Below, one piece after another: positions 1 to 42,176 of a stretch of 42,176 bases of DNA; the first letter of the stretch is position 1, and each line of letters begins with the position of its first letter. This DNA is from a virus, in IMG/VR virus record IMGVR_UViG_3300042922_000210, positions 1 through 42,176 of that record; one strand, written 5' to 3'. A program made the position numbers and the translations under genes. A model generated the notes under the pieces. It did no database searches. It saw nothing but the letters and a program-made list of their open reading frames with translations, and was not told where the DNA came from.

Positions 1-127
1 GTTCGAAATGTCACCGCTTGTTCAGCGGACACCTCCACATATCTGGCCTCTTTGTAAATAAACCAGTCTTCGAAAGATTCGTCTGTCTCTGCAAATTTCG
101 CCCGGAACCGGCTTCTGCGGTGGTCCA
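1..127. repeat. 127-bp exact terminal direct repeat, identical to 42050..42176 (circular-assembly overlap or short terminal redundancy)
   Basis: Read directly: bases 1-127 (gttcgaaatg...ggtggtcca) are the same as the last 127 bases of the window. Confidence 0.97.
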
Positions 128-749
128 GTTCTTCCACATCGTATATAACGGGTAGTGTCTTTTTGAGCTCTTCGGACGCTTCTTCGGATCCTTCCACGTT
201 TGTTCTCTTCTTCGGCGGCTCTACTTCGGCAGCTGCAAGCTTATCCTTAAGCGCATCTATGGTCTGTGAGGCTTCCGATAGCTCACGGCCTGCTGCGTCA
301 CGCTTGTTGGCATTGTCCTCTGCCAGTTCCTTCGCTTCAAACAGTTCCTTGCGCAGCCCGGAGATAATCGCGTCACGGTCCTCAATCTGCTGAGATAGTT
401 CAGATAGTTCGCTGTTCGTGATAACTGCTGTTTCTTCCGCCTGCACTTGTGCATCAGTTAAAGCGTCCATCAGGGCATACGTTTTGGCGAATACTTTTTC
501 GCGGATCACGTTATAAGATAGTTTGTTTTTGCAGAATGGTTCAAAGGCTGTCCCGAACAGTTCTGCTTCCTCATTTGCCTTTACAATCTCTGGGGGCAGT
601 TCTGGCTTGTCCATCTCAGCCGTCAATTCCGCAATCTTCGCTTCCAGTCCCTCTACCTTGGCCGCATCCTTCAATCCGCCGCGCTGATTTTCCATGTTCA
701 ACTCATACTGTAGCTGCTCAATTTGATCTTGCAATTCCGATATTTCCAC
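1..749 (-). CDS. coiled-coil acidic protein, N-terminal part; gene wraps over the window junction and continues at 42049..41803 (331 aa in total)
   Basis: Minus frame open from GTG at 749 (RBS AAAGAGGGG, 5-nt spacer) to the window edge. The frame is continuous through the repeat with ORF 41803..42087. Begins VEISELQDQIEQLQYELNMENQ. Absent from the ORF track because it runs off the edge. Confidence 0.7.
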   Translation of the reverse strand, partial: MEISELQDQIEQLQYELNMENQRGGLKDAAKVEGLEAKIAELTAEMDKPELPPEIVKANEEAELFGTAFEPFCKNKLSYNVIREKVFAKTYALMDALTDAQVQAEETAVITNSELSELSQQIEDRDAIISGLRKELFEAKELAEDNANKRDAAGRELSEASQTIDALKDKLAAAEVEPPKKRTNVEGSEEASEELKKTLPVIYDVEELDHRRSRFRAKFAETDESFEDWFIYKEARYVEVSAEQAVTFR

Positions 750-790
750 GAATACCCCTCTTTTCGCTCATATTATTGATTATTACCTAT

Positions 791-796
791 ATTATA
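791..796 (-). promoter_or_regulatory. candidate -10 box (TATAAT on minus strand) upstream of the junction-spanning gene
   Basis: Perfect TATAAT in the 108-bp gap between 858 and 749; no good -35. Confidence 0.3.
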
Positions 797-857
797 CACT
801 ATTTCCCGGCGTTATTGTACTAATATCTTTCGTTTTCTCACGTTTTCATAGATTTAA

Positions 858-1055
858 TCATGCCGTTTTGCGATTGATCAATCTCTTTTCTGCGAATTTG
901 TAACTGTCTGTTTTAAAGCCTATAGGAGGCTCGTACAGCGCCCTAAGGTTCCGCTGATGTATTTGCTTGTCCAGTGTTATCAACGCTCCTCCACGGGTCC
1001 CATATTCGCTTACCAACTCGTATGTTTCTCCAAGATTGATCCATGCTGCTCTCAT
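858..1055 (-). CDS. hypothetical protein (65 aa)
   Basis: ORF-track frame. ATG at 1055 follows GAGGAG (8-nt spacer) and overlaps the rusA stop as ATGA. Confidence 0.6.
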   Translation of the reverse strand: MRAAWINLGETYELVSEYGTRGGALITLDKQIHQRNLRALYEPPIGFKTDSYKFAEKRLINRKTA

Positions 1056-1456
1056 GCGATCCACTCCTCAATTTGGATTACGATTCGCGCTTCGTCTGCA
1101 TAGTACTTGTTTGTGTGTAGCCCCACGACTTGGTTGTCATCCATGTATGCAATCTTGTTGAGAGAGTCCATGATTCCTTTAGCGGCGTTGTCGATGTCCG
1201 GCTTGACCACTGGACGTAGCCTGCCTTCCTGGATGAGCTGCTTCTTGGCTTTGGTAAATGAGGTAGGGATCTGATAATAAAAGTCCACTGTGACGATGAT
1301 AGGCTGTTCTAGCGGTGTCTTGATGTGCTTGCGTGCTTCATACCCTAGCAGTTTCTTATAGTCCAGATACCTTTGTGCTGCCGGGTCCTTCCACTTTCCC
1401 TTTTGCGTCATTCGTACGCTTCCCATTGGCTTTACTTTTATCTCGAACTGTACCAC
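1052..1456 (-). CDS. rusA: RusA-family crossover junction endodeoxyribonuclease (Holliday junction resolvase)
   Basis: VQFEIKVKPMGSVRMTQKGKW...VVKPDIDNAAKGIMDSLNKIAYMDDNQV matches the RusA pattern. GTG at 1456 follows GGGAGG. Confidence 0.8.
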   Translation of the reverse strand: MVQFEIKVKPMGSVRMTQKGKWKDPAAQRYLDYKKLLGYEARKHIKTPLEQPIIVTVDFYYQIPTSFTKAKKQLIQEGRLRPVVKPDIDNAAKGIMDSLNKIAYMDDNQVVGLHTNKYYADEARIVIQIEEWIA

Positions 1457-1691
1457 GCTTGGCACCTCCCTGCTGGCGTGTTGGCGGCGTTGCTATACTG
1501 CTATAGCTGCCGTATGGCCGGGTGGGTGGTCCGTACTTGGCAATCACTTCAGCCACCAGTTCCGTAAGCCATCTATAGGCGTTGTTCCGGATCTTTGCTT
1601 GATACCGATTAGATTCCATACGATTCATGGACCAGGTCTTCGTCAGGGCCTTATCAATGGACTCAATTTCTTCATCCGATAGTTTAGTCAT
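1356..1691 (-). CDS. hypothetical protein (111 aa), low-complexity C-terminus overlapping rusA
   Basis: ATG at 1691 after GGGGAGGAAG. The frame has no stop until 1356, giving a 101-nt overlap with rusA. Confidence 0.55.
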   Translation of the reverse strand: MTKLSDEEIESIDKALTKTWSMNRMESNRYQAKIRNNAYRWLTELVAEVIAKYGPPTRPYGSYSSIATPPTRQQGGAKRGTVRDKSKANGKRTNDAKGKVEGPGSTKVSGL

Positions 1692-1707
1692 GGTCTGTCT
1701 TCCTCCC

Positions 1708-1857
1708 CTACCAATGTTTTCTAAACTCTGATCCTTTGTGCTTTCCACATTTGGTGCAGATGTTATAGATTCGATCACCACTAAGATTCTGGAACTTTGT
1801 TTGTTTGATATGCGGCTGATAGTCGTGTTTGCAAAATAGTTGTTTAAGCCAGTTCAT
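1708..1857 (-). CDS. small Cys-containing protein (49 aa, CKHD...CTKCGKH), not in ORF track
   Basis: My translation: MNWLKQLFCKHDYQPHIKQTKFQNLSGDRIYNICTKCGKHKGSEFRKHW. Weak RBS AAAGGAAC. Confidence 0.45.
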   Translation of the reverse strand: MNWLKQLFCKHDYQPHIKQTKFQNLSGDRIYNICTKCGKHKGSEFRKHW

Positions 1858-1882
1858 GGGTTGTTCCTTTCTTTATGGGGAG

Positions 1883-1956
1883 CCAGATAAGCCATAAACC
1901 CTTATCCGGCCCCCGTTATCACTGGGATTATTCGGTCTGACTCGATGGCCTCCGGC
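1883..1956 (-). repeat. conserved intergenic element, copy A (50-nt core 1907..1956 plus 9-bp hairpin 1883..1909)
   Basis: Minus strand GCCGGAGGCCATCGAGTCAGACCGAATAATCCCAGTGATAACGGGGGCCG starts right after the stop at 1957. The CCGGATAAG/CTTATCTGG hairpin has a G-U pair valid only on the minus-strand RNA. Confidence 0.6.
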
Positions 1957-2244
1957 CTAATCCTTCATATGGTCCTTTATCCGTGCTTTTGGCAGACGCA
2001 TTACGGCGAATGCTCCAAAGTCCGTGAGTGCTCCCTCGCCTTCTATCGCATCTTCAGGAATCCATATCTCACATTTGATACGGTAATACCCCTTGTGCTT
2101 TCCTGACTTGCTAGGTGCGTGCGTTGACATGTTTCCTACGAATGGCGCCAATACCATCATGCTGTCTTCGTTAACTTTCTTAATTTCATCCATTGCCGTT
2201 CCTACTGTTTCCTTGGTGACACCAAAGATGACCGCTTTGCTCAT
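1957..2244 (-). CDS. hypothetical protein (95 aa)
   Basis: ORF track; packed against neighbours on the same strand. Confidence 0.65.
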   Translation of the reverse strand: MSKAVIFGVTKETVGTAMDEIKKVNEDSMMVLAPFVGNMSTHAPSKSGKHKGYYRIKCEIWIPEDAIEGEGALTDFGAFAVMRLPKARIKDHMKD

Positions 2245-2444
2245 ATCCTCTTCTCCCCCTCAACTTCCTTCTGAGTCATTTTCCTTCCAAACCTCCGATA
2301 TGCACCCAACATTGCCGCCATACACCCTTTGTGACCACCATAGAACTTTGTTGTTTTATAATCTCCTGTATGCTCAAGCGTGCAGCTGTACATTTTATTG
2401 AAGTCCATCTCTTCTTCGCAATAATCACATTTGCACTCGTTCAC
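2241..2444 (-). CDS. hypothetical Cys-rich protein (67 aa)
   Basis: GTG start 7 nt after GGGGGAG; CxCxxC near the N-terminus. Confidence 0.6.
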   Translation of the reverse strand: MNECKCDYCEEEMDFNKMYSCTLEHTGDYKTTKFYGGHKGCMAAMLGAYRRFGRKMTQKEVEGEKRI

Positions 2445-2458
2445 TCCTCTTCTCCCCC

Positions 2459-2611
2459 TTATACCTCTTCGTAGAGTTTTAATTCATGAAAGATTCCAGT
2501 CTCTTCGATTGCTTCTTTCAGATCCTGCACGGCTTCCATGTAGCAGTCAGGTATGTTTGGATATTCGACCATGATCTTTCCGTTTAGAAATAATCCAATT
2601 TTCTTTGCCAT
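2459..2611 (-). CDS. hypothetical protein (50 aa)
   Basis: ATG at 2611 after AAGGGAGAGGA. The ORF-track start at 2680 has no RBS. Confidence 0.5.
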   Translation of the reverse strand: MAKKIGLFLNGKIMVEYPNIPDCYMEAVQDLKEAIEETGIFHELKLYEEV

Positions 2612-2643
2612 CGTGTATCCTCTCCCTTTGGGGTAAATTAGCG

Positions 2644-2684
2644 TAACAACCAAATTCCTTAATTTCCGGTAATTTAACAACCAA
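2644..2684. repeat. two direct TAACAACCAA repeats 31 bp apart flanking AATTtCCGGtAATT
   Basis: Copies at 2644-2653 and 2675-2684 inside a 168-bp intergenic gap. Confidence 0.5.
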
Positions 2685-2702
2685 GCAGTTGTCTCTGCCC
2701 CC

Positions 2703-2780
2703 TTATAAGTTAAGTACCAGACCTTATACGGCCTCCGCTACGCTTAGCTGATTCAGTCGATATGGAGGCCTGACGGCCGT
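2703..2780 (-). repeat. degenerate copy D of the conserved element (GGCCTCC/GGAGGCC 7-bp hairpin plus TATAAG/CTTATA hairpin)
   Basis: Shares the ccttata-cggcc-ccg and tcagtcgat-atgg blocks with copy A; starts at the stop codon at 2780. Confidence 0.4.
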
Positions 2781-3166
2781 TATAAGTTCAGTGCTGCTAT
2801 TAGTGCAACCTTGCAAATTGCATCAGGCGTTGTTTTGCACATAACCTCTTCAAATGCAAGTCCACTGGCTGTTGATGGGTATACAATAGTGTAGCCTGAT
2901 TGATGTACGTATATATTTAGGTTGAATCCAAGGATCCTCATCTTTTCTACAACTATCCATGCTGCATCAATGTATTTTGAAGGCTGCCATTCATCTGGAT
3001 AATGAACATTTTCATATTTGATTCCTTCACGGTAATAAAACTCATGATATGATTGGTCCCATATATATTCCTTCTTGATTTCGTATCCCATAACATGAAC
3101 AGATACCCATTGATCTAATTGAATTCCTGGCGGCTCATTTAGTATCTCTTTCCTTGTGAGTGTCAT
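2780..3166 (-). CDS. phage ABA-sandwich (DUF2591-like) domain protein (128 aa)
   Basis: LDQWVSVHVMGYE...WQPSKYIDAAWIVVEKM...TPDAICKVALIAAL matches the family pattern from memory. TAATG start/stop overlap at 3166 after TGGGAGGAAG. Confidence 0.55.
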   Translation of the reverse strand: MTLTRKEILNEPPGIQLDQWVSVHVMGYEIKKEYIWDQSYHEFYYREGIKYENVHYPDEWQPSKYIDAAWIVVEKMRILGFNLNIYVHQSGYTIVYPSTASGLAFEEVMCKTTPDAICKVALIAALNL

Positions 3167-3381
3167 TAGGCTTCCTCCCAATCTTTAGGGTAGTTGAAAT
3201 AAGCATAATGACTTACTGTGCGTTGGAAGTATATGGTTGATTCCTCATATCCTTCATGAAAAAACCATCCATGATCCGCATCAAATTTAGCTTGGTGTGT
3301 TAATCCATTAGCCAGGATAAGGTATGTTTTACCTTCAAGCTCTTCGCTTTCATACATATTGAACTTAATCCAGTCAATCAT
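3166..3381 (-). CDS. hypothetical protein (71 aa)
   Basis: ORF track; ATG after AAGGGAGGA. Confidence 0.65.
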   Translation of the reverse strand: MIDWIKFNMYESEELEGKTYLILANGLTHQAKFDADHGWFFHEGYEESTIYFQRTVSHYAYFNYPKDWEEA

Positions 3382-3400
3382 CGTTATATCCTCCCTTAGT

Positions 3401-3490
3401 GGGAGAGGAGGGTTACTCCTACTCCCTTAATGATCTGTTTCGGCCCCCGGATACGCCTGGGTTTATGCTGTCGGACGATGTCCTTCGGCC
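3401..3490 (-). repeat. conserved intergenic element, copy C (core 3441..3490 plus bulged hairpin 3401..3426)
   Basis: Minus strand GGCCGAAGGACATCGTCCGACAGCATAAACCCAGGCGTATCCGGGGGCCG, 13 nt after the stop at 3504. Confidence 0.55.
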
Positions 3491-3503
3491 AATTGCATCA
3501 GGC

Positions 3504-3677
3504 TTAAATTTTTTCCAACTCGCTGTGGTAAAAGAAAAATCCAGGATGTTCTATCAAATTGTATGTGTACCGAGTAATACCCCTGCCCATTCTAGTAAGC
3601 GACCATTCGTTTATCGTGACGGTTTCTCCCGTTTTCTTTAACCGGACCTTTTCCCCATCTTCAAAGTGTTCTGACAT
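3504..3677 (-). CDS. hypothetical protein (57 aa), not in ORF track
   Basis: My translation: MSEHFEDGEKVRLKKTGETVTINEWSLTRMGRGITRYTYNLIEHPGFFFYHSELEKI. RBS AGGGGG. Confidence 0.5.
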   Translation of the reverse strand: MSEHFEDGEKVRLKKTGETVTINEWSLTRMGRGITRYTYNLIEHPGFFFYHSELEKI

Positions 3678-3876
3678 TTGTATCTACCCCCTGATTTGCG
3701 CGTACTCTCGCAATCTTTTGTTTGCAGCCAACCCTACGCCATCCGAGAATATCACCGTAATACCCTTCAATATGTGTCTTGGTTCGACCATACTTATCTG
3801 TAGGATCACCATAATCTCTGTAAGGACGTCCATCTATTAATACCTCTATGCAAATATCATCAATGGTCAATTGCAT
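3661..3876 (-). CDS. hypothetical protein (71 aa)
   Basis: ATG at 3876, 7 nt after GGAAGGAG. Confidence 0.5.
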   Translation of the reverse strand: MQLTIDDICIEVLIDGRPYRDYGDPTDKYGRTKTHIEGYYGDILGWRRVGCKQKIARVRANQGVDTNVRTL

Positions 3877-3905
3877 ACTCAGGCTCCTTCCTGCACCATA
3901 TGCGT

Positions 3906-4277
3906 CTACCGCTTACTACTAAGCGTGATATATGCCGCCTCTGCCCTCTCCCTGGGGCTGGCGAGGTGTAAATCTGCGGCTCCGATAAGAGATAACTCCG
4001 TCATTTCCGCAGCGTCTTGTCTAACCCATCTGACTGCAGCTAGGTTACGCATGTACTTTTCGGCATCTTTTACTATGGCTGCTGTTTGTACCTCTAGAGA
4101 GGCAGCAGGATCAGTGCTAGGGCTGAAAAACCTCAATCCGTTGAGTCCTTTAGCGTCTACATATCTCACTACAAGTTCATGGCTGAGACTAAATTCTTCG
4201 GCGTATATTTCGTATCCGCATAATTTAGCAAGTGCCACATCAATCTGTTTGTTGCTCCATTCCTGTACCTGTGTCAT
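3906..4277 (-). CDS. hypothetical protein (123 aa), possibly a second ABA-sandwich-like paralog
   Basis: ORF track; ALAKLCGYE...SPSTDPAASLEV resembles 2780..3166 loosely. Confidence 0.55.
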   Translation of the reverse strand: MTQVQEWSNKQIDVALAKLCGYEIYAEEFSLSHELVVRYVDAKGLNGLRFFSPSTDPAASLEVQTAAIVKDAEKYMRNLAAVRWVRQDAAEMTELSLIGAADLHLASPRERAEAAYITLSSKR

Positions 4278-4450
4278 TGGGCGTCCCTCCGAATCTCGGC
4301 CAGCGAATGGAACGTCTGCCGCTTGATGTCCTCCAGTAGCTCAAATATCTGATGTGGCGTCTTGCCCTTCTCAGCCATATTTGCCATTGCCGCCACGATT
4401 AACTGATGGTCAAGATTATTTAAATCAAGGCTCTGCTTCTCCTGTGTCAT
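4274..4450 (-). CDS. hypothetical protein (58 aa), not in ORF track
   Basis: ATGA overlaps at both ends (4450 and 4277). Translation MTQEKQSLDLNNLDHQLIVAAMANMAEKGKTPHQIFELLEDIKRQTFHSLAEIRRDAQ. Confidence 0.55.
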   Translation of the reverse strand: MTQEKQSLDLNNLDHQLIVAAMANMAEKGKTPHQIFELLEDIKRQTFHSLAEIRRDAQ

Positions 4451-5031
4451 GGCTGTATCTCCCCTAGAGCAGCTCGGGCTACCGATCTGAAATACTTGCC
4501 TGTGGTTGGAGCAGGCCTGTGTGCGATATCATCCAGCGCCTCCCGTTGCCGGGCTATGGTCTGCCTTGCTTCAAATAGCTCCAAGCCCTTCTCTTTTGAG
4601 ATATTGTCTGCTGCCTTCTGTGCACTTTCTCTGCTTAATTCCAGTTTCTCTATATATAATCGCTTCCGGGCTATGGTCTGTTGTGCCTCAATCAGTTCTT
4701 TTGTGTCCTCGTCAAATAGATTTTTTAGCCTTTCTATCTCCTGTTGTGACTCACGGTGCGCCCTGGCTAGTACACTGTGTTTATTAAGGAGCGAATCGTA
4801 CTCACCGCGACTTACGCAGAAACCTTGAAGCCCTTCATATGCCGCATACGCCAGTTCTGCTTGTTGTTGTGCCTCTTCTAGAGCAGCCAGCGCCCTGTTC
4901 AAGTCTCTGCTTTCTCCGCCTAAGTAGCTGCACATGCTGTCGAACACGGACATGATGCCCATTGAAGCGCCTTGATGTTCTAATTCAGTTCTGAACATTA
5001 TGCATGTTGATTTTAGAGTTTCTGGTGTCAT
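4447..5031 (-). CDS. coiled-coil protein (194 aa)
   Basis: ORF track; repeated EAQQ..IAR.. heptad-like segments. Confidence 0.7.
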   Translation of the reverse strand: MTPETLKSTCIMFRTELEHQGASMGIMSVFDSMCSYLGGESRDLNRALAALEEAQQQAELAYAAYEGLQGFCVSRGEYDSLLNKHSVLARAHRESQQEIERLKNLFDEDTKELIEAQQTIARKRLYIEKLELSRESAQKAADNISKEKGLELFEARQTIARQREALDDIAHRPAPTTGKYFRSVARAALGEIQP

Positions 5032-5034
5032 GGT

Positions 5035-5304
5035 TTACTCTCCTTCGTTGTTAGAGGATGTCAAAGCAGCTCTTGCGATTCCCCCGCCATCAAGCATTAC
5101 TTTGGTTGGTTCCACATTACGGTATTCGTTCAATTTCCAATCGTGGTTTTTCTCGTCTGCGTAGAAAGATAGGGCTTTGTCCTTTTCTTCTAGGAGAGAA
5201 ATTAGGTAGGAAACATCGTTGTAATATTCATCTGCTTGAACGTACTGGTCTCGCAAGTTTTTCATTTCTTTGTGCGCTTCTTTGATCTCTGTTAGTTTAT
5301 TCAT
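5035..5304 (-). CDS. hypothetical protein (89 aa)
   Basis: ATG at 5304 overlaps the upstream stop (ATGAATAA). The longer track start is R/K-rich read-through of the conserved element. Confidence 0.65.
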   Translation of the reverse strand: MNKLTEIKEAHKEMKNLRDQYVQADEYYNDVSYLISLLEEKDKALSFYADEKNHDWKLNEYRNVEPTKVMLDGGGIARAALTSSNNEGE

Positions 5305-5584
5305 AGGAACCCCCGGTACGGCCCCCGGCTTGCGCCTGGGTGATTTCGGACGACTCGATGTCCTCCGGCAAAACCTCTTTCTTCGCCCATTGTGCGAACC
5401 AGCCAAAACCAACTACTTTTGATAGTCCCGTTTCAACCCCACCAATCAAAACGTTATACTTTACTCCTTTTGGATATATGCATCCGTATCCATCGTGCAT
5501 ATTTCTTGATATCGCTACAATTTTTCTAATCTGTCCCTTTCCATTGCTGTATAACTTTCCTACTTGAATGTCTGATCCTTTCAT
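5297..5584 (-). CDS. hypothetical protein (95 aa)
   Basis: ATG at 5584 after GAGAGGGTG. The last ~24 codons coincide with element copy G. Confidence 0.6.
   Translation of the reverse strand: MKGSDIQVGKLYSNGKGQIRKIVAISRNMHDGYGCIYPKGVKYNVLIGGVETGLSKVVGFGWFAQWAKKEVLPEDIESSEITQAQAGGRTGGSYE
5319..5369 (-). repeat. conserved element, copy G (inside the 3' end of CDS 5297..5584)
   Basis: Minus strand GCCGGAGGACATCGAGTCGTCCGAAATCACCCAGGCGCAAGCCGGGGGCCG. The first 18 nt differ from copy A at a single position. Confidence 0.55.
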
Positions 5585-5650
5585 TCCCTTCACCCTCTCA
5601 CCTTCTGTGTGCCCCGTAAAGCGCTTGATCGATCATACCTTCCCAGACCA

Positions 5651-6496
5651 TCAATCAACGAACACCGTGTCCTCTGTGACCTGCTCATTGCTTGTGATCG
5701 TGATTGTGGATGCTTCTCCCGGCTCTAAAACGATACTTGCTACGGAATATCCTTTGGTGATATTAAAATCACTGACGAATCCTTTCTTATACACCAGATG
5801 GTCTCCTGTCCATTCCCATTCATTATTGAACTGTGGATACTGCCTGCTCTCATATTTCACTTTCGAAGGAGCGACCGTCTTCAGCAGCGCCTTGCGTCCC
5901 ACATAGTCAATCTCCCGATATACTGGATGTGCTGCTGTAAATTCAGCGTACAATTCTGGTAAAACTTCTTTGAGGTGTGCTAGGAATAATGGAACTTCTT
6001 TCTTCTGATACTGGTCGATAGTTCCCCCCATTAATGCCTGCGGCTGGAACGTGCACAATCTGTGGATTAGATTAACATTGAATAATTTCATTGGTATGAA
6101 TGCATTTTTATCATTGAAAAATCCGGGGTTTGAAATGGATACATTTTCTTCCTCGACCTTGATCGAAATAAATGGGTACGGATAGACGACATAATCTCCA
6201 ATAACCCCTAATTTCCTTGGCGGTGATTTAAGCTTCCCGTACATTTCATGATTTTCCCATTGGCTCCGAAACTCTCCGTATTTTTTCGCTCGACTGGTGT
6301 ATCCCGTGACAGAATTCTCTCTGCCAAACTTGCAACTTCCACCAAATGGTGCACGAACAGTCAAACAAGTTCCGGATTTATAGTAAGAGCACTCTTCGTG
6401 TTTATCACAATTGATTATGCTGGCTTCCAACGGAGTCTCTTTCCCGCCAAATAGCCCCTTGCCGCCATATAGTCCTACATGAATTGTCTCGCTCAT
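5651..6496 (-). CDS. hypothetical protein (281 aa) with N-terminal Cys cluster
   Basis: ORF track; RBS AAGGGAGGAAACAGGG. CDKHEECSYYKSGTC...GGSCKFG; no family recognised. Confidence 0.75.
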   Translation of the reverse strand: MSETIHVGLYGGKGLFGGKETPLEASIINCDKHEECSYYKSGTCLTVRAPFGGSCKFGRENSVTGYTSRAKKYGEFRSQWENHEMYGKLKSPPRKLGVIGDYVVYPYPFISIKVEEENVSISNPGFFNDKNAFIPMKLFNVNLIHRLCTFQPQALMGGTIDQYQKKEVPLFLAHLKEVLPELYAEFTAAHPVYREIDYVGRKALLKTVAPSKVKYESRQYPQFNNEWEWTGDHLVYKKGFVSDFNITKGYSVASIVLEPGEASTITITSNEQVTEDTVFVD

Positions 6497-6513
6497 CCCT
6501 GTTTCCTCCCTTG

Positions 6514-6648
6514 TTATGCTGCCTCAGCCTGATCACGTTCCCATTCATCCACCACACTGGTGTCCATCCCGAAGGATTCTAGGCCCTTGCGCCACCATAA
6601 GGCGAAGTCTTGGTCGTATAGGTCGTAGTCGTCTATGGGTTGTTTCAT
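6514..6648 (-). CDS. small acidic protein (44 aa), not in ORF track
   Basis: My translation: MKQPIDDYDLYDQDFALWWRKGLESFGMDTSVVDEWERDQAEAA. Fills the 6497-6650 gap; weak RBS. Confidence 0.4.
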   Translation of the reverse strand: MKQPIDDYDLYDQDFALWWRKGLESFGMDTSVVDEWERDQAEAA

Positions 6649-6650
6649 GA

Positions 6651-6947
6651 TCAATATTCACCACGATTAATTTCATAATCAAAACCATGTTCTCTGTTAA
6701 TTGTCTTGACGTATGATTCTAATTCATCCAACGCAGCTGACATTTCATTTTTCGTTGATATCAAATCGAAGTTAACTTTTGTACCATTTTTTGTTGGTCT
6801 TAACCATCTTGTAGGACGAAGATTTTGTTTTATGAGGTCAATCCAACAGGAAACCTTGCCGCCAGCATAATCTTTTTCACTTAGTTCCTTTTTCATAGCA
6901 GGGTAATTCATTGTTCCACCAAATACTGAAATTTTAATATTGCTCAC
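6651..6947 (-). CDS. hypothetical protein (98 aa)
   Basis: ORF track; GTG after GAGAGGATGG. Confidence 0.7.
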   Translation of the reverse strand: MSNIKISVFGGTMNYPAMKKELSEKDYAGGKVSCWIDLIKQNLRPTRWLRPTKNGTKVNFDLISTKNEMSAALDELESYVKTINREHGFDYEINRGEY

Positions 6948-6987
6948 TGTTCATCCATCCTCTCTTATTTAAGCCGGCTCACTCTTG

Positions 6988-7158
6988 CTATGCGCCTTTT
7001 TTCAGCCACCTTGCAGCCTTGTATTCTTCTATTCCTTCCTCAATCTCTTCTCGCTCAATTTCCGGGAATATTGGTTCCAACTGCTGTACTCTCGGCAATA
7101 GGTGGTCAGGCAATCCGTACTTTTTCAGGTATTCGTATACATCCCATCTGCTTTGCAT
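6988..7158 (-). CDS. hypothetical protein (56 aa), not in ORF track
   Basis: ATG 6 nt after GGAGGG. Translation MQSRWDVYEYLKKYGLPDHLLPRVQQLEPIFPEIEREEIEEGIEEYKAARWLKKGA. Confidence 0.5.
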   Translation of the reverse strand: MQSRWDVYEYLKKYGLPDHLLPRVQQLEPIFPEIEREEIEEGIEEYKAARWLKKGA

Positions 7159-7169
7159 GTTCATCCCTC

Positions 7170-8474
7170 CTAATGGTTATAGTCCTCATATTTCTGCACC
7201 CATCCTTTGAACAGGTACTTGAAAGCCTTCGTTCCCGTGTGCCGACCCTTCGCAATGGTGGACTGAACGATTACCCCATCCCGGCTTGTTTCGTCTGGAT
7301 CTTGCCAAAGGAATTCAACAGTGTCGGCCTCTTGCTCAATCTCCCCGGAATCTCGCAGGTGATGCAACTGCGGCGCTCCCTCTGCCCCTTCCCGGCTAAG
7401 TTGTGCTAGAAGGATTACCGGACAATCCAACTCCTGTGCCAGCCATTTGAAGCGTTTAGCTACTTCACCTACTGCGCGGCTCCAGGTCTCACCCTTCTGC
7501 TGCTTGATGTTCATCCGGGTTAAGTAGTCCACGAATATTGCTCCGACTCTGCCTTTTTGGCGATGAATCTGACGGGCCGTTGCCCTGACTTGGTCGAAAG
7601 TAACTCCTGAGCTGTCATCAATCATCATCGGATACTGGTTGAACATGGTGTGCGCCTTCTTGATTAGGTTAAATTCGAATTCACTGAGGTCTTTCTGCCG
7701 TATCTTGGCGTAATTGATTCCTGTGATGTTTGACATGATTCGTTCCTTTAGCTGATTGCTGGTCATTTCCAGTGAGTACACCAGTACATCCCCGGCATCC
7801 TGCCGCGCCATATTGGTCGCCATCTGCATGGCCCTTGCTGTTTTTCCAATGCTCGGCCGGCCGGCTAGTATGTATAGCCATCCTCTGCCGACTCCTCCTG
7901 ACCATGTGTCGAAGTTCTCAAACCCAGTTTTTATCAACGATTCCTTAGTCAACAATGACTCGATAAACGATTCTTCTGTGTCAGAGAAAGACTTCATTGC
8001 ACCTTTTAACTCCGGCCGCATTTGGGTGAACATGGTGTCCAGCAGCTGCAGGTATTCTTCCGGTGTTTCGAAATCATCCTCGGTGGTAATGGCTTGGATA
8101 TCTCCGGCCAACATCATCCCCTTAACTCGGATCGACTGGCGCTTGATGATCTTTACATAATGATTCGTGTATCCTCCGGTGAATTCGGATTTTGCTATCC
8201 GTGATAGGTTAGTTACTCCGCCGATCTCCTCCAGCACCTTTGCCTGTTGGAGTTTCGCGCTTACGGTGATAATGTCAACCGGTTCATTCTTGGAATAAAG
8301 GGATAAGGCTGCCTCGTAAATGTGCCGGAATGCGATCTCTTGGAAGTCTTCCGGGTGTAAGTGTCCGGCTAGTTCGTCCAATACCTTTCCACCCTGTAGC
8401 ACTACCGATATGATCCCTCGCTCAGCCTGTATGCTCTGTTCAGAGGTTAACAATGTCTCCATCGGTATATTCAT
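7170..8474 (-). CDS. dnaB: DnaB-like replicative DNA helicase
   Basis: 434 aa; Walker A ILAGRPSIGKTA, DnaB N-terminal and C-terminal signatures (LAQLSREGA...LRDSGEIEQEAD). Confidence 0.9.
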   Translation of the reverse strand: MNIPMETLLTSEQSIQAERGIISVVLQGGKVLDELAGHLHPEDFQEIAFRHIYEAALSLYSKNEPVDIITVSAKLQQAKVLEEIGGVTNLSRIAKSEFTGGYTNHYVKIIKRQSIRVKGMMLAGDIQAITTEDDFETPEEYLQLLDTMFTQMRPELKGAMKSFSDTEESFIESLLTKESLIKTGFENFDTWSGGVGRGWLYILAGRPSIGKTARAMQMATNMARQDAGDVLVYSLEMTSNQLKERIMSNITGINYAKIRQKDLSEFEFNLIKKAHTMFNQYPMMIDDSSGVTFDQVRATARQIHRQKGRVGAIFVDYLTRMNIKQQKGETWSRAVGEVAKRFKWLAQELDCPVILLAQLSREGAEGAPQLHHLRDSGEIEQEADTVEFLWQDPDETSRDGVIVQSTIAKGRHTGTKAFKYLFKGWVQKYEDYNH

Positions 8475-9255
8475 TGCGGTTCCTCATTTCTTCTTGCAGC
8501 TTCATCACATGATCTTGGTATGAAGATGATTGCTTTTCTCTTTCCAACTTCACGACTTGTGCCGACTTGATTGATTCTTTTGTGGTCTTACCTTCTTCAA
8601 CCAGTTCTTCAAGTACTCTTTTGGCATATGGAGCGTTTTTCTTTTCAGCCTTCTTAATGGCATATTCTATTACTTCGATATCAACTGTTCCGATGAATGA
8701 TGTAATTTCCTCTAGTTGTAAAACTCCCTTGCATTTCAGTTCGTATTTATTGATCCATTCCAGCACCTGTTGACGATAATTTGTGTCAGGAATTTCAGGT
8801 TCTAGTTTTGTTTTGTTTTGTTTTGTTTTGTTTGCATTTTTTTGCATTGCATTTGCATCACTTTTAGATGCATTTGCATCTGATTGCTTCTTTTCCCATC
8901 GTTTATTAGCTGCTTCGGACCGTTTTTCTGATACAGCGTCCCGATATTGCATCCTTTTTCGAAGGGAATTAGACCAAAATGTGATTCCGTCCGTTGCATA
9001 CAGTTCGAATTCTTCAATGCAATCCGATACAAATTTCTGCAAAATATCTGATTTGCATTGCAATTGCATTGCATAAGCATTGAATGCGTACTTGCTCTTA
9101 CAATCCAGTTGATACCCGTCTGATTCGGCCATGAGTTCATTTAGCATCCAGAACCACCCATACCCTTCGGCACCATATACGCCGCGCATTGCTGATATTT
9201 TCGGGTCATGTCTGGCGTTCATATCGTGCGAAAAGAATGGAGCCTTTTTTGCCAT
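8440..9255 (-). CDS. replisome organizer / DnaD-like replication initiation protein (DUF4373-type N-terminus)
   Basis: FFSHDMNARHDPKISAMRGVYGAEGYGWFWMLNELMAES is typical of the Lin1244/Lin1753-like N-domain; lies directly upstream of dnaB. Confidence 0.8.
   Translation of the reverse strand: MAKKAPFFSHDMNARHDPKISAMRGVYGAEGYGWFWMLNELMAESDGYQLDCKSKYAFNAYAMQLQCKSDILQKFVSDCIEEFELYATDGITFWSNSLRKRMQYRDAVSEKRSEAANKRWEKKQSDANASKSDANAMQKNANKTKQNKTKLEPEIPDTNYRQQVLEWINKYELKCKGVLQLEEITSFIGTVDIEVIEYAIKKAEKKNAPYAKRVLEELVEEGKTTKESIKSAQVVKLEREKQSSSYQDHVMKLQEEMRNRNEYTDGDIVNL
8805..9074. repeat. iteron cluster inside the organizer gene: (GTTTT)x5 followed by 8 TTGCAT copies plus one ATGCAT; candidate origin of replication
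   Basis: GTTTT x5 at 8805-8829. TTGCAT at 8832, 8842, 8847, 8853, 8874, 9053, 9064, 9069, plus ATGCAT at 8868. Confidence 0.5.
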
Positions 9256-9257
9256 GA

Positions 9258-9428
9258 TTACACCGCCTTGGTTTGACGTTCCTCAAACCACCGCATAACT
9301 TCGTCTGGATCAAACCGCAGTATCCGTTCAGAGATTCGAATGTGCGGCATACCTTCTTTAATCAGCTCGTAGACGGTGGGTCTGCTGATCTTGTACTTCT
9401 TTTGAATGTCTTTTGCGTCTACTAACAT
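9258..9428 (-). CDS. HTH_17 / excisionase-family DNA-binding protein (56 aa), not in ORF track
   Basis: MLVDAKDIQKKYKISRPTVYELIKEGMPHIRISERILRFDPDEVMRWFEERQTKAV; RBS GAGGTGA. Confidence 0.6.
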   Translation of the reverse strand: MLVDAKDIQKKYKISRPTVYELIKEGMPHIRISERILRFDPDEVMRWFEERQTKAV

Positions 9429-9441
9429 TGTTATCACCTCT

Positions 9442-9490
9442 TTGTACTTATCTTACTATAAGTTACGCAATTTGTACATCTACTTGTACA
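9442..9490. promoter_or_regulatory. three TTGTAC(A) sites in the divergent 116-bp control region (candidate operators and promoters)
   Basis: Sites at 9442, 9472, 9484. Minus-strand TGTACA-17-TAAGAT and plus-strand TTTACT-16-TATGAT promoter-like hexamers. Confidence 0.4.
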
Positions 9491-9544
9491 TAATGTTCTG
9501 AATCATTTACTTTATGGGCATGATGTATATGATAGAAATAGGTT

Positions 9545-9778
9545 ATGACTATAAAATGGCTGGTGAATAATGTGATTAAAAGCAAACTCCACGAACAAAT
9601 GTTGAAGCATAAAGTTAGAAATATATCTGAGTTGGCAAGGGTGACGGAATTGGACCGGCGCACCCTCACCAATATCTGGGATGAAAAGAATAAGAGAATT
9701 GACTATGAAACTCTCAATAAGCTTTGTGAGCATTTTGATTGCAACGTAGGGGATCTTCTGGAATACATCCCGGACTAA
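9545..9778 (+). CDS. XRE-family HTH protein (77 aa), opposite strand, convergent with the early operon
   Basis: NISELARVTELDRRTLTNIWDEK...LCEHFDCNVGDLLEY is an HTH_3/HTH_26 pattern. The 3' end overlaps 9775..9969 by 4 nt. Confidence 0.8.
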   Translation: MTIKWLVNNVIKSKLHEQMLKHKVRNISELARVTELDRRTLTNIWDEKNKRIDYETLNKLCEHFDCNVGDLLEYIPD

Positions 9779-9969
9779 GCACTCTTTAACTGCTGCAGCT
9801 CAGCCTCGGCTTTTTCGATACGGCGGGTTATGTGATTCCTCAACTCGCCGTAGTATTCGATATCTCCTAACACGCTGTATTTCGTTGCGTATAGCAAACA
9901 GTTTTCGTATACTTCGATTTCCCGTTTCATAACGGAGATGTCTGCGATTAATTGACTTCTTCTGCTCAT
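9775..9969 (-). CDS. hypothetical protein (64 aa)
   Basis: ORF track; last gene of the early operon. Confidence 0.6.
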   Translation of the reverse strand: MSRRSQLIADISVMKREIEVYENCLLYATKYSVLGDIEYYGELRNHITRRIEKAEAELQQLKSA

Positions 9970-10181
9970 GCGCTCACCACCCCGAATAAATCAACTTGTC
10001 CCTCATAATCTTCTGCATCAACGATGTACTCACGCTCCAGCCAACCGGCCGGGGCAGAACTGCCGTAGTTGAAGAATTGCTGCTGCACCGGAGCGCCCGG
10101 GATCCGGCAGGGATTCGCTGCGGCTGCTGTCTCCGTCCATACCCAGAAGGTTTTTGCGGTAACGCGCGTTCCGGTAGTCAT
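9966..10181 (-). CDS. hypothetical protein (71 aa)
   Basis: ORF track; start/stop overlaps with neighbours. Confidence 0.55.
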   Translation of the reverse strand: MTTGTRVTAKTFWVWTETAAAANPCRIPGAPVQQQFFNYGSSAPAGWLEREYIVDAEDYEGQVDLFGVVSA

Positions 10182-10399
10182 GCGCTCATCCCTTTCTTTT
10201 GCTTCCTCCGCGCCCGGACTTCTGCGTCCAGGTCATCTGCGATACTTTGCAGCTTCTTTCCTGTCTTACATGTATTGTGGCAATAGTGCTGGAACCGGTT
10301 GTGTTGGGTAGATAGGTATCCGGCTGTTTTCTTCTTAGTGCAGCTGCTGCAAACCTTGAGTAGTTCATCCAGATTCAGCAGCGTTTCCTTGCGGGTCAT
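10178..10399 (-). CDS. Cys/His-rich small protein (73 aa)
   Basis: ATG at 10399 in an ATGA overlap; CSSCTKKK...HYCHNTC. Confidence 0.6.
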   Translation of the reverse strand: MTRKETLLNLDELLKVCSSCTKKKTAGYLSTQHNRFQHYCHNTCKTGKKLQSIADDLDAEVRARRKQKKGMSA

Positions 10400-10536
10400 A
10401 TCAGCACCGCCAATGATGCCGCCAAGAGTAAGATAGACACACATATACGAATCAGCATGTCGTTTAAGGTGGGCAGCGTCTCTTCACGCACGGTGCATAT
10501 GGTTCCGTGCTGGTCACGGGTTACGAGTTGTTTCAT
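10396..10536 (-). CDS. 46-aa protein with hydrophobic C-terminal segment (tail-anchored membrane peptide), not in ORF track
   Basis: MKQLVTRDQHGTICTVREETLPTLNDMLIRICVSILLLAASLAVLI; ATGA overlaps at both ends. Confidence 0.5.
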   Translation of the reverse strand: MKQLVTRDQHGTICTVREETLPTLNDMLIRICVSILLLAASLAVLI

Positions 10537-10958
10537 GGGGTGACCTCCAGCAGTTCTGGATTTTCGTGGATTGAACCTAATACTTCATTCGTTCCTGTTT
10601 CGGTAAACAGGTAATCACCGTTATCTCCACGCTCCACACACCATGAACCGTCTACCATTTTCACAACACCTGTGATGTTCAAATCGACTGTGCAGCCAAT
10701 AGAGAAGTCTTCGTGCCGAATGATGTCACCTTCATAAATATCCATTCCATTTTTGTCTTTTAATCCAGTGTATTGTTGCAAAACAAACCGTCCTGGGAAC
10801 ATTGATTCATGGTACATCCCATCCATTTTGCGAAGGTTGATGTCTCCGGCAGGTGATATAACCAATTGCTCTATTACATTCTCGTACGCCCTATTTGTAT
10901 CTCTGAAGAAACTTTTATTTTCGTTATCCCAAACGCGGAATTTAATTTCTCTGCTCAT
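10533..10958 (-). CDS. YopX-family protein
   Basis: MSREIKFRVWDNE...GDIYEGDIIR...VLGSIHENPELL is typical of YopX. Confidence 0.8.
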   Translation of the reverse strand: MSREIKFRVWDNENKSFFRDTNRAYENVIEQLVISPAGDINLRKMDGMYHESMFPGRFVLQQYTGLKDKNGMDIYEGDIIRHEDFSIGCTVDLNITGVVKMVDGSWCVERGDNGDYLFTETGTNEVLGSIHENPELLEVTP

Positions 10959-11163
10959 TAATTTTCGCCTCTTTCAGTAGATTTGTAATAACTTCCGTCT
11001 GAATATCATCCATGCTCCATACCACGCGAAGCTCGTTTGCCCCTAAGGATCGTTTGAGCTTACGCTCCAGTAAAACTACCAAGTCGATGAATGACGCCTG
11101 TTTGGCCTGTTCTAGCTCGTCTGTGAGAGTGCCGGATAATGATGCCAAGAAACGTTTGAACAT
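10942..11163 (-). CDS. hypothetical protein (73 aa)
   Basis: ORF track. Confidence 0.6.
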   Translation of the reverse strand: MFKRFLASLSGTLTDELEQAKQASFIDLVVLLERKLKRSLGANELRVVWSMDDIQTEVITNLLKEAKINEQRN

Positions 11164-11534
11164 CAGGCTTCCTCCTTGTACTGGATTCGATCAAGTTCAT
11201 CGAACCAAAAGTTTTCTCCGTACTTCTCACGCTGCAGCTCAATGTATTTGTTCAGCACAGAGTTCTTCTCATGGATCACCTTGTGGCAGTAATTGCAGAC
11301 ACGAAGTCCGTTCTCTTTAACGCCCCGGCCGGATCCGCTCCGGGGCATGATGTGATGTGTTTGAGTTCCGCGGCTGACGAAGCAGACTTGGCAAAGACCA
11401 CCGGACTCAGCAATTAGTTCACCGACTACCCACAGGGGAAACTCTGCACGCTGTGAACGGGTCTTACTCTTTTTATGGTGCTTGAGAATGTCCTTTTTCC
11501 ACGCCGATACTTCCTTTTTCTTCTTCTTTTGCAT
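11163..11534 (-). CDS. HNH endonuclease
   Basis: CQVC...THHIMPRS...CNYCHKVIH; ATG at 11534, 5 nt after GGAGGTG. Confidence 0.85.
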   Translation of the reverse strand: MQKKKKKEVSAWKKDILKHHKKSKTRSQRAEFPLWVVGELIAESGGLCQVCFVSRGTQTHHIMPRSGSGRGVKENGLRVCNYCHKVIHEKNSVLNKYIELQREKYGENFWFDELDRIQYKEEA

Positions 11535-11548
11535 GGTCACACCTCCGA

Positions 11549-12391
11549 TTAGATTTCGAGTGCAGCCTGATTCGGATCTTCACTGACTTCTGTTACTTCA
11601 CCGGGAGCTTCTGCCCAATCTGTTACATCCACAATCTCGCTCATATCATCAGTCCCGGACTCGAAATGTTTGGTTGTTTCGTCCTGATCCACGGCACGCT
11701 GGAACTCTACGCTGATCGGCATATATTTCATTAGCGCCTTAAGCACGGTCTTCTTCGCCATCTCGTCAAAGTGGTCAACCCATGGGCCGTAAGTCTTGGC
11801 CTTGCTGAATTTATCGCGGTGGATCATGATATCCTGGCGACTCATGACCATGAAGGAGTAGCCGCCGTCTTTGAACTTGGCGTAAGAGTAATATTTCACT
11901 ACGGGGCCGCGCTCACCGTCTGCCGGAACGTGCCGCAGCTTTTCGTTGATACCATATTCGTACTCAAATTCATCATTCTGGTGGACTGCCTGGGCCATGA
12001 TGCTGCTGATCTGTCCGGTGCGCCGGGCAAGCTCTATCAGGCCTTTGTAACCAATCTGAAACTGGCATTCGTCCACGCCTTTATTCTTATATGGAATGAG
12101 GTAAGCATGACCAAGGATGGAAGGCTCAAGTCCCAGCTGCGCACACTGCATTACAGCTCCTAGAAGGCTCTCGGGCGTGCATACCTTCAGTTTGGGGTTA
12201 GTCCGTATGCTGGTTGTTGCAATACGTAGGAGACGGTCAGGAGTGAGGTGTTTCGGGATGGCTTGTGCAATCGCTGGCTTCATCTGCTCAAACAGGTCAT
12301 TGATGGTTTTGCCTCTGGTTGCTGGTGCTGTAGCAATTCCGGTCAATGCTCCTGCTAGTGCGTTTTGGTTAGTGGGTGCTTTCATATTCAT
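11549..12391 (-). CDS. recT: RecT-family single-strand annealing recombinase
   Basis: LRIATTSIRTNPKLKVCTPESLLGAVMQCAQLGLEPS..GHAYLIPY matches RecT. Confidence 0.9.
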   Translation of the reverse strand: MNMKAPTNQNALAGALTGIATAPATRGKTINDLFEQMKPAIAQAIPKHLTPDRLLRIATTSIRTNPKLKVCTPESLLGAVMQCAQLGLEPSILGHAYLIPYKNKGVDECQFQIGYKGLIELARRTGQISSIMAQAVHQNDEFEYEYGINEKLRHVPADGERGPVVKYYSYAKFKDGGYSFMVMSRQDIMIHRDKFSKAKTYGPWVDHFDEMAKKTVLKALMKYMPISVEFQRAVDQDETTKHFESGTDDMSEIVDVTDWAEAPGEVTEVSEDPNQAALEI

Positions 12392-12394
12392 GGT

Positions 12395-13270
12395 TTATAG
12401 ACCTCCGATTATTTTGAATACGCGACTGCCGCGTGCATTTGTTTTCCAAGAACAGAACTTTTCGCCCTGCCATAAAGCCAGTTCGTTTTCGCCCATAAGG
12501 TTTTTAACTTTGTTCTTCACATCTTCATGGGCTTCCTCGGCCTGTTTTAAGGCCTGTTTCGTGTCTATGAGTCTCTTAATGAGTTCGTAGTATGCCTCGC
12601 TGATGTTGACGCTTGTAGGGGCGCTGGCAGGGTACATATAGTTCATCAGATCCGTGTCCTGAGCCTTAACTTCCGGAAGTACTCCGGCCGTAACATGCTG
12701 TGTCCAAAAGTTTTCTTCAATGGTGATAAGGTTCTTGATCAGGTTGTCGTCACGCTCGATCACCCGCCACTGAAAGTCCCAACCGCCGATCAGCACGGCC
12801 ACATACCATTTGTCCGCACCGGTCACCGCCATATAGTGGTTAGCCTGTAGCTGATACTCCGTGGGAATGATCTCGGTTTGCCCATCAAACCAGTTGTTAC
12901 GCGAATACTCAGCAGTATTTTTAATCTCAAGCCCCGCATTCTCCCCGGGAACCCAGCGGTCAATATTCGCCAGCATGAACGGGTAGTCTTTATGTTGGAA
13001 GATGTAATTCTGCTTCTGGACCCGGATGCCGGTTTCTTCTGCAAACCAGTCCGCGACAACCGGCTCAAGTATCCGGCCAGCCTTCATTTTTGGATTGTCA
13101 GGAATCGGCGGTATCTCTCCGATCTTATCCAGGTAGACTTCCAAGGCCGATTTATACCGGCTCAGTCCGCAGATCGCAGCTACATCAGATCCACCAATCC
13201 CGCGCTTACGCCATTCCAGCCAGTCCTCATGTTCTAGGTCCTTTGTGCCAACTAAGCGAAGTGCTTGCAT
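12395..13270 (-). CDS. YqaJ-like viral recombinase exonuclease
   Basis: WLEWRKRGIGGSDVAAICGLSRYKSALEVYLDK...LEIKNT; paired with recT. Confidence 0.9.
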   Translation of the reverse strand: MQALRLVGTKDLEHEDWLEWRKRGIGGSDVAAICGLSRYKSALEVYLDKIGEIPPIPDNPKMKAGRILEPVVADWFAEETGIRVQKQNYIFQHKDYPFMLANIDRWVPGENAGLEIKNTAEYSRNNWFDGQTEIIPTEYQLQANHYMAVTGADKWYVAVLIGGWDFQWRVIERDDNLIKNLITIEENFWTQHVTAGVLPEVKAQDTDLMNYMYPASAPTSVNISEAYYELIKRLIDTKQALKQAEEAHEDVKNKVKNLMGENELALWQGEKFCSWKTNARGSRVFKIIGGL

Positions 13271-13311
13271 TGATCACTCACCCTTTCCGTGGTAGAATTA
13301 ATTTGTGAATT

Positions 13312-13464
13312 TTATAAAGCAACTGACATGGGTGGCCCTCCAACGGCTGCCCATTCTCTTTTTAGCACCCTTGCGTAGTTCTTAAAGCACGTCCTCACCC
13401 AGCGTTTATCATTCGGCCTCTGCTTCGCCAGTTCCAGGTATAGTGTCCGGTCCTGTGGGATCAT
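13312..13464 (-). CDS. possible 50-aa protein, not in ORF track
   Basis: MIPQDRTLYLELAKQRPNDKRWVRTCFKNYARVLKREWAAVGGPPMSVAL after GGAAGGAG. The 3' part coincides with a plus-strand hairpin. Confidence 0.3.
   Translation of the reverse strand: MIPQDRTLYLELAKQRPNDKRWVRTCFKNYARVLKREWAAVGGPPMSVAL
13328..13363 (+). terminator. terminator-like hairpin on the plus strand (antisense to the early operon)
   Basis: ATGGGTGGCC-ctccaac-GGCTGCCCAT followed by TCTCTTTTT. The two central pairs are G-U on plus-strand RNA but A-C on minus. Confidence 0.35.
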
Positions 13465-13511
13465 CCTCCTTCGTCTCCTTCCCGTAATGTTCGATTATGT
13501 CCAGTACCGTC

Positions 13512-13724
13512 TTAAGCAGATTCTTTCAGCTCTCTTTCCTCTTCGCGTTTCATAAACTCAGCAGCAAGTTCCATTTCAGCAAGGTATTCCTCGTAGGGTT
13601 TGATGAACGTTGCTTTGTATCCCCGGTCGTGTATCTTCCGCACCAAGTATTCATAGTCCGGAGCCGACCAACAGAAGTGCCGGCCGCACTCTGTATCTAC
13701 GATGAACTCTGTATCAGCTTGCAT
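13512..13724 (-). CDS. hypothetical protein (70 aa)
   Basis: ATG at 13724 after GAAGGAGGG. Confidence 0.6.
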   Translation of the reverse strand: MQADTEFIVDTECGRHFCWSAPDYEYLVRKIHDRGYKATFIKPYEEYLAEMELAAEFMKREEERELKESA

Positions 13725-13926
13725 CGTCAAACCCTCCTTCAAGTCTCCGCACCATCACCGGGATCTGGCAATCTACCGCCTCAAGCATGCAGGATTGACA
13801 ATGTGGCTCGTGGTGATCGTATACCTCGTACTCTGCGTCACGTCCGCAGCCGCATTTAGGCTCATTTGGAATTTTGAAGGTGTACACCGATGTGAATTTC
13901 CGAATCTCCGATTGCTTCTTAGCCAC
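13714..13926 (-). CDS. Cys-rich small protein (70 aa)
   Basis: CGCG...HCQSC; GTG after GAGGGGGAA. Confidence 0.6.
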   Translation of the reverse strand: MAKKQSEIRKFTSVYTFKIPNEPKCGCGRDAEYEVYDHHEPHCQSCMLEAVDCQIPVMVRRLEGGFDDAS

Positions 13927-14185
13927 TGTATATTCCCCCTCGAATGAATTTCTTGCTTACTGCCTCGATCCGGGCGCAGATGTCGTGCTGCCATTCCACA
14001 TCGTCAATCTTGTGGGACATTTGTGATTCGTTTTTGATATATCCGATCTCAATCATGACCTTAGCGTTAAGCTCCATGCATTGATCCAGTTCCGTTTGCT
14101 CCGACTTTCTGAGTTTGCGTTTCTTGGATATCATGTGCAGCTCAGCCAACCTCTCGTGTGCCGGTAATAGGGCCAGTTCGATCAT
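13919..14185 (-). CDS. hypothetical protein (88 aa)
   Basis: ORF track. Confidence 0.65.
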   Translation of the reverse strand: MIELALLPAHERLAELHMISKKRKLRKSEQTELDQCMELNAKVMIEIGYIKNESQMSHKIDDVEWQHDICARIEAVSKKFIRGGIYSG

Positions 14186-14186
14186 G

Positions 14187-14315
14187 TTACACCTCCACTT
14201 CTTGGATGTCGGTTAGGCCCAACTGTTTAATGATGCGGTCTGCAAGGATCTCTGAGTCCTCAGCCGTATCCAGCCAGTAATCGATCAACTGTATAAGTGT
14301 GCTTTTGTTATCCAA
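14187..14315 (-). CDS. 42-aa acidic protein (TTG start), not in ORF track
   Basis: MDNKSTLIQLIDYWLDTAEDSEILADRIIKQLGLTDIQEVEV after GGGGAG (7-nt spacer). Confidence 0.45.
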   Translation of the reverse strand: MDNKSTLIQLIDYWLDTAEDSEILADRIIKQLGLTDIQEVEV

Positions 14316-14451
14316 CTTTCTTCTCCCCTTTCACGTATGCCTCCATCAGCTGCTTCCGGTACTTCAAGTTCATCCGCGCTAATCTCACGTGCAATTTGTA
14401 CCAAGCCTGCGGTGATAGTCCAGGGTTTTTGCCTTGTGGTTGCAGTTTCAT
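14308..14451 (-). CDS. 47-aa basic protein, not in ORF track
   Basis: MKLQPQGKNPGLSPQAWYKLHVRLARMNLKYRKQLMEAYVKGEKKVG after AAGGAGG (7-nt spacer). Confidence 0.55.
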   Translation of the reverse strand: MKLQPQGKNPGLSPQAWYKLHVRLARMNLKYRKQLMEAYVKGEKKVG

Positions 14452-14519
14452 GCTGTAGCCTCCTTGGAAGTTTTATCCTTTTAAGTCGATTGGTGTCGGT
14501 ATATAATTGATACTAGTAA

Positions 14520-14927
14520 TCAATCTGGTATAAACGTGAACTTAGCTCCGTTCTGTGCGAGAAAGTCCATCATCAAACTTCTACCAGTTGTGTTCCTGTG
14601 CATGTTCGTTATGGATTCAATAAGTGCGTCCCCTAGAGCTTGAATGAACTTATTCTCGTAACAAGTAGTCATAAGCAAATGAGCAAGATCACCTTTTCCG
14701 AAATGTGTTCCTAGCTTTTCCTCTCTCATCTTTTGAGTCGAGAAGTAATCCCATGAGCCGTCATCCTTATATCTTTTAATTGGAGGGAATAATAAGAAGA
14801 AATCATCTATTGGCTTGAACAGCAGATCCTTTTCGACCAATTTCACAAAATGAATTATTAATTCAGGTTTTTGTTCTGCCATATCAACATTAGGTGCACC
14901 AACAAGTATTCGTCCGAATTTGATCAT
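14520..14927 (-). CDS. hypothetical protein (135 aa; the ORF track extends it to a GTG at 14999)
   Basis: First ATG downstream of the antirepressor stop. The longer version overlaps 14956..15777 by 44 nt and lacks an RBS. Confidence 0.6.
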   Translation of the reverse strand: MIKFGRILVGAPNVDMAEQKPELIIHFVKLVEKDLLFKPIDDFFLLFPPIKRYKDDGSWDYFSTQKMREEKLGTHFGKGDLAHLLMTTCYENKFIQALGDALIESITNMHRNTTGRSLMMDFLAQNGAKFTFIPD

Positions 14928-14955
14928 GCTCTCGTATGGGTTTAATTCACTCACT

Positions 14956-15777
14956 TTATGCACCCAAGCTTTCTCTATCCATGAATGCGATAATTCCACG
15001 TTTAGTCATTATTTCGTGTATGAATAGCCGTCCTTTTTGTGTCCATCGGGTATTCATTGTCACGTCTGGCTCTCCGTTGCTTCTTTTAATGTCAATAGTT
15101 TCTGACTGGGTTAATCCTTTATTTGTATATTTGGTGTAAAGAACCCATTGTTTGTTGACCTTGTATTGTATTCTTTCTTCATGGAGTATCTTGTTGAGTG
15201 CTGATCCGGATAATCCGTAGTCCTTTGCAATCTGAGTAATGGTAATTGTCCCTTTAGAAGTTAGTATTTTATCGAGGTAAGTAAGTTTAGGTTCTATTTC
15301 TGATAATTGTTGTTCCAGCAGAAGTGTTTTAGATTCAAGATTCTGACGTGTCTCTTCCTCAGCAATCCATTTCTTTGCACGTTCTACAGGATCAGGAATC
15401 ATGTATGACGGAGTTTCAGGATTCAGCAATTTACGTTCCATCTCTTCAAAGCGAGTTACATAAGTTGCGGTGAAGAGAACTCCTTTAGCTCCAGTCATTT
15501 TGTTAGCTACCATGTCGCAGCCTTTTTTTGTTATGTCATACCGTCTTCGTTCTTCACCTTTGGAGTCGATGTATGTCTCCTCAATGAAGAAGTTCAACGG
15601 GTCCAAATCTGGTCCGGTTAACGCCCTCAAATCTGAGGAGGTTGATTCATTAAGAACAGAAACGTAAAAATCCACATCCCTTAGCAAATTGTCATGTCTT
15701 TTGCCAATCATTAAAGCGATTTCCCTACTATCAGCGAGCAACTTACCACCTTTACTTACGATCCTGAGTTGGTTCAT
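14956..15777 (-). CDS. phage antirepressor (Rha-type N-domain plus KilAC/ANT C-domain)
   Basis: LLADSREIALMIGKRHDNLLRDV (Rha) and ITITQIAKDYGLSGSALNKILHEE (KilAC-like). Confidence 0.85.
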   Translation of the reverse strand: MNQLRIVSKGGKLLADSREIALMIGKRHDNLLRDVDFYVSVLNESTSSDLRALTGPDLDPLNFFIEETYIDSKGEERRRYDITKKGCDMVANKMTGAKGVLFTATYVTRFEEMERKLLNPETPSYMIPDPVERAKKWIAEEETRQNLESKTLLLEQQLSEIEPKLTYLDKILTSKGTITITQIAKDYGLSGSALNKILHEERIQYKVNKQWVLYTKYTNKGLTQSETIDIKRSNGEPDVTMNTRWTQKGRLFIHEIMTKRGIIAFMDRESLGA

Positions 15778-15791
15778 ACATAACCTCTCCT

Positions 15792-16031
15792 TTATGCTGA
15801 AATGTTCGTTTTTCGAGCGTTTGAATTAAAAAAAATCTGTTCAATTGGTTTTTTTAATGTTCGAGATATGCGATATGCAACATGCAATGAAGGGTTATAT
15901 TCTCCCCTTTCAATGTTACTAATTAATGCTCTTGATATGCCAGCAAGTGTCGCCAACTCTTCTTGAGTTAGCTTCATTTCCTTGCGAGCATTGATTAAAC
16001 TCGTTAACGGTACTAGATTTTTTTTAGTCAC
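15792..16031 (-). CDS. Cro-like XRE-family repressor (79 aa)
   Basis: MKLTQEELATLAGISRALISNIERGEYNPS. GTG at 16031 follows AAAGGGGG (7-nt spacer). The track start at 16052 lies in the operator. Confidence 0.8.
   Translation of the reverse strand: MTKKNLVPLTSLINARKEMKLTQEELATLAGISRALISNIERGEYNPSLHVAYRISRTLKKPIEQIFFNSNARKTNISA
15802..15821. promoter_or_regulatory. distal operator-like site (atgTtcgtttTtcgagcgtt) inside the 3' end of the cro-like gene
   Basis: 18 of 20 positions identical to the two operators at 16051 and 16088. Confidence 0.5.
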
Positions 16032-16050
16032 TGTTAAACCCCCTTTCTTC

Positions 16051-16070
16051 ATGCTCGTTTATCGAGCGTT
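16051..16070. promoter_or_regulatory. operator (atGCTCGtttatCGAGCgtt, 5-bp inverted arms)
   Basis: The first 19 nt recur verbatim at 16088-16106; lies at or just downstream of the predicted early transcription start. Confidence 0.6.
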
Positions 16071-16082
16071 GCTTATGGGTTT

Positions 16083-16111
16083 ATTATATGCTCGTTTATC
16101 GAGCGTGTCAA
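16083..16111 (-). promoter_or_regulatory. early promoter: consensus TTGACA-17-TATAAT with an operator filling the spacer
   Basis: Minus strand TTGACAcgctcgataaacgagcaTATAAT (-35 at 16106-16111, -10 at 16083-16088). Confidence 0.7.
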
Positions 16112-16191
16112 TACTTTTTAGCTCGATTTTCAAACGTTTATTATACGAGCATTTTGCTGTAATATTAAAACAAATACAAGGAGTGGTTAAA

Positions 16192-16611
16192 TTGCCTAAT
16201 AGACCATTTAAGGAAATATTGAAAGAACTTAGGGAAAGGAGAGGACTTACTCAAGAGGAACTTGCAGCAGCATTAGATGTGCCAGCATCTTCAATAAGAA
16301 GATATGAATCAAATAATGGAGACCCAAGAAAAGAGCGAATGAATAAAATAGCCGATTATTTTAATTGTTCAGTTGATTACTTACAGGGAAGAACAGAAAA
16401 CCCAGAGCAGGTCCTGTCGGAACCATCCCGGGTTTTAATTGATTCCTTGGACCTTACAGATGAAGAGATCATAGCAAAAATGGACTTTATCGTGGATGGG
16501 ATAAAGTTGGATGACGAAGACGTAAGAAGGTTTATTGCACTGGTCAGGGCCGAACGGTCTATGAAGAAACAAGTTCCTGCGGTTCAAGGCGCAAAAGAAG
16601 ATAAGCTTTAA
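16192..16611 (+). CDS. CI-like XRE-family repressor (139 aa)
   Basis: TTG at 16192, 8 nt after AAGGAG. LRERRGLTQEELAAALDVPASSIRRYESN plus a C-terminal domain; divergent from the cro-like gene. Confidence 0.8.
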   Translation: MPNRPFKEILKELRERRGLTQEELAAALDVPASSIRRYESNNGDPRKERMNKIADYFNCSVDYLQGRTENPEQVLSEPSRVLIDSLDLTDEEIIAKMDFIVDGIKLDDEDVRRFIALVRAERSMKKQVPAVQGAKEDKL

Positions 16612-16841
16612 TGTACTCAGGCTTCATGTCCAGGGGGCTCATTGATTCAATACCTTGCAATATGCGGCTTGTCCGTACTCCTAGCTCTTCCAACGTTTGT
16701 CTTGTTATGTCCATCTTTACCTTGTCCATTGAAACAACCCCTTAGAGTTTTTACAGCGATGATCCGTTAATATTACCACATCACTGGGCATTACGGAATG
16801 TATGTTCGTATTTTAAATAAAAAAATATAGGTGACATCGAC

Positions 16842-17054
16842 ATGGGTTATGTACCTGGTCGTTGCCTACTGAAGAAAAGACTTAGAGAAATCAGGCAGAA
16901 TCAACAATGGCTAGCCGGTGAATTAAATATGCCAAAGGCCCAAATATCTGATTACGCGAATAATCGGAAGGTAATGTCTCTCGCTACTGCGAAAACAATT
17001 GCCGTGGCATTGGGTTGCTACATCGATGATCTCTATGACTTTAATAAACAGTAG
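16842..17054 (+). CDS. XRE-family HTH protein (70 aa)
   Basis: LREIRQNQQWLAGELNMPKAQISDYANNRKVMSLATAKTIAVALGC. Confidence 0.75.
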   Translation: MGYVPGRCLLKKRLREIRQNQQWLAGELNMPKAQISDYANNRKVMSLATAKTIAVALGCYIDDLYDFNKQ

Positions 17055-17089
17055 GCTTGAGCGGCATTCAGCTGCTCCGACCCGGTTGT

Positions 17090-17111
17090 TAGTACTCCGT
17101 ACGGAGTACTA
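17090..17111. repeat. 22-bp perfect palindrome tAGTACTCCGTACGGAGTACTa
   Basis: Read directly; 36 nt after the XRE stop, no T-tract. Confidence 0.7.
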
Positions 17112-17206
17112 CAAACAATCATAATACATAATTCTGCAATAATCACCTGCCCTTTAGTACTAATTACTTTATGTCGTTAATATATCACTCTATTTATGAA
17201 AACGCT

Positions 17207-17225
17207 GTCGAACGAGGTCGAACGA
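17207..17225. repeat. tandem direct repeat GTCGAACGA-g-GTCGAACGA
   Basis: Read directly in the gap downstream of 17268..17600. Confidence 0.6.
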
Positions 17226-17267
17226 TTGTACCCGTCCAACAACAGTGGAGGGGTTGACAATCACATA

Positions 17268-17600
17268 TCAAATATGCTTGCGTATCCGAACTTTCAATCC
17301 GCTGACAAATTTAATTACTGATCCATTATTATCAATTGACTTTACTTGTTGGACATTTTTTGTATTGATGATAGTCGATTGATCCATTGGTTCAAATCCT
17401 AAATGTTTAAGGGCTTTTCCTAAATCTCCCAAGTTACAAAGACAGATGTAAGATCCGTAAAAAGTATGGAATGCGGGTACTCCATAAGAGTTTTTTGTGC
17501 GGTGCCATACATTAATGTAATCTACGTCTCCAATATCTAACTCAACAAAATCTGTTTCGTCTCCCTTTCGATCGTTCATTCGCACTGTTAGTAATTTCAT
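17268..17600 (-). CDS. stand-alone LytTR-like DNA-binding protein (110 aa)
   Basis: DVDYINV...FHTFYGSYICLCNLGDLGKALKHLGFEPMDQSTIINTKNVQQVKSID..GSVIKFVSGLKVRI resembles the LytTR pattern (from memory). Confidence 0.5.
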   Translation of the reverse strand: MKLLTVRMNDRKGDETDFVELDIGDVDYINVWHRTKNSYGVPAFHTFYGSYICLCNLGDLGKALKHLGFEPMDQSTIINTKNVQQVKSIDNNGSVIKFVSGLKVRIRKHI

Positions 17601-17768
17601 GATGTCACCCTCCTACCCAAAACGTGGGTAGTTAAATCATACTTTATTGCGATAAAGTTATCATTCCACAAAATATGACAGGGGAAATATTCCATACCTC
17701 TATTAGTATGGTCTTTTTGTTACCCCTCCCCTACAATACAGACATAGATAGAGTTAAGGAGTGATCTA

Positions 17769-19253
17769 GTGAAAGCAGGTATATACATCCGGGTATCCAC
17801 GGACGAGCAAGCAGCTGAAGGTTTCTCGATTGACGCACAGAAGCGCCGTCTGCTGGCCTACGCCGATTCTCAGGACTGGGAAGTATCAGATGTATACATT
17901 GATGATGGATGGTCCGCGAAGGATCTGAAGCGCCCTGAGATGCAGCGTATGATCAAAGACGTGGAGATACATGCTTTTGACGTGGTGCTCGTGTACAAGC
18001 TTGACCGCATGACCCGGTCCGCCAGTGACTGTGACAATCTTATTAAGATGTTCGAGTCCCACAATGTCAAGTTTCAGAGCTGTACGGAGTCGTTTGAGAC
18101 GCGCACGGCGACAGGTAGACTATTTATCCGCCTCGTGGCCGACATCGCTCAGTGGGAGCGTGAGAACACGGCAGAGCGTGTACGCATGGGTATGGAGCAA
18201 ATGGTGCACGAGGGACGGCGGCCGGGCGGTCCGGTTAACTTCGGGTATGACAAGAATGAAAAGCTTGTCCAAGAGGAATATACACAGAATAGGCTGGTCA
18301 GGAAATTTTACCTGGAGGGATTGGGGTTAAAGGGAGTGGCAACCAAACTGAACGATATGGGACTGCTTCGGCGCGGGTATCGGTGGACATCCTTCAGCGT
18401 TTGGTATGTACTGGACAACCCTTACTATGCCGGTAAACGGAGATATGGGTCCAAGAAAGCAAACGGCAAGTACACAAATCGCAAGATGGAAGAGCAAGTG
18501 GATGTGCTGATTGTGGATGGTCCACAGGATTTAACCTTTACCTGGGAAGAGTATTTGGAACATAAGGAAGAAATGAAGCGCCGATCATTCACCGGACACT
18601 CAAAGGTTCGGGAATACTGGTTCTCCGGTGTGCTGAAGTGCAGCAAGTGCGGGGGCAAGATGTCCGGACGGTACCACCAGAACAAACGCCAGGATGGCAG
18701 CTACAATAAGATCCTATCCTATATCTGTTCCGGCCGGCAGACGGGGAAAGGATGCACCATGCCGATGTTCCGCCAGGAGTTAGTGGAGTCGTTGCTGCTG
18801 GAATGGATTGGTGAAAGGTTATCCACAGATTATTCAGCTATCCGGGAACTGGCCGCAACTGCAGAAGAAGATCCGGTCGTTGATCTGCGCAAGGACTTGG
18901 CGAGGGAGCTTGAAAAGGTCCGGGACCGGCGCAAGAAGTGGCAGCGCATGTACGCCGATGATCTGATCTCTCAGGAGGAACTGCGGGATCACAACGCTGA
19001 TGAGAAGCAGAATGAGGAATTACTGATGGCAGAGCTTGCAAAAATGCCGGACGTCCACATAGAGGATTATGCAGAGCAGAACGAAATCCTGTTTGGCCTA
19101 CCGGAAGTATGGGACCAGATGGACGATGTGGATAAGCACGACATGATTCTGGATATCTTCAAAGAAATTACGTTATACACACCTCTTGAGAAAGCACATG
19201 CCCGAAAAGGTAAGTTCATTCCGGCATCCATTCAGAGTGTTATTTTCAATTAA
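17769..19253 (+). CDS. int: large serine recombinase (integrase)
   Basis: IYIRVSTDEQ...YKLDRMTRS resolvase domain, recombinase domain and CSKCGG...C zinc ribbon. GTG after AAGGAGTG. Confidence 0.95.
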   Translation: MKAGIYIRVSTDEQAAEGFSIDAQKRRLLAYADSQDWEVSDVYIDDGWSAKDLKRPEMQRMIKDVEIHAFDVVLVYKLDRMTRSASDCDNLIKMFESHNVKFQSCTESFETRTATGRLFIRLVADIAQWERENTAERVRMGMEQMVHEGRRPGGPVNFGYDKNEKLVQEEYTQNRLVRKFYLEGLGLKGVATKLNDMGLLRRGYRWTSFSVWYVLDNPYYAGKRRYGSKKANGKYTNRKMEEQVDVLIVDGPQDLTFTWEEYLEHKEEMKRRSFTGHSKVREYWFSGVLKCSKCGGKMSGRYHQNKRQDGSYNKILSYICSGRQTGKGCTMPMFRQELVESLLLEWIGERLSTDYSAIRELAATAEEDPVVDLRKDLARELEKVRDRRKKWQRMYADDLISQEELRDHNADEKQNEELLMAELAKMPDVHIEDYAEQNEILFGLPEVWDQMDDVDKHDMILDIFKEITLYTPLEKAHARKGKFIPASIQSVIFN

Positions 19254-19306
19254 TCGTGTGTAGTTTGTTATCTTCGGTAATCCATAGATATCAAGACGCA
19301 CACGAT
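19253..19306. other. candidate attP (ATCGTGTG ... CACACGAT arms, 54-bp span) between the int 3' end and the lysis terminator
   Basis: 8-bp inverted arms at 19253-19260 and 19299-19306; canonical position between integrase and lysis module. Confidence 0.35.
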
Positions 19307-19333
19307 AACGCGTTTTTCTTCTATATATAAAGT

Positions 19334-19362
19334 AAAAAAGGCCACCCGGTTAAGGATGGCCT
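19334..19362 (-). terminator. intrinsic terminator ending the lysis cassette
   Basis: AGGCCATCC-ttaacc-GGGTGGCCT followed by TTTTTT on the minus strand, 6 nt after the holin stop. Confidence 0.75.
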
Positions 19363-19367
19363 ACTCG

Positions 19368-19727
19368 TCATGCGGACTTTTTCGGCTGGTTATAATCAAG
19401 CACCGCTTTCTCGATTGCTGCTTTAATTTCTTCCGGCGCTACTTGCATCCCGGACTGGTTTAACAATCTAGATGCGTAGTTATAAGCTTCTGAAAGCTTG
19501 GTCGGTCCGCCCAGAGTTTTGAACTCCTTTTCGGCAAAAGCATAAGCCTCTAAAGCGATCTTGTGGATCAGCTCACGCTCTGCTAGGGATGTTTTACTTG
19601 CTAACCAGATCTTTACCTTACTTTGCAATACGGCCAGCAGAGAGAGGGCTACAGTAGCCGCTATCCCTATAAGCGTAACCACAACAGTAGCCACCTGCGG
19701 TTGTACTTGATCCCAAATTTCTTTCAT
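19368..19727 (-). CDS. holin, LL-H family (119 aa)
   Basis: ATG at 19727 after GGAGGGG. One N-terminal TM (VATVVVTLIGIAATVALSLLAVL) then a long soluble tail. Confidence 0.75.
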   Translation of the reverse strand: MKEIWDQVQPQVATVVVTLIGIAATVALSLLAVLQSKVKIWLASKTSLAERELIHKIALEAYAFAEKEFKTLGGPTKLSEAYNYASRLLNQSGMQVAPEEIKAAIEKAVLDYNQPKKSA

Positions 19728-19729
19728 TG

Positions 19730-20596
19730 TTACCCCTCCTTCGGAATGATCAATACTCTTTTTGGATTGGATGCGTCCGGCTCCATAAACACGCTGCGGA
19801 TTAGGCCGAGCGTCATAAGGTCCGTAGATCGGATATAACTGGTATTGTTGTATATCTTGGTCTCCACCGGTGTTCCGTTGATTAAGATCGTCTTGTTTGA
19901 AAAGGTCCATTGCAGGAAGCCCAACATCCCTAAGGTGAGCTTAGCCGGTACCCAGCTGCGGCCATCGATGATAATACCCGGCTGCTCAATGTCCAGGCCG
20001 CCGATGCGTACGGTAACTGGGTTTGTATTTGATGGAACAGCCTCATATTGGATTTCCAGATACTCGCATACTCCCCGGGCTACAGCCTCTGCATAGCGCG
20101 GGATGAAGTCAGGGGAAACCAATATCAGTTCCTCCGCAGGGTTGCTTAAATAGCCCGGCTCTGTCAGCGCTGCGGCCATGGTCGTCTCCCTGGTCACTGC
20201 AAGGTTGTATTTGTTAATGCCGCGATCCTTGAAGCCTGTAGCCTTTACCAGGTGCTTCTGCACAATCTTTGCCAACTTCTCGCTCTCACCGGTCCGCGTG
20301 TATTCTGTCTCGGTGCCAGTAGATGTGTCTTTGAAACTATTCACGTGGATGGAAATGAACGCATCAACATTATCTTTATTCGCCATTTTCGCCCGTTCGC
20401 TCAGACCGATGAATACGTCTGTGTCCCGGGTTAAAGTACATTCAATGTTGGGGTTTGGCTTGAGCAGTTCAGCGATTTTCAGCGCCGTTGCAAGGTTGAT
20501 ATCCTTTTCTTTCACACCGGTGATGCTGATCGCTCCTGAGTCATGCCCCCCGTGTCCCGGGTCTATCTTTACTTTTTTGACTTTTTTCTTCGCCAT
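19730..20596 (-). CDS. N-acetylmuramoyl-L-alanine amidase endolysin (Amidase_3 plus stalk-like C-terminal wall-binding repeats)
   Basis: KIDPGHGGHDSGA...AFISIHVNSF. ATG at 20596, 7 nt after GGAAGGAGTG. C-terminus IIIDGRSWVP / ILINGTPVE..NNTSYIR. Confidence 0.9.
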   Translation of the reverse strand: MAKKKVKKVKIDPGHGGHDSGAISITGVKEKDINLATALKIAELLKPNPNIECTLTRDTDVFIGLSERAKMANKDNVDAFISIHVNSFKDTSTGTETEYTRTGESEKLAKIVQKHLVKATGFKDRGINKYNLAVTRETTMAAALTEPGYLSNPAEELILVSPDFIPRYAEAVARGVCEYLEIQYEAVPSNTNPVTVRIGGLDIEQPGIIIDGRSWVPAKLTLGMLGFLQWTFSNKTILINGTPVETKIYNNTSYIRSTDLMTLGLIRSVFMEPDASNPKRVLIIPKEG

Positions 20597-20859
20597 CTTT
20601 AACACTCCTTCCCGGAGGGTGTCCTCCAGTGATAAGGTCAATGATATAGTTGAGCTCTCCGCTGCCCGACTCTTTAATCGTTTGGTACGCCCATACTGCT
20701 TCGTTGGCTGCCATTTTCGACCACCTAACAATTCGATTTGGTTCGTTGCCCATCTGCGCCAGTCCTCATTTTCGTCAGCAAGGTAGGGGAAGTGTCCCTG
20801 CAGAAACTTCCGGAACATCTTCATACCACTGCGTTTCCCGTATAGGTAAAATAGGTAGA

Positions 20860-20886
20860 ACAAAAGGGCCTCCCATTTAAGGCCCT
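20860..20886 (-). terminator. intrinsic terminator after the 1515-aa/52-aa genes
   Basis: AGGGCC-ttaaatggga-GGCCCT followed by TTTGTTCT on the minus strand. Confidence 0.55.
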
Positions 20887-20915
20887 CCATGTTCTTTAAT
20901 ATGAAGTACGTCAGA

Positions 20916-21074
20916 TCATACAGCGACTCTATGGTCCCCCACATCGATTGGCACCGCCTCCGGATCAAGTAACTCCGCCATCTCTGCCCCGTATAGGTGC
21001 GTGATCCAGTCCAGCGCCCAGGCGGTTAGACCGTCTTGAAATTCGGTTTCGTCATACTGCATTAATTTGTCCAT
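20916..21074 (-). CDS. 52-aa acidic protein, not in ORF track
   Basis: TAATG overlap with the 1515-aa gene. MDKLMQYDETEFQDGLTAWALDWITHLYGAEMAELLDPEAVPIDVGDHRVAV. Confidence 0.5.
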   Translation of the reverse strand: MDKLMQYDETEFQDGLTAWALDWITHLYGAEMAELLDPEAVPIDVGDHRVAV

Positions 21075-24000
21075 TATTTTTTGTCCTTCAGGCTTTGTGT
21101 GACGCGCTGCACTAAGTCATTCCGGCGTTTGATTAAAGGTTCAATCTTTAATTGCTTTTCCTTGGCTGACAATTCACCACGTTCTATAGCCTTGATCGAT
21201 TTATTTATGTCGCTCACTACTTCGGAAACATTATTGATCCGTTCCAATTCGCTCAGTTTTTTGAACGGAACCTTATTCAGTTTGGAGGAAGACTTTTCCT
21301 TCGTGAGTTTGTCTTTCAATGAATAAAATTTATCCATAGCCTTGCCGCCCTGATTTGGATCAACCAGAAACGATCTTGTGAACGGCGCTTGTTCAATGGA
21401 CTTTGCTGGCTTTGTGGTTCGTTCATATGCTCCTGTTTTATCAAGAATGATATCAATGGCATCGGTGGCATATTTACCAAGTCCAGCCGTCAGGCCCTGC
21501 AGTGTATTATCGATCACCCGCGGAGAGCTGAAGTTCTTGAACGATCCCTTTCCTCCGGTCAATTTATCTACTCCTCCCGCAATAATCCGGGCCGTAGATG
21601 TGGTGCGAACCGGATCGTACTGGTCTTTGTACTGTAATCCTTGCTCTGCCTTAGGAATAATTGATCCTTCCTTAAAGAATGAATAGTTAGACATCCCTTC
21701 AATTACTGGCAGTATACCGGATATTTGGGTTGGTAAAGCATTGCTTTTGATAGATCGCCTTACATATCCATCGAATGCTTCAGGATCTTTATCCAAAACA
21801 AAAGACAGTGCTTTTTCTGGCAAATTTGCAAACAATGTTGCCAGATCGAATGGTTTTGGTATTCGCGCTACTGTATCCGTTCCAGGTATGGCCATCAACC
21901 AGAATGAATCCTTCATCCAGTCCGGGGCGTTGCTGATGGTGGATTTCTGTGTATCGTTAGCATACTTGTGGTTCAAGATGAATATCCCAATTGTCGGAAC
22001 CGTTACCGATACAATCCCTCGAGTAGTAACGCCAACCCAATCGTTTTTAATAGCTCGGATAAGTTTTGATTTCCCCTGAATGTTTGCATTCAAAAAAGCA
22101 ACTATTCTATTAGTTGGGCGTATGCTAGATCCTGCCCTGGCAAAGTCCATCAAATCCCTCGAACGATACGCTGCCTCTTGTTTGCTCGCGCCGGAACGTA
22201 GCGCAGCCCGGTACTCTCCGACCTTAGTTGCTGATTCGGTTGTGTCTGAAATCGACCTCAGCAGTCCGATGAGTGATTTTCCATTCACCAAATTGACAAA
22301 TTTCTTTGAATTTGGCTGCTTCAGTACGGTTTCTAAGGCTTTTTTGTGGACATTTCTATCCAGCGAAAGTGTATTACCGTAAGCTCCCAGGTTATCAATC
22401 CAGTCCTTATACAGAGGTCCCTTCTTGATTGTCTGTATCAGACCGGCACCAAAGTCAGTAATAGGATTGAAGCCACTCTCTGAGACAACAAAGGCGTTGT
22501 TAATATCTCGGATCGGGTTTCGAAGCGCGAACTCTGGTGTTATGGTAGCTCCGGCACGTAGTAGACTGGCAGGCTTAGATAGGATGTTCATCAGCGTATT
22601 ACTGGACTCTTGATCAAGGTTCATCAGAGCTTTGTATACCTCTGGCTGCACCTCGTACCGAACTTCCTTGCCATCGACTTTAACCTTGACTACGTTTTTC
22701 TCTCCAACTTGTTCAGCATTGGTGAGTTTGCGGATATATGTCCCGTTCTCGTCCAGTTCAGCAAGCTTCGTAATCTGCTGAGCCACCTTGTTTCGTTCTG
22801 CCGCATTAACACTCTGGAAGATGTTCTTCACCATGTTTTCCAGTGGTGCAATGACCTTTCGTTCCGACCCCTGCAGCGCCTTGATCGGGCTGGTTACATT
22901 GGCAAGTGCGCTCGACAGTCCATCGCCGAACCCTACCTTTTCATTATCCATTTCTCGGAACAACGGAATGTAATTCTTCCAACGTTCGCCCAGCACATCA
23001 TATAGTTCTTGTGAAACTACCCCACTGTCCAACAATTCTTTCAGCATATCGCGGTTTACCTTAACCAGTTCTTGCTGTGCTGCTTTCATTTCATCAGATC
23101 CGAATTCATTCAGAATGGACTTGATTTCTTGGTTAGTAAATCCAGATTTATATCCGGCTGCATTCACATCCTGTGCATGTTTAGCAAGAGCATACAATTC
23201 TAGGTCCTCCACGGAGTTTCCGGCCTGTTCAACCTTATTGATTACCGATCCTAATCGGTCCTGCACAATTTGGCTGGCACGTTCCGGCGCTCCTTTGAAC
23301 ATTCTAGCTGCCTTATAAAGGCTGTCTTCTGCGCTGGATAACTTTCCACCACGAACGTTCTTTTCGACCGTCTCCAAGGCTGCTAGGTCGTCTGTAGTCT
23401 GTGTACGCCACTTTTGCCACCGTTCCGCAAATGGAGTTGACTTTTTCGGTGCGTTACGGCTGATTTTCTCAGCGAACGAGGCGGCATCACCTTCAGGTTT
23501 AGCATTGAATTCAACTGCTGATTTACCTTCTTTACTCGCCAATCGTTCCTGTTTACGCAGTTCCTCCCGGCTCATACGAAGTATTTTTTCTGCATGTGGC
23601 CGGGCAGATTCACCGAATTCCTTAACCAGTTCCTCTGTGAAGTTCGCGACCTTGATTGTTCCCTTACCGAGTTTGGCCGCCATAATCACCGCGTAGTCCG
23701 CCCACTCCGGCAAAGGACTGGAGTTCAGATATCCTTTGCGCTTGGCTATGCGCTCTCTAGCTGCCTTTTCTGCTTCATCCAGGTAAGAGTAAACCTTGTC
23801 CCGGACATTAGGCTGATTGACAGCTTTGATAGCTTCTTCAACTTCCTGAACCTCATTTTTCGGAGTTGATTTCATTACCGGTTCTGGCTTAGAAGGTGAC
23901 TTTACTTCCGGCTGTGCTGGTCTCGCTTTGGCATAGGTTGATTTCTCAGGCGTGGACTCAGGGAATAACTTGTTTTTATCAAACTCCGCACTTTGGGCAA

Positions 24001-25621
24001 ACTCAATGTCTGCTTGCGTCAGAGGCTGCTTTGCATTGACCTTGTTCATGATTTCCTGTTCACGCGTCAAAGTGCTGCTTCTGATCGTCCCTTCGGATGA
24101 CGTACCAACCGAACCCCTTCTGCCCAATACCTGCGTTGGTGCAGCAGCATCAGCAAACACCTGCGGAGCTGAACTTTTAACTGGGTTTCCTACACCTGCC
24201 ACCTCGCGCATTTCTTGATTGGCTCGGGCCGCGCCGACCATACCTTTCTGCGGAACGGCGGTACGTTTCGGATAAGCCAGATCAATCAGTTCGTTGAGGC
24301 TTGGATCCGTGCGGTCAGCCATTTGGGACCATATGTTCTCCAGTTCCAAGTCTTCGCGACCCGGTGTTAATGGACGCTTTTGTGCTTCAGCAATAAGGTT
24401 TTCGAACTTCTGCCGGTACACGTTGGTACGTTGTTCAATACGTGCTGTCGTGGCTGTACTTCGTCCAGGTGGTAGTGCCAACAGTTCAGGTGATTGTGGC
24501 AGAGCTAAAGGATTCGTTTCAGGCAGGTTATTTCTGATTTCGCTTTGCGGTACAATCTCCGCCTGACGAGGTGTAAATACTTCTTCCAGCGTTGCGGCGA
24601 CTTCATCATCTGCCCGGCCGGATCTCTTCATGATCTTGCTGAGTGCAGATGTGAGTCCTTCGCTGGCTGCAGCGCCTATACCACCAAGTACACCGCCTGC
24701 CGCGGTCCCTAAGAGGGCGTTACGGGCGATTTCGTTGCCGCTGTCTTGTCCTTGTTGCAGCCCGAATCCTACACCCTGCATGCCGCCTGCAAGCGCCTCT
24801 GTGGCTGTCACACGCGCAACGTTCTGTGAACCCGGAATAACTTTGCTAGCTGCGTTGAGAATGGATTGCCCAGCTTTACCGCTCAACGCCTTCTCTGTCG
24901 CTCCATACGTTGATCCGATAATGCCTTGGCCCACTGGCGCACCTGTAGGTGTCACAAAAGGTGTCACAAAGTTGTTAATTGCATCGGTCACCTTGTCAAT
25001 TACAGGGAATTTTGTAGTGTCTCTACGGGTCGCACCAGAGTTACCAGCAAAAGCCCGGGACACCGCCACCACTGCTGGATTACCCTGTGTGATGTAGTTC
25101 ATGATATTCGCGTATGCTTTAACTGCGTACGGCACAGAGTCGTTGGCTATTTCTTTCTTGGTGATCTCATATTGCGAAACTCCAGGGATGTTTGAAGCAT
25201 TAGCCGGTCCGCGTCCGGTCTGCTGCACGAGGTTGGCTGCTGGAACTTTATCCTTCAGTGTGGATTGAACTCCCTGGCCGGTTTGGATCAGGTTGGCGGC
25301 CGGTAGCTTATCCTGAAATACAGATGCGTTTTTCTTAGATTGTTCTGCTTTGAAATCAATCGTCTTCTGCGGATCCGGAGTAGTGTTGAATCCCTGCGGC
25401 TGTGAACCAATACCGACTCCTGCCAGTGTGTCACCAAGGATCTCCTTTGTTCTGGATGATTCTGCTGAGTCTGTAGATGTTGTATCTGTAACCTTTCGAT
25501 TACGGACGGCAGAAAATGAACTTTCTGGCTGTTCCTCTGCAGGTGAATAGGTCCGAGACAGCACGCGCTGCTTGGCCTCTTCACCCCTTTTTCGATTGCG
25601 AACTGCGTCAAAAGTGGCCAT
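21074..25621 (-). CDS. giant virion-associated protein (1515 aa), probable ejection/internal protein
   Basis: Largest ORF. N-terminal repeats (F.AVRNRK x2, DK.PAANL.Q x2) and Gly-rich hydrophobic segment GTAAGGVLGGIGAAA; sits beside the SLT. Confidence 0.85.
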   Translation of the reverse strand: MATFDAVRNRKRGEEAKQRVLSRTYSPAEEQPESSFSAVRNRKVTDTTSTDSAESSRTKEILGDTLAGVGIGSQPQGFNTTPDPQKTIDFKAEQSKKNASVFQDKLPAANLIQTGQGVQSTLKDKVPAANLVQQTGRGPANASNIPGVSQYEITKKEIANDSVPYAVKAYANIMNYITQGNPAVVAVSRAFAGNSGATRRDTTKFPVIDKVTDAINNFVTPFVTPTGAPVGQGIIGSTYGATEKALSGKAGQSILNAASKVIPGSQNVARVTATEALAGGMQGVGFGLQQGQDSGNEIARNALLGTAAGGVLGGIGAAASEGLTSALSKIMKRSGRADDEVAATLEEVFTPRQAEIVPQSEIRNNLPETNPLALPQSPELLALPPGRSTATTARIEQRTNVYRQKFENLIAEAQKRPLTPGREDLELENIWSQMADRTDPSLNELIDLAYPKRTAVPQKGMVGAARANQEMREVAGVGNPVKSSAPQVFADAAAPTQVLGRRGSVGTSSEGTIRSSTLTREQEIMNKVNAKQPLTQADIEFAQSAEFDKNKLFPESTPEKSTYAKARPAQPEVKSPSKPEPVMKSTPKNEVQEVEEAIKAVNQPNVRDKVYSYLDEAEKAARERIAKRKGYLNSSPLPEWADYAVIMAAKLGKGTIKVANFTEELVKEFGESARPHAEKILRMSREELRKQERLASKEGKSAVEFNAKPEGDAASFAEKISRNAPKKSTPFAERWQKWRTQTTDDLAALETVEKNVRGGKLSSAEDSLYKAARMFKGAPERASQIVQDRLGSVINKVEQAGNSVEDLELYALAKHAQDVNAAGYKSGFTNQEIKSILNEFGSDEMKAAQQELVKVNRDMLKELLDSGVVSQELYDVLGERWKNYIPLFREMDNEKVGFGDGLSSALANVTSPIKALQGSERKVIAPLENMVKNIFQSVNAAERNKVAQQITKLAELDENGTYIRKLTNAEQVGEKNVVKVKVDGKEVRYEVQPEVYKALMNLDQESSNTLMNILSKPASLLRAGATITPEFALRNPIRDINNAFVVSESGFNPITDFGAGLIQTIKKGPLYKDWIDNLGAYGNTLSLDRNVHKKALETVLKQPNSKKFVNLVNGKSLIGLLRSISDTTESATKVGEYRAALRSGASKQEAAYRSRDLMDFARAGSSIRPTNRIVAFLNANIQGKSKLIRAIKNDWVGVTTRGIVSVTVPTIGIFILNHKYANDTQKSTISNAPDWMKDSFWLMAIPGTDTVARIPKPFDLATLFANLPEKALSFVLDKDPEAFDGYVRRSIKSNALPTQISGILPVIEGMSNYSFFKEGSIIPKAEQGLQYKDQYDPVRTTSTARIIAGGVDKLTGGKGSFKNFSSPRVIDNTLQGLTAGLGKYATDAIDIILDKTGAYERTTKPAKSIEQAPFTRSFLVDPNQGGKAMDKFYSLKDKLTKEKSSSKLNKVPFKKLSELERINNVSEVVSDINKSIKAIERGELSAKEKQLKIEPLIKRRNDLVQRVTQSLKDKK

Positions 25622-25625
25622 TTCC

Positions 25626-26018
25626 TCACCGTCCTAATATTTTTTTGATGTAGTTCTTTGTTTCTGTAGGCGCATGTTGTAACCAATTGTTGCCGTATTT
25701 CTTTACTGCCTTGTCTACATTCCCACCGCCCCAGTTGTAGCCTGCCAGTGCTTTGGAAACATCTCCATCATACTTGGCAATGAGTCCGTTCAACATTTTC
25801 CCAGCGGCGTCTGCAGCTTGATTCACGTTGTATGGATCAATATTGTAGCCCTTGGCTGTCGCTGGCATGAACTGGAACATGCCTGAGGCTCCGCTCTTGC
25901 TGTTGGTTGCGTTAGGATTGAAGCTAGACTCCGCACTGGCGACAGCAGCAAGCAACCCATCTGGTAGTCCATACTTACTTGTTGCCGACGATATTACTCC
26001 GGCGTATTTTGTCGGCAC
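25626..26018 (-). CDS. lytic transglycosylase (SLT domain) virion protein
   Basis: AESSFNPNATNSKSGASGMFQFMPATAKGY...GYNWG. Confidence 0.9.
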   Translation of the reverse strand: MPTKYAGVISSATSKYGLPDGLLAAVASAESSFNPNATNSKSGASGMFQFMPATAKGYNIDPYNVNQAADAAGKMLNGLIAKYDGDVSKALAGYNWGGGNVDKAVKKYGNNWLQHAPTETKNYIKKILGR

Positions 26019-26041
26019 CTTAACGGATGCTACGCCGGACG

Positions 26042-27550
26042 TTACTCCCCCGAATATTGCTTAATGAGTGAATCAATTTCTTTCTTGGTCATGCCAAGTG
26101 ATAAAAGAATTTGATTGGTCTCTGAATCACTTAGCCCATAGTCAACAACAGTTTCAAACATTTGTTTTCTTTTCCCAGAATCTGTTGTGATTTTTGTTTT
26201 TCCAGTATCTTTCTGGACCAATTCACCATTAGCGTCATATTCTGTTCCTGTCGTGTAAATAGGTTCAGAATACAATGATTTCACACTTTCTAATACTTGG
26301 TTAGGCGTTAAACTGCTGGTCTTTGTTGATCCCGGTTGTGACTGGTCATAATCAAGCGTAGCCCATGCCCGGGCGTTATCGTCCTGGGAGAGCGCCAATT
26401 GAGCTTGACGGTATGCCTGATCATTCTGCTGTGACAATTGCTGTAGGCCATAACTCAGGCCGTTTTGTCGTACATCCTCGTCAAACTTAGCCTGCCATTG
26501 CTTATCAGAGATGGCATCACGCGCTTTAGTGTAAGCAAACTGTTCACCGTACTGCTTATCCGCTGTATCCAGTTGGCGGGTCTGAGTGGCTTGGTTAAAT
26601 GTCTGATTCTGTGCTGCCAAGTCCTGGTTCTGTCCGGCCAGCGTGCGAATAGTTGGTGTGATCTGTCCTGCTGTGACGGAGTTTGTATTCGCTCCCAGTT
26701 TGCTGATATCCACGCCCATGGTAGACAGCATAGCCCGGATACCGTCAGCCTGATTGCTTAACTTGCTGCGGTCTGCTGCGGTGATGCCTTTAGCCTCGGC
26801 CTGCTGCTTCAGGGACATTAGTTGAGAGTAAAGCTGCTGCGCCTGCTCGCCGCCCGGCAGGTTACCCGTGAGCCCTGCGGTGGTATTGGTGTTATCGATA
26901 GCACGTTGATCCTCACTGAGGTAGGAATTCGCTACAGTGCCAAGGTTAGCGAACTGCTGCTGCTCTTGTGCCAATTGATCCGCATATTTCTGGTAAGCTT
27001 GCTGCATCAGCTGCGGTAGGACGGTTGTCTCCACGTTAGCTTTTTCTAAAGCACCTATTTCTGCGGATCTATCAGTCGTGATAGAACTATTCAGAATATT
27101 TCTCCGATTCATTTCTGCTTGTACCTGCGAGGTTCCAGCATCAATATTCGCGCTGGCTCGTTTCAATGCTGCTTGGTAGGCTGGATCAGTTTCGGGATCA
27201 TACGAAAACGGTGTGACCTGACGGTTAGCTATAGCCGCCATCTGTGCCATGTAATCAGATCCTTGCTGTGCATTTGTCTTAGGCGCTGCGACCGCTGGCG
27301 CTGCCGGTGCTGCGGTTGTAGTTGCTGCCGGAGCTTTGTACCCAAGCTGCTGCGTGAGGTACTTCTGTTGGCCGCTGGTGTCCAGTCCCTGTGCTTGTCG
27401 CTGCGCAATCACCTGTAAGGCTCGTTGCTGCTCACTGGCTACATATCCGGGATCATTGTTGATCTTTAGTTGATTCTGCACGAGTTTCTTCTTGGCTTCT
27501 GCTGCGGCTGTGTTGTAGTCCACTACGCCATTTCCTAACGTTGTCGCCAT
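26042..27550 (-). CDS. Gln/Ala-rich virion protein (502 aa), probable internal/ejection protein
   Basis: ATG at 27550 after AAAGGAGTGAG; Q-rich coiled segments. Confidence 0.8.
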   Translation of the reverse strand: MATTLGNGVVDYNTAAAEAKKKLVQNQLKINNDPGYVASEQQRALQVIAQRQAQGLDTSGQQKYLTQQLGYKAPAATTTAAPAAPAVAAPKTNAQQGSDYMAQMAAIANRQVTPFSYDPETDPAYQAALKRASANIDAGTSQVQAEMNRRNILNSSITTDRSAEIGALEKANVETTVLPQLMQQAYQKYADQLAQEQQQFANLGTVANSYLSEDQRAIDNTNTTAGLTGNLPGGEQAQQLYSQLMSLKQQAEAKGITAADRSKLSNQADGIRAMLSTMGVDISKLGANTNSVTAGQITPTIRTLAGQNQDLAAQNQTFNQATQTRQLDTADKQYGEQFAYTKARDAISDKQWQAKFDEDVRQNGLSYGLQQLSQQNDQAYRQAQLALSQDDNARAWATLDYDQSQPGSTKTSSLTPNQVLESVKSLYSEPIYTTGTEYDANGELVQKDTGKTKITTDSGKRKQMFETVVDYGLSDSETNQILLSLGMTKKEIDSLIKQYSGE

Positions 27551-27571
27551 CTTCTCACTCCTTTGCAATAG

Positions 27572-27594
27572 AAAAAGGACCCCGTATGGAGTCC
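27572..27594 (-). terminator. intrinsic terminator after the secreted-protein moron
   Basis: GGACTCC-atac-GGGGTCC followed by TTTTTC. The G-U pair is valid only on the minus-strand RNA. Confidence 0.7.
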
Positions 27595-27651
27595 TCTGGC
27601 CGATCTGTTATTTATTTCAGTGTAGCATGTGGGGTCAATAGGTTTTGATTA

Positions 27652-28263
27652 TTATTGTTGCATTTTCGATAGTTCAGTTTGTAAATCAGATAATACTTTT
27701 GTTTCATCGTTTATTTTTTTCTGCATTGCTTCTTTTGCACTTAACGCTGTGTTGTACTTATCTTGAGCTTCTTTTATTGAGTCTGCGGGGGCCTGTGGAT
27801 TTGCGTTTATTGTATCAAGCATAGCCTTAGTTCTAACTATTTCACTTTCAGATAATGTCAATGCTTTTGTATAACTTTCCAGTTTACGCTTGGAACTTGT
27901 AATGTCACGGTTTAATTTATCCTTATATGCAGCGTCATCATTTTCTTTCTGTTCCTTATCCATTTTAGCTTGTTCTTCTTGTGCTATTCTTGCATTATCT
28001 TCGTTAGAAGTTTCCGTTAAATTAACCTGAGTGTTATCCACGTTTACCTCCAATCCTAGGGCATTAGCTGCGGATCTAACTGGTATATAACTTGTACCGT
28101 TAATCACAGCGCCTTGACCTATAGATGATCCATTGAGTTTAATGTCTAAAGTATTATCTACCTTGCTACCCAATAACTTTGATCCAGCACCGTATATCTG
28201 CGGCGAAAGCGTAAGTGTTGCCCCGATGACAAAACCAACCACTAGCATTCCGAATTTCTTCAT
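27652..28263 (-). CDS. secreted protein with copper-amine-oxidase-N-like stalk domain and coiled-coil tail (203 aa); moron
   Basis: Signal peptide MKKFGMLVVGFVIGATLTLSPQIYGA. DIKLNGSSIGQGAVINGTSYIPVRSAANALGLEV. Confidence 0.8.
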   Translation of the reverse strand: MKKFGMLVVGFVIGATLTLSPQIYGAGSKLLGSKVDNTLDIKLNGSSIGQGAVINGTSYIPVRSAANALGLEVNVDNTQVNLTETSNEDNARIAQEEQAKMDKEQKENDDAAYKDKLNRDITSSKRKLESYTKALTLSESEIVRTKAMLDTINANPQAPADSIKEAQDKYNTALSAKEAMQKKINDETKVLSDLQTELSKMQQ

Positions 28264-28293
28264 AATTGCACCCCAATGTTAGACTTTGGGATA

Positions 28294-28302
28294 AGTATAG
28301 CA
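28294..28302 (-). promoter_or_regulatory. extended -10 (TGcTATACT) upstream of the moron
   Basis: Read on the minus strand, 31 nt before the ATG at 28263; no clear -35. Confidence 0.4.
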
Positions 28303-28303
28303 T

Positions 28304-29038
28304 TTAATTTTGGGCGTGTGAATGCAAAGGTACTCCTGTCCATGTAACTGTACCGCCTCCAGATACCATCAGTACTGTTCCAATAGGTATACCTCCATTC
28401 GCTGAACCAGAAAGGCTTGTTGATATCCCTACAGTAGCCTTTCCCGCTAGTTCATCACTCAATGTATCGAATTCATCTTGAAGTGAAAGTCCATCCTCCT
28501 TAATAAGTCCACTCCAGTCCGACTTTGGAACAAGAACATATTCGGCTGATCGCAAATCAGTTGAACTATAGGAAGATACTGTTATACCCGAATATCCCTC
28601 GACAGCCAGAACGCCTAATAAAGTATTGATTCTGCCCTTAATAGCCCCAGCACTCCACACTTCTAATGCTGGAGAACCGCCATAATCAGCAACAATACGG
28701 ATGAAATTATCTGCATCTTTATATGCACCGAACAAATCGCTCGTAGAGCTCATTTCTGCTCTCGGATATGCAGCTTCCTTGGTTGCAATATACGCGCCAT
28801 AGATTTCACCTGATACAATCTTACCCAGGTTTGCACTGATCGCAGATAATTCCTCCACCTGCAGTTTCAGCGCCGTCACCGTACCCTCTACCAGTAGATC
28901 ACCATCAACATAGTTCAGGTTGCGCGTATCCAAGTTGTTCAGCAGCCACGACAGTTCCTTCGTCATTTTACCGACAGCGTTCTTTAAATCCGATAGCGAG
29001 GTCATACCCTCAACATTCGGCAAGTTAACTCCAGCCAT
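28304..29038 (-). CDS. tail fibre-like protein (244 aa)
   Basis: ATG at 29038 (TAATG overlap) after GGGAGGAA; coiled N-part, Gly/Ser-rich C-tip. Confidence 0.7.
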   Translation of the reverse strand: MAGVNLPNVEGMTSLSDLKNAVGKMTKELSWLLNNLDTRNLNYVDGDLLVEGTVTALKLQVEELSAISANLGKIVSGEIYGAYIATKEAAYPRAEMSSTSDLFGAYKDADNFIRIVADYGGSPALEVWSAGAIKGRINTLLGVLAVEGYSGITVSSYSSTDLRSAEYVLVPKSDWSGLIKEDGLSLQDEFDTLSDELAGKATVGISTSLSGSANGGIPIGTVLMVSGGGTVTWTGVPLHSHAQN

Positions 29039-29721
29039 TATGAATTCCTCCCTGTGACCTCGCGGATAATGCGGTGTATTTTGACCTTCCCAGTACCGTA
29101 TAGCTTCAGGCGGTACCATATTTGCGGTGTGTTGACGATTACCGGTATGCGGATGCTTTGAATAGCTCCGGTGCCGTTGGTCGTGGAGTTTACCACGTTC
29201 CAGGTGGAACCTTCTGTGCCTGTGGCGTAGGCCGCATAGAGAGAAGAGCTCGGCTCAATATCCGCAATCACCCACAGGCGGTTAATGGTCTTCCGGACGG
29301 TTTCGTCACCTTCACTGAACGGTTTAGTTTCAATAGACCAGTTGATTACCGCCCCGTTGTCTGTTGCCCCTCCCATTTGCAGCACCTGACCGTCTACAGT
29401 CCCGATGTAGAGCGTCTGACCGTCAAGGTAATAAGATGTAGCCACAAAGCTACAAGGCCACCAGCGGCCACCCTGTAGGTCGTATTTGAGAGTTATGTTA
29501 GGAAGGGTATTTCCCCCGGTCACTAGGGACAGGTAAAGAAAACGCCCATCAGTGCCGGCCACGCAGTGTTTCGCGTAAGCTTGGTTGATGGACGCAATGT
29601 AATTTTTGATAGGATCGCTTATTTTGACGGGTGCGGCCCCTCCTGAGTAGGAATATACTCCGTCAGGGCCTAGCCAAAAAGCGCCGAATTGGTTGGAACG
29701 ATGGTCCGATCTGAGATACAA
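29038..29721 (-). CDS. beta-propeller-like tail protein, C-terminal part (frame -1 relative to 29670..30428)
   Basis: No credible own start (TTG directly abutting GGGGTAGG). Joins the upstream ORF across an A5/T5 run at 29676-29680. Confidence 0.7.
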   Translation of the reverse strand: MYLRSDHRSNQFGAFWLGPDGVYSYSGGAAPVKISDPIKNYIASINQAYAKHCVAGTDGRFLYLSLVTGGNTLPNITLKYDLQGGRWWPCSFVATSYYLDGQTLYIGTVDGQVLQMGGATDNGAVINWSIETKPFSEGDETVRKTINRLWVIADIEPSSSLYAAYATGTEGSTWNVVNSTTNGTGAIQSIRIPVIVNTPQIWYRLKLYGTGKVKIHRIIREVTGRNS

Positions 29722-30428
29722 CCTACCCCGTAAGGGTTTTGCATCTGGAAGTTGGTTGAATCCTCACCGTACAGCTCGTGTAGTGTGTACTTTTTGAACA
29801 GTATCACATGATCCGCGTAAGCAATAAGGCCAGTTGGCTTCTCTCCGTCCGGCGTTTCAACGGTGATCTTCCCGGTTCCGGTGTATTTGTTGGTGCTCGT
29901 CCAGTCCGCAGCATCTCGCAGGCCGGAGTATGACAACAGGTTGTCGTTGCGGTTCGCCAGATAGAACCGGTTGGCGTGTGTTGTAAGGAACGCACTGGAT
30001 GCCGGGGCAGCGCTCATCGTGGTTAAAGTGGTGCCGTCCCATTGCTGCAGCTGAAGAGATCCGTCCAAGAAGTAAAGCTTACTGCCATCGAAGAACATAG
30101 CCGCATCCCATAGCCGATCATTGTTTACGTCACCATGCTCATACACAGACACCCAGGAGGAACCTGTAAAGCGATACAGGCCCCTTCCATTGCCACAGTA
30201 CCAAACACCCAGGAACTTGAACAGGCGGTTAATATAGCCCGTGTGGGTGCTGTGCAGTGCGTACCCGTCACGCACCTGAAGCGTTGGATAAATAAAAGAG
30301 TCCACATTGAGTGCCGCGGTACTTTGACCGTCAGCAAGCTCTATGGACTCTACGGATTGATTTATGCCATCGGCCAGCGTGACAATGACTGGTTTGGATT
30401 TATTCGGTGCAGATACCCAAGGTTGCAT
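29670..30428 (-). CDS. beta-propeller-like tail protein, N-terminal part
   Basis: ATG after AAAGGAGGTG; repeated LY(F/R).(D/T)G-type blades. Confidence 0.75.
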   Translation of the reverse strand: MQPWVSAPNKSKPVIVTLADGINQSVESIELADGQSTAALNVDSFIYPTLQVRDGYALHSTHTGYINRLFKFLGVWYCGNGRGLYRFTGSSWVSVYEHGDVNNDRLWDAAMFFDGSKLYFLDGSLQLQQWDGTTLTTMSAAPASSAFLTTHANRFYLANRNDNLLSYSGLRDAADWTSTNKYTGTGKITVETPDGEKPTGLIAYADHVILFKKYTLHELYGEDSTNFQMQNPYGVGCISDRTIVPTNSALFG

Positions 30429-30553
30429 GAAGCACCTCCTTTCTTATTGCGCAGTATGATCCTACTATTCAAAACTTTTTATAATAGTATAAATCCTCCA
30501 TTTCCTTTAAAATGAGACATGCGTTGTCATTTTTTAGAAAGGAGGTAAAGCAT

Positions 30554-30796
30554 TTGAAAAAGATAAGACTAAAGATCATACCAAAACCAGACGAAGGAAC
30601 AGCCACTGTTTTCACTAAAGGCAATAGCCCTAATCGAGAACCCTTTATAAAGGGTGAAGGAAGTTATAAACTGACTTGTGGATTCTGCGATTTCGTTCTC
30701 GCTCAAGGTGTGGAATTATCAGGGGTAACAGGCATTGTACTTCACTGCCCTAAATGCAAGAAGTACAACCTGTCTAGTCCACCTACACAAGATTAG
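30554..30796 (+). CDS. zinc-ribbon protein (80 aa), opposite-strand moron in the tail module
   Basis: TTG at 30554, 8 nt after AAAGGAGG; CGFCDF...HCPKCKKY. Confidence 0.65.
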   Translation: MKKIRLKIIPKPDEGTATVFTKGNSPNREPFIKGEGSYKLTCGFCDFVLAQGVELSGVTGIVLHCPKCKKYNLSSPPTQD

Positions 30797-30923
30797 AATT
30801 TTTAGTTAAGATTGTAGAATCCATATCATATGTTTTTGGACACAATACACAATCAATGTTCATGATTACCGGCTGATTTCCAACCAGTTTGAAAATCAGC
30901 CATTCTCTGATCCTTCTGAACAT
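30783..30923 (-). CDS. possible 46-aa protein, not in ORF track
   Basis: Strong RBS GGAGGTGATGAGC-ATG. The body contains a 10-bp hairpin (30871-30901) that could instead terminate the plus-strand gene. Confidence 0.3.
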   Translation of the reverse strand: MFRRIREWLIFKLVGNQPVIMNIDCVLCPKTYDMDSTILTKNSNLV

Positions 30924-30948
30924 GCTCATCACCTCCTAAAATTTAAAG

Positions 30949-30968
30949 AGCCTCCCGACAAGGAGGCT
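30949..30968. terminator. bidirectional intrinsic terminator
   Basis: AGCCTCC-cgacaa-GGAGGCT flanked by AAATTTAAAG and ATTATTTGTGTT. Confidence 0.65.
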
Positions 30969-31005
30969 ATTATTTGTGTTGAAATTTGCGATCCTCGTCC
31001 CGGCC

Positions 31006-31290
31006 CTACTCTAAAACATCAATTGCACCGGAAAACTCCGGTAATGTTTTCAAATGCTCGTATCCTTGCTTGATAAAGTTCTCTGATCCGTCTTCAACAG
31101 AGGGTACGAAATCGTAGTATTCAGACTTCAAAGGTGTTTTACCCTCTTGAATAGCTTCTTGGCTGATAAAATACTGAACCCCGATGGTAAGCTTCTCTTT
31201 ATCCCCGTTCATATTTAGAAAAAATATACGCGTGTATGAATTATCAACCTCAAGACCGTTTTCAAGTATTGATTTAGTAAGTAGTGCCAT
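31006..31290 (-). CDS. hypothetical protein (94 aa)
   Basis: ORF track; downstream of the tailspike. Confidence 0.7.
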   Translation of the reverse strand: MALLTKSILENGLEVDNSYTRIFFLNMNGDKEKLTIGVQYFISQEAIQEGKTPLKSEYYDFVPSVEDGSENFIKQGYEHLKTLPEFSGAIDVLE

Positions 31291-31305
31291 AATTATCCTC
31301 CCTTT

Positions 31306-33351
31306 CTATACCGCTGTACCATTCGAATCCATCCATCCATCATTTGCAACGTTTCTATATATCATTTTACTGATTGTTGTATCCAAGAACGGTTGTCCCG
31401 GCGCTAAGCTTTTAAATGTGCGTCCGCCAATAGTGAAGTTCTGCAATACTGGCCTTTCCGCTGTAGTACCCGATAGTACGATAGGTATAGGGGTGACGAT
31501 AGCACCGTATAAAAAGTTTTCATCTCCTGTGTAGTATCCTGTAATCGTCCAACCGACACAGCCATATTTCAAGGGATTTCCTGTTAAAAAAACTGTGCCT
31601 ATTGGCAGAGCCATCGAACCGGCATAATTAGCCCCATCAAAGTTATAGTACGGGTTATCCACTCCCAAAAAAATTACTCTTGGTGTTAATTGATTAAAGG
31701 TGTTGTAATCATCAATAGGTCCTAGCGAGCCGATGAACTGTCTTGGACTTTTAAAGACAGTTGGGCTTTCAAGTCCAAATAACCCGATTTCCGTTGAGCC
31801 TTTTGGTGTTATTTTTGCATAGCTATTATTGATGTCCAGGTTAGTGGGTCTGGTGTTGTATTTGTCTCTCATTTGAACATTATTGAGCGTGAGAGCACAT
31901 CTGTATCCAAGTTGATATAGACTACCTTCGCTCACCTTCTGAGGAGTATGAACATCACCGATCGTTCCATTATTTATCGTTAAACGTGATTCAGTGCCTA
32001 CTTTAAATACTGTAGAGCCAACATCAAAGTTACCTAATAGCGTTGGAGTATTAATTGTAACGTTGCTATTTCCATCAACTTCAACGATTGTCTTCGCATG
32101 ATTACAGTCCTCACATCCAACACCAGATAAATCCCAATCAGCATTAACAAAATAATAGACAGTCCCTTTTCCGCTGTCACAGGCCAAGTTGTTTCCGGAT
32201 GAATAAATTCCTCTTAATTCATACGCAATCGCAGTATCATCAGCGCGAGAATTAAGAACATAGCATTTGGATAGGTAATTGCTTGTTCCGAGTCGCAGCA
32301 TTGAGAATCCTTTGTGCCACCCAGTAAAAAGATTATTTGTAACAGTCGATTGGAATAAGTGATGTCTAAATTGTAATGATATATCTGATCCAATCTCACA
32401 GCTATTAATTGTGCAAAACGAAGTGTTAGTATAACTTACGACCCCATAAGCAGTGAAATTGGCAGTGTCAAAGTCGATAATTCCGTCAATAAATATGTTA
32501 TGGATCTCTTGATTGGCCTGAACATATCCCTCTATCACTTTTGATTTATTGGCTAAAATGACAACGGCATCAGTATCAGCATAAATCGAACCATCATTCA
32601 GAGTGAAATGATTATGTTTAAAAATACGAGTGCCCTTTTGCTCAGCACCGAAACTCCTGCCATCTCCAATTAGCCTCATCCCATCCCAATGTAATAACGG
32701 ATAGGTCATATTATATTCGCCTTTAGGTACTTGAATGGTATATCGTCCAATGTCGTATCCGTAGTCGATTGCCAATTGAATAGCCGCCCAATCTACTTGA
32801 TCAGTCAGCGCCTGGGCATGTGGATATTTCATTTGGGCTAAAGCAAGGGACGGAAAATAATCGGATAACGGATGTGAACCCCCGTCACCGATTGCTCCAA
32901 AACTTTTTACGTTAAGGCCTAAATCCACTAAACGTTCCGTAGTTTCCGCCAACCGCGCATCAACGTCATTGAGTCTGGCGCCAAGAATCGGGAAAGCCTC
33001 TCCTGTAGCCGGCTGTCTGGCATCAAGAATCTCCGTGTTACTCGCACCGGCTCCTGCCACGATGGTACTCACTCTTTGATCAGTTGCATCAATGGCTTGC
33101 TTAACGTTGCTGGCTGCTATTGGCCCTGTATACGTGATTGCTGACGATGAGTGGGCAGACGCTGAAGCCTCATGCGTATTGATAGACCCCTGAGCTGCTG
33201 CTGCTAAAGACGCCGCAGCTGAAATATCAGTATCACGCTCAGCTAATTGACCATCGACATATACCTTAGATACAGATGCTTGCCCTACTAGGTCAGCTGG
33301 GATCACGCCACCATCTATAAACTGCTGTGCAATATCGCCTTGTGAGCTCAT
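31306..33351 (-). CDS. tailspike with pectate-lyase-superfamily beta-helix (681 aa)
   Basis: LNVKSFGAIGDGGSHPLSDYF is the Pectate_lyase_3-type N-cap motif; long beta-helix-like body. Confidence 0.85.
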   Translation of the reverse strand: MSSQGDIAQQFIDGGVIPADLVGQASVSKVYVDGQLAERDTDISAAASLAAAAQGSINTHEASASAHSSSAITYTGPIAASNVKQAIDATDQRVSTIVAGAGASNTEILDARQPATGEAFPILGARLNDVDARLAETTERLVDLGLNVKSFGAIGDGGSHPLSDYFPSLALAQMKYPHAQALTDQVDWAAIQLAIDYGYDIGRYTIQVPKGEYNMTYPLLHWDGMRLIGDGRSFGAEQKGTRIFKHNHFTLNDGSIYADTDAVVILANKSKVIEGYVQANQEIHNIFIDGIIDFDTANFTAYGVVSYTNTSFCTINSCEIGSDISLQFRHHLFQSTVTNNLFTGWHKGFSMLRLGTSNYLSKCYVLNSRADDTAIAYELRGIYSSGNNLACDSGKGTVYYFVNADWDLSGVGCEDCNHAKTIVEVDGNSNVTINTPTLLGNFDVGSTVFKVGTESRLTINNGTIGDVHTPQKVSEGSLYQLGYRCALTLNNVQMRDKYNTRPTNLDINNSYAKITPKGSTEIGLFGLESPTVFKSPRQFIGSLGPIDDYNTFNQLTPRVIFLGVDNPYYNFDGANYAGSMALPIGTVFLTGNPLKYGCVGWTITGYYTGDENFLYGAIVTPIPIVLSGTTAERPVLQNFTIGGRTFKSLAPGQPFLDTTISKMIYRNVANDGWMDSNGTAV

Positions 33352-33932
33352 AACAACCCCCCCATGACATCTTCAATGACAAGGTAATCCGGTGTTTCAT
33401 CATTGACTTTGTTAAATTCTTCAATTAAACCGTTATATTTCGCTGTGTAATTGTTAACCATCGCCACATCATTGAAGTTCTCCGCGATTTGTACCAATGT
33501 CCCATACACCAGCAGCATGTGAAAGTCTGCATCAAGCTCCGGTACTGCTGTCAGAGTTGAAACAGATAATTGAGTTGGGTACTTGTTGTAGAACAGCGTC
33601 AGGCCGCCTGTAACGTCCTCTGTGGGTGTTGGGTAGATAGCAAAGCCTGTTGTTCCCACAAAGTAATAGAACGGCGTATTTGAAGCCCTGCGAACGTCCT
33701 GGTATCGATGTTCAACACCATTAGCGAACACTCCAACCAAGCTTGATTTTGGAAATGGTAGGTTGTAAGCAAATACCTCTTTCTGCAGGTTATATATCGC
33801 CAAACTGCGCACCGGGAATGTTGTTCGGAACAGTTCATTTTGTACCTGGTTAACCTTGCGGATTACACTATCATTGGACAGGCCATGAGGGTACTTCTCG
33901 GTTATTTCATCTATGATCTCCTGTAGAGTCAC
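33348..33932 (-). CDS. virion protein (194 aa), head-tail connector position
   Basis: GTG at 33932, 5 nt after AGGGGTG; function assigned by position only. Confidence 0.65.
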   Translation of the reverse strand: MTLQEIIDEITEKYPHGLSNDSVIRKVNQVQNELFRTTFPVRSLAIYNLQKEVFAYNLPFPKSSLVGVFANGVEHRYQDVRRASNTPFYYFVGTTGFAIYPTPTEDVTGGLTLFYNKYPTQLSVSTLTAVPELDADFHMLLVYGTLVQIAENFNDVAMVNNYTAKYNGLIEEFNKVNDETPDYLVIEDVMGGLL

Positions 33933-33952
33933 GTTATCACCCCTTAATAGAC

Positions 33953-33974
33953 AAAAAGGCCCCATTGCGGGGCC
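33953..33974 (-). terminator. intrinsic terminator after the 96-aa head gene
   Basis: GGCCCC-gcaat-GGGGCC followed by TTTTTGTCTATT. Confidence 0.8.
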
Positions 33975-33978
33975 AGTG

Positions 33979-34269
33979 TCACATTACTTTGATTTCTTGG
34001 CTCGTGCTTCTTTCAATGCGTTGATTGACAGCCCGGGTCCGTTCGTATGAGTCCTGCCAAATCTCAGCAATCACCTGTGGGACTTCTACTGTAATTCCCC
34101 GCGGAATCGCGTATATTACGCCGTTAAATCCAACTGGAACGACTTTGTCAGATGGGTTCTGAGGGTCGTCCGGGATGATTATTTTCACTTTCGGCATTTC
34201 CTGCAGTTGTTGTGCTGCGCTTTTTTCTGCTTCTGCTGCTTGTTTTTCGAGTGATTTTTCTGTTGCCAT
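33979..34269 (-). CDS. hypothetical head-module protein (96 aa)
   Basis: ORF track; RBS GAGGAGGAA. Confidence 0.7.
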   Translation of the reverse strand: MATEKSLEKQAAEAEKSAAQQLQEMPKVKIIIPDDPQNPSDKVVPVGFNGVIYAIPRGITVEVPQVIAEIWQDSYERTRAVNQRIERSTSQEIKVM

Positions 34270-34284
34270 GGTGGTTCCTCCTCA

Positions 34285-34310
34285 AATTAAAAGGGAGCCG
34301 TTAGGCCCCC
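34285..34310 (-). terminator. intrinsic terminator immediately after the capsid gene
   Basis: GGGGGCC-taac-GGCTCCC followed by TTTTAATTT (the G-U pair is minus-strand specific). Confidence 0.7.
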
Positions 34311-34323
34311 TCATTCAGTGATT

Positions 34324-35286
34324 TTATACAGATGCGCCAGATTCGTAACGGATGATAGCCAGTTCCTGCAAACGAACAGCAGTGAATGCACATTTCCATG
34401 CGATGGTGTTGAATTGGTTCAATGGGTCAGCAGATCCGGCGGAACCGGCAGGGTGTACGATGATTTCAGGCTTCATGCTGCCGCCGATGTCAGGCAAGCC
34501 ATAAGCGCCCCGGCCCAGGAAGATAGTGCCGTAGATGTCCGCAGACGATGCACCGGCACCAGTGAATTTCACACCGTTATCCACTTCCATGAAGTAGATG
34601 CCGTATATTTTGCCCAGGATACCTTCTTCGCGGTTCTTGGTGTCTACGTAGGTGTTTTGATCTTTCCATTCCTGTGTCTGCATAAGGTCCATTGCTACGA
34701 AAGGATGTACCAGAGCCACAAACCCAGAGCCACCACCAGGAAGTTTGATTTCCTTGACTCTATTATTCTTCATGGTGCGTCGTACCTTCAGGATGTCTGC
34801 AGCAGTAATCTTGTCGGTTGCAGCTGTGAGGATTCGGGAAGCTTTACCGTTGGCATAAATTACGTTCGTTCCTGCGGCCACGATGTCGCGCACGATGGTG
34901 TCAATGGATTCACCAGCGTTTTCACCCATAAGTCCAGACGCTTCAGTCAAGAGTGGGTCATATCCTGTCATGTTGATGAATTCAGAAATCTTGGTCCAGC
35001 TGCCATATTCGGCTACTGTGGCTGTGATTGCCACGATATCCAGGTTTACGCCGTCTGGTGTAACACCCTCGGTCAGTGCCGTTGTAGATACGGCCAGAGA
35101 ATTAAGCCGGCGGAAGCTTGTTGTAGCACCTTTGCGATTCGGGATAGTCTTCTTCTCGCCGAACTGCGTCCATTTGAGTTCCGGCAGCAGTCTTTCGAGC
35201 AATTCATCCTGGAAATACGTATGTTGTTCTGCGGTAAGTGCATTTACTCCGGCTGTTGCGTTATACCCTTGTACTGATGTTGCCAT
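34324..35286 (-). CDS. major capsid protein (N4-gp56-family type)
   Basis: TAEQHTYFQDELLERLLPELKWTQFGEKKTIPNRKGATTSFRRLNSL...TEGVTPDG matches the family signature; follows the scaffold. Confidence 0.88.
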   Translation of the reverse strand: MATSVQGYNATAGVNALTAEQHTYFQDELLERLLPELKWTQFGEKKTIPNRKGATTSFRRLNSLAVSTTALTEGVTPDGVNLDIVAITATVAEYGSWTKISEFINMTGYDPLLTEASGLMGENAGESIDTIVRDIVAAGTNVIYANGKASRILTAATDKITAADILKVRRTMKNNRVKEIKLPGGGSGFVALVHPFVAMDLMQTQEWKDQNTYVDTKNREEGILGKIYGIYFMEVDNGVKFTGAGASSADIYGTIFLGRGAYGLPDIGGSMKPEIIVHPAGSAGSADPLNQFNTIAWKCAFTAVRLQELAIIRYESGASV

Positions 35287-35300
35287 GGTAAGTCATCCCC

Positions 35301-36098
35301 TTAGTATGGTTGTCCGCGCTTAATGGCCTCACGGTACGCTTTTCGCTCTGCTGGAGACATCGCCATGTATCCTGTGGCCTGTTCCGGTGCGTCAGCGCCC
35401 AGTGCGCCTGTTGAGCTGTCGGCATTTTGTTGCAGTCTTCGTATGGCCTCCTGCTGGGCCTGTTGCGATGCGGTTGTTACCCGCGTGTCGTAAGTAAGGA
35501 TCTTGTAGGCATCATCCAAGCTGTATCCTTTAACTGCGGCAAGGTTGATGACATCCATTTTGTGCTGTGCAAAGTTTGGATAGTTAGCGATATCGCTCTC
35601 CATGCTTGATATTTGAGCCTCCACCTTCTGGAGTGCATCCTGTTCGGACCGTTGTTGGTCGCGCTGCTTCAGTTGATCAAGCTCACTCTTCAGTGGCTGG
35701 ACGTATTCTCGTATTACATCCTCCGACACACCGAGACGATCCGCCTCTTCAGTGATGCGGCGGTCTGTTTCGGCCTGTTCCAGCGCTTCCATGTAAGATT
35801 CGTGAGTATCAAACCCGTAATATTTCGCAACACGGTCAAGTGATTGCTGATAACGCTCGGCTTGCTGGGCTTTTTCGGATACCTTGTCATAGTTCAAACC
35901 TTTCTGAACCCAATTCGGAACCTCATCCTCTGGCACAAAGCGTTCTTCCTTGTTGTACTTGACCTTTATCCCTCTAGGTTCCTCCGCTGGTGTTGCAGTC
36001 TCCCCTGTGGCTTGTGATTCAACTGTCTCCGTTACCGATGCTTGCTCAGTAACCGGTTCTGCCTGTTCAATGCCGCTATGGTTGGCGGTCTCTTCCAT
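35301..36098 (-). CDS. scaffolding protein
   Basis: Acidic, helical, 265 aa, between portal and capsid. Confidence 0.75.
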   Translation of the reverse strand: MEETANHSGIEQAEPVTEQASVTETVESQATGETATPAEEPRGIKVKYNKEERFVPEDEVPNWVQKGLNYDKVSEKAQQAERYQQSLDRVAKYYGFDTHESYMEALEQAETDRRITEEADRLGVSEDVIREYVQPLKSELDQLKQRDQQRSEQDALQKVEAQISSMESDIANYPNFAQHKMDVINLAAVKGYSLDDAYKILTYDTRVTTASQQAQQEAIRRLQQNADSSTGALGADAPEQATGYMAMSPAERKAYREAIKRGQPY

Positions 36099-36141
36099 GT
36101 GTAACGCCTCCTTGCCCTATGGTTGGGGCAAATTTGTATAT

Positions 36142-36173
36142 AAAAAGGGCCACCGCAGTCTCAGCGGAAGCCC
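36142..36173 (-). terminator. intrinsic terminator after the portal gene
   Basis: GGGCTTCCGC-tgagact-GCGGTGGCCC followed by TTTTTATATAC. Confidence 0.8.
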
Positions 36174-36179
36174 TATGTT

Positions 36180-37916
36180 TTACATTCCTACGGCTGTAGG
36201 TTGATTCGGCACTGCTTGTGATACTTGTGGAGCTAAGATGTTCTGCTGAAGGAACATAAATTGTTGATCCGGCTGCATGGACTGGAACATTTCTCTTTCC
36301 TCCGGCTGCATGGAAGCGACTAATTGTTCCATTTGGCCGATAACACCTTTCTTCTCTTCCATTTCCTTCATGAGGCGGTCTCTGAACGGAACGACAGCAT
36401 GCGGCGCATACTTGAGATACTGCATATAGTCGATATCCCCACGGTCCAGAGCCTTGTCCAAGCTCGACAACATGAGTGATTCGGAGTAAGTGGATGAAGG
36501 TCCAACATCAATTTTGAGCGACATCGGCACGTCCTGGTACTGTGATCCGTCAAACATTGCCGGATATTCCTCGCCATCATCGTCTTTTAGAGTGACTTGG
36601 CGCGGTAGATTGTACTTTACCTTCCAAATGTCCTCCCATATGCGGCCAATGTCCTCAATAAAGGAGTAAAAACGGCGCTTAATGGACTCAATTGGGATGG
36701 CTGAAGCCTTTTGCAGCAGCATGATAGCAGTGGCATTGAGATCAGCTGATGGTGCAGATCCTGTTGAAGCTTCATCGGCCCCGGTCATTTGGCGTGTATA
36801 GGTCAGTATGGACTCTACCAAGCTGCCAGCAACGGAGCTGATGTTACCGGGTGTTAGGTACTTGGCCCCGTCACCCTGGCCCACGGGTAGGTGATCCTCG
36901 ATCATTTCACCAGGGGCATTGGTTACCTTGCTCGGATCAATCGCGCCTTTCTTGTAAATGAGCTTGGGCCAGCCTGTGAGCTGCACAGATAGTATCTGCA
37001 TAGCGACCAGTGTGTTAATAGCCTTTTGGTTCGGGATCAATCCCTCAGTGTCTCCTATACCGCGTATTGACTTCTTGCGGCGTTCCCATTGCATGACCGC
37101 GATAGGATACCGGCTCAGCATTGTGTCCGTAGGCTTCTTGATGGTCATGCCACCAGCAACTTTGCAGAACATGATCTTGCCGCCGTTGCCCTTCCAGTAC
37201 TTGGTGATAACTGCAATCTTCTTGCTGTCGTCAATCTCGACCTTTGCAAGATCATACCCCTCATCCTCTGTGTCCTTGTCCGGCTTGATCTGGGATACCA
37301 TTTCCTTGCTCATGCCATTCTTTCTGGCGTATTCACGGACACTGTTGACGCTCTCGCGGCTGCTGATTATGATGTATGGCTGTCGTTGTACATTACGCTG
37401 CTGCTCATTACCAAAGAATATGTTGATCGGGTCAATGACCTCGCCGTCCATTTCACCGATGAAAGGGAACTTCACGCCGCCTTGGATACTCATATCGTAG
37501 TGATAATGCACGGCCACTGTGCCTGTGTTGGCTGCAATGTCCAGCGCTTCCTCATTGATATCGTCCTGCTTGACGCGTTCCCAGGTAGCTGCTGAGTACC
37601 GGCTGAACAAATCGCCTGTATCATCTTGCTCCATGGTTTCGTCTGCTTCTTCACGACTGAACAGCATGTTAATTTGCTCACTCATGACGTTGGCGACCTT
37701 ATGCGTCTCAATCATCTTGATCAAATTAAACACCGGACGCGGCAGTGATTTGGTTCGTGGTGTCGCTGGAGGCCATTGGTCACCTGCTCTGAACCTCTCA
37801 TACTCCGGCCATTTGTCCAGGTAACCCATCTTGCGCAGGAAGGATAGGCCCTCTTTGTATTGCTTCTCTACCTCTCCAGCCAGCTTGTCATACGTTGTCG
37901 CCTCTTCCCTTGCCAT
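36180..37916 (-). CDS. portal protein (578 aa)
   Basis: Size and position after terL; FRAGDQWPPATPRTKSLPRPVFNLI. Confidence 0.85.
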   Translation of the reverse strand: MAREEATTYDKLAGEVEKQYKEGLSFLRKMGYLDKWPEYERFRAGDQWPPATPRTKSLPRPVFNLIKMIETHKVANVMSEQINMLFSREEADETMEQDDTGDLFSRYSAATWERVKQDDINEEALDIAANTGTVAVHYHYDMSIQGGVKFPFIGEMDGEVIDPINIFFGNEQQRNVQRQPYIIISSRESVNSVREYARKNGMSKEMVSQIKPDKDTEDEGYDLAKVEIDDSKKIAVITKYWKGNGGKIMFCKVAGGMTIKKPTDTMLSRYPIAVMQWERRKKSIRGIGDTEGLIPNQKAINTLVAMQILSVQLTGWPKLIYKKGAIDPSKVTNAPGEMIEDHLPVGQGDGAKYLTPGNISSVAGSLVESILTYTRQMTGADEASTGSAPSADLNATAIMLLQKASAIPIESIKRRFYSFIEDIGRIWEDIWKVKYNLPRQVTLKDDDGEEYPAMFDGSQYQDVPMSLKIDVGPSSTYSESLMLSSLDKALDRGDIDYMQYLKYAPHAVVPFRDRLMKEMEEKKGVIGQMEQLVASMQPEEREMFQSMQPDQQFMFLQQNILAPQVSQAVPNQPTAVGM

Positions 37917-38105
37917 TTACTCACCTTCTTTCTGTGCGCCTAGCCACTCGGCCACGATACTTTCAACTTCCTGTTTGACCTCCGGTGGTGTCGGCTTCAC
38001 TTCGCCTATGAATTCGCGCATCTTCGCATTGATTAGTGCGGTTGTCTCTTCCTCCAGGTTTGGCAACTTAAGTAGCTCACCAAGGTCTGCGGCCTCTTTT
38101 ACCAT
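37917..38105 (-). CDS. hypothetical protein (62 aa)
   Basis: ORF track; wedged between terL and portal. Confidence 0.6.
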   Translation of the reverse strand: MVKEAADLGELLKLPNLEEETTALINAKMREFIGEVKPTPPEVKQEVESIVAEWLGAQKEGE

Positions 38106-39574
38106 GCTAAGTAATCACCTCCGGTGGGTTCGTCTGTGCGGAATGGGAACGGTGTGACAGGTGTTTCTATCGCCTTCTGCAGCAATCTACTTTCCTGCTG
38201 TCCTCGGCTGTAATAAGCAATCGCAAGGGCCATGATCAAATCATCATGAGCGCCTTCTTGTGCCTGTGGTCGCCCTTTCTCGTTGCGTACAAAGGTCAAC
38301 ATCTCGTTCAGCGTATCGATATCGTTGATAAGGTTCACGGACTCACGTACGATCTTCACTAGTTCAGCTATTGCCGAAGGACGGGTAAGCTTATCTGTTC
38401 GGAAGCCATACGCTTTGGTAATGGAACCGGTGAATGTATCCTCGCGCTCCCGGATGTACTGATTCGTATACTCAAGTCGGCTGAGTACCTTAACCGGATG
38501 GCTGCTGAAATTGGTTTCAATGCTCTCCAGCGCGTAATTGTAATGCTTTCCTAGGCAATACATCTGCTCTGCATACAAATCCTCGTCAAACTGGTTCTTA
38601 TACACGGCTGATTGCCTGCCTGTGACGTTGTTGATCACTTGGCCTATAAAGTTATCCGATCCATCACCAGCCGTGTCACCGCCGATTACATAAGGTGTCT
38701 GCGACTGCGGTCTCTCAAATAACTTGATATACCCGTTGTCGTCCTCAATCCACTTGATAGTGCTGTCCATGATCTTATCTGCAGCATCTTTCTGATAAAC
38801 AAAATACCCTCGCTGCACCAATGGATCATGGTCGCGAAGGTATGAGATGCGCTCACTTACTTTCTGAGCGTTGAATATGGTCTTACCAAGCACTCCCCAT
38901 TCTCCAAGCGCGTACACCTGGTAGAAGTATGGGTCGGTCTCCCTGAACGCCTCCAGCACCTTAATGGCTTCATCGTCCAGGAACTTATTGTGCTTGTATG
39001 TGCTGTGGATCGTAGTGGCGTTTGGCTTGGGTTGATCGAAGAATTCTTTCTTCAGCCAATGGTTGATGTCAATCGGGTTAAAGGTGATCATCATCTGCTT
39101 GTAATTGATATGCTTGCCACGTAACCGGATATCTAGCTGCCTGAAGTCTTCCGGTGAACACTCGCTTGCTTCTTCCATCCAGACGCTGGTGACACCTGAA
39201 ATGGACTTAAGCTTCTCTACATCATCCAATCCAGCAAATAGGATCTCATTGCCGTTGATGCAGCTTATGTGCAGTTCTGAGCTCGTTCCTTTCGGAATCT
39301 TGAACAGCTTTTCCAAGCCCCACCGGTATATCGCGTTCTTAAGCTCCATAAACACCGATTCACGCAGCGTCTTCGCTACCTTACGTAGTACGAGGATACG
39401 GTGCTTCTGTTCAGTCAGTAGCCGGAAGATGATCTTCTGAGCCGTAAACACCGACTTACCCGAACCGCCGCCGCCCATCAGCACCAAGTATCTATCCTTA
39501 TTCATGTAAAGGGGATAGAACCGATCATTCGTAAGGTTCGGCAACTCGGTTAAGTCGATGTTAATTGTCGGCAT
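38099..39574 (-). CDS. terL: terminase large subunit (PBSX family)
   Basis: Walker A YLVLMGGGGSGKSVF; C-terminal nuclease GGDTAGDGSD...AHDDLIMALA. Confidence 0.95.
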   Translation of the reverse strand: MPTINIDLTELPNLTNDRFYPLYMNKDRYLVLMGGGGSGKSVFTAQKIIFRLLTEQKHRILVLRKVAKTLRESVFMELKNAIYRWGLEKLFKIPKGTSSELHISCINGNEILFAGLDDVEKLKSISGVTSVWMEEASECSPEDFRQLDIRLRGKHINYKQMMITFNPIDINHWLKKEFFDQPKPNATTIHSTYKHNKFLDDEAIKVLEAFRETDPYFYQVYALGEWGVLGKTIFNAQKVSERISYLRDHDPLVQRGYFVYQKDAADKIMDSTIKWIEDDNGYIKLFERPQSQTPYVIGGDTAGDGSDNFIGQVINNVTGRQSAVYKNQFDEDLYAEQMYCLGKHYNYALESIETNFSSHPVKVLSRLEYTNQYIREREDTFTGSITKAYGFRTDKLTRPSAIAELVKIVRESVNLINDIDTLNEMLTFVRNEKGRPQAQEGAHDDLIMALAIAYYSRGQQESRLLQKAIETPVTPFPFRTDEPTGGDYLAW

Positions 39575-40055
39575 CTGGGGTCAATCCTTTCGGTAAGGAC
39601 ACTTTTATGTTGAGTTCACCTTCTATGCCAAGCTCTTGCTTATCTCTCCACTGCTGCGGCTTACGGTTCTTCAGCCAGAAGATTTGAGCAGTAGTATCTG
39701 GTACCACTTGCTTACGAACAATCTTTGTTACAGCCACTTTTGGAGTTCCGTCTGGATTTAATATAGGATCACCCAGCATGTTATATAGAGGTTCGTGTGT
39801 GATTTCATCAAATTCATATCCAAGAGCCCGTTTGTACAAAGAATTCTCGACAATCGCGTCTGCAAATTCCCTATTCCTTTTTAAGGCCTCTAACAACTCA
39901 GGATATTTTTTTTGATACTCATACATACTTGCAGCAGAAACCTCTAGGTTAGCCGCGATATCTTCAACAGTTAATCCGTCCCTGCACCATGCCTCAATGA
40001 GCAGGAGTTTCGGTTCAACGTTGGAATGGTACTTGCTTGGTCTGCCTCCTGCCAT
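39561..40055 (-). CDS. terS: terminase small subunit
   Basis: MAGGRPSKY...GLTVEDIAANLEVSAASMYEYQKKYPELLEALK...SLYKRALGY. ATG at 40055, 6 nt after GGGAGGTG. Confidence 0.8.
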   Translation of the reverse strand: MAGGRPSKYHSNVEPKLLLIEAWCRDGLTVEDIAANLEVSAASMYEYQKKYPELLEALKRNREFADAIVENSLYKRALGYEFDEITHEPLYNMLGDPILNPDGTPKVAVTKIVRKQVVPDTTAQIFWLKNRKPQQWRDKQELGIEGELNIKVSLPKGLTPDADN

Positions 40056-40145
40056 TGTGTTCACCTCCCTCTAATCTAACTTAATTGCGCTATAATTCAC
40101 GCCTATTTTCGATTTACAAAGTATAACACTCGTAATTTCGGAGAC

Positions 40146-40364
40146 TTATACTGTTGTAGTCTGCGCATTTGCGTCATATCTCGCCTGTGATGGCTTAGTT
40201 GATATATACGTTTGGCCGTCTCCCGGATACGTTACGGCGCCACTCAGTGGTGATCCAATGCTTGTTGCTGCGCCAATAGGCTTTACTCCCACTGGTTTAA
40301 GCTGCTGATACTTCATAATTTCCTCTGGCGTACCTTCAACCGTTCCATCTGGATGTAGTTTCAT
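40146..40364 (-). CDS. hypothetical protein (72 aa), first gene of the packaging operon
   Basis: ORF track; RBS GAGGTGGTGAG. Confidence 0.65.
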   Translation of the reverse strand: MKLHPDGTVEGTPEEIMKYQQLKPVGVKPIGAATSIGSPLSGAVTYPGDGQTYISTKPSQARYDANAQTTTV

Positions 40365-40392
40365 CTATCTCACCACCTCGATCACTATAGTC

Positions 40393-40422
40393 ATCATAAT
40401 GATAAATATAATAGATAAGTAA
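40393..40422 (-). promoter_or_regulatory. candidate promoter TTACTT-18-TATGAT for the packaging operon
   Basis: Read on the minus strand in the AT-rich 120 nt between terminator and ATG 40364. Confidence 0.3.
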
Positions 40423-40441
40423 TACTCTGAATGCCTCATTG

Positions 40442-40479
40442 CGGCCCCCGTTTCACTGGGTAATTCGGTCGAATCGATG
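40442..40479 (-). repeat. conserved element, copy B (immediately 3' of the leader terminator)
   Basis: Minus strand CATCGATTCGACCGAATTACCCAGTGAAACGGGGGCCG. Confidence 0.55.
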
Positions 40480-40486
40480 CAGAGAT

Positions 40487-40520
40487 AAAAACAAAAAAGG
40501 CAACGGCGTATACCGTTACC
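40487..40520 (-). terminator. strong intrinsic terminator ending the ORF-free leader
   Basis: GGTAACGG-tatacg-CCGTTGCC followed by TTTTTTGTTTTT. Confidence 0.85.
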
Positions 40521-40875
40521 TCTTGCAGATTCAGCGCGCCCTAAACCCCGTCATGCGCGTGCACTCGGCCCCTTGATGCTTTGCCTTGTGTTTCCCTTTT
40601 ATGCCCGATCCCTGTAATCCCATAGGCCGACCGGCGTTATCACTATGAGATAGCCCACAAGTACTAAGCTAAGCATAGCTTAACCGTCATAACGTACATG
40701 CAGGCCTATATGCAAACCATCCCCAACATCGAAGTGTGCGCATTAGCGCGTTATGGATGGGTGTTGCTAAAATGTAGCGCCAGTCTCCCAGCGCCAAGGG
40801 GTAGGAGTGAATCATCCAAGTGATGGGAATCGGCGATAGGGGCAGTCCCCGGGTCACTGATCGCCAATTCCTCAT
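40487..40875 (-). ncRNA. candidate structured non-coding RNA / late-operon leader of about 390 nt, class unknown
   Basis: No credible ORF in a 523-bp gap and visibly GC-richer than its flanks. 12-bp helix GGAAUUGGCGAU/AUCGCCGAUUCC (40826-40871), further helices, terminator at the 3' end. Confidence 0.45.
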
Positions 40876-40881
40876 ACTACT

Positions 40882-40890
40882 ATAATATCA
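40882..40890 (-). promoter_or_regulatory. extended -10 (TGaTATTAT) overlapping the stop codon of 40888..41307
   Basis: Read on the minus strand; would start the leader near 40875. Confidence 0.35.
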
Positions 40891-41307
40891 CGATGCATTT
40901 GTACTTTGTGTATCCTTTTTGTATCCTCTTTTGTAGCAATAAGTGCGAATATGGCTTTCACTGTAGCCTAATTCCATTGCAATTTCCTTGTACTTTTTAC
41001 CTGCAAGTCGTCTGCTTTGGATCATATTTTCCAGTCCGGTGAACTTAGCAATCTCCACGTCCATGTCATTCTTCATCTTCTGCACACGGTCGATCTCTTC
41101 CCGGATGCATTCCAATTCATGCTGTTCTCTCTCAATCTTCTCCAGCCCTTTATCTAGAGAGATATGCACGTATGGCCCTGATGATGGCATGCTGCCGATT
41201 ACTGTGTACTTATATGCCAACTCAACTCTTCGCTTGACTTCCTTTTCCCTGAGACGAAGTATCTGCAGCTCCGCACACGTATCAGCGTATGACTCCTTCC
41301 AGTTCAT
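40888..41307 (-). CDS. putative late-gene transcriptional regulator (sigma-70 region-4-like HTH; ArpU/RinA-like size and position)
   Basis: 139 aa; C-terminal RRLAGKKYKEIAMELGYSESHIRTYCYKRG; located just upstream of terS as in many Bacillota phages. Confidence 0.5.
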   Translation of the reverse strand: MNWKESYADTCAELQILRLREKEVKRRVELAYKYTVIGSMPSSGPYVHISLDKGLEKIEREQHELECIREEIDRVQKMKNDMDVEIAKFTGLENMIQSRRLAGKKYKEIAMELGYSESHIRTYCYKRGYKKDTQSTNAS

Positions 41308-41319
41308 GGTTATCCCCCC

Positions 41320-41586
41320 TTAATAACGTTCAAGATGTCTTGTTCTAACGGACCTCAGAACGATCATACGGCATTTACCCTTTAAGTACTCTGCCAATGT
41401 CTCGTGAGCATCATCTACACTCGCTGGATGTTTTTCAATCCTAACAACAGCATCATCTGCAGTAATCCTAAAGTCTCCGTTCTGACGCTCTACCATGGCT
41501 TTTGCTACCATTTGAGATATAAATGATTCAGCATCTTCACCATCTTGCATGATCATTTCACTTTCCCCTACTTGGAACTTGATCAT
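41320..41586 (-). CDS. hypothetical protein (88 aa)
   Basis: ORF track; RBS AGGGGGGA. Confidence 0.65.
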   Translation of the reverse strand: MIKFQVGESEMIMQDGEDAESFISQMVAKAMVERQNGDFRITADDAVVRIEKHPASVDDAHETLAEYLKGKCRMIVLRSVRTRHLERY

Positions 41587-41606
41587 GTGTTAATCCCCCC
41601 TATAGA

Positions 41607-41750
41607 TTAATCCTCAATCACTTCCAGGCTCACTGCATAATACGGTACTACCGTCATCGACTCGTCTATCAATACATATACCCACTCTGTGATGCTTACG
41701 ATCCTGCCGGTTAAGCCTGACTTGTGCTGGACCCTATCGCCTACGTTCAT
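41607..41750 (-). CDS. 47-aa protein, not in ORF track
   Basis: MNVGDRVQHKSGLTGRIVSITEWVYVLIDESMTVVPYYAVSLEVIED after AAGGTG. Confidence 0.5.
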   Translation of the reverse strand: MNVGDRVQHKSGLTGRIVSITEWVYVLIDESMTVVPYYAVSLEVIED

Positions 41751-41766
41751 TTCATCACCTTAGGGG

Positions 41767-41786
41767 AAAAGGCGACCGGAGCCGCC
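41767..41786 (-). terminator. weak intrinsic terminator after the junction-spanning gene
   Basis: GGCGGC-tccg-GTCGCC followed by TTTT. Confidence 0.45.
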
Positions 41787-41802
41787 TCATTCATTTATCT
41801 TC

Positions 41803-42176
41803 TTAAGCAACCGATCTATTGGATTCGATCTGGGCGACTCTGGCTTTGAGCTCTTCGAATTCTTCGCGTGTAACTGGCGATCCAGCCACTGTTGATGCCT
41901 CAGCAGCCAATCCAGGCTCTGCGGCGTTCTCGTCTTCGCCACGAAAGGCAGGTGCGGTGTAAGTCGTTTCTACCTCGTCTGTGCTGTCGGGAATATCGTA
42001 TGAATGATCCTCTTCAACAGGCGCCGGTTGTTGCGCTGCAAGGTACTCGGTTCGAAATGTCACCGCTTGTTCAGCGGACACCTCCACATATCTGGCCTCT
42101 TTGTAAATAAACCAGTCTTCGAAAGATTCGTCTGTCTCTGCAAATTTCGCCCGGAACCGGCTTCTGCGGTGGTCCA
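41803..42176 (-). CDS. C-terminal part of the junction-spanning coiled-coil acidic protein (42050..42176 duplicates 1..127)
   Basis: Same frame as 1..749 through the terminal repeat. The track start at 42087 is an internal GTG. Confidence 0.7.
   Translation of the reverse strand, partial: DHRRSRFRAKFAETDESFEDWFIYKEARYVEVSAEQAVTFRTEYLAAQQPAPVEEDHSYDIPDSTDEVETTYTAPAFRGEDENAAEPGLAAEASTVAGSPVTREEFEELKARVAQIESNRSVA
42050..42176. repeat. second copy of the 127-bp terminal repeat
   Basis: Identical to 1..127. Confidence 0.97.

Follow-up and report, generated by a model that had tools for sequence, protein, structure and literature searches.

A family of ~60-base elements with covarying hairpins at gene ends in phages of Paenibacillaceae

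Introduction

What kind of signal recurs several times, on one strand, at the 3' ends of genes of a single phage? The question was raised by a viral stretch of 42,176 nucleotides (IMG/VR record IMGVR_UViG_3300042922_000210; hereafter, the window), in which inspection of the sequence had picked out four strong copies (A, G, C and B) and three weaker ones (D, E and F) of a conserved ~50-nt element of no nameable class, proposed to be either a cis-acting RNA or a DNA site for a phage regulator.

Results

Copies in the window

A covariance model (CM) built from 39 homologous copies was run over the whole window with filters off, revealing five minus-strand copies, A, B, C, G and D (42.6–75.3 bits; Table 1). 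The placement of the four strong copies was also borne out by the pattern CCCAG-N4-14-GGGGGCCG, which occurs at 1907-1926, 3441-3461, 5319-5340 and 40442-40460, all on the minus strand, and had no match in 100 shuffles. Copy D is a real, diverged copy, because its score far exceeds that of the sixth-ranked match in the whole window (11.5 bits, E 0.48); with this value as the best remaining match, copies E (40649-40619) and F (16781-16796) of the original prediction are unsupported.

Copies A, C and D begin beside an in-frame stop codon, as had been noticed, with the 5' hairpin P1 starting at −1, +13 and +1 nt, respectively; in copy A, the G of the TAG stop of ORF 1957..2244 (1959-1957) is itself the first P1 base. 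Copy G was likewise correctly assigned to the 3' end of a gene: it occupies the last ~24 codons of ORF 5297..5593, has a degenerate P1, and is followed on its 3' side by a second G-run that forms the Shine-Dalgarno site of the next gene. Its orthologues L046:8276 and L033:4366 (L-numbers are labels of the loci compared) also lie inside ORFs. Copy D consists of P1 (GGCC-GUCA-GGCC), the linker CCAUAUCGACUGAAUCAG, P2 (CUA..GGAGG) and the tail GCCGUAUA, and has an orthologue in L078 and a truncated one in L146; the short-linker variant of copy C is also found in L057, L046, L135 and L114. Copies do differ by insertions and deletions.

Table 1. Elements and associated structures located in the window.
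Feature	Position	Strand	Basis or context
Copy A, best copy	1903..1964	-	CM R1 75.3 bits
Copy A, P1 (GGCC-GGA-GGCC)	1957-1947	-	sequence read
Copy A, linker AUCGAGUCAGACCGAAUAAU	1946-1927	-	sequence read
Copy A, P2 (CCC-A-GU-GAUA-AC-G-GGG)	1926-1911	-	sequence read
Copy A, tail G-GCCG	1910-1907	-	sequence read
14-bp hairpin (GGGGGCCGGAUAAG / CUUAUCUGGCUCCCC)	1878..1914	-	MFE fold
Copy D, diverged	2725..2785	-	CM 42.6 bits, E about 1e-8
Hairpin GGGAGUAGGAG-UAAC-CCUCCUCUCCC, between copy C and the RBS of ORF 3166..3381	3401..3426	-	MFE fold
Copy C, shortened-linker variant (CAUCG--UCCGACAGCAUAAA)	3437..3497	-	CM 50.7 bits
Copy G	5315..5377	-	CM 49.7 bits; ORF list
Copy B, late type, without P1	40438..40499	-	CM 53.6 bits
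Strong intrinsic terminator, 13 pairs then TTTTTTGTTTTT	40495..40524	-	directly upstream of copy B

Distribution of the family

The family comprises 81 copies from 41 phage or prophage loci, with hosts in Paenibacillus, Cohnella, Gordoniibacillus and Gorillibacterium, and recurs at three to six copies per genome. A search of 185,579 species genomes found the full motif only in 23 loci of 19 Paenibacillaceae genomes and found no copies in host chromosomes outside prophage-like regions; phage genes flanked the motif in all 11 loci that had protein-probe matches. GenBank phages yielded no match to the element, Rfam 15 gave no gathering-level match across the whole window, and at E<=10 the regions 1700-5600 and 40300-41000 gave just weak, unrelated chance matches. 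The element, of ~60 bases, is a real family that is listed in no catalogue.

The majority of copies (69 of 81) are co-oriented with the genes, and about 34 of about 60 sense copies start at −1 to +13 nt from an in-frame stop codon. The single orientation originally described holds for the five window copies and fails for the family, in which about 12 of the 81 are inverted relative to genes, often paired with a sense copy around one to three small genes; in L124, a radical-SAM gene is flanked by inverted copies, and L080 has tail-to-tail copy pairs. The P1 side always points toward a gene end, and the copies are located between the replication genes and the late regulator. Paralogous copies in one phage are far more diverged than orthologous copies in different phages, which gives no sign of recent transposition.

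Anatomy and covariation

The consensus consists, in order, of an optional P1 hairpin that begins at the upstream stop codon, a linker, the P2 hairpin and GCCG. The linker (consensus CAUCGA-nn-CGACCGAAU) is single-stranded, ~20 nt long and invariant despite unrelated flanking genes and hosts from four genera; it consists of three pentamers in tandem, AUCGA-(n)UCGA-CCGAA, after which comes a short, variable spacer rich in A and U. P1 has 4-5 bp and P2 6-8 bp, the base of P2 being CCC/GGG and its 3' flank GCCG(G/U)AUA; the G-run is missing entirely from short variants, and the distances between blocks vary by up to ~14 nt. The GGAC/GTCC stem that had been drawn around CATCG in copies G and C is not a family feature, the conserved 5' hairpin being GGCC-loop-GGCC or its compensated variants, upstream of CAUCG.

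Compensatory changes were found in both hairpins. In P2, they affect pairs 56-87 (CG 40, UA 20, GC 13), 50-91 (CG 51, UA 12, UG 4) and 55-88 (GC 69, AU 5), at a level of covariation that none of 500 shuffles reached and that collapsed in slid registers. A P1 hairpin of at least 4 bp is present in 54% of copies against 9% of shuffles, with at least seven compensated stems, including GGCC/GGCC, GCGGC/GCCGC, GCATC/GATGC, CGGCG/CGCCG and GCGC/GCGC. G-U wobbles appear solely when the gene strand is read, in 16 cells of P2 and, in P1, as eight occurrences of GGCC/GGCU. Folding energies of single sequences were no better than those of shuffles. Since the hairpins covary and G-U pairs occur on the gene strand only, the data argue for an RNA rather than a duplex-DNA site, and the strand-specific wobbles in P1 indicate that P1 is itself selected as RNA. 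The element is transcribed within the operon and folds into two small hairpins that display the linker, and it probably works as RNA on the gene strand. Together with the lack of an Rfam match, the compensatory changes and gene-strand wobbles lend support to the original suggestion of a cis-acting RNA of no nameable class.

Downstream hairpins and cassette types

Each copy type has its own conserved downstream hairpin. The 14-bp hairpin of copy A reuses the G-run and GCCG of that copy, so that it cannot form together with the base of P2; RNAalifold arrives at this pairing as the consensus for eight A-type orthologues. The hairpin block next to copy C is kept with the C-type copy in L057 and L046. 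The different hairpins that had been placed before the next RBS are strong in the MFE fold for copies A and C, and that of copy D was not confirmed.

The D-type copy of L146 lacks P1 and linker and retains P2, spacer and RBS with the downstream gene, a pattern of loss that places a module joint exactly between linker and P2. Phages often share homology in nothing but the motif and the spacer that leads to the next start codon (in L206, for instance, 95% over 109 nt), and in L234 an identical 95-aa gene with an A-type copy occurs in another gene context. Anywhere from about 10 to >200 nt separate the motif from the next start codon.

The late-type copy and its regulator context

The linker of copy B lies 15 nt past the stem of a terminator, directly after the T-run; this real terminator is separate from, and upstream of, the copy. 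Downstream are a small gene (40146..40364), terS (39561..40064) and terL (38099..39574), an arrangement repeated in L073, L200, L223, L008, L206, L065, L007 and L120. A sigma70-region-4-like regulator gene is found upstream, and copy B and its late-type orthologues stand downstream of the ltr gene and terminator and upstream of terS, which is the position of the Ltr (RinA/ArpU/LtrA)-dependent terS promoter region; ltr gene, terminator and terS promoter follow in this order in Gram-positive phages (PMC3753634). An Ltr-dependent terS promoter site nevertheless fits the element poorly, the motif being ~360 nt from the ltr stop and beyond the terminator, four of the five window copies being kilobases from terS, and the linker being identical in phages with unrelated late regulators (window-type against L076-type, 17% identity, different HTH). 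This invariance of the linker, with the covarying hairpins, weakens the suggestion that an HTH regulator of the phage binds the element as duplex DNA.

Comparison with known classes

An intrinsic terminator does not fit a P2 followed by GCCG(G/U)AUA with no U-run, and a minus-strand scan found none at A, C, D or G. No −35/−10 hexamers of a sigma-A promoter at 16-18 nt spacing overlap any copy, and block spacing is variable. Hammerhead, twister, twister-sister, pistol, hatchet and HDV-like self-cleaving ribozymes gave no Rfam match at E<=10; by inspection, the element has no CUGANGA/GAAA core or loop pseudoknot, and its loops are variable. ARAGORN found no tRNA or tmRNA in the window.

The closest known systems each share part of the design. 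RNase III sites of T7 and of the Bacillus phage SP82 are also several co-oriented, conserved structured elements between cistrons, with hairpins at new RNA ends, but they form long (~20 bp) and irregular duplexes that RNase III cuts, whereas the present element combines two hairpins of 4-8 bp with a conserved single-stranded linker, has some inverted copies and is only putatively cleaved; in duplex length, it does not fit a site of the T7/SP82 type. Lambda nut (boxA plus boxB) and HK022 put resemble the element in having a conserved linear block beside a variable-stem hairpin, in acting in cis on nascent RNA and in being phage-specific. Unlike the element, to which they have no sequence similarity, they occur once per operon just past the promoter and upstream of terminators, do not abut stops and are never inverted, and there is no N-like gene here; one site would be expected between promoter and first terminator, and the window has five copies, none near the early promoter (16111-16083) and B past its terminator.

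Promoter-early stem-loops (PeSL), mobile regulatory cassettes of T4-type phages, are repeats of ~50-70 bp that flank small variable ORFs in a hyperplastic region and lie at mosaic joints, each joining an expression signal to a stem-loop; PeSLs have a recognisable sigma-70 early promoter, none being detectable here, and the present phages are temperate, siphovirus-like and of Gram-positive hosts. Mycobacteriophage stoperators and SAS/ESAS are likewise multi-copy, orientation-biased short sequences at gene boundaries of one phage group, but they are duplex-DNA or start-proximal motifs of 13-17 bp that have no covarying hairpins, whereas the element lies near stops, is structured and measures about 60 nt. 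Integron attC and REP/BIME elements also occupy ORF 3' ends, often over the stop codon, fold strand-specifically with conserved unpaired bases and form arrays between small genes. The element differs in having two separate hairpins instead of a single long imperfect palindrome, no R''(RYYYAAC)...R'(GTTRRRY) cores in its consensus, no IntI or RAYT gene (the sole recombinase is a large serine integrase at 17769-19253) and a sequence far more conserved than attC. An attC site was rejected on its cores and fold, and a REP/BIME or MITE on the lack of dispersal in host chromosomes and of a TIR in a single copy.

Discussion

We tentatively favour a signal between cistrons that a conserved host factor would read and that would serve RNA processing or stability (probability about 0.3). 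The element would punctuate long polycistronic phage transcripts as a structured cis-acting RNA, its linker being recognised by a factor conserved across Paenibacillaceae, most likely a host endoribonuclease or RNA-binding protein and less likely by self-cleavage. The transcript may be cut or marked between linker and P2; the upstream cistron would then end at P1, just past its stop codon, and the downstream cistron would start with P2 as a 5'-terminal protective hairpin, followed by the spacer hairpin and RBS. The post-terminator copy before the terminase genes could play the same role for the late message. Bacillus mRNAs are stabilised by 5'-terminal stem-loops, and conserved intercistronic processing hairpins are in use in T7 and SP82. 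The reading is consistent with the covariation of P1 and P2, gene-strand G-U pairs, co-orientation, stop proximity, the invariant linker, the L146 joint, motif-plus-spacer homology and type-specific downstream hairpins. Against it count the folding energies, the inverted copies, which a sense-RNA signal leaves unexplained, a late-type copy where the late promoter is expected in Gram-positive phages (PMC3753634), and A-type cassettes, in which P2 has a stronger downstream helix as its competitor, a design that resembles a switch more than a simple cleavage site. An RNA-only device, that is, a new small class of self-cleaving ribozyme insulating and punctuating phage operons, appears highly improbable; its catalytic core would be the invariant linker, the A-G mismatch in P2 and the G-run, and a cut in the variable linker-P2 spacer would leave the downstream message with a 5'-OH and a hairpin cap.

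A promoter or promoter-proximal leader for middle or late transcription, a PeSL-like 'stem-loop plus promoter' cassette, is rather unlikely. RNA polymerase bearing a specificity factor of phage or host origin would recognise the linker as DNA, the new transcript would carry P2 as its 5' hairpin, and the upstream unit would have P1, or a real terminator, as its 3' hairpin. Such a cassette would suit the gene order around copy B, which with at least nine orthologues begins 0-5 nt beyond a strong terminator downstream of the regulator gene, as well as the L073-type loci, where the motif and ~38 nt alone separate terminator and start codon, and L076, where a gene transcribed divergently, with its promoter, precedes the late-type copy. 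It is at odds with the absence of sigma-A-like hexamers (manual comparison with sigma-D, sigma-H and ECF consensus spacing also gave no match), variable block distances, P1 wobbles that point to selection as RNA, and a linker that stays invariant among phages with unrelated late regulators; a promoter may take either orientation, yet from inverted copies it would drive antisense transcription into the neighbouring gene at its 3' end. Three copies (in L140, L120 and L122) stand 3-16 nt ahead of a terminator, which speaks against a promoter and for a processive antitermination or elongation-control RNA like nut or put, in which the nascent motif, with or without the help of a phage protein, would alter RNA polymerase for terminator readthrough and completion of long operons. 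That possibility, which we regard as quite unlikely, agrees with two hairpins beside a conserved linear block, with an invariant sequence suited to a conserved target such as RNA polymerase, with a copy at the head of a >20-kb late operon, and with G, C, D and A being upstream of the only strong terminator between the early promoter and the late genes. The late-type copy, however, follows its terminator, nut or put sites have no reason to abut stops, occur four to six times per operon or be inverted, N-, Q- and NusG-like genes were not detected, and readthrough of the early operon would bypass the late regulator.

A DNA-level joint or recombination site bounding exchangeable gene cassettes, through a single-stranded fold like attC or REP or as a homology patch for a phage RecT/YqaJ system, is unlikely: mosaic joints fall at the motif in L206, L057 and L146, the L234 gene lies with its copy in another context, inverted copies enclose one to three genes, P1 always faces a gene end and the phage encodes RecT and a YqaJ exonuclease, but the divergence of paralogues, the restriction to prophage-like regions, the absence of attC core sites, of target duplications in the inverted pairs read and of any recombinase associated with the copies speak against it, and second-order selection would not keep compensated hairpins or an invariant 20-mer. 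Translational coupling by an accessibility switch, in which the G-run would pair alternatively with the CCC of P2 or with RBS-adjacent downstream C-runs, linking upstream termination to initiation at the next gene, is very unlikely. P1 starts at the stop codon, the G-run and GCCG pair with CUGGCUCCCC in the conserved helix of the eight A-type cassettes to the exclusion of the P2 base, the C-type GGGAG../..CUCCC hairpin adjoins the Shine-Dalgarno site, and G-type and D-type cassettes have a G-run as the Shine-Dalgarno site of the next gene; yet start-codon distances vary widely, downstream partners differ by cassette type, short variants have no G-run, a terminating ribosome would fall short of P2 and the invariant linker is left unexplained. 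The inverted copies are poorly explained by the processing, promoter/leader, antiterminator, translational switch and recombination readings alike.

In temperate Gram-positive phages, it is poorly understood how expression is apportioned among the small genes between replication and late modules and how genomes shuffle precisely at gene boundaries; the element marks mosaic joints and the head of the packaging operon. Because a 60-nt signal is invariant across phages of at least four host genera, a conserved factor must read it, the candidates being an RNase, RNA polymerase, the ribosome and the RNA itself. The element is a clean candidate for a new Rfam family and, if it is a true processing or insulating signal, would be usable for operon building in Bacillales.

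Five copies of a structured element in the window

Read 5' to 3' on the gene strand, the element comprises an optional hairpin (P1), a single-stranded linker, a second hairpin (P2) and a GCCG tail. A covariance model of the element (R1) was built from 39 homologous copies and run unfiltered on both strands of the window, revealing five matches, all on the gene strand. Four of these are copies A, G, C and B, which lie on the minus strand where the original prediction had placed its strong copies. The fifth, copy D, had been listed as a weak copy and is genuine, given the gap between its 42.6 bits and the 11.5 bits (E 0.48) of the sixth match; two further weak candidates, E and F, gained no support from this search. 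The 3' block pattern CCCAG-N4-14-GGGGGCCG matched the window four times and none of 100 dinucleotide-preserving shuffles.

Coordinates of element copies and neighbouring features (L-numbers denote other phage, prophage or contig loci; all other positions refer to the window)
Feature	Position	Strand	Detail
Copy A	1903-1964	minus	R1 75.3 bits
Copy B	40438-40499	minus	R1 53.6 bits
Copy C	3437-3497	minus	R1 50.7 bits
Copy G	5315-5377	minus	R1 49.7 bits
Copy D	2725-2785	minus	R1 42.6 bits
Large serine integrase	17769-19253
Xre-type repressor	15982-16611
Early promoter	16111-16083	minus	consensus
Sigma-70-region-4-like regulator	40888-41307
Terminator	40495-40524		13-bp; between non-coding region and copy B
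Short-variant copies	L146:6467-6516; L033:2623-2673; L231:5723-5772; L152:6079-6128
Copies entered by an upstream ORF	L155 4335-4395; L231 4698-4757; L152 6079-6128; window 5315-5377
Inverted copies	L224:2423; L224:4497; L124:1224; L152:6332; L032:6263; L212:7694; L020:4815; L135:355; L135:3920; L231:4402; L155:4587
Inverted/sense pairs	L224 1840-4561; L124 69-1285; L152 6079-6392; L135 355-640; L032 6263-6565; L155 4335-4651; L231 4402-4757; L020 4815-5286; L080 435-576

Distribution and novelty of the family

The family was collected by scanning IMG/VR, and a genome set with a single member for each species, for sequence patterns. The first loose pattern returned mostly chance matches in high-GC contigs, and true copies were sorted by GC content and the remainder of the motif; in both scans the complete motif was confined to low-GC contigs. 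The 185,579 species genomes yielded true matches at 23 loci, spread over 19 genomes: 14 from Paenibacillus, 3 from Cohnella and one each from Gordoniibacillus kamchatkensis and Gorillibacterium sp. Strains that bear the element include Paenibacillus amylolyticus PAE5, Paenibacillus sp. SN-8-1 and P. xylanexedens DSM 21292. When the linker 17-mer was the sole constraint, 12 of 13 viral matches still had CGGGGGCCG after P2 and the 13th had CGAGGGCCG, which rules out the pattern itself as the source of the 3' block. R1 identified 81 copies across 384 kb of sequence from 41 loci, and a locus of 8-14 kb usually contains 2-5 of them. Half-motif HMMs, used to count solo halves, contributed just two further inverted copies and, in L146, a single clear 3' half on its own.

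Rfam 15 contained no relevant match to the element, whether the threshold was the gathering score or was relaxed to E<=10, in line with the original prediction that no known class could be named. Furthermore, neither megablast nor blastn detected similar DNA in 50,697 GenBank phages when queried with the region and with the A cassette, ARAGORN found no tRNA or tmRNA in the window, and a literature search found no Paenibacillus phage motif of this kind already described. The motif is undescribed, is specific to phages of Paenibacillaceae and lacks the defining features of every family tested; in general terms it joins a known kind, cis-regulatory elements that recur where phage genes meet. In its presumed mode of working it comes closest to the conserved signals between cistrons in T7 and SP82, with the PeSL cassettes of T4-type phages as an alternative closest match.

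Anatomy and covariation

In alignments A2 and A3 of the family copies, P1 is a hairpin of 4-5 bp, usually GGCC-GAA-GGCC, with GCGGC/GCCGC, GCATC/GATGC, CGGCG/CGCCG, GCGC/GCGC, GGCG/CGUC and CAGC/GCUG as alternative stems. Such a hairpin occurs in 54% of copies compared with 9% of shuffled flanks, and is missing from most inverted copies and from late-type copies, which resemble copy B and lie between the regulator or terminator and terS. The linker is invariant, (C)AUCGA-n2-4-CGACCGAAU, forming three tandem pentamers followed by 2-5 variable bases, mainly A or U. P2 rises from a CCC/GGG base through an A-G mismatch and 2-5 variable pairs to a loop of three or four nucleotides, and is followed by a G-GCCG tail, often continued by (G/U)AUA(A/G)GG.

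The hairpins are compensated and strand-specific. P2 exchanges pairs at positions 56-87 (CG 40, UA 20, GC 13), 55-88 (GC 69, AU 5) and 50-91 (CG 51, UA 12, UG 4); 87% of its cells are paired compared with 76% in shuffles, its covariation score was matched by 0 of 500 shuffles, and slid registers drop to 40-59% paired. G-U wobbles occur exclusively in the gene-strand reading (16 P2 cells, plus GGCC/GGCU in P1), which argues for sense RNA, or a sense single strand, as the probable folding unit rather than a duplex-DNA site or cruciform. The original prediction had allowed either a cis-acting RNA or a DNA site; the compensated hairpins and gene-strand-only wobbles fit the former and argue against a duplex-DNA site. 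The element is solidly supported as real, highly conserved and structurally defined, and lies at regulatory as well as recombinational boundaries.

In a short variant, P1 and the linker are kept and P2 with the G-run is replaced by a GGC-GCGA-GCC tetraloop hairpin; because the usual P2 and G-run can be dispensed with, the indispensable core is the linker, displayed with a hairpin on either side. In eight A-type cassettes, which carry orthologues of copy A, the G-run and GCCG pair with a downstream CUGGCUCCCC in a conserved 14-bp helix that is mutually exclusive with the P2 base. A pseudoknot between the linker and the 3' GCCG (CGACC x GGCCG) and a UCG..CGA mini-helix are not claimed, since inspection of the alignment by eye showed only scattered variants in their favour (L037, L122, L078:5007) and covariation was not consistent.

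Genomic context

The genome in the window is temperate, siphovirus-like and circularly permuted, and its ends are contiguous in L232. The early promoter is followed by genes for Ant, YqaJ/RecT, HNH, YopX, a DnaD-like protein, DnaB, small ORFs and RusA, and it is among these small ORFs, after DnaB and before RusA, that copies G, C, D and A are found; next comes the regulator, followed by a ~360-nt non-coding region, the terminator, copy B, a 72-aa gene, terS and terL. This synteny recurs elsewhere, with copies downstream of DnaB and upstream of RusA and the regulator, and one between the regulator and terS. The association with stop codons and with the head of the late operon is established: P1 starts at -1 (A), +1 (D) and +13 nt (C) from the stop of the upstream ORF, and copy G lies inside the 3' end of a gene (ORF 5297..5593), both as originally described. 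Across the family, a strong terminator lies 0-5 nt ahead of ten copies, and a terminator lies 3-16 nt downstream of three or four.

The non-coding stretch itself (40525-40887, minus strand) is predicted to fold unusually strongly (MFE -151 kcal/mol, z = -3.0, 0/100 shuffles as good), has no Rfam match and contains a long inverted repeat around GGGGACTGCCCC. The repeat resembles CGACTGCCC, the cohesive end of P. larvae phages, and owing to this likeness the stretch may be the cos region instead of a 'leader RNA'. Alignment of terL (38099-39574, 491 aa) with phage records is confined to its N-terminal ~240 residues, the best being Thermoanaerobacterium phage THSA-485A (60% identity), and no record covers 80% of the protein. 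A 16-kb Logan contig with identical late genes (L233, SRR35185192) starts at window position 40391, 27 nt upstream of the 72-aa gene and 7 nt past a TATGAT that is preceded by TTACTT at 18 nt; this point could mark where a transcript begins, or simply where the assembly broke off in AT-rich sequence. Searches of Pfam and PHROG gave no match for a 281-aa early-region protein (5651-6496), and a second sizeable early-region protein, of 331 aa and encoded across the window ends (L232 567-1562), has no precomputed Pfam family on record.

Inverted copies and mosaic joints

The common orientation originally noted holds for all five window copies, none being inverted, and breaks down in the family, where about 12 of the 81 run opposite to the genes around them. 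The P1 side of these copies adjoins the RBS and start of the next gene, and most are paired with a downstream sense copy (co-oriented with the genes), bracketing 1-3 small genes; the L124 pair encloses a 368-aa radical-SAM protein gene, and in L080 two copies stand tail-to-tail ~40 nt apart. Their P2 stems contain Watson-Crick pairs only, so the folding strand is not readable from them, and they do not fit the simple picture of the element.

The element also coincides with mosaic joints. Similarity between phages is frequently limited to the motif and the spacer to the next start codon, with unrelated genes on either side (for example, L206, 95% over 109 nt, with matching blocks in L057 and L046), and in L146 the joint falls exactly at the linker/P2 boundary. 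L234 (27227-35514 of SRR22971175_124896) is from another phage and encodes a 95-aa protein identical to that of window 1957..2244, with its A-type copy, directly after a YopX gene; in the window the same gene is preceded instead by the ORFs that follow copy D, a clear case of cassette mosaicism. Logan and JGI contigs with neighbouring genes made the mosaicism and the contiguous window ends visible; the contig ends held no interpretable RNA-end signal.

Alternative explanations

Several readings were tried and rejected. A restriction-site decoy or avoidance role was dismissed because GGCC, CCGG and TCGA counts are not depleted elsewhere in the genome. Matches to host sigma sites (sigma-D GCCGATAA in the tail, sigma-H RNNGAAT in the linker, ECF CGAC) were dismissed on manual comparison, since their distance from any -35 element is incorrect or varies. 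No trans-acting antisense partner of the linker was found above chance in the window. A few upstream ORFs enter the motif without a stop before P1, run in one frame through P1 and the linker (..PKAIExTE) and terminate at a UAA or UAG within the linker, or further on in the case of copy G; a read-through or coding explanation was rejected, as frames differ among copies and the stop at the linker is inconsistent.

Of the rival readings, the strongest makes the element a promoter for late or middle transcription, or part of a leader. Copy B sits in the slot of the Ltr-dependent terS promoter, which in Gram-positive phages is placed after the ltr terminator (PMC3753634); moreover, in L073-type loci the element stands alone between terminator and start codon, and the L076 copy comes after a divergent gene and its promoter. 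However, there is no promoter consensus, the spacing between blocks is variable, a terminator lies immediately downstream of three copies, P1 is selected at the RNA level, and regulators diverge where the linker does not. Nut/put-like antitermination, a translational switch and a DNA recombination joint each explain part of the observations and fail on other parts.

A putative intercistronic signal

The late regulators of motif-bearing phages are unrelated (17% identity) and the linker is identical, from which we infer that the element probably acts as an RNA inside polycistronic transcripts, read by a factor conserved across Paenibacillaceae. Our favoured, tentative reading, to which we give a probability of about 0.3, is an intercistronic processing or stability signal. 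The transcript would be cut between the linker and P2, so that the 3' end of the upstream cistron would carry P1 and the downstream cistron would start with P2 as a protective 5' hairpin. Such processing would explain why the element sits at stop codons, where the module boundary falls in L146 and why each type has its own downstream hairpin.

Follow-up and report, generated by a model that had tools for sequence, protein, structure and literature searches.

Between the late-regulator gene and the DNA-packaging genes of a Paenibacillus phage lies a gap of 523 nt without genes (positions 40365-40887, minus strand, of the window, as we call the whole 42,176-nt stretch of DNA that was analyzed). 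Judged from its sequence, this gap is a conserved control region in which RNA hairpins are combined with a strong terminator and a repeated RNA element. The region is kept in about 30 related Paenibacillus (pro)phages; Paenibacillus jilunlii CGMCC 1.10239 (NZ_FNGM01000034), Paenibacillus sp. FSL K6-1217 (NZ_CP150271, near 1.797 Mb), and P. riograndensis (LIRB01000146) each carry a relative. Comparison with characterized phages suggests that the gap controls the late operon and corresponds to the stretch between ltr and terS in Gram-positive phages. The reading of its function that we favor, at a little short of an even chance, is that the gap holds an Ltr-dependent late promoter and a structured leader with a terminator to be read through, as in the lambda PR'-tR' arrangement. 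Its parts, in order along the minus strand, are as follows.

40888-41307 (minus strand): late regulator gene, LtrA-like; 139 aa, with an N-terminal helical hairpin and a C-terminal sigma-70 region-4-like HTH
40874-40890 (minus strand): putative promoter core; extended -10 TGATATTAT (40890-40882) over the stop codon, 2 nt, then -10-like TAGTAT (40879-40874)
40826-40871 (minus strand): P1 hairpin, a 12-bp plus 4-bp RNA stem with covariation
40796-40825 (minus strand): unpaired C/U-rich linker with the anti-Shine-Dalgarno-like motif GAUUCACUCCU
40769-40795 (minus strand): P2, 8-bp hairpin GGCGCUGG-GAGA-CUGGCGCU, then ACAUUUU
40706-40768 (minus strand): P3 domain, AGCAAC...GCAUAUAG, including the CCAUCC/GGAUGG helix
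40652-40706 (minus strand): hairpin H, long and local, with UAAGC/GCUUA as its inner stem
40525-40651 (minus strand): variable, phage-specific segment; relatives carry other modules, including a tRNA-like domain
40485-40524 (minus strand): strong intrinsic terminator, AAGAGGUAACGG-UAUA-CGCCGUUGCCUUUU plus UUGUUUUU
40426-40480 (minus strand): element copy B; GCAUCGAUUCGACCGAAU, hairpin HP2 (CCC-A-GU-GAA-AC-G-GGG), GCCG, and conserved UGAGGCAUUCAGA (40438-40426); nhmmer E = 2.4e-12
40362-40425 (minus strand): late 5' region; TACTTA (40421-40416), 17 nt, TATGAT (40398-40393), SD GAGGUGGUGAG, and the late-gene ATG at 40364-40362

The initial annotation had found no credible ORF in the gap, and indeed none in 40365-40887 is conserved. 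The one ORF listed there by program, 40687-40875, has no RBS and no match in Pfam or PHROG, and it starts at an ATG in the sequence that flanks P1 on the 5' side. Nearly all relatives keep this ATG (40875), which speaks for a small protein-coding gene, this ORF or another. The reading frame that follows it, however, ranges from 3 to 184 aa across 29 homologs and is broken by indels, and substitutions track base-pairing, not codons. We therefore rejected a coding gene on the erratic ORF length and give it almost no credence. Public gene callers left an uncalled gap of 274 to 596 nt at the equivalent position in all eight loci inspected (seven relatives and the window's own contig), and the homologous gaps examined hold no conserved protein-coding gene, the presence of which would, according to the initial annotation, have counted against its proposal. 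Its remark that gaps elsewhere in the genome span 0 to 170 bp holds only approximately; two other stretches of at least 500 nt without long ORFs, 16612-17267 and 30429-31005, came up in a crude scan.

The region matched no cataloged RNA. The Rfam 15 covariance models, the check that had been proposed, cover 6S, tmRNA, RNase P, riboswitches, GOLLD, ROOL, HEARO, c4, and ribozymes among others; they gave no match in the window at the gathering threshold, and relaxing the limit to E values of up to 10 for 40100-41000 yielded chance-level matches only. In 17 relatives, Rfam recovered nothing but inserted tRNAs, and ARAGORN detected neither a tRNA nor a tmRNA in the window. These empty searches agree with the earlier failure to recognize tmRNA, RNase P, 6S RNA, a riboswitch, or a large ornate RNA. 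Searches of 50,697 phage records with the gap region (blastn) and with the regulator (tblastn) were likewise without a match. The fold of the whole region was only mildly better than that of shuffled sequences (z = -2.3).

The gene upstream of the gap is, by its sequence, that of an LtrA-like (sigma-70 region 4) late regulator with a predicted role in late transcription. Its product shares 37% identity over 60 aa with LtrA of Staphylococcus phage 37 (YP_240149; E = 5e-7, pairwise BLASTP) and matches phrog_36 (E = 1.7e-6); the match to Pfam Sigma70_r4_2 is weak and below the cutoff (E = 0.005). With an AF2 model (pLDDT 78), the best matches in BFVD were phage proteins of the Sigma70_r4 and DUF1492 types (E = 4e-3 to 0.08), and a fold search of the PDB returned no significant match. 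The gene lies directly upstream of the packaging and late operon, as expected of LtrA-type regulators.

The regulator gene ends in the promoter core. The extended -10 TGATATTAT that had been noticed at 40890-40882, overlapping the TGA stop codon, held up in the comparison, as the core is kept in about 30 relatives. It has no -35 and is flanked by regulator-specific sequences. The composite motif TAWWATNNTAKTRK occurs once in 42 kb, at this core, against 0.15 expected; because it was written after seeing the examples and fails for phages 37 and 55, the similarity of the core across families is qualitative only. Transcription would begin near 40875, and the start must lie upstream of 40871 because the covariation of P1 extends to that position. 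One relative, L211, encodes an ArpU-like regulator, has the same -10/TAGTAT core free of coding constraint, and carries a different 5' hairpin; from the linker onward it has the same cassette. This comparison indicates that the regulator-specific part is the promoter-proximal block. Three direct repeats of TTACCCAT lie between about -29 and -60 in L211. Such Ltr-type repeats are not clear in the window, where we found only two 7-mers, ACAAAGT and ACAAATG, both inside coding sequence.

P1, which begins 16 nt past the regulator stop codon, is decisively supported by covariation. The 12-bp helix first seen in the single sequence (40871-40860 with 40837-40826) is real, and an inner 4-bp stem adds 40859-40856 with 40846-40843. 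In 16 distinct homologs, 97.7% of the cells were paired and 11 of the 16 pairs were changed on both sides; none of 500 shuffles was as good, and slid controls reached 22 to 48%. Because G-U cells outnumber non-pairs 33 to 6, the helix belongs to the sense strand only. The 9-nt loop (40855-40847) contains the palindrome CCCGGG, and the 3' bulge CCCCU (40842-40838) is invariant. A pairing of GCCCCU at this bulge with GGGGGC in the repeated element, proposed by eye, was dropped, since the element side varies and the bulge does not. Both P1 and the promoter are linked to the regulator family: across these sequences P1 travels with the regulator, and the remainder is an exchangeable cassette.

The linker is common to the window phage and L211 despite their different regulators, and a CACUCC-type motif is kept within its otherwise variable sequence. 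Pairing of this anti-Shine-Dalgarno-like stretch with the late 5' untranslated region (UTR) was rejected, as the duplexes were no better than those of shuffles (z = -1.7 to +0.6). Among 19 distinct versions of P2, 14 keep all eight pairs and 5 keep seven; the stem is closed by G-C in 10 and by A-U in 8, and loops span 4 to 10 nt. P2 would be a weak terminator at most. The P3 domain is common to many relatives at 95 to 100% identity. Its helix CCAUCC/GGAUGG (40760-40755 with 40722-40717), also predicted from the sequence at the outset, is kept in 11 homologs; the covariation check, decisive for P1, found one covarying pair here, and other relatives have an alternative helix at this position. 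The third helix proposed, CUUGUG/CACAAG (40661-40656 with 40590-40585), was not borne out. CUUGUG is the 3' strand of hairpin H, which replaces that helix and has the same fold with compensatory changes in five homologs, and CACAAG falls within a segment found only in this phage. The conservation and covariation of P1, P2, hairpin H, and HP2 argue that RNA structure on the sense strand is under selection.

The initial annotation had suggested a transcript of about 390 nt, but the gap is not a single ornate RNA of that length. As the annotation had described, the region is noncoding, structured on the sense strand, begun by a promoter-like sequence, and capped by a terminator; it is also conserved and absent from Rfam. 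Conservation is limited to the opening ~110 nt (P1, linker, and P2), the P3 domain, the terminator, and the element after it, and the part in the middle is a mosaic whose modules are exchangeable. About 125 nt of the gap are unique to the window phage, the segment 40525-40651 having no homolog except for one 43-nt match. The region spans 150 to 700 nt in relatives, the shortest of which (L004) retain P1, P2, and the terminator alone. In L088, L094, L096, L097, and L211, same-orientation tRNA genes lie between P2 and P3, beginning immediately past the UUUU of P2. This leaves no space for a tRNA promoter of their own, which suggests that transcription enters the region at its 5' end and passes through P2. 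The leader would be a preferred site of phage tRNA genes.

The strong terminator was confirmed. It scores 13 pairs plus a T-run (40524-40495), a GC-rich stem being followed by TTGTTTTTAT, and it is conserved in all relatives, with compensating changes in the stem, directly before the late 5' region. The latter has a fixed length and aligns without gaps across 16 distinct loci; it contains no conserved RNA structure (-0.4 kcal/mol).

Between the two lies the element that had been labeled copy B, which was confirmed at 40480-40441 and proved to be a true repeat. Four further copies occupy early intergenic gaps, making five in the genome.

1905-1958 (minus strand): element copy A with upstream hairpin HP1, in an early intergenic gap; nhmmer E = 5.5e-13
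2727-2778 (minus strand): further element copy; nhmmer E = 1.4e-6
3439-3492 (minus strand): weaker element copy; nhmmer E = 0.18, with HP1, core, and HP2 visible in the sequence
5317-5372 (minus strand): further element copy; nhmmer E = 1.3e-6

The element was collected in 108 copies, and 55 distinct copies were parsed. HP2 was 98.8% paired, and none of 500 shuffles was as good. By these sequence criteria the element is a widespread, uncataloged two-hairpin RNA motif. It was rejected as a sigma-A promoter because the part resembling a -10 lacks conservation and the spacing across HP2 differs by ~10 nt among copies, and as a coding remnant because the frame is not maintained. Like the lambda nut sites and the RNase III sites of T7 and SP82, it is a short, conserved, orientation-specific, multicopy intergenic RNA motif that joins a conserved single-stranded block to a covarying hairpin. 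Unlike nut sites, which precede terminators, it often stands just after one, and it occurs five times per genome; RNase III sites are long duplexes, whereas the element consists of two short hairpins with a conserved A-G mismatch.

In the favored model, host RNA polymerase would start near 40875 from the promoter on the regulator stop codon. The transcript would open with the 5'-terminal hairpin P1, co-inherited with the regulator, and continue through the C/U-rich linker, P2, and the exchangeable structured modules, which in relatives include tRNA genes to be cut out of the leader. When the regulator is absent, transcription would stop at the terminator (40524-40485) and yield a leader RNA of ~385 nt, an analog of lambda 6S RNA. 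When the LtrA-like regulator is present, transcription would be activated, made resistant to the terminator, or both, and would proceed through element B into the packaging genes. Element B most likely acts on the read-through RNA, as a processing or 5'-stabilizing site or as a nut-like site.

Characterized Ltr systems (80alpha, phi11, 37, 55, and A118) provide the closest parallels. They too have a small regulator gene directly before the packaging genes, that of phage 37 being the LtrA homologous to the window regulator. Phages 80alpha and 37 share the order of regulator gene, -10-like tandem core, terminator, and terS; A118 has the core and a terminator-like hairpin with a T-run, and the part of phage 55 that was read shows the repeats and the core. 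The similarity of the core lies in a -10-like hexamer, 2 nt, and a second T/A-rich hexamer, which in 80alpha and phi11 read TATTAT-GA-TAGTGT. A terminator between ltr and terS has been reported (PMC3753634, PMC3152322), as in the window. Ltr specificity was located in a block just distal to ltr, the rest of the gap being interchangeable (Quiles-Puchalt 2013, PMC3753634). This finding parallels the regulator-specific promoter-proximal block seen between the window family and L211 and supports the leader model, as do the terminator in every relative, the homology of the regulator to phage 37 LtrA, and the tRNA genes inside the leader. There are also differences. The gap is 186 nt in 80alpha and 523 nt in the window; here, unlike in the Ltr systems, covarying RNA hairpins fill it, joined in relatives by tRNA genes. 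The regulator-linked block of the window includes the structured RNA P1, nothing like which has been described for Ltr systems, and in this phage family the regulator coding sequence itself contains the block upstream of the -10.

The analogy to lambda PR'-6S-tR' drawn in the initial annotation fits the layout and is reinforced by the tRNA genes in the leaders of relatives and by the regulator-specific promoter-proximal block. As with lambda Q, the regulator gene ends at a promoter that, at the sequence level, looks constitutive, all late genes are preceded by a leader of a few hundred nucleotides with a strong terminator at its end, and specificity for the regulator lies near the promoter. 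In Stx phages tRNA genes stand behind PR', and in the window relatives they stand within the leader. The extended -10 appears strong enough to need no activator, which would fit a Q-like scheme and not simple activation. The second -10-like hexamer, however, follows the -10 by 2 nt in the window, whereas it lies at +1 to +6 in lambda, and the window leader, with its predicted read-through, carries conserved structured RNA, unlike that of lambda. The regulator has no Pfam or PHROG match to Q proteins and no fold match, and this lack of similarity to any Q protein weakens the leader model. So do the published papers on Ltr regulators, which call them activators, not antiterminators, and the lack of clear Ltr-type direct repeats in the window. 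The model is further weakened by the promoter-like pair TACTTA-17-TATGAT with fixed spacing in the late 5' region. A start from this pair would fall ~22 nt ahead of the ATG; in phi11 and 80alpha a 5' end has been mapped at a similar distance, 23 nt before terS, and is regarded as a true start site (Ferrer 2011, PMC3152322).

That pair is central to the main rival, a possibility we place on the unlikely side, in which the gap is a free-standing noncoding RNA unit and the late genes have a separate promoter, TACTTA-17-TATGAT, downstream of the terminator. An sRNA-type transcript would run from the stop-codon promoter to the short U-run of P2 or to the strong terminator; with P1 as 5' hairpin, the anti-Shine-Dalgarno-like stretch as single-stranded seed, and P2 as 3' hairpin, it would act in trans, for example by targeting host or phage mRNAs at their ribosome-binding sites or by serving as a decoy. 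The tRNAs and modules further downstream would merely share its transcription unit. The order of parts is sRNA-like; when aligned to VrrA of Rfam, at chance level (21 bits, with the threshold at 50), the region shows the same succession of hairpin, CUCC seed, hairpin, and U-run. Retention of the CACUCC motif in a variable linker, a promoter that would fire unaided, a strong and conserved terminator, a promoter-like late 5' region without RNA structure, and a mapped phi11/80alpha 5' end that lies past the terminator (PMC3152322) are all consistent with this reading. It is weakened by the lack of a target, pairing of the linker with the late 5' UTR being at the level of shuffles, and by the U-run of P2, which is 4 nt long and 3 nt off the stem, with tRNA genes right behind that need read-through. 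It also leaves control unexplained, with regulator sites at the 5' end and the promoter ~450 nt away beyond a terminator, and P1 changes with the regulator family, whereas the supposed seed does not.

Quite unlikely, in our judgment, is that the gap is simply the 3' UTR and terminator of the regulator's (middle) operon, insulating the late genes from early transcription, with P1, P2, and the other hairpins as mRNA-stability elements or neutral passengers in a tolerated landing pad for tRNA and RNA modules. The closeness of P1 to the stop codon, the mosaic of variable length, and the shortest relatives, reduced to P1, P2, and the terminator, would fit. Conservation of the -10/TAGTAT core in L211, where coding does not constrain it, and a similar core behind the regulator gene in four characterized Ltr phages argue against it, and the invariant unpaired nucleotides of P1 (the CCCCU bulge and palindromic loop) point to specific recognition and not to generic stability. 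A packaging site (cos or pac), with the P1 inverted repeat as a DNA site for the downstream terminase, we regard as highly improbable and have rejected. The gap does lie immediately ahead of terS, the inverted repeat of P1 is centered on a palindrome, and an invariant ACUGCCCC resembles CGACTGCCC, the cohesive end of some P. larvae phages. The same P1, however, occurs with different terminases (Terminase_2+3, Terminase_6N/6C, and TerL of 491 to 573 aa), following the regulator and not the terminase type; TerL is of the PBSX (headful) type; and the strand-specific excess of G-U pairs is not expected of a DNA site.

The leader model also invites a more general proposal, which we consider unlikely as yet: that Ltr-type regulators (RinA, ArpU, and LtrA to LtrC) are promoter-specific antiterminators, counterparts of lambda Q, and not simple activators. 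An Ltr regulator may load at the promoter directly behind its own gene, with the promoter-proximal block, here including P1 RNA, as a qut-like specificity determinant, and may carry RNA polymerase past the conserved terminator. The mapped 5' end just before terS may then be a processing product, possibly made at the two-hairpin element. If true, this would explain why RinA depends on sequences that lie more than 155 bp upstream of the mapped 5' end, on the far side of a terminator (PMC3753634, PMC3152322), an action at a distance left unexplained in those studies. In many Gram-positive phages, packaging, lysis, and gene transfer (transduction and pathogenicity-island mobilization) are governed by late regulators of the Ltr superfamily, which is why the question matters. 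The Paenibacillus family enlarges the Ltr control region, and its functional parts (a conserved promoter core, regulator-linked structured RNA, a conserved terminator, and a fixed late 5' region) are visible by comparison alone; it yields a directly testable antitermination model. Two RNA motifs that Rfam lacks also come from it: the P1-P2 leader and the two-hairpin intergenic element, with as many as five copies per genome.

Two other kinds of RNA bear some likeness to P1. The stem-loops of HK022 put RNA are also transcribed right after the promoter and upstream of terminators; they share no sequence similarity with P1 and P2, which lie 30 nt apart, and a protein-independent RNA such as put need not change with the regulator family, as P1 does. 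The 5' stabilizer stem-loops of the Bacillus ermC and aprE mRNAs resemble P1 in its distance of ~4 nt from the predicted 5' end, whereas the invariant unpaired nucleotides and palindromic loop set P1 apart from such generic stabilizers.

The window carries an exact 127-nt terminal direct repeat (1-127 identical to 42050-42176) and therefore represents a complete, circularly permuted genome of 42,049 bp. All of the genes around the gap analyzed here are on the minus strand, in the following order:

41307-40888, minus strand: regulator, 139 aa
40887-40365, minus strand: the gap, 523 nt, between the regulator and a 72-aa ORF
Minus strand, first after the gap: the 72-aa ORF, ahead of TerS
Minus strand, after the 72-aa ORF: TerS (phrog_309, E = 1e-56)
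Minus strand, after TerS: PBSX-type TerL (Terminase_3, E = 2e-52)

The initial annotation had found no credible gene in the gap, and comparison bore this out. Across 29 homologs, the reading frame that begins at the ATG of its sole notable ORF ranges from 3 to 184 aa, and this ATG is part of the 5' flank of a hairpin, P1. Public gene callers placed no gene in the equivalent 274 to 596 nt of eight loci (the window's own contig and seven relatives). Likewise, the proposed absence from known RNA families held in an Rfam search that was empty at both gathering and permissive thresholds, and ARAGORN detected no tRNA or tmRNA in the window. All coordinates in the initial annotation proved correct when checked against the sequence. 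Two further stretches of >500 nt in the window lack long ORFs: 16612-17267, which resembles a divergent lysogeny-switch region, and 30429-31005, among structural genes, where the ORFs are only 45 to 51 aa and on the minus strand.

About 30 distinct versions of the gap were gathered by four routes: searches anchored on protein, homolog searching combined with contig look-ups, two scans of IMG/VR for DNA patterns, and local nhmmer plus blastn. The source of the relatives is Paenibacillus (P. jilunlii, Paenibacillus sp. FSL K6-1217, and P. riograndensis); no isolated phage in a 50,697-record collection matched the gap region or the regulator. Among relatives, blocks within the gap are 75 to 100% identical in DNA, compared with 45 to 66% protein identity for the adjoining regulator. 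Rather than a single ornate RNA, an E-INS-i alignment revealed a mosaic of modules, ordered 5' to 3' as follows:

1-2: promoter, P1
3: C/U-rich linker carrying a CACUCC-type anti-SD-like motif
4-6: hairpin P2 with a U-run, optional tRNA, P3 domain
7-10: variable modules, terminator, two-hairpin element, late 5' region (up to the ATG of the first late gene)

In the shortest relatives (L004), the terminator lies almost directly behind P2. The fold of the whole region is only mildly better than that of shuffles (z = -2.3), so the case for structure rests on comparison and not on folding energy. The two hairpins nearest the promoter are:

40871-40826, minus strand: P1, a 12-bp stem with an inner 4-bp stem
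40795-40776, minus strand: P2, followed by ACAUUUU

The 12-bp helix of P1 had been proposed from the window, and we found that it covaries. Among 16 distinct sequences, 97.7% of cells are standard pairs and 11 of the 16 pairs show changes on both sides; none of 500 shuffles reached the observed values, and slid controls gave 22 to 48%. The cells include 33 G-U pairs versus 6 non-pairs. Because each G-U would be an A-C mismatch on the opposite strand, the constraint acts on the sense-strand RNA rather than on a palindrome in the DNA. The 3' bulge is CCCCU throughout. Within the 9-nt loop (40855-40847), most relatives have the self-complementary hexamer CGCGCG and the window lineage has CCCGGG; this double change with the palindrome preserved could reflect loop-loop dimerization, as at the HIV-1 DIS, or one chance event.

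P2 retains eight pairs in 14 of 19 distinct versions and seven in the other 5, with loops of 4 to 10 nt and a closing pair that is G-C in 10 and A-U in 8. A second proposed helix, CCAUCC/GGAUGG, is kept in relatives, with one covarying pair, and other relatives have a different helix at this position. The third had to be replaced: CUUGUG instead forms the 3' side of a local hairpin (40706-40652) that has the same fold and compensatory changes in five homologs, and its proposed partner falls within ~125 nt unique to this phage. At the two ends of the leader, the predicted signals are present. The extended -10, TGATATTAT, overlaps the regulator's TGA stop and is followed 2 nt later by a second -10-like hexamer, TAGTAT, a composite that occurs once in 42 kb; the strong terminator has 13 pairs and a T-run. 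Within the linker, the motif GAUUCACUCCU (40806-40816) resembles the 16S rRNA 3' end, GAUCACCUCCU, and on sequence grounds looks like an anti-Shine-Dalgarno mimic; comparison of the linker with the late 5' UTR yielded no target.

In five relatives, true tRNA genes (Trp-CCA, Ile-UAU, and others) lie exactly between the U-run and P3:

L088, 5537-5609
L094, 1703-1775
L096, 580-673 (94 nt with a ~20-nt insertion, called "Phe-AAA")
L097, 1925-1998
L211, 5602-5675

These genes begin at the base after UUUU, leaving no room for a promoter, which implies that the gap is transcribed from its 5' end and that P2 is not an efficient terminator. A tRNA-like domain, absent from the window, is found at the leader end in many relatives (for example, L006 at ~4625-4815, L090, L100, L211 at 5740-5860, and L098 at ~3560-3660). 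Its acceptor-like stem of 7 bp reads GAUGUGG/CCACAUC (in L098, GCUGUUGG/CCAACAGC), its T-arm is canonical (GGUUCGAAUCC or GGUGCAAAUCC), and it has a 100- to 150-nt insert; it drew no call from ARAGORN or Rfam.

Every P1 found is preceded by the same regulator family. Locus L211 has a different, ArpU-like regulator of 145 aa, downstream of which are three direct repeats, TTACCCAT; a core, TAAAAT-AG-TAGTAT-AAGGAA, that matches the core of the window family; and a different 5' hairpin. From the linker on, L211 carries the window-family cassette of P2, tRNA, P3, terminator, element, and late 5' region. This comparison, together with the differing terminases of P1-sharing phages, indicates that P1, like the rest of the promoter-proximal block, is a part of the regulator system and not of the packaging machinery.

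The regulator itself is 37% identical over 60 aa to LtrA of Staphylococcus phage 37 (E = 5e-7). Its AF2 model (pLDDT 78) predicts a helical hairpin and a three-helix HTH; the nearest predicted viral folds were Sigma70_r4 and DUF1492 phage proteins, at weak E values (4e-3 to 0.08), and no solved structure, Q proteins included, matched significantly. The window regulator and four IMG/VR homologs have exactly the same N terminus, MNWKESYADTCAELQ (41263-41307), with only 44 to 47% identity to the window regulator elsewhere; in more distant homologs it varies (MNWTQSYSDTCAELQ in L094). This invariance could reflect an overlapping signal or an interaction surface.

LtrA (Sigma70_r4) and LtrB (DUF1492) are among the late-regulator families for which specificity was traced to a block immediately distal to ltr; the remaining ltr-terS gap, with a terminator inside it, is interchangeable (Quiles-Puchalt et al. 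2013, PMC3753634). For RinA, a dependent 5' end was mapped 23 nt before the terS ATG, sequences >155 bp upstream of that end are required, and the mechanism was termed more complex than direct activation (Ferrer et al. 2011, PMC3152322). In four characterized Ltr-controlled phages, we found a promoter-like core directly behind regulator-proximal repeats:

80alpha (RinA), L252 1463-1476: repeats TGGCAGT x2; core TATTAT-GA-TAGTGT
37 (LtrA), L254 ~2033-2046: core TATAGT-TA-TAGTAT, then terminator and terS
A118 (ArpU), L256 ~137-160: repeats TGGCACTTTT x2; core TGATAAAAT-GT-TATTAG-TGAGAAG
55 (LtrC), L257 ~1150-1175: repeats AAATGAC x4; core TATAAT-TG-ACTTGT-AAGAATT

As in the window, the core has a -10-like hexamer and, 2 nt later, another hexamer rich in T/A, with a purine-rich RAGRAA behind it. 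The likeness across families is qualitative, as our motif fits the window, 80alpha, and A118 and fails in 37 and 55. The A118 core nearly matches the one in the Paenibacillus relative L005 and precedes ~270 nt without a credible gene and then a terminator-like hairpin. In 80alpha, 43 nt separate the terminator from the terS ATG, which puts the published 5' end downstream of the terminator.

Late-operon control regions of this kind, placed behind Ltr regulators, are already known. New here are a conserved structured RNA tied to the regulator, a modular RNA and tRNA cassette within the leader, and the repeated two-hairpin element. Our leading, though tentative, reading of the sequence is that the late genes would be transcribed from the 5' promoter through the terminator, as at lambda PR'-tR', and that the terminated ~385-nt leader would be an analogue of lambda 6S. 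Transcription through the terminator is the most economical account of how the late genes would depend on the regulator, given that the cis block specific to the regulator is at the 5' promoter and that phages with different regulators have the late 5' region in common.

That same late 5' region provides the main argument for a separate late promoter, as in the main rival, which we consider less likely: that the gap yields a free-standing sRNA-like or noncoding RNA and a promoter of their own drives the late genes. Between UGAGGCAUUCAGA and the start codon, the late 5' region is gap-free in 16 distinct loci, shows no conserved RNA structure, and contains TACTTA, 17 nt, and TATGAT, a pair that would place a start ~22 nt before the ATG. 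A passive 3' UTR seems improbable. A packaging site is far less probable still; a cos or pac role was excluded, as P1 and the promoter-proximal block go with the regulator and the terminases differ. Least probable of all is a small gene, given the inconstant reading frame. Between the 72-aa ORF and terS, 40120-40145 (minus strand) is a second conserved intergenic block, UCUCCGAAAUUACGAG-TGTTATACT; inside it, just ahead of terS, is an extended -10-like motif (40128-40120; GKGTTATACY in several relatives).

Copy B (40480-40441), the element directly after the leader terminator, is one of a family with 108 distinct copies in the fetched loci L001-L221 and one to five copies per phage genome. Its parts are, in order:

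HP1, optional (e.g., GGCC-GAA-GGCC or GCGGC-AAA-GCCGC)
(C)AUCGA, a spacer of 2 to 5 nt (usually 3), and GACCGAAU
HP2: three outer pairs, an A-G mismatch, an inner stem of 2 to 5 pairs, and mostly GNA loops
GCCG after HP2

HP2 covaries: 98.8% of cells pair, the covariation score is 0.668 versus 0.386 for shuffles, and none of 500 shuffles reached the observed value. The A-G mismatch is kept in 51 of 55 copies. The element has no Rfam family. Across loci, a terminator T-run stands immediately before 41% of copies, and the next SD and start codon follow at a median of ~55 nt. Of 35 loci with more than one copy, 31 have every copy in the same orientation as the genes. The five window copies occupy short intergenic gaps and all share the gene strand:

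5317-5372, minus strand
3439-3492, minus strand
2727-2778, minus strand
1905-1958, minus strand
40441-40480, minus strand (copy B)

The element is a candidate processing or 5'-stabilizing site or, alternatively, a candidate nut-like site.
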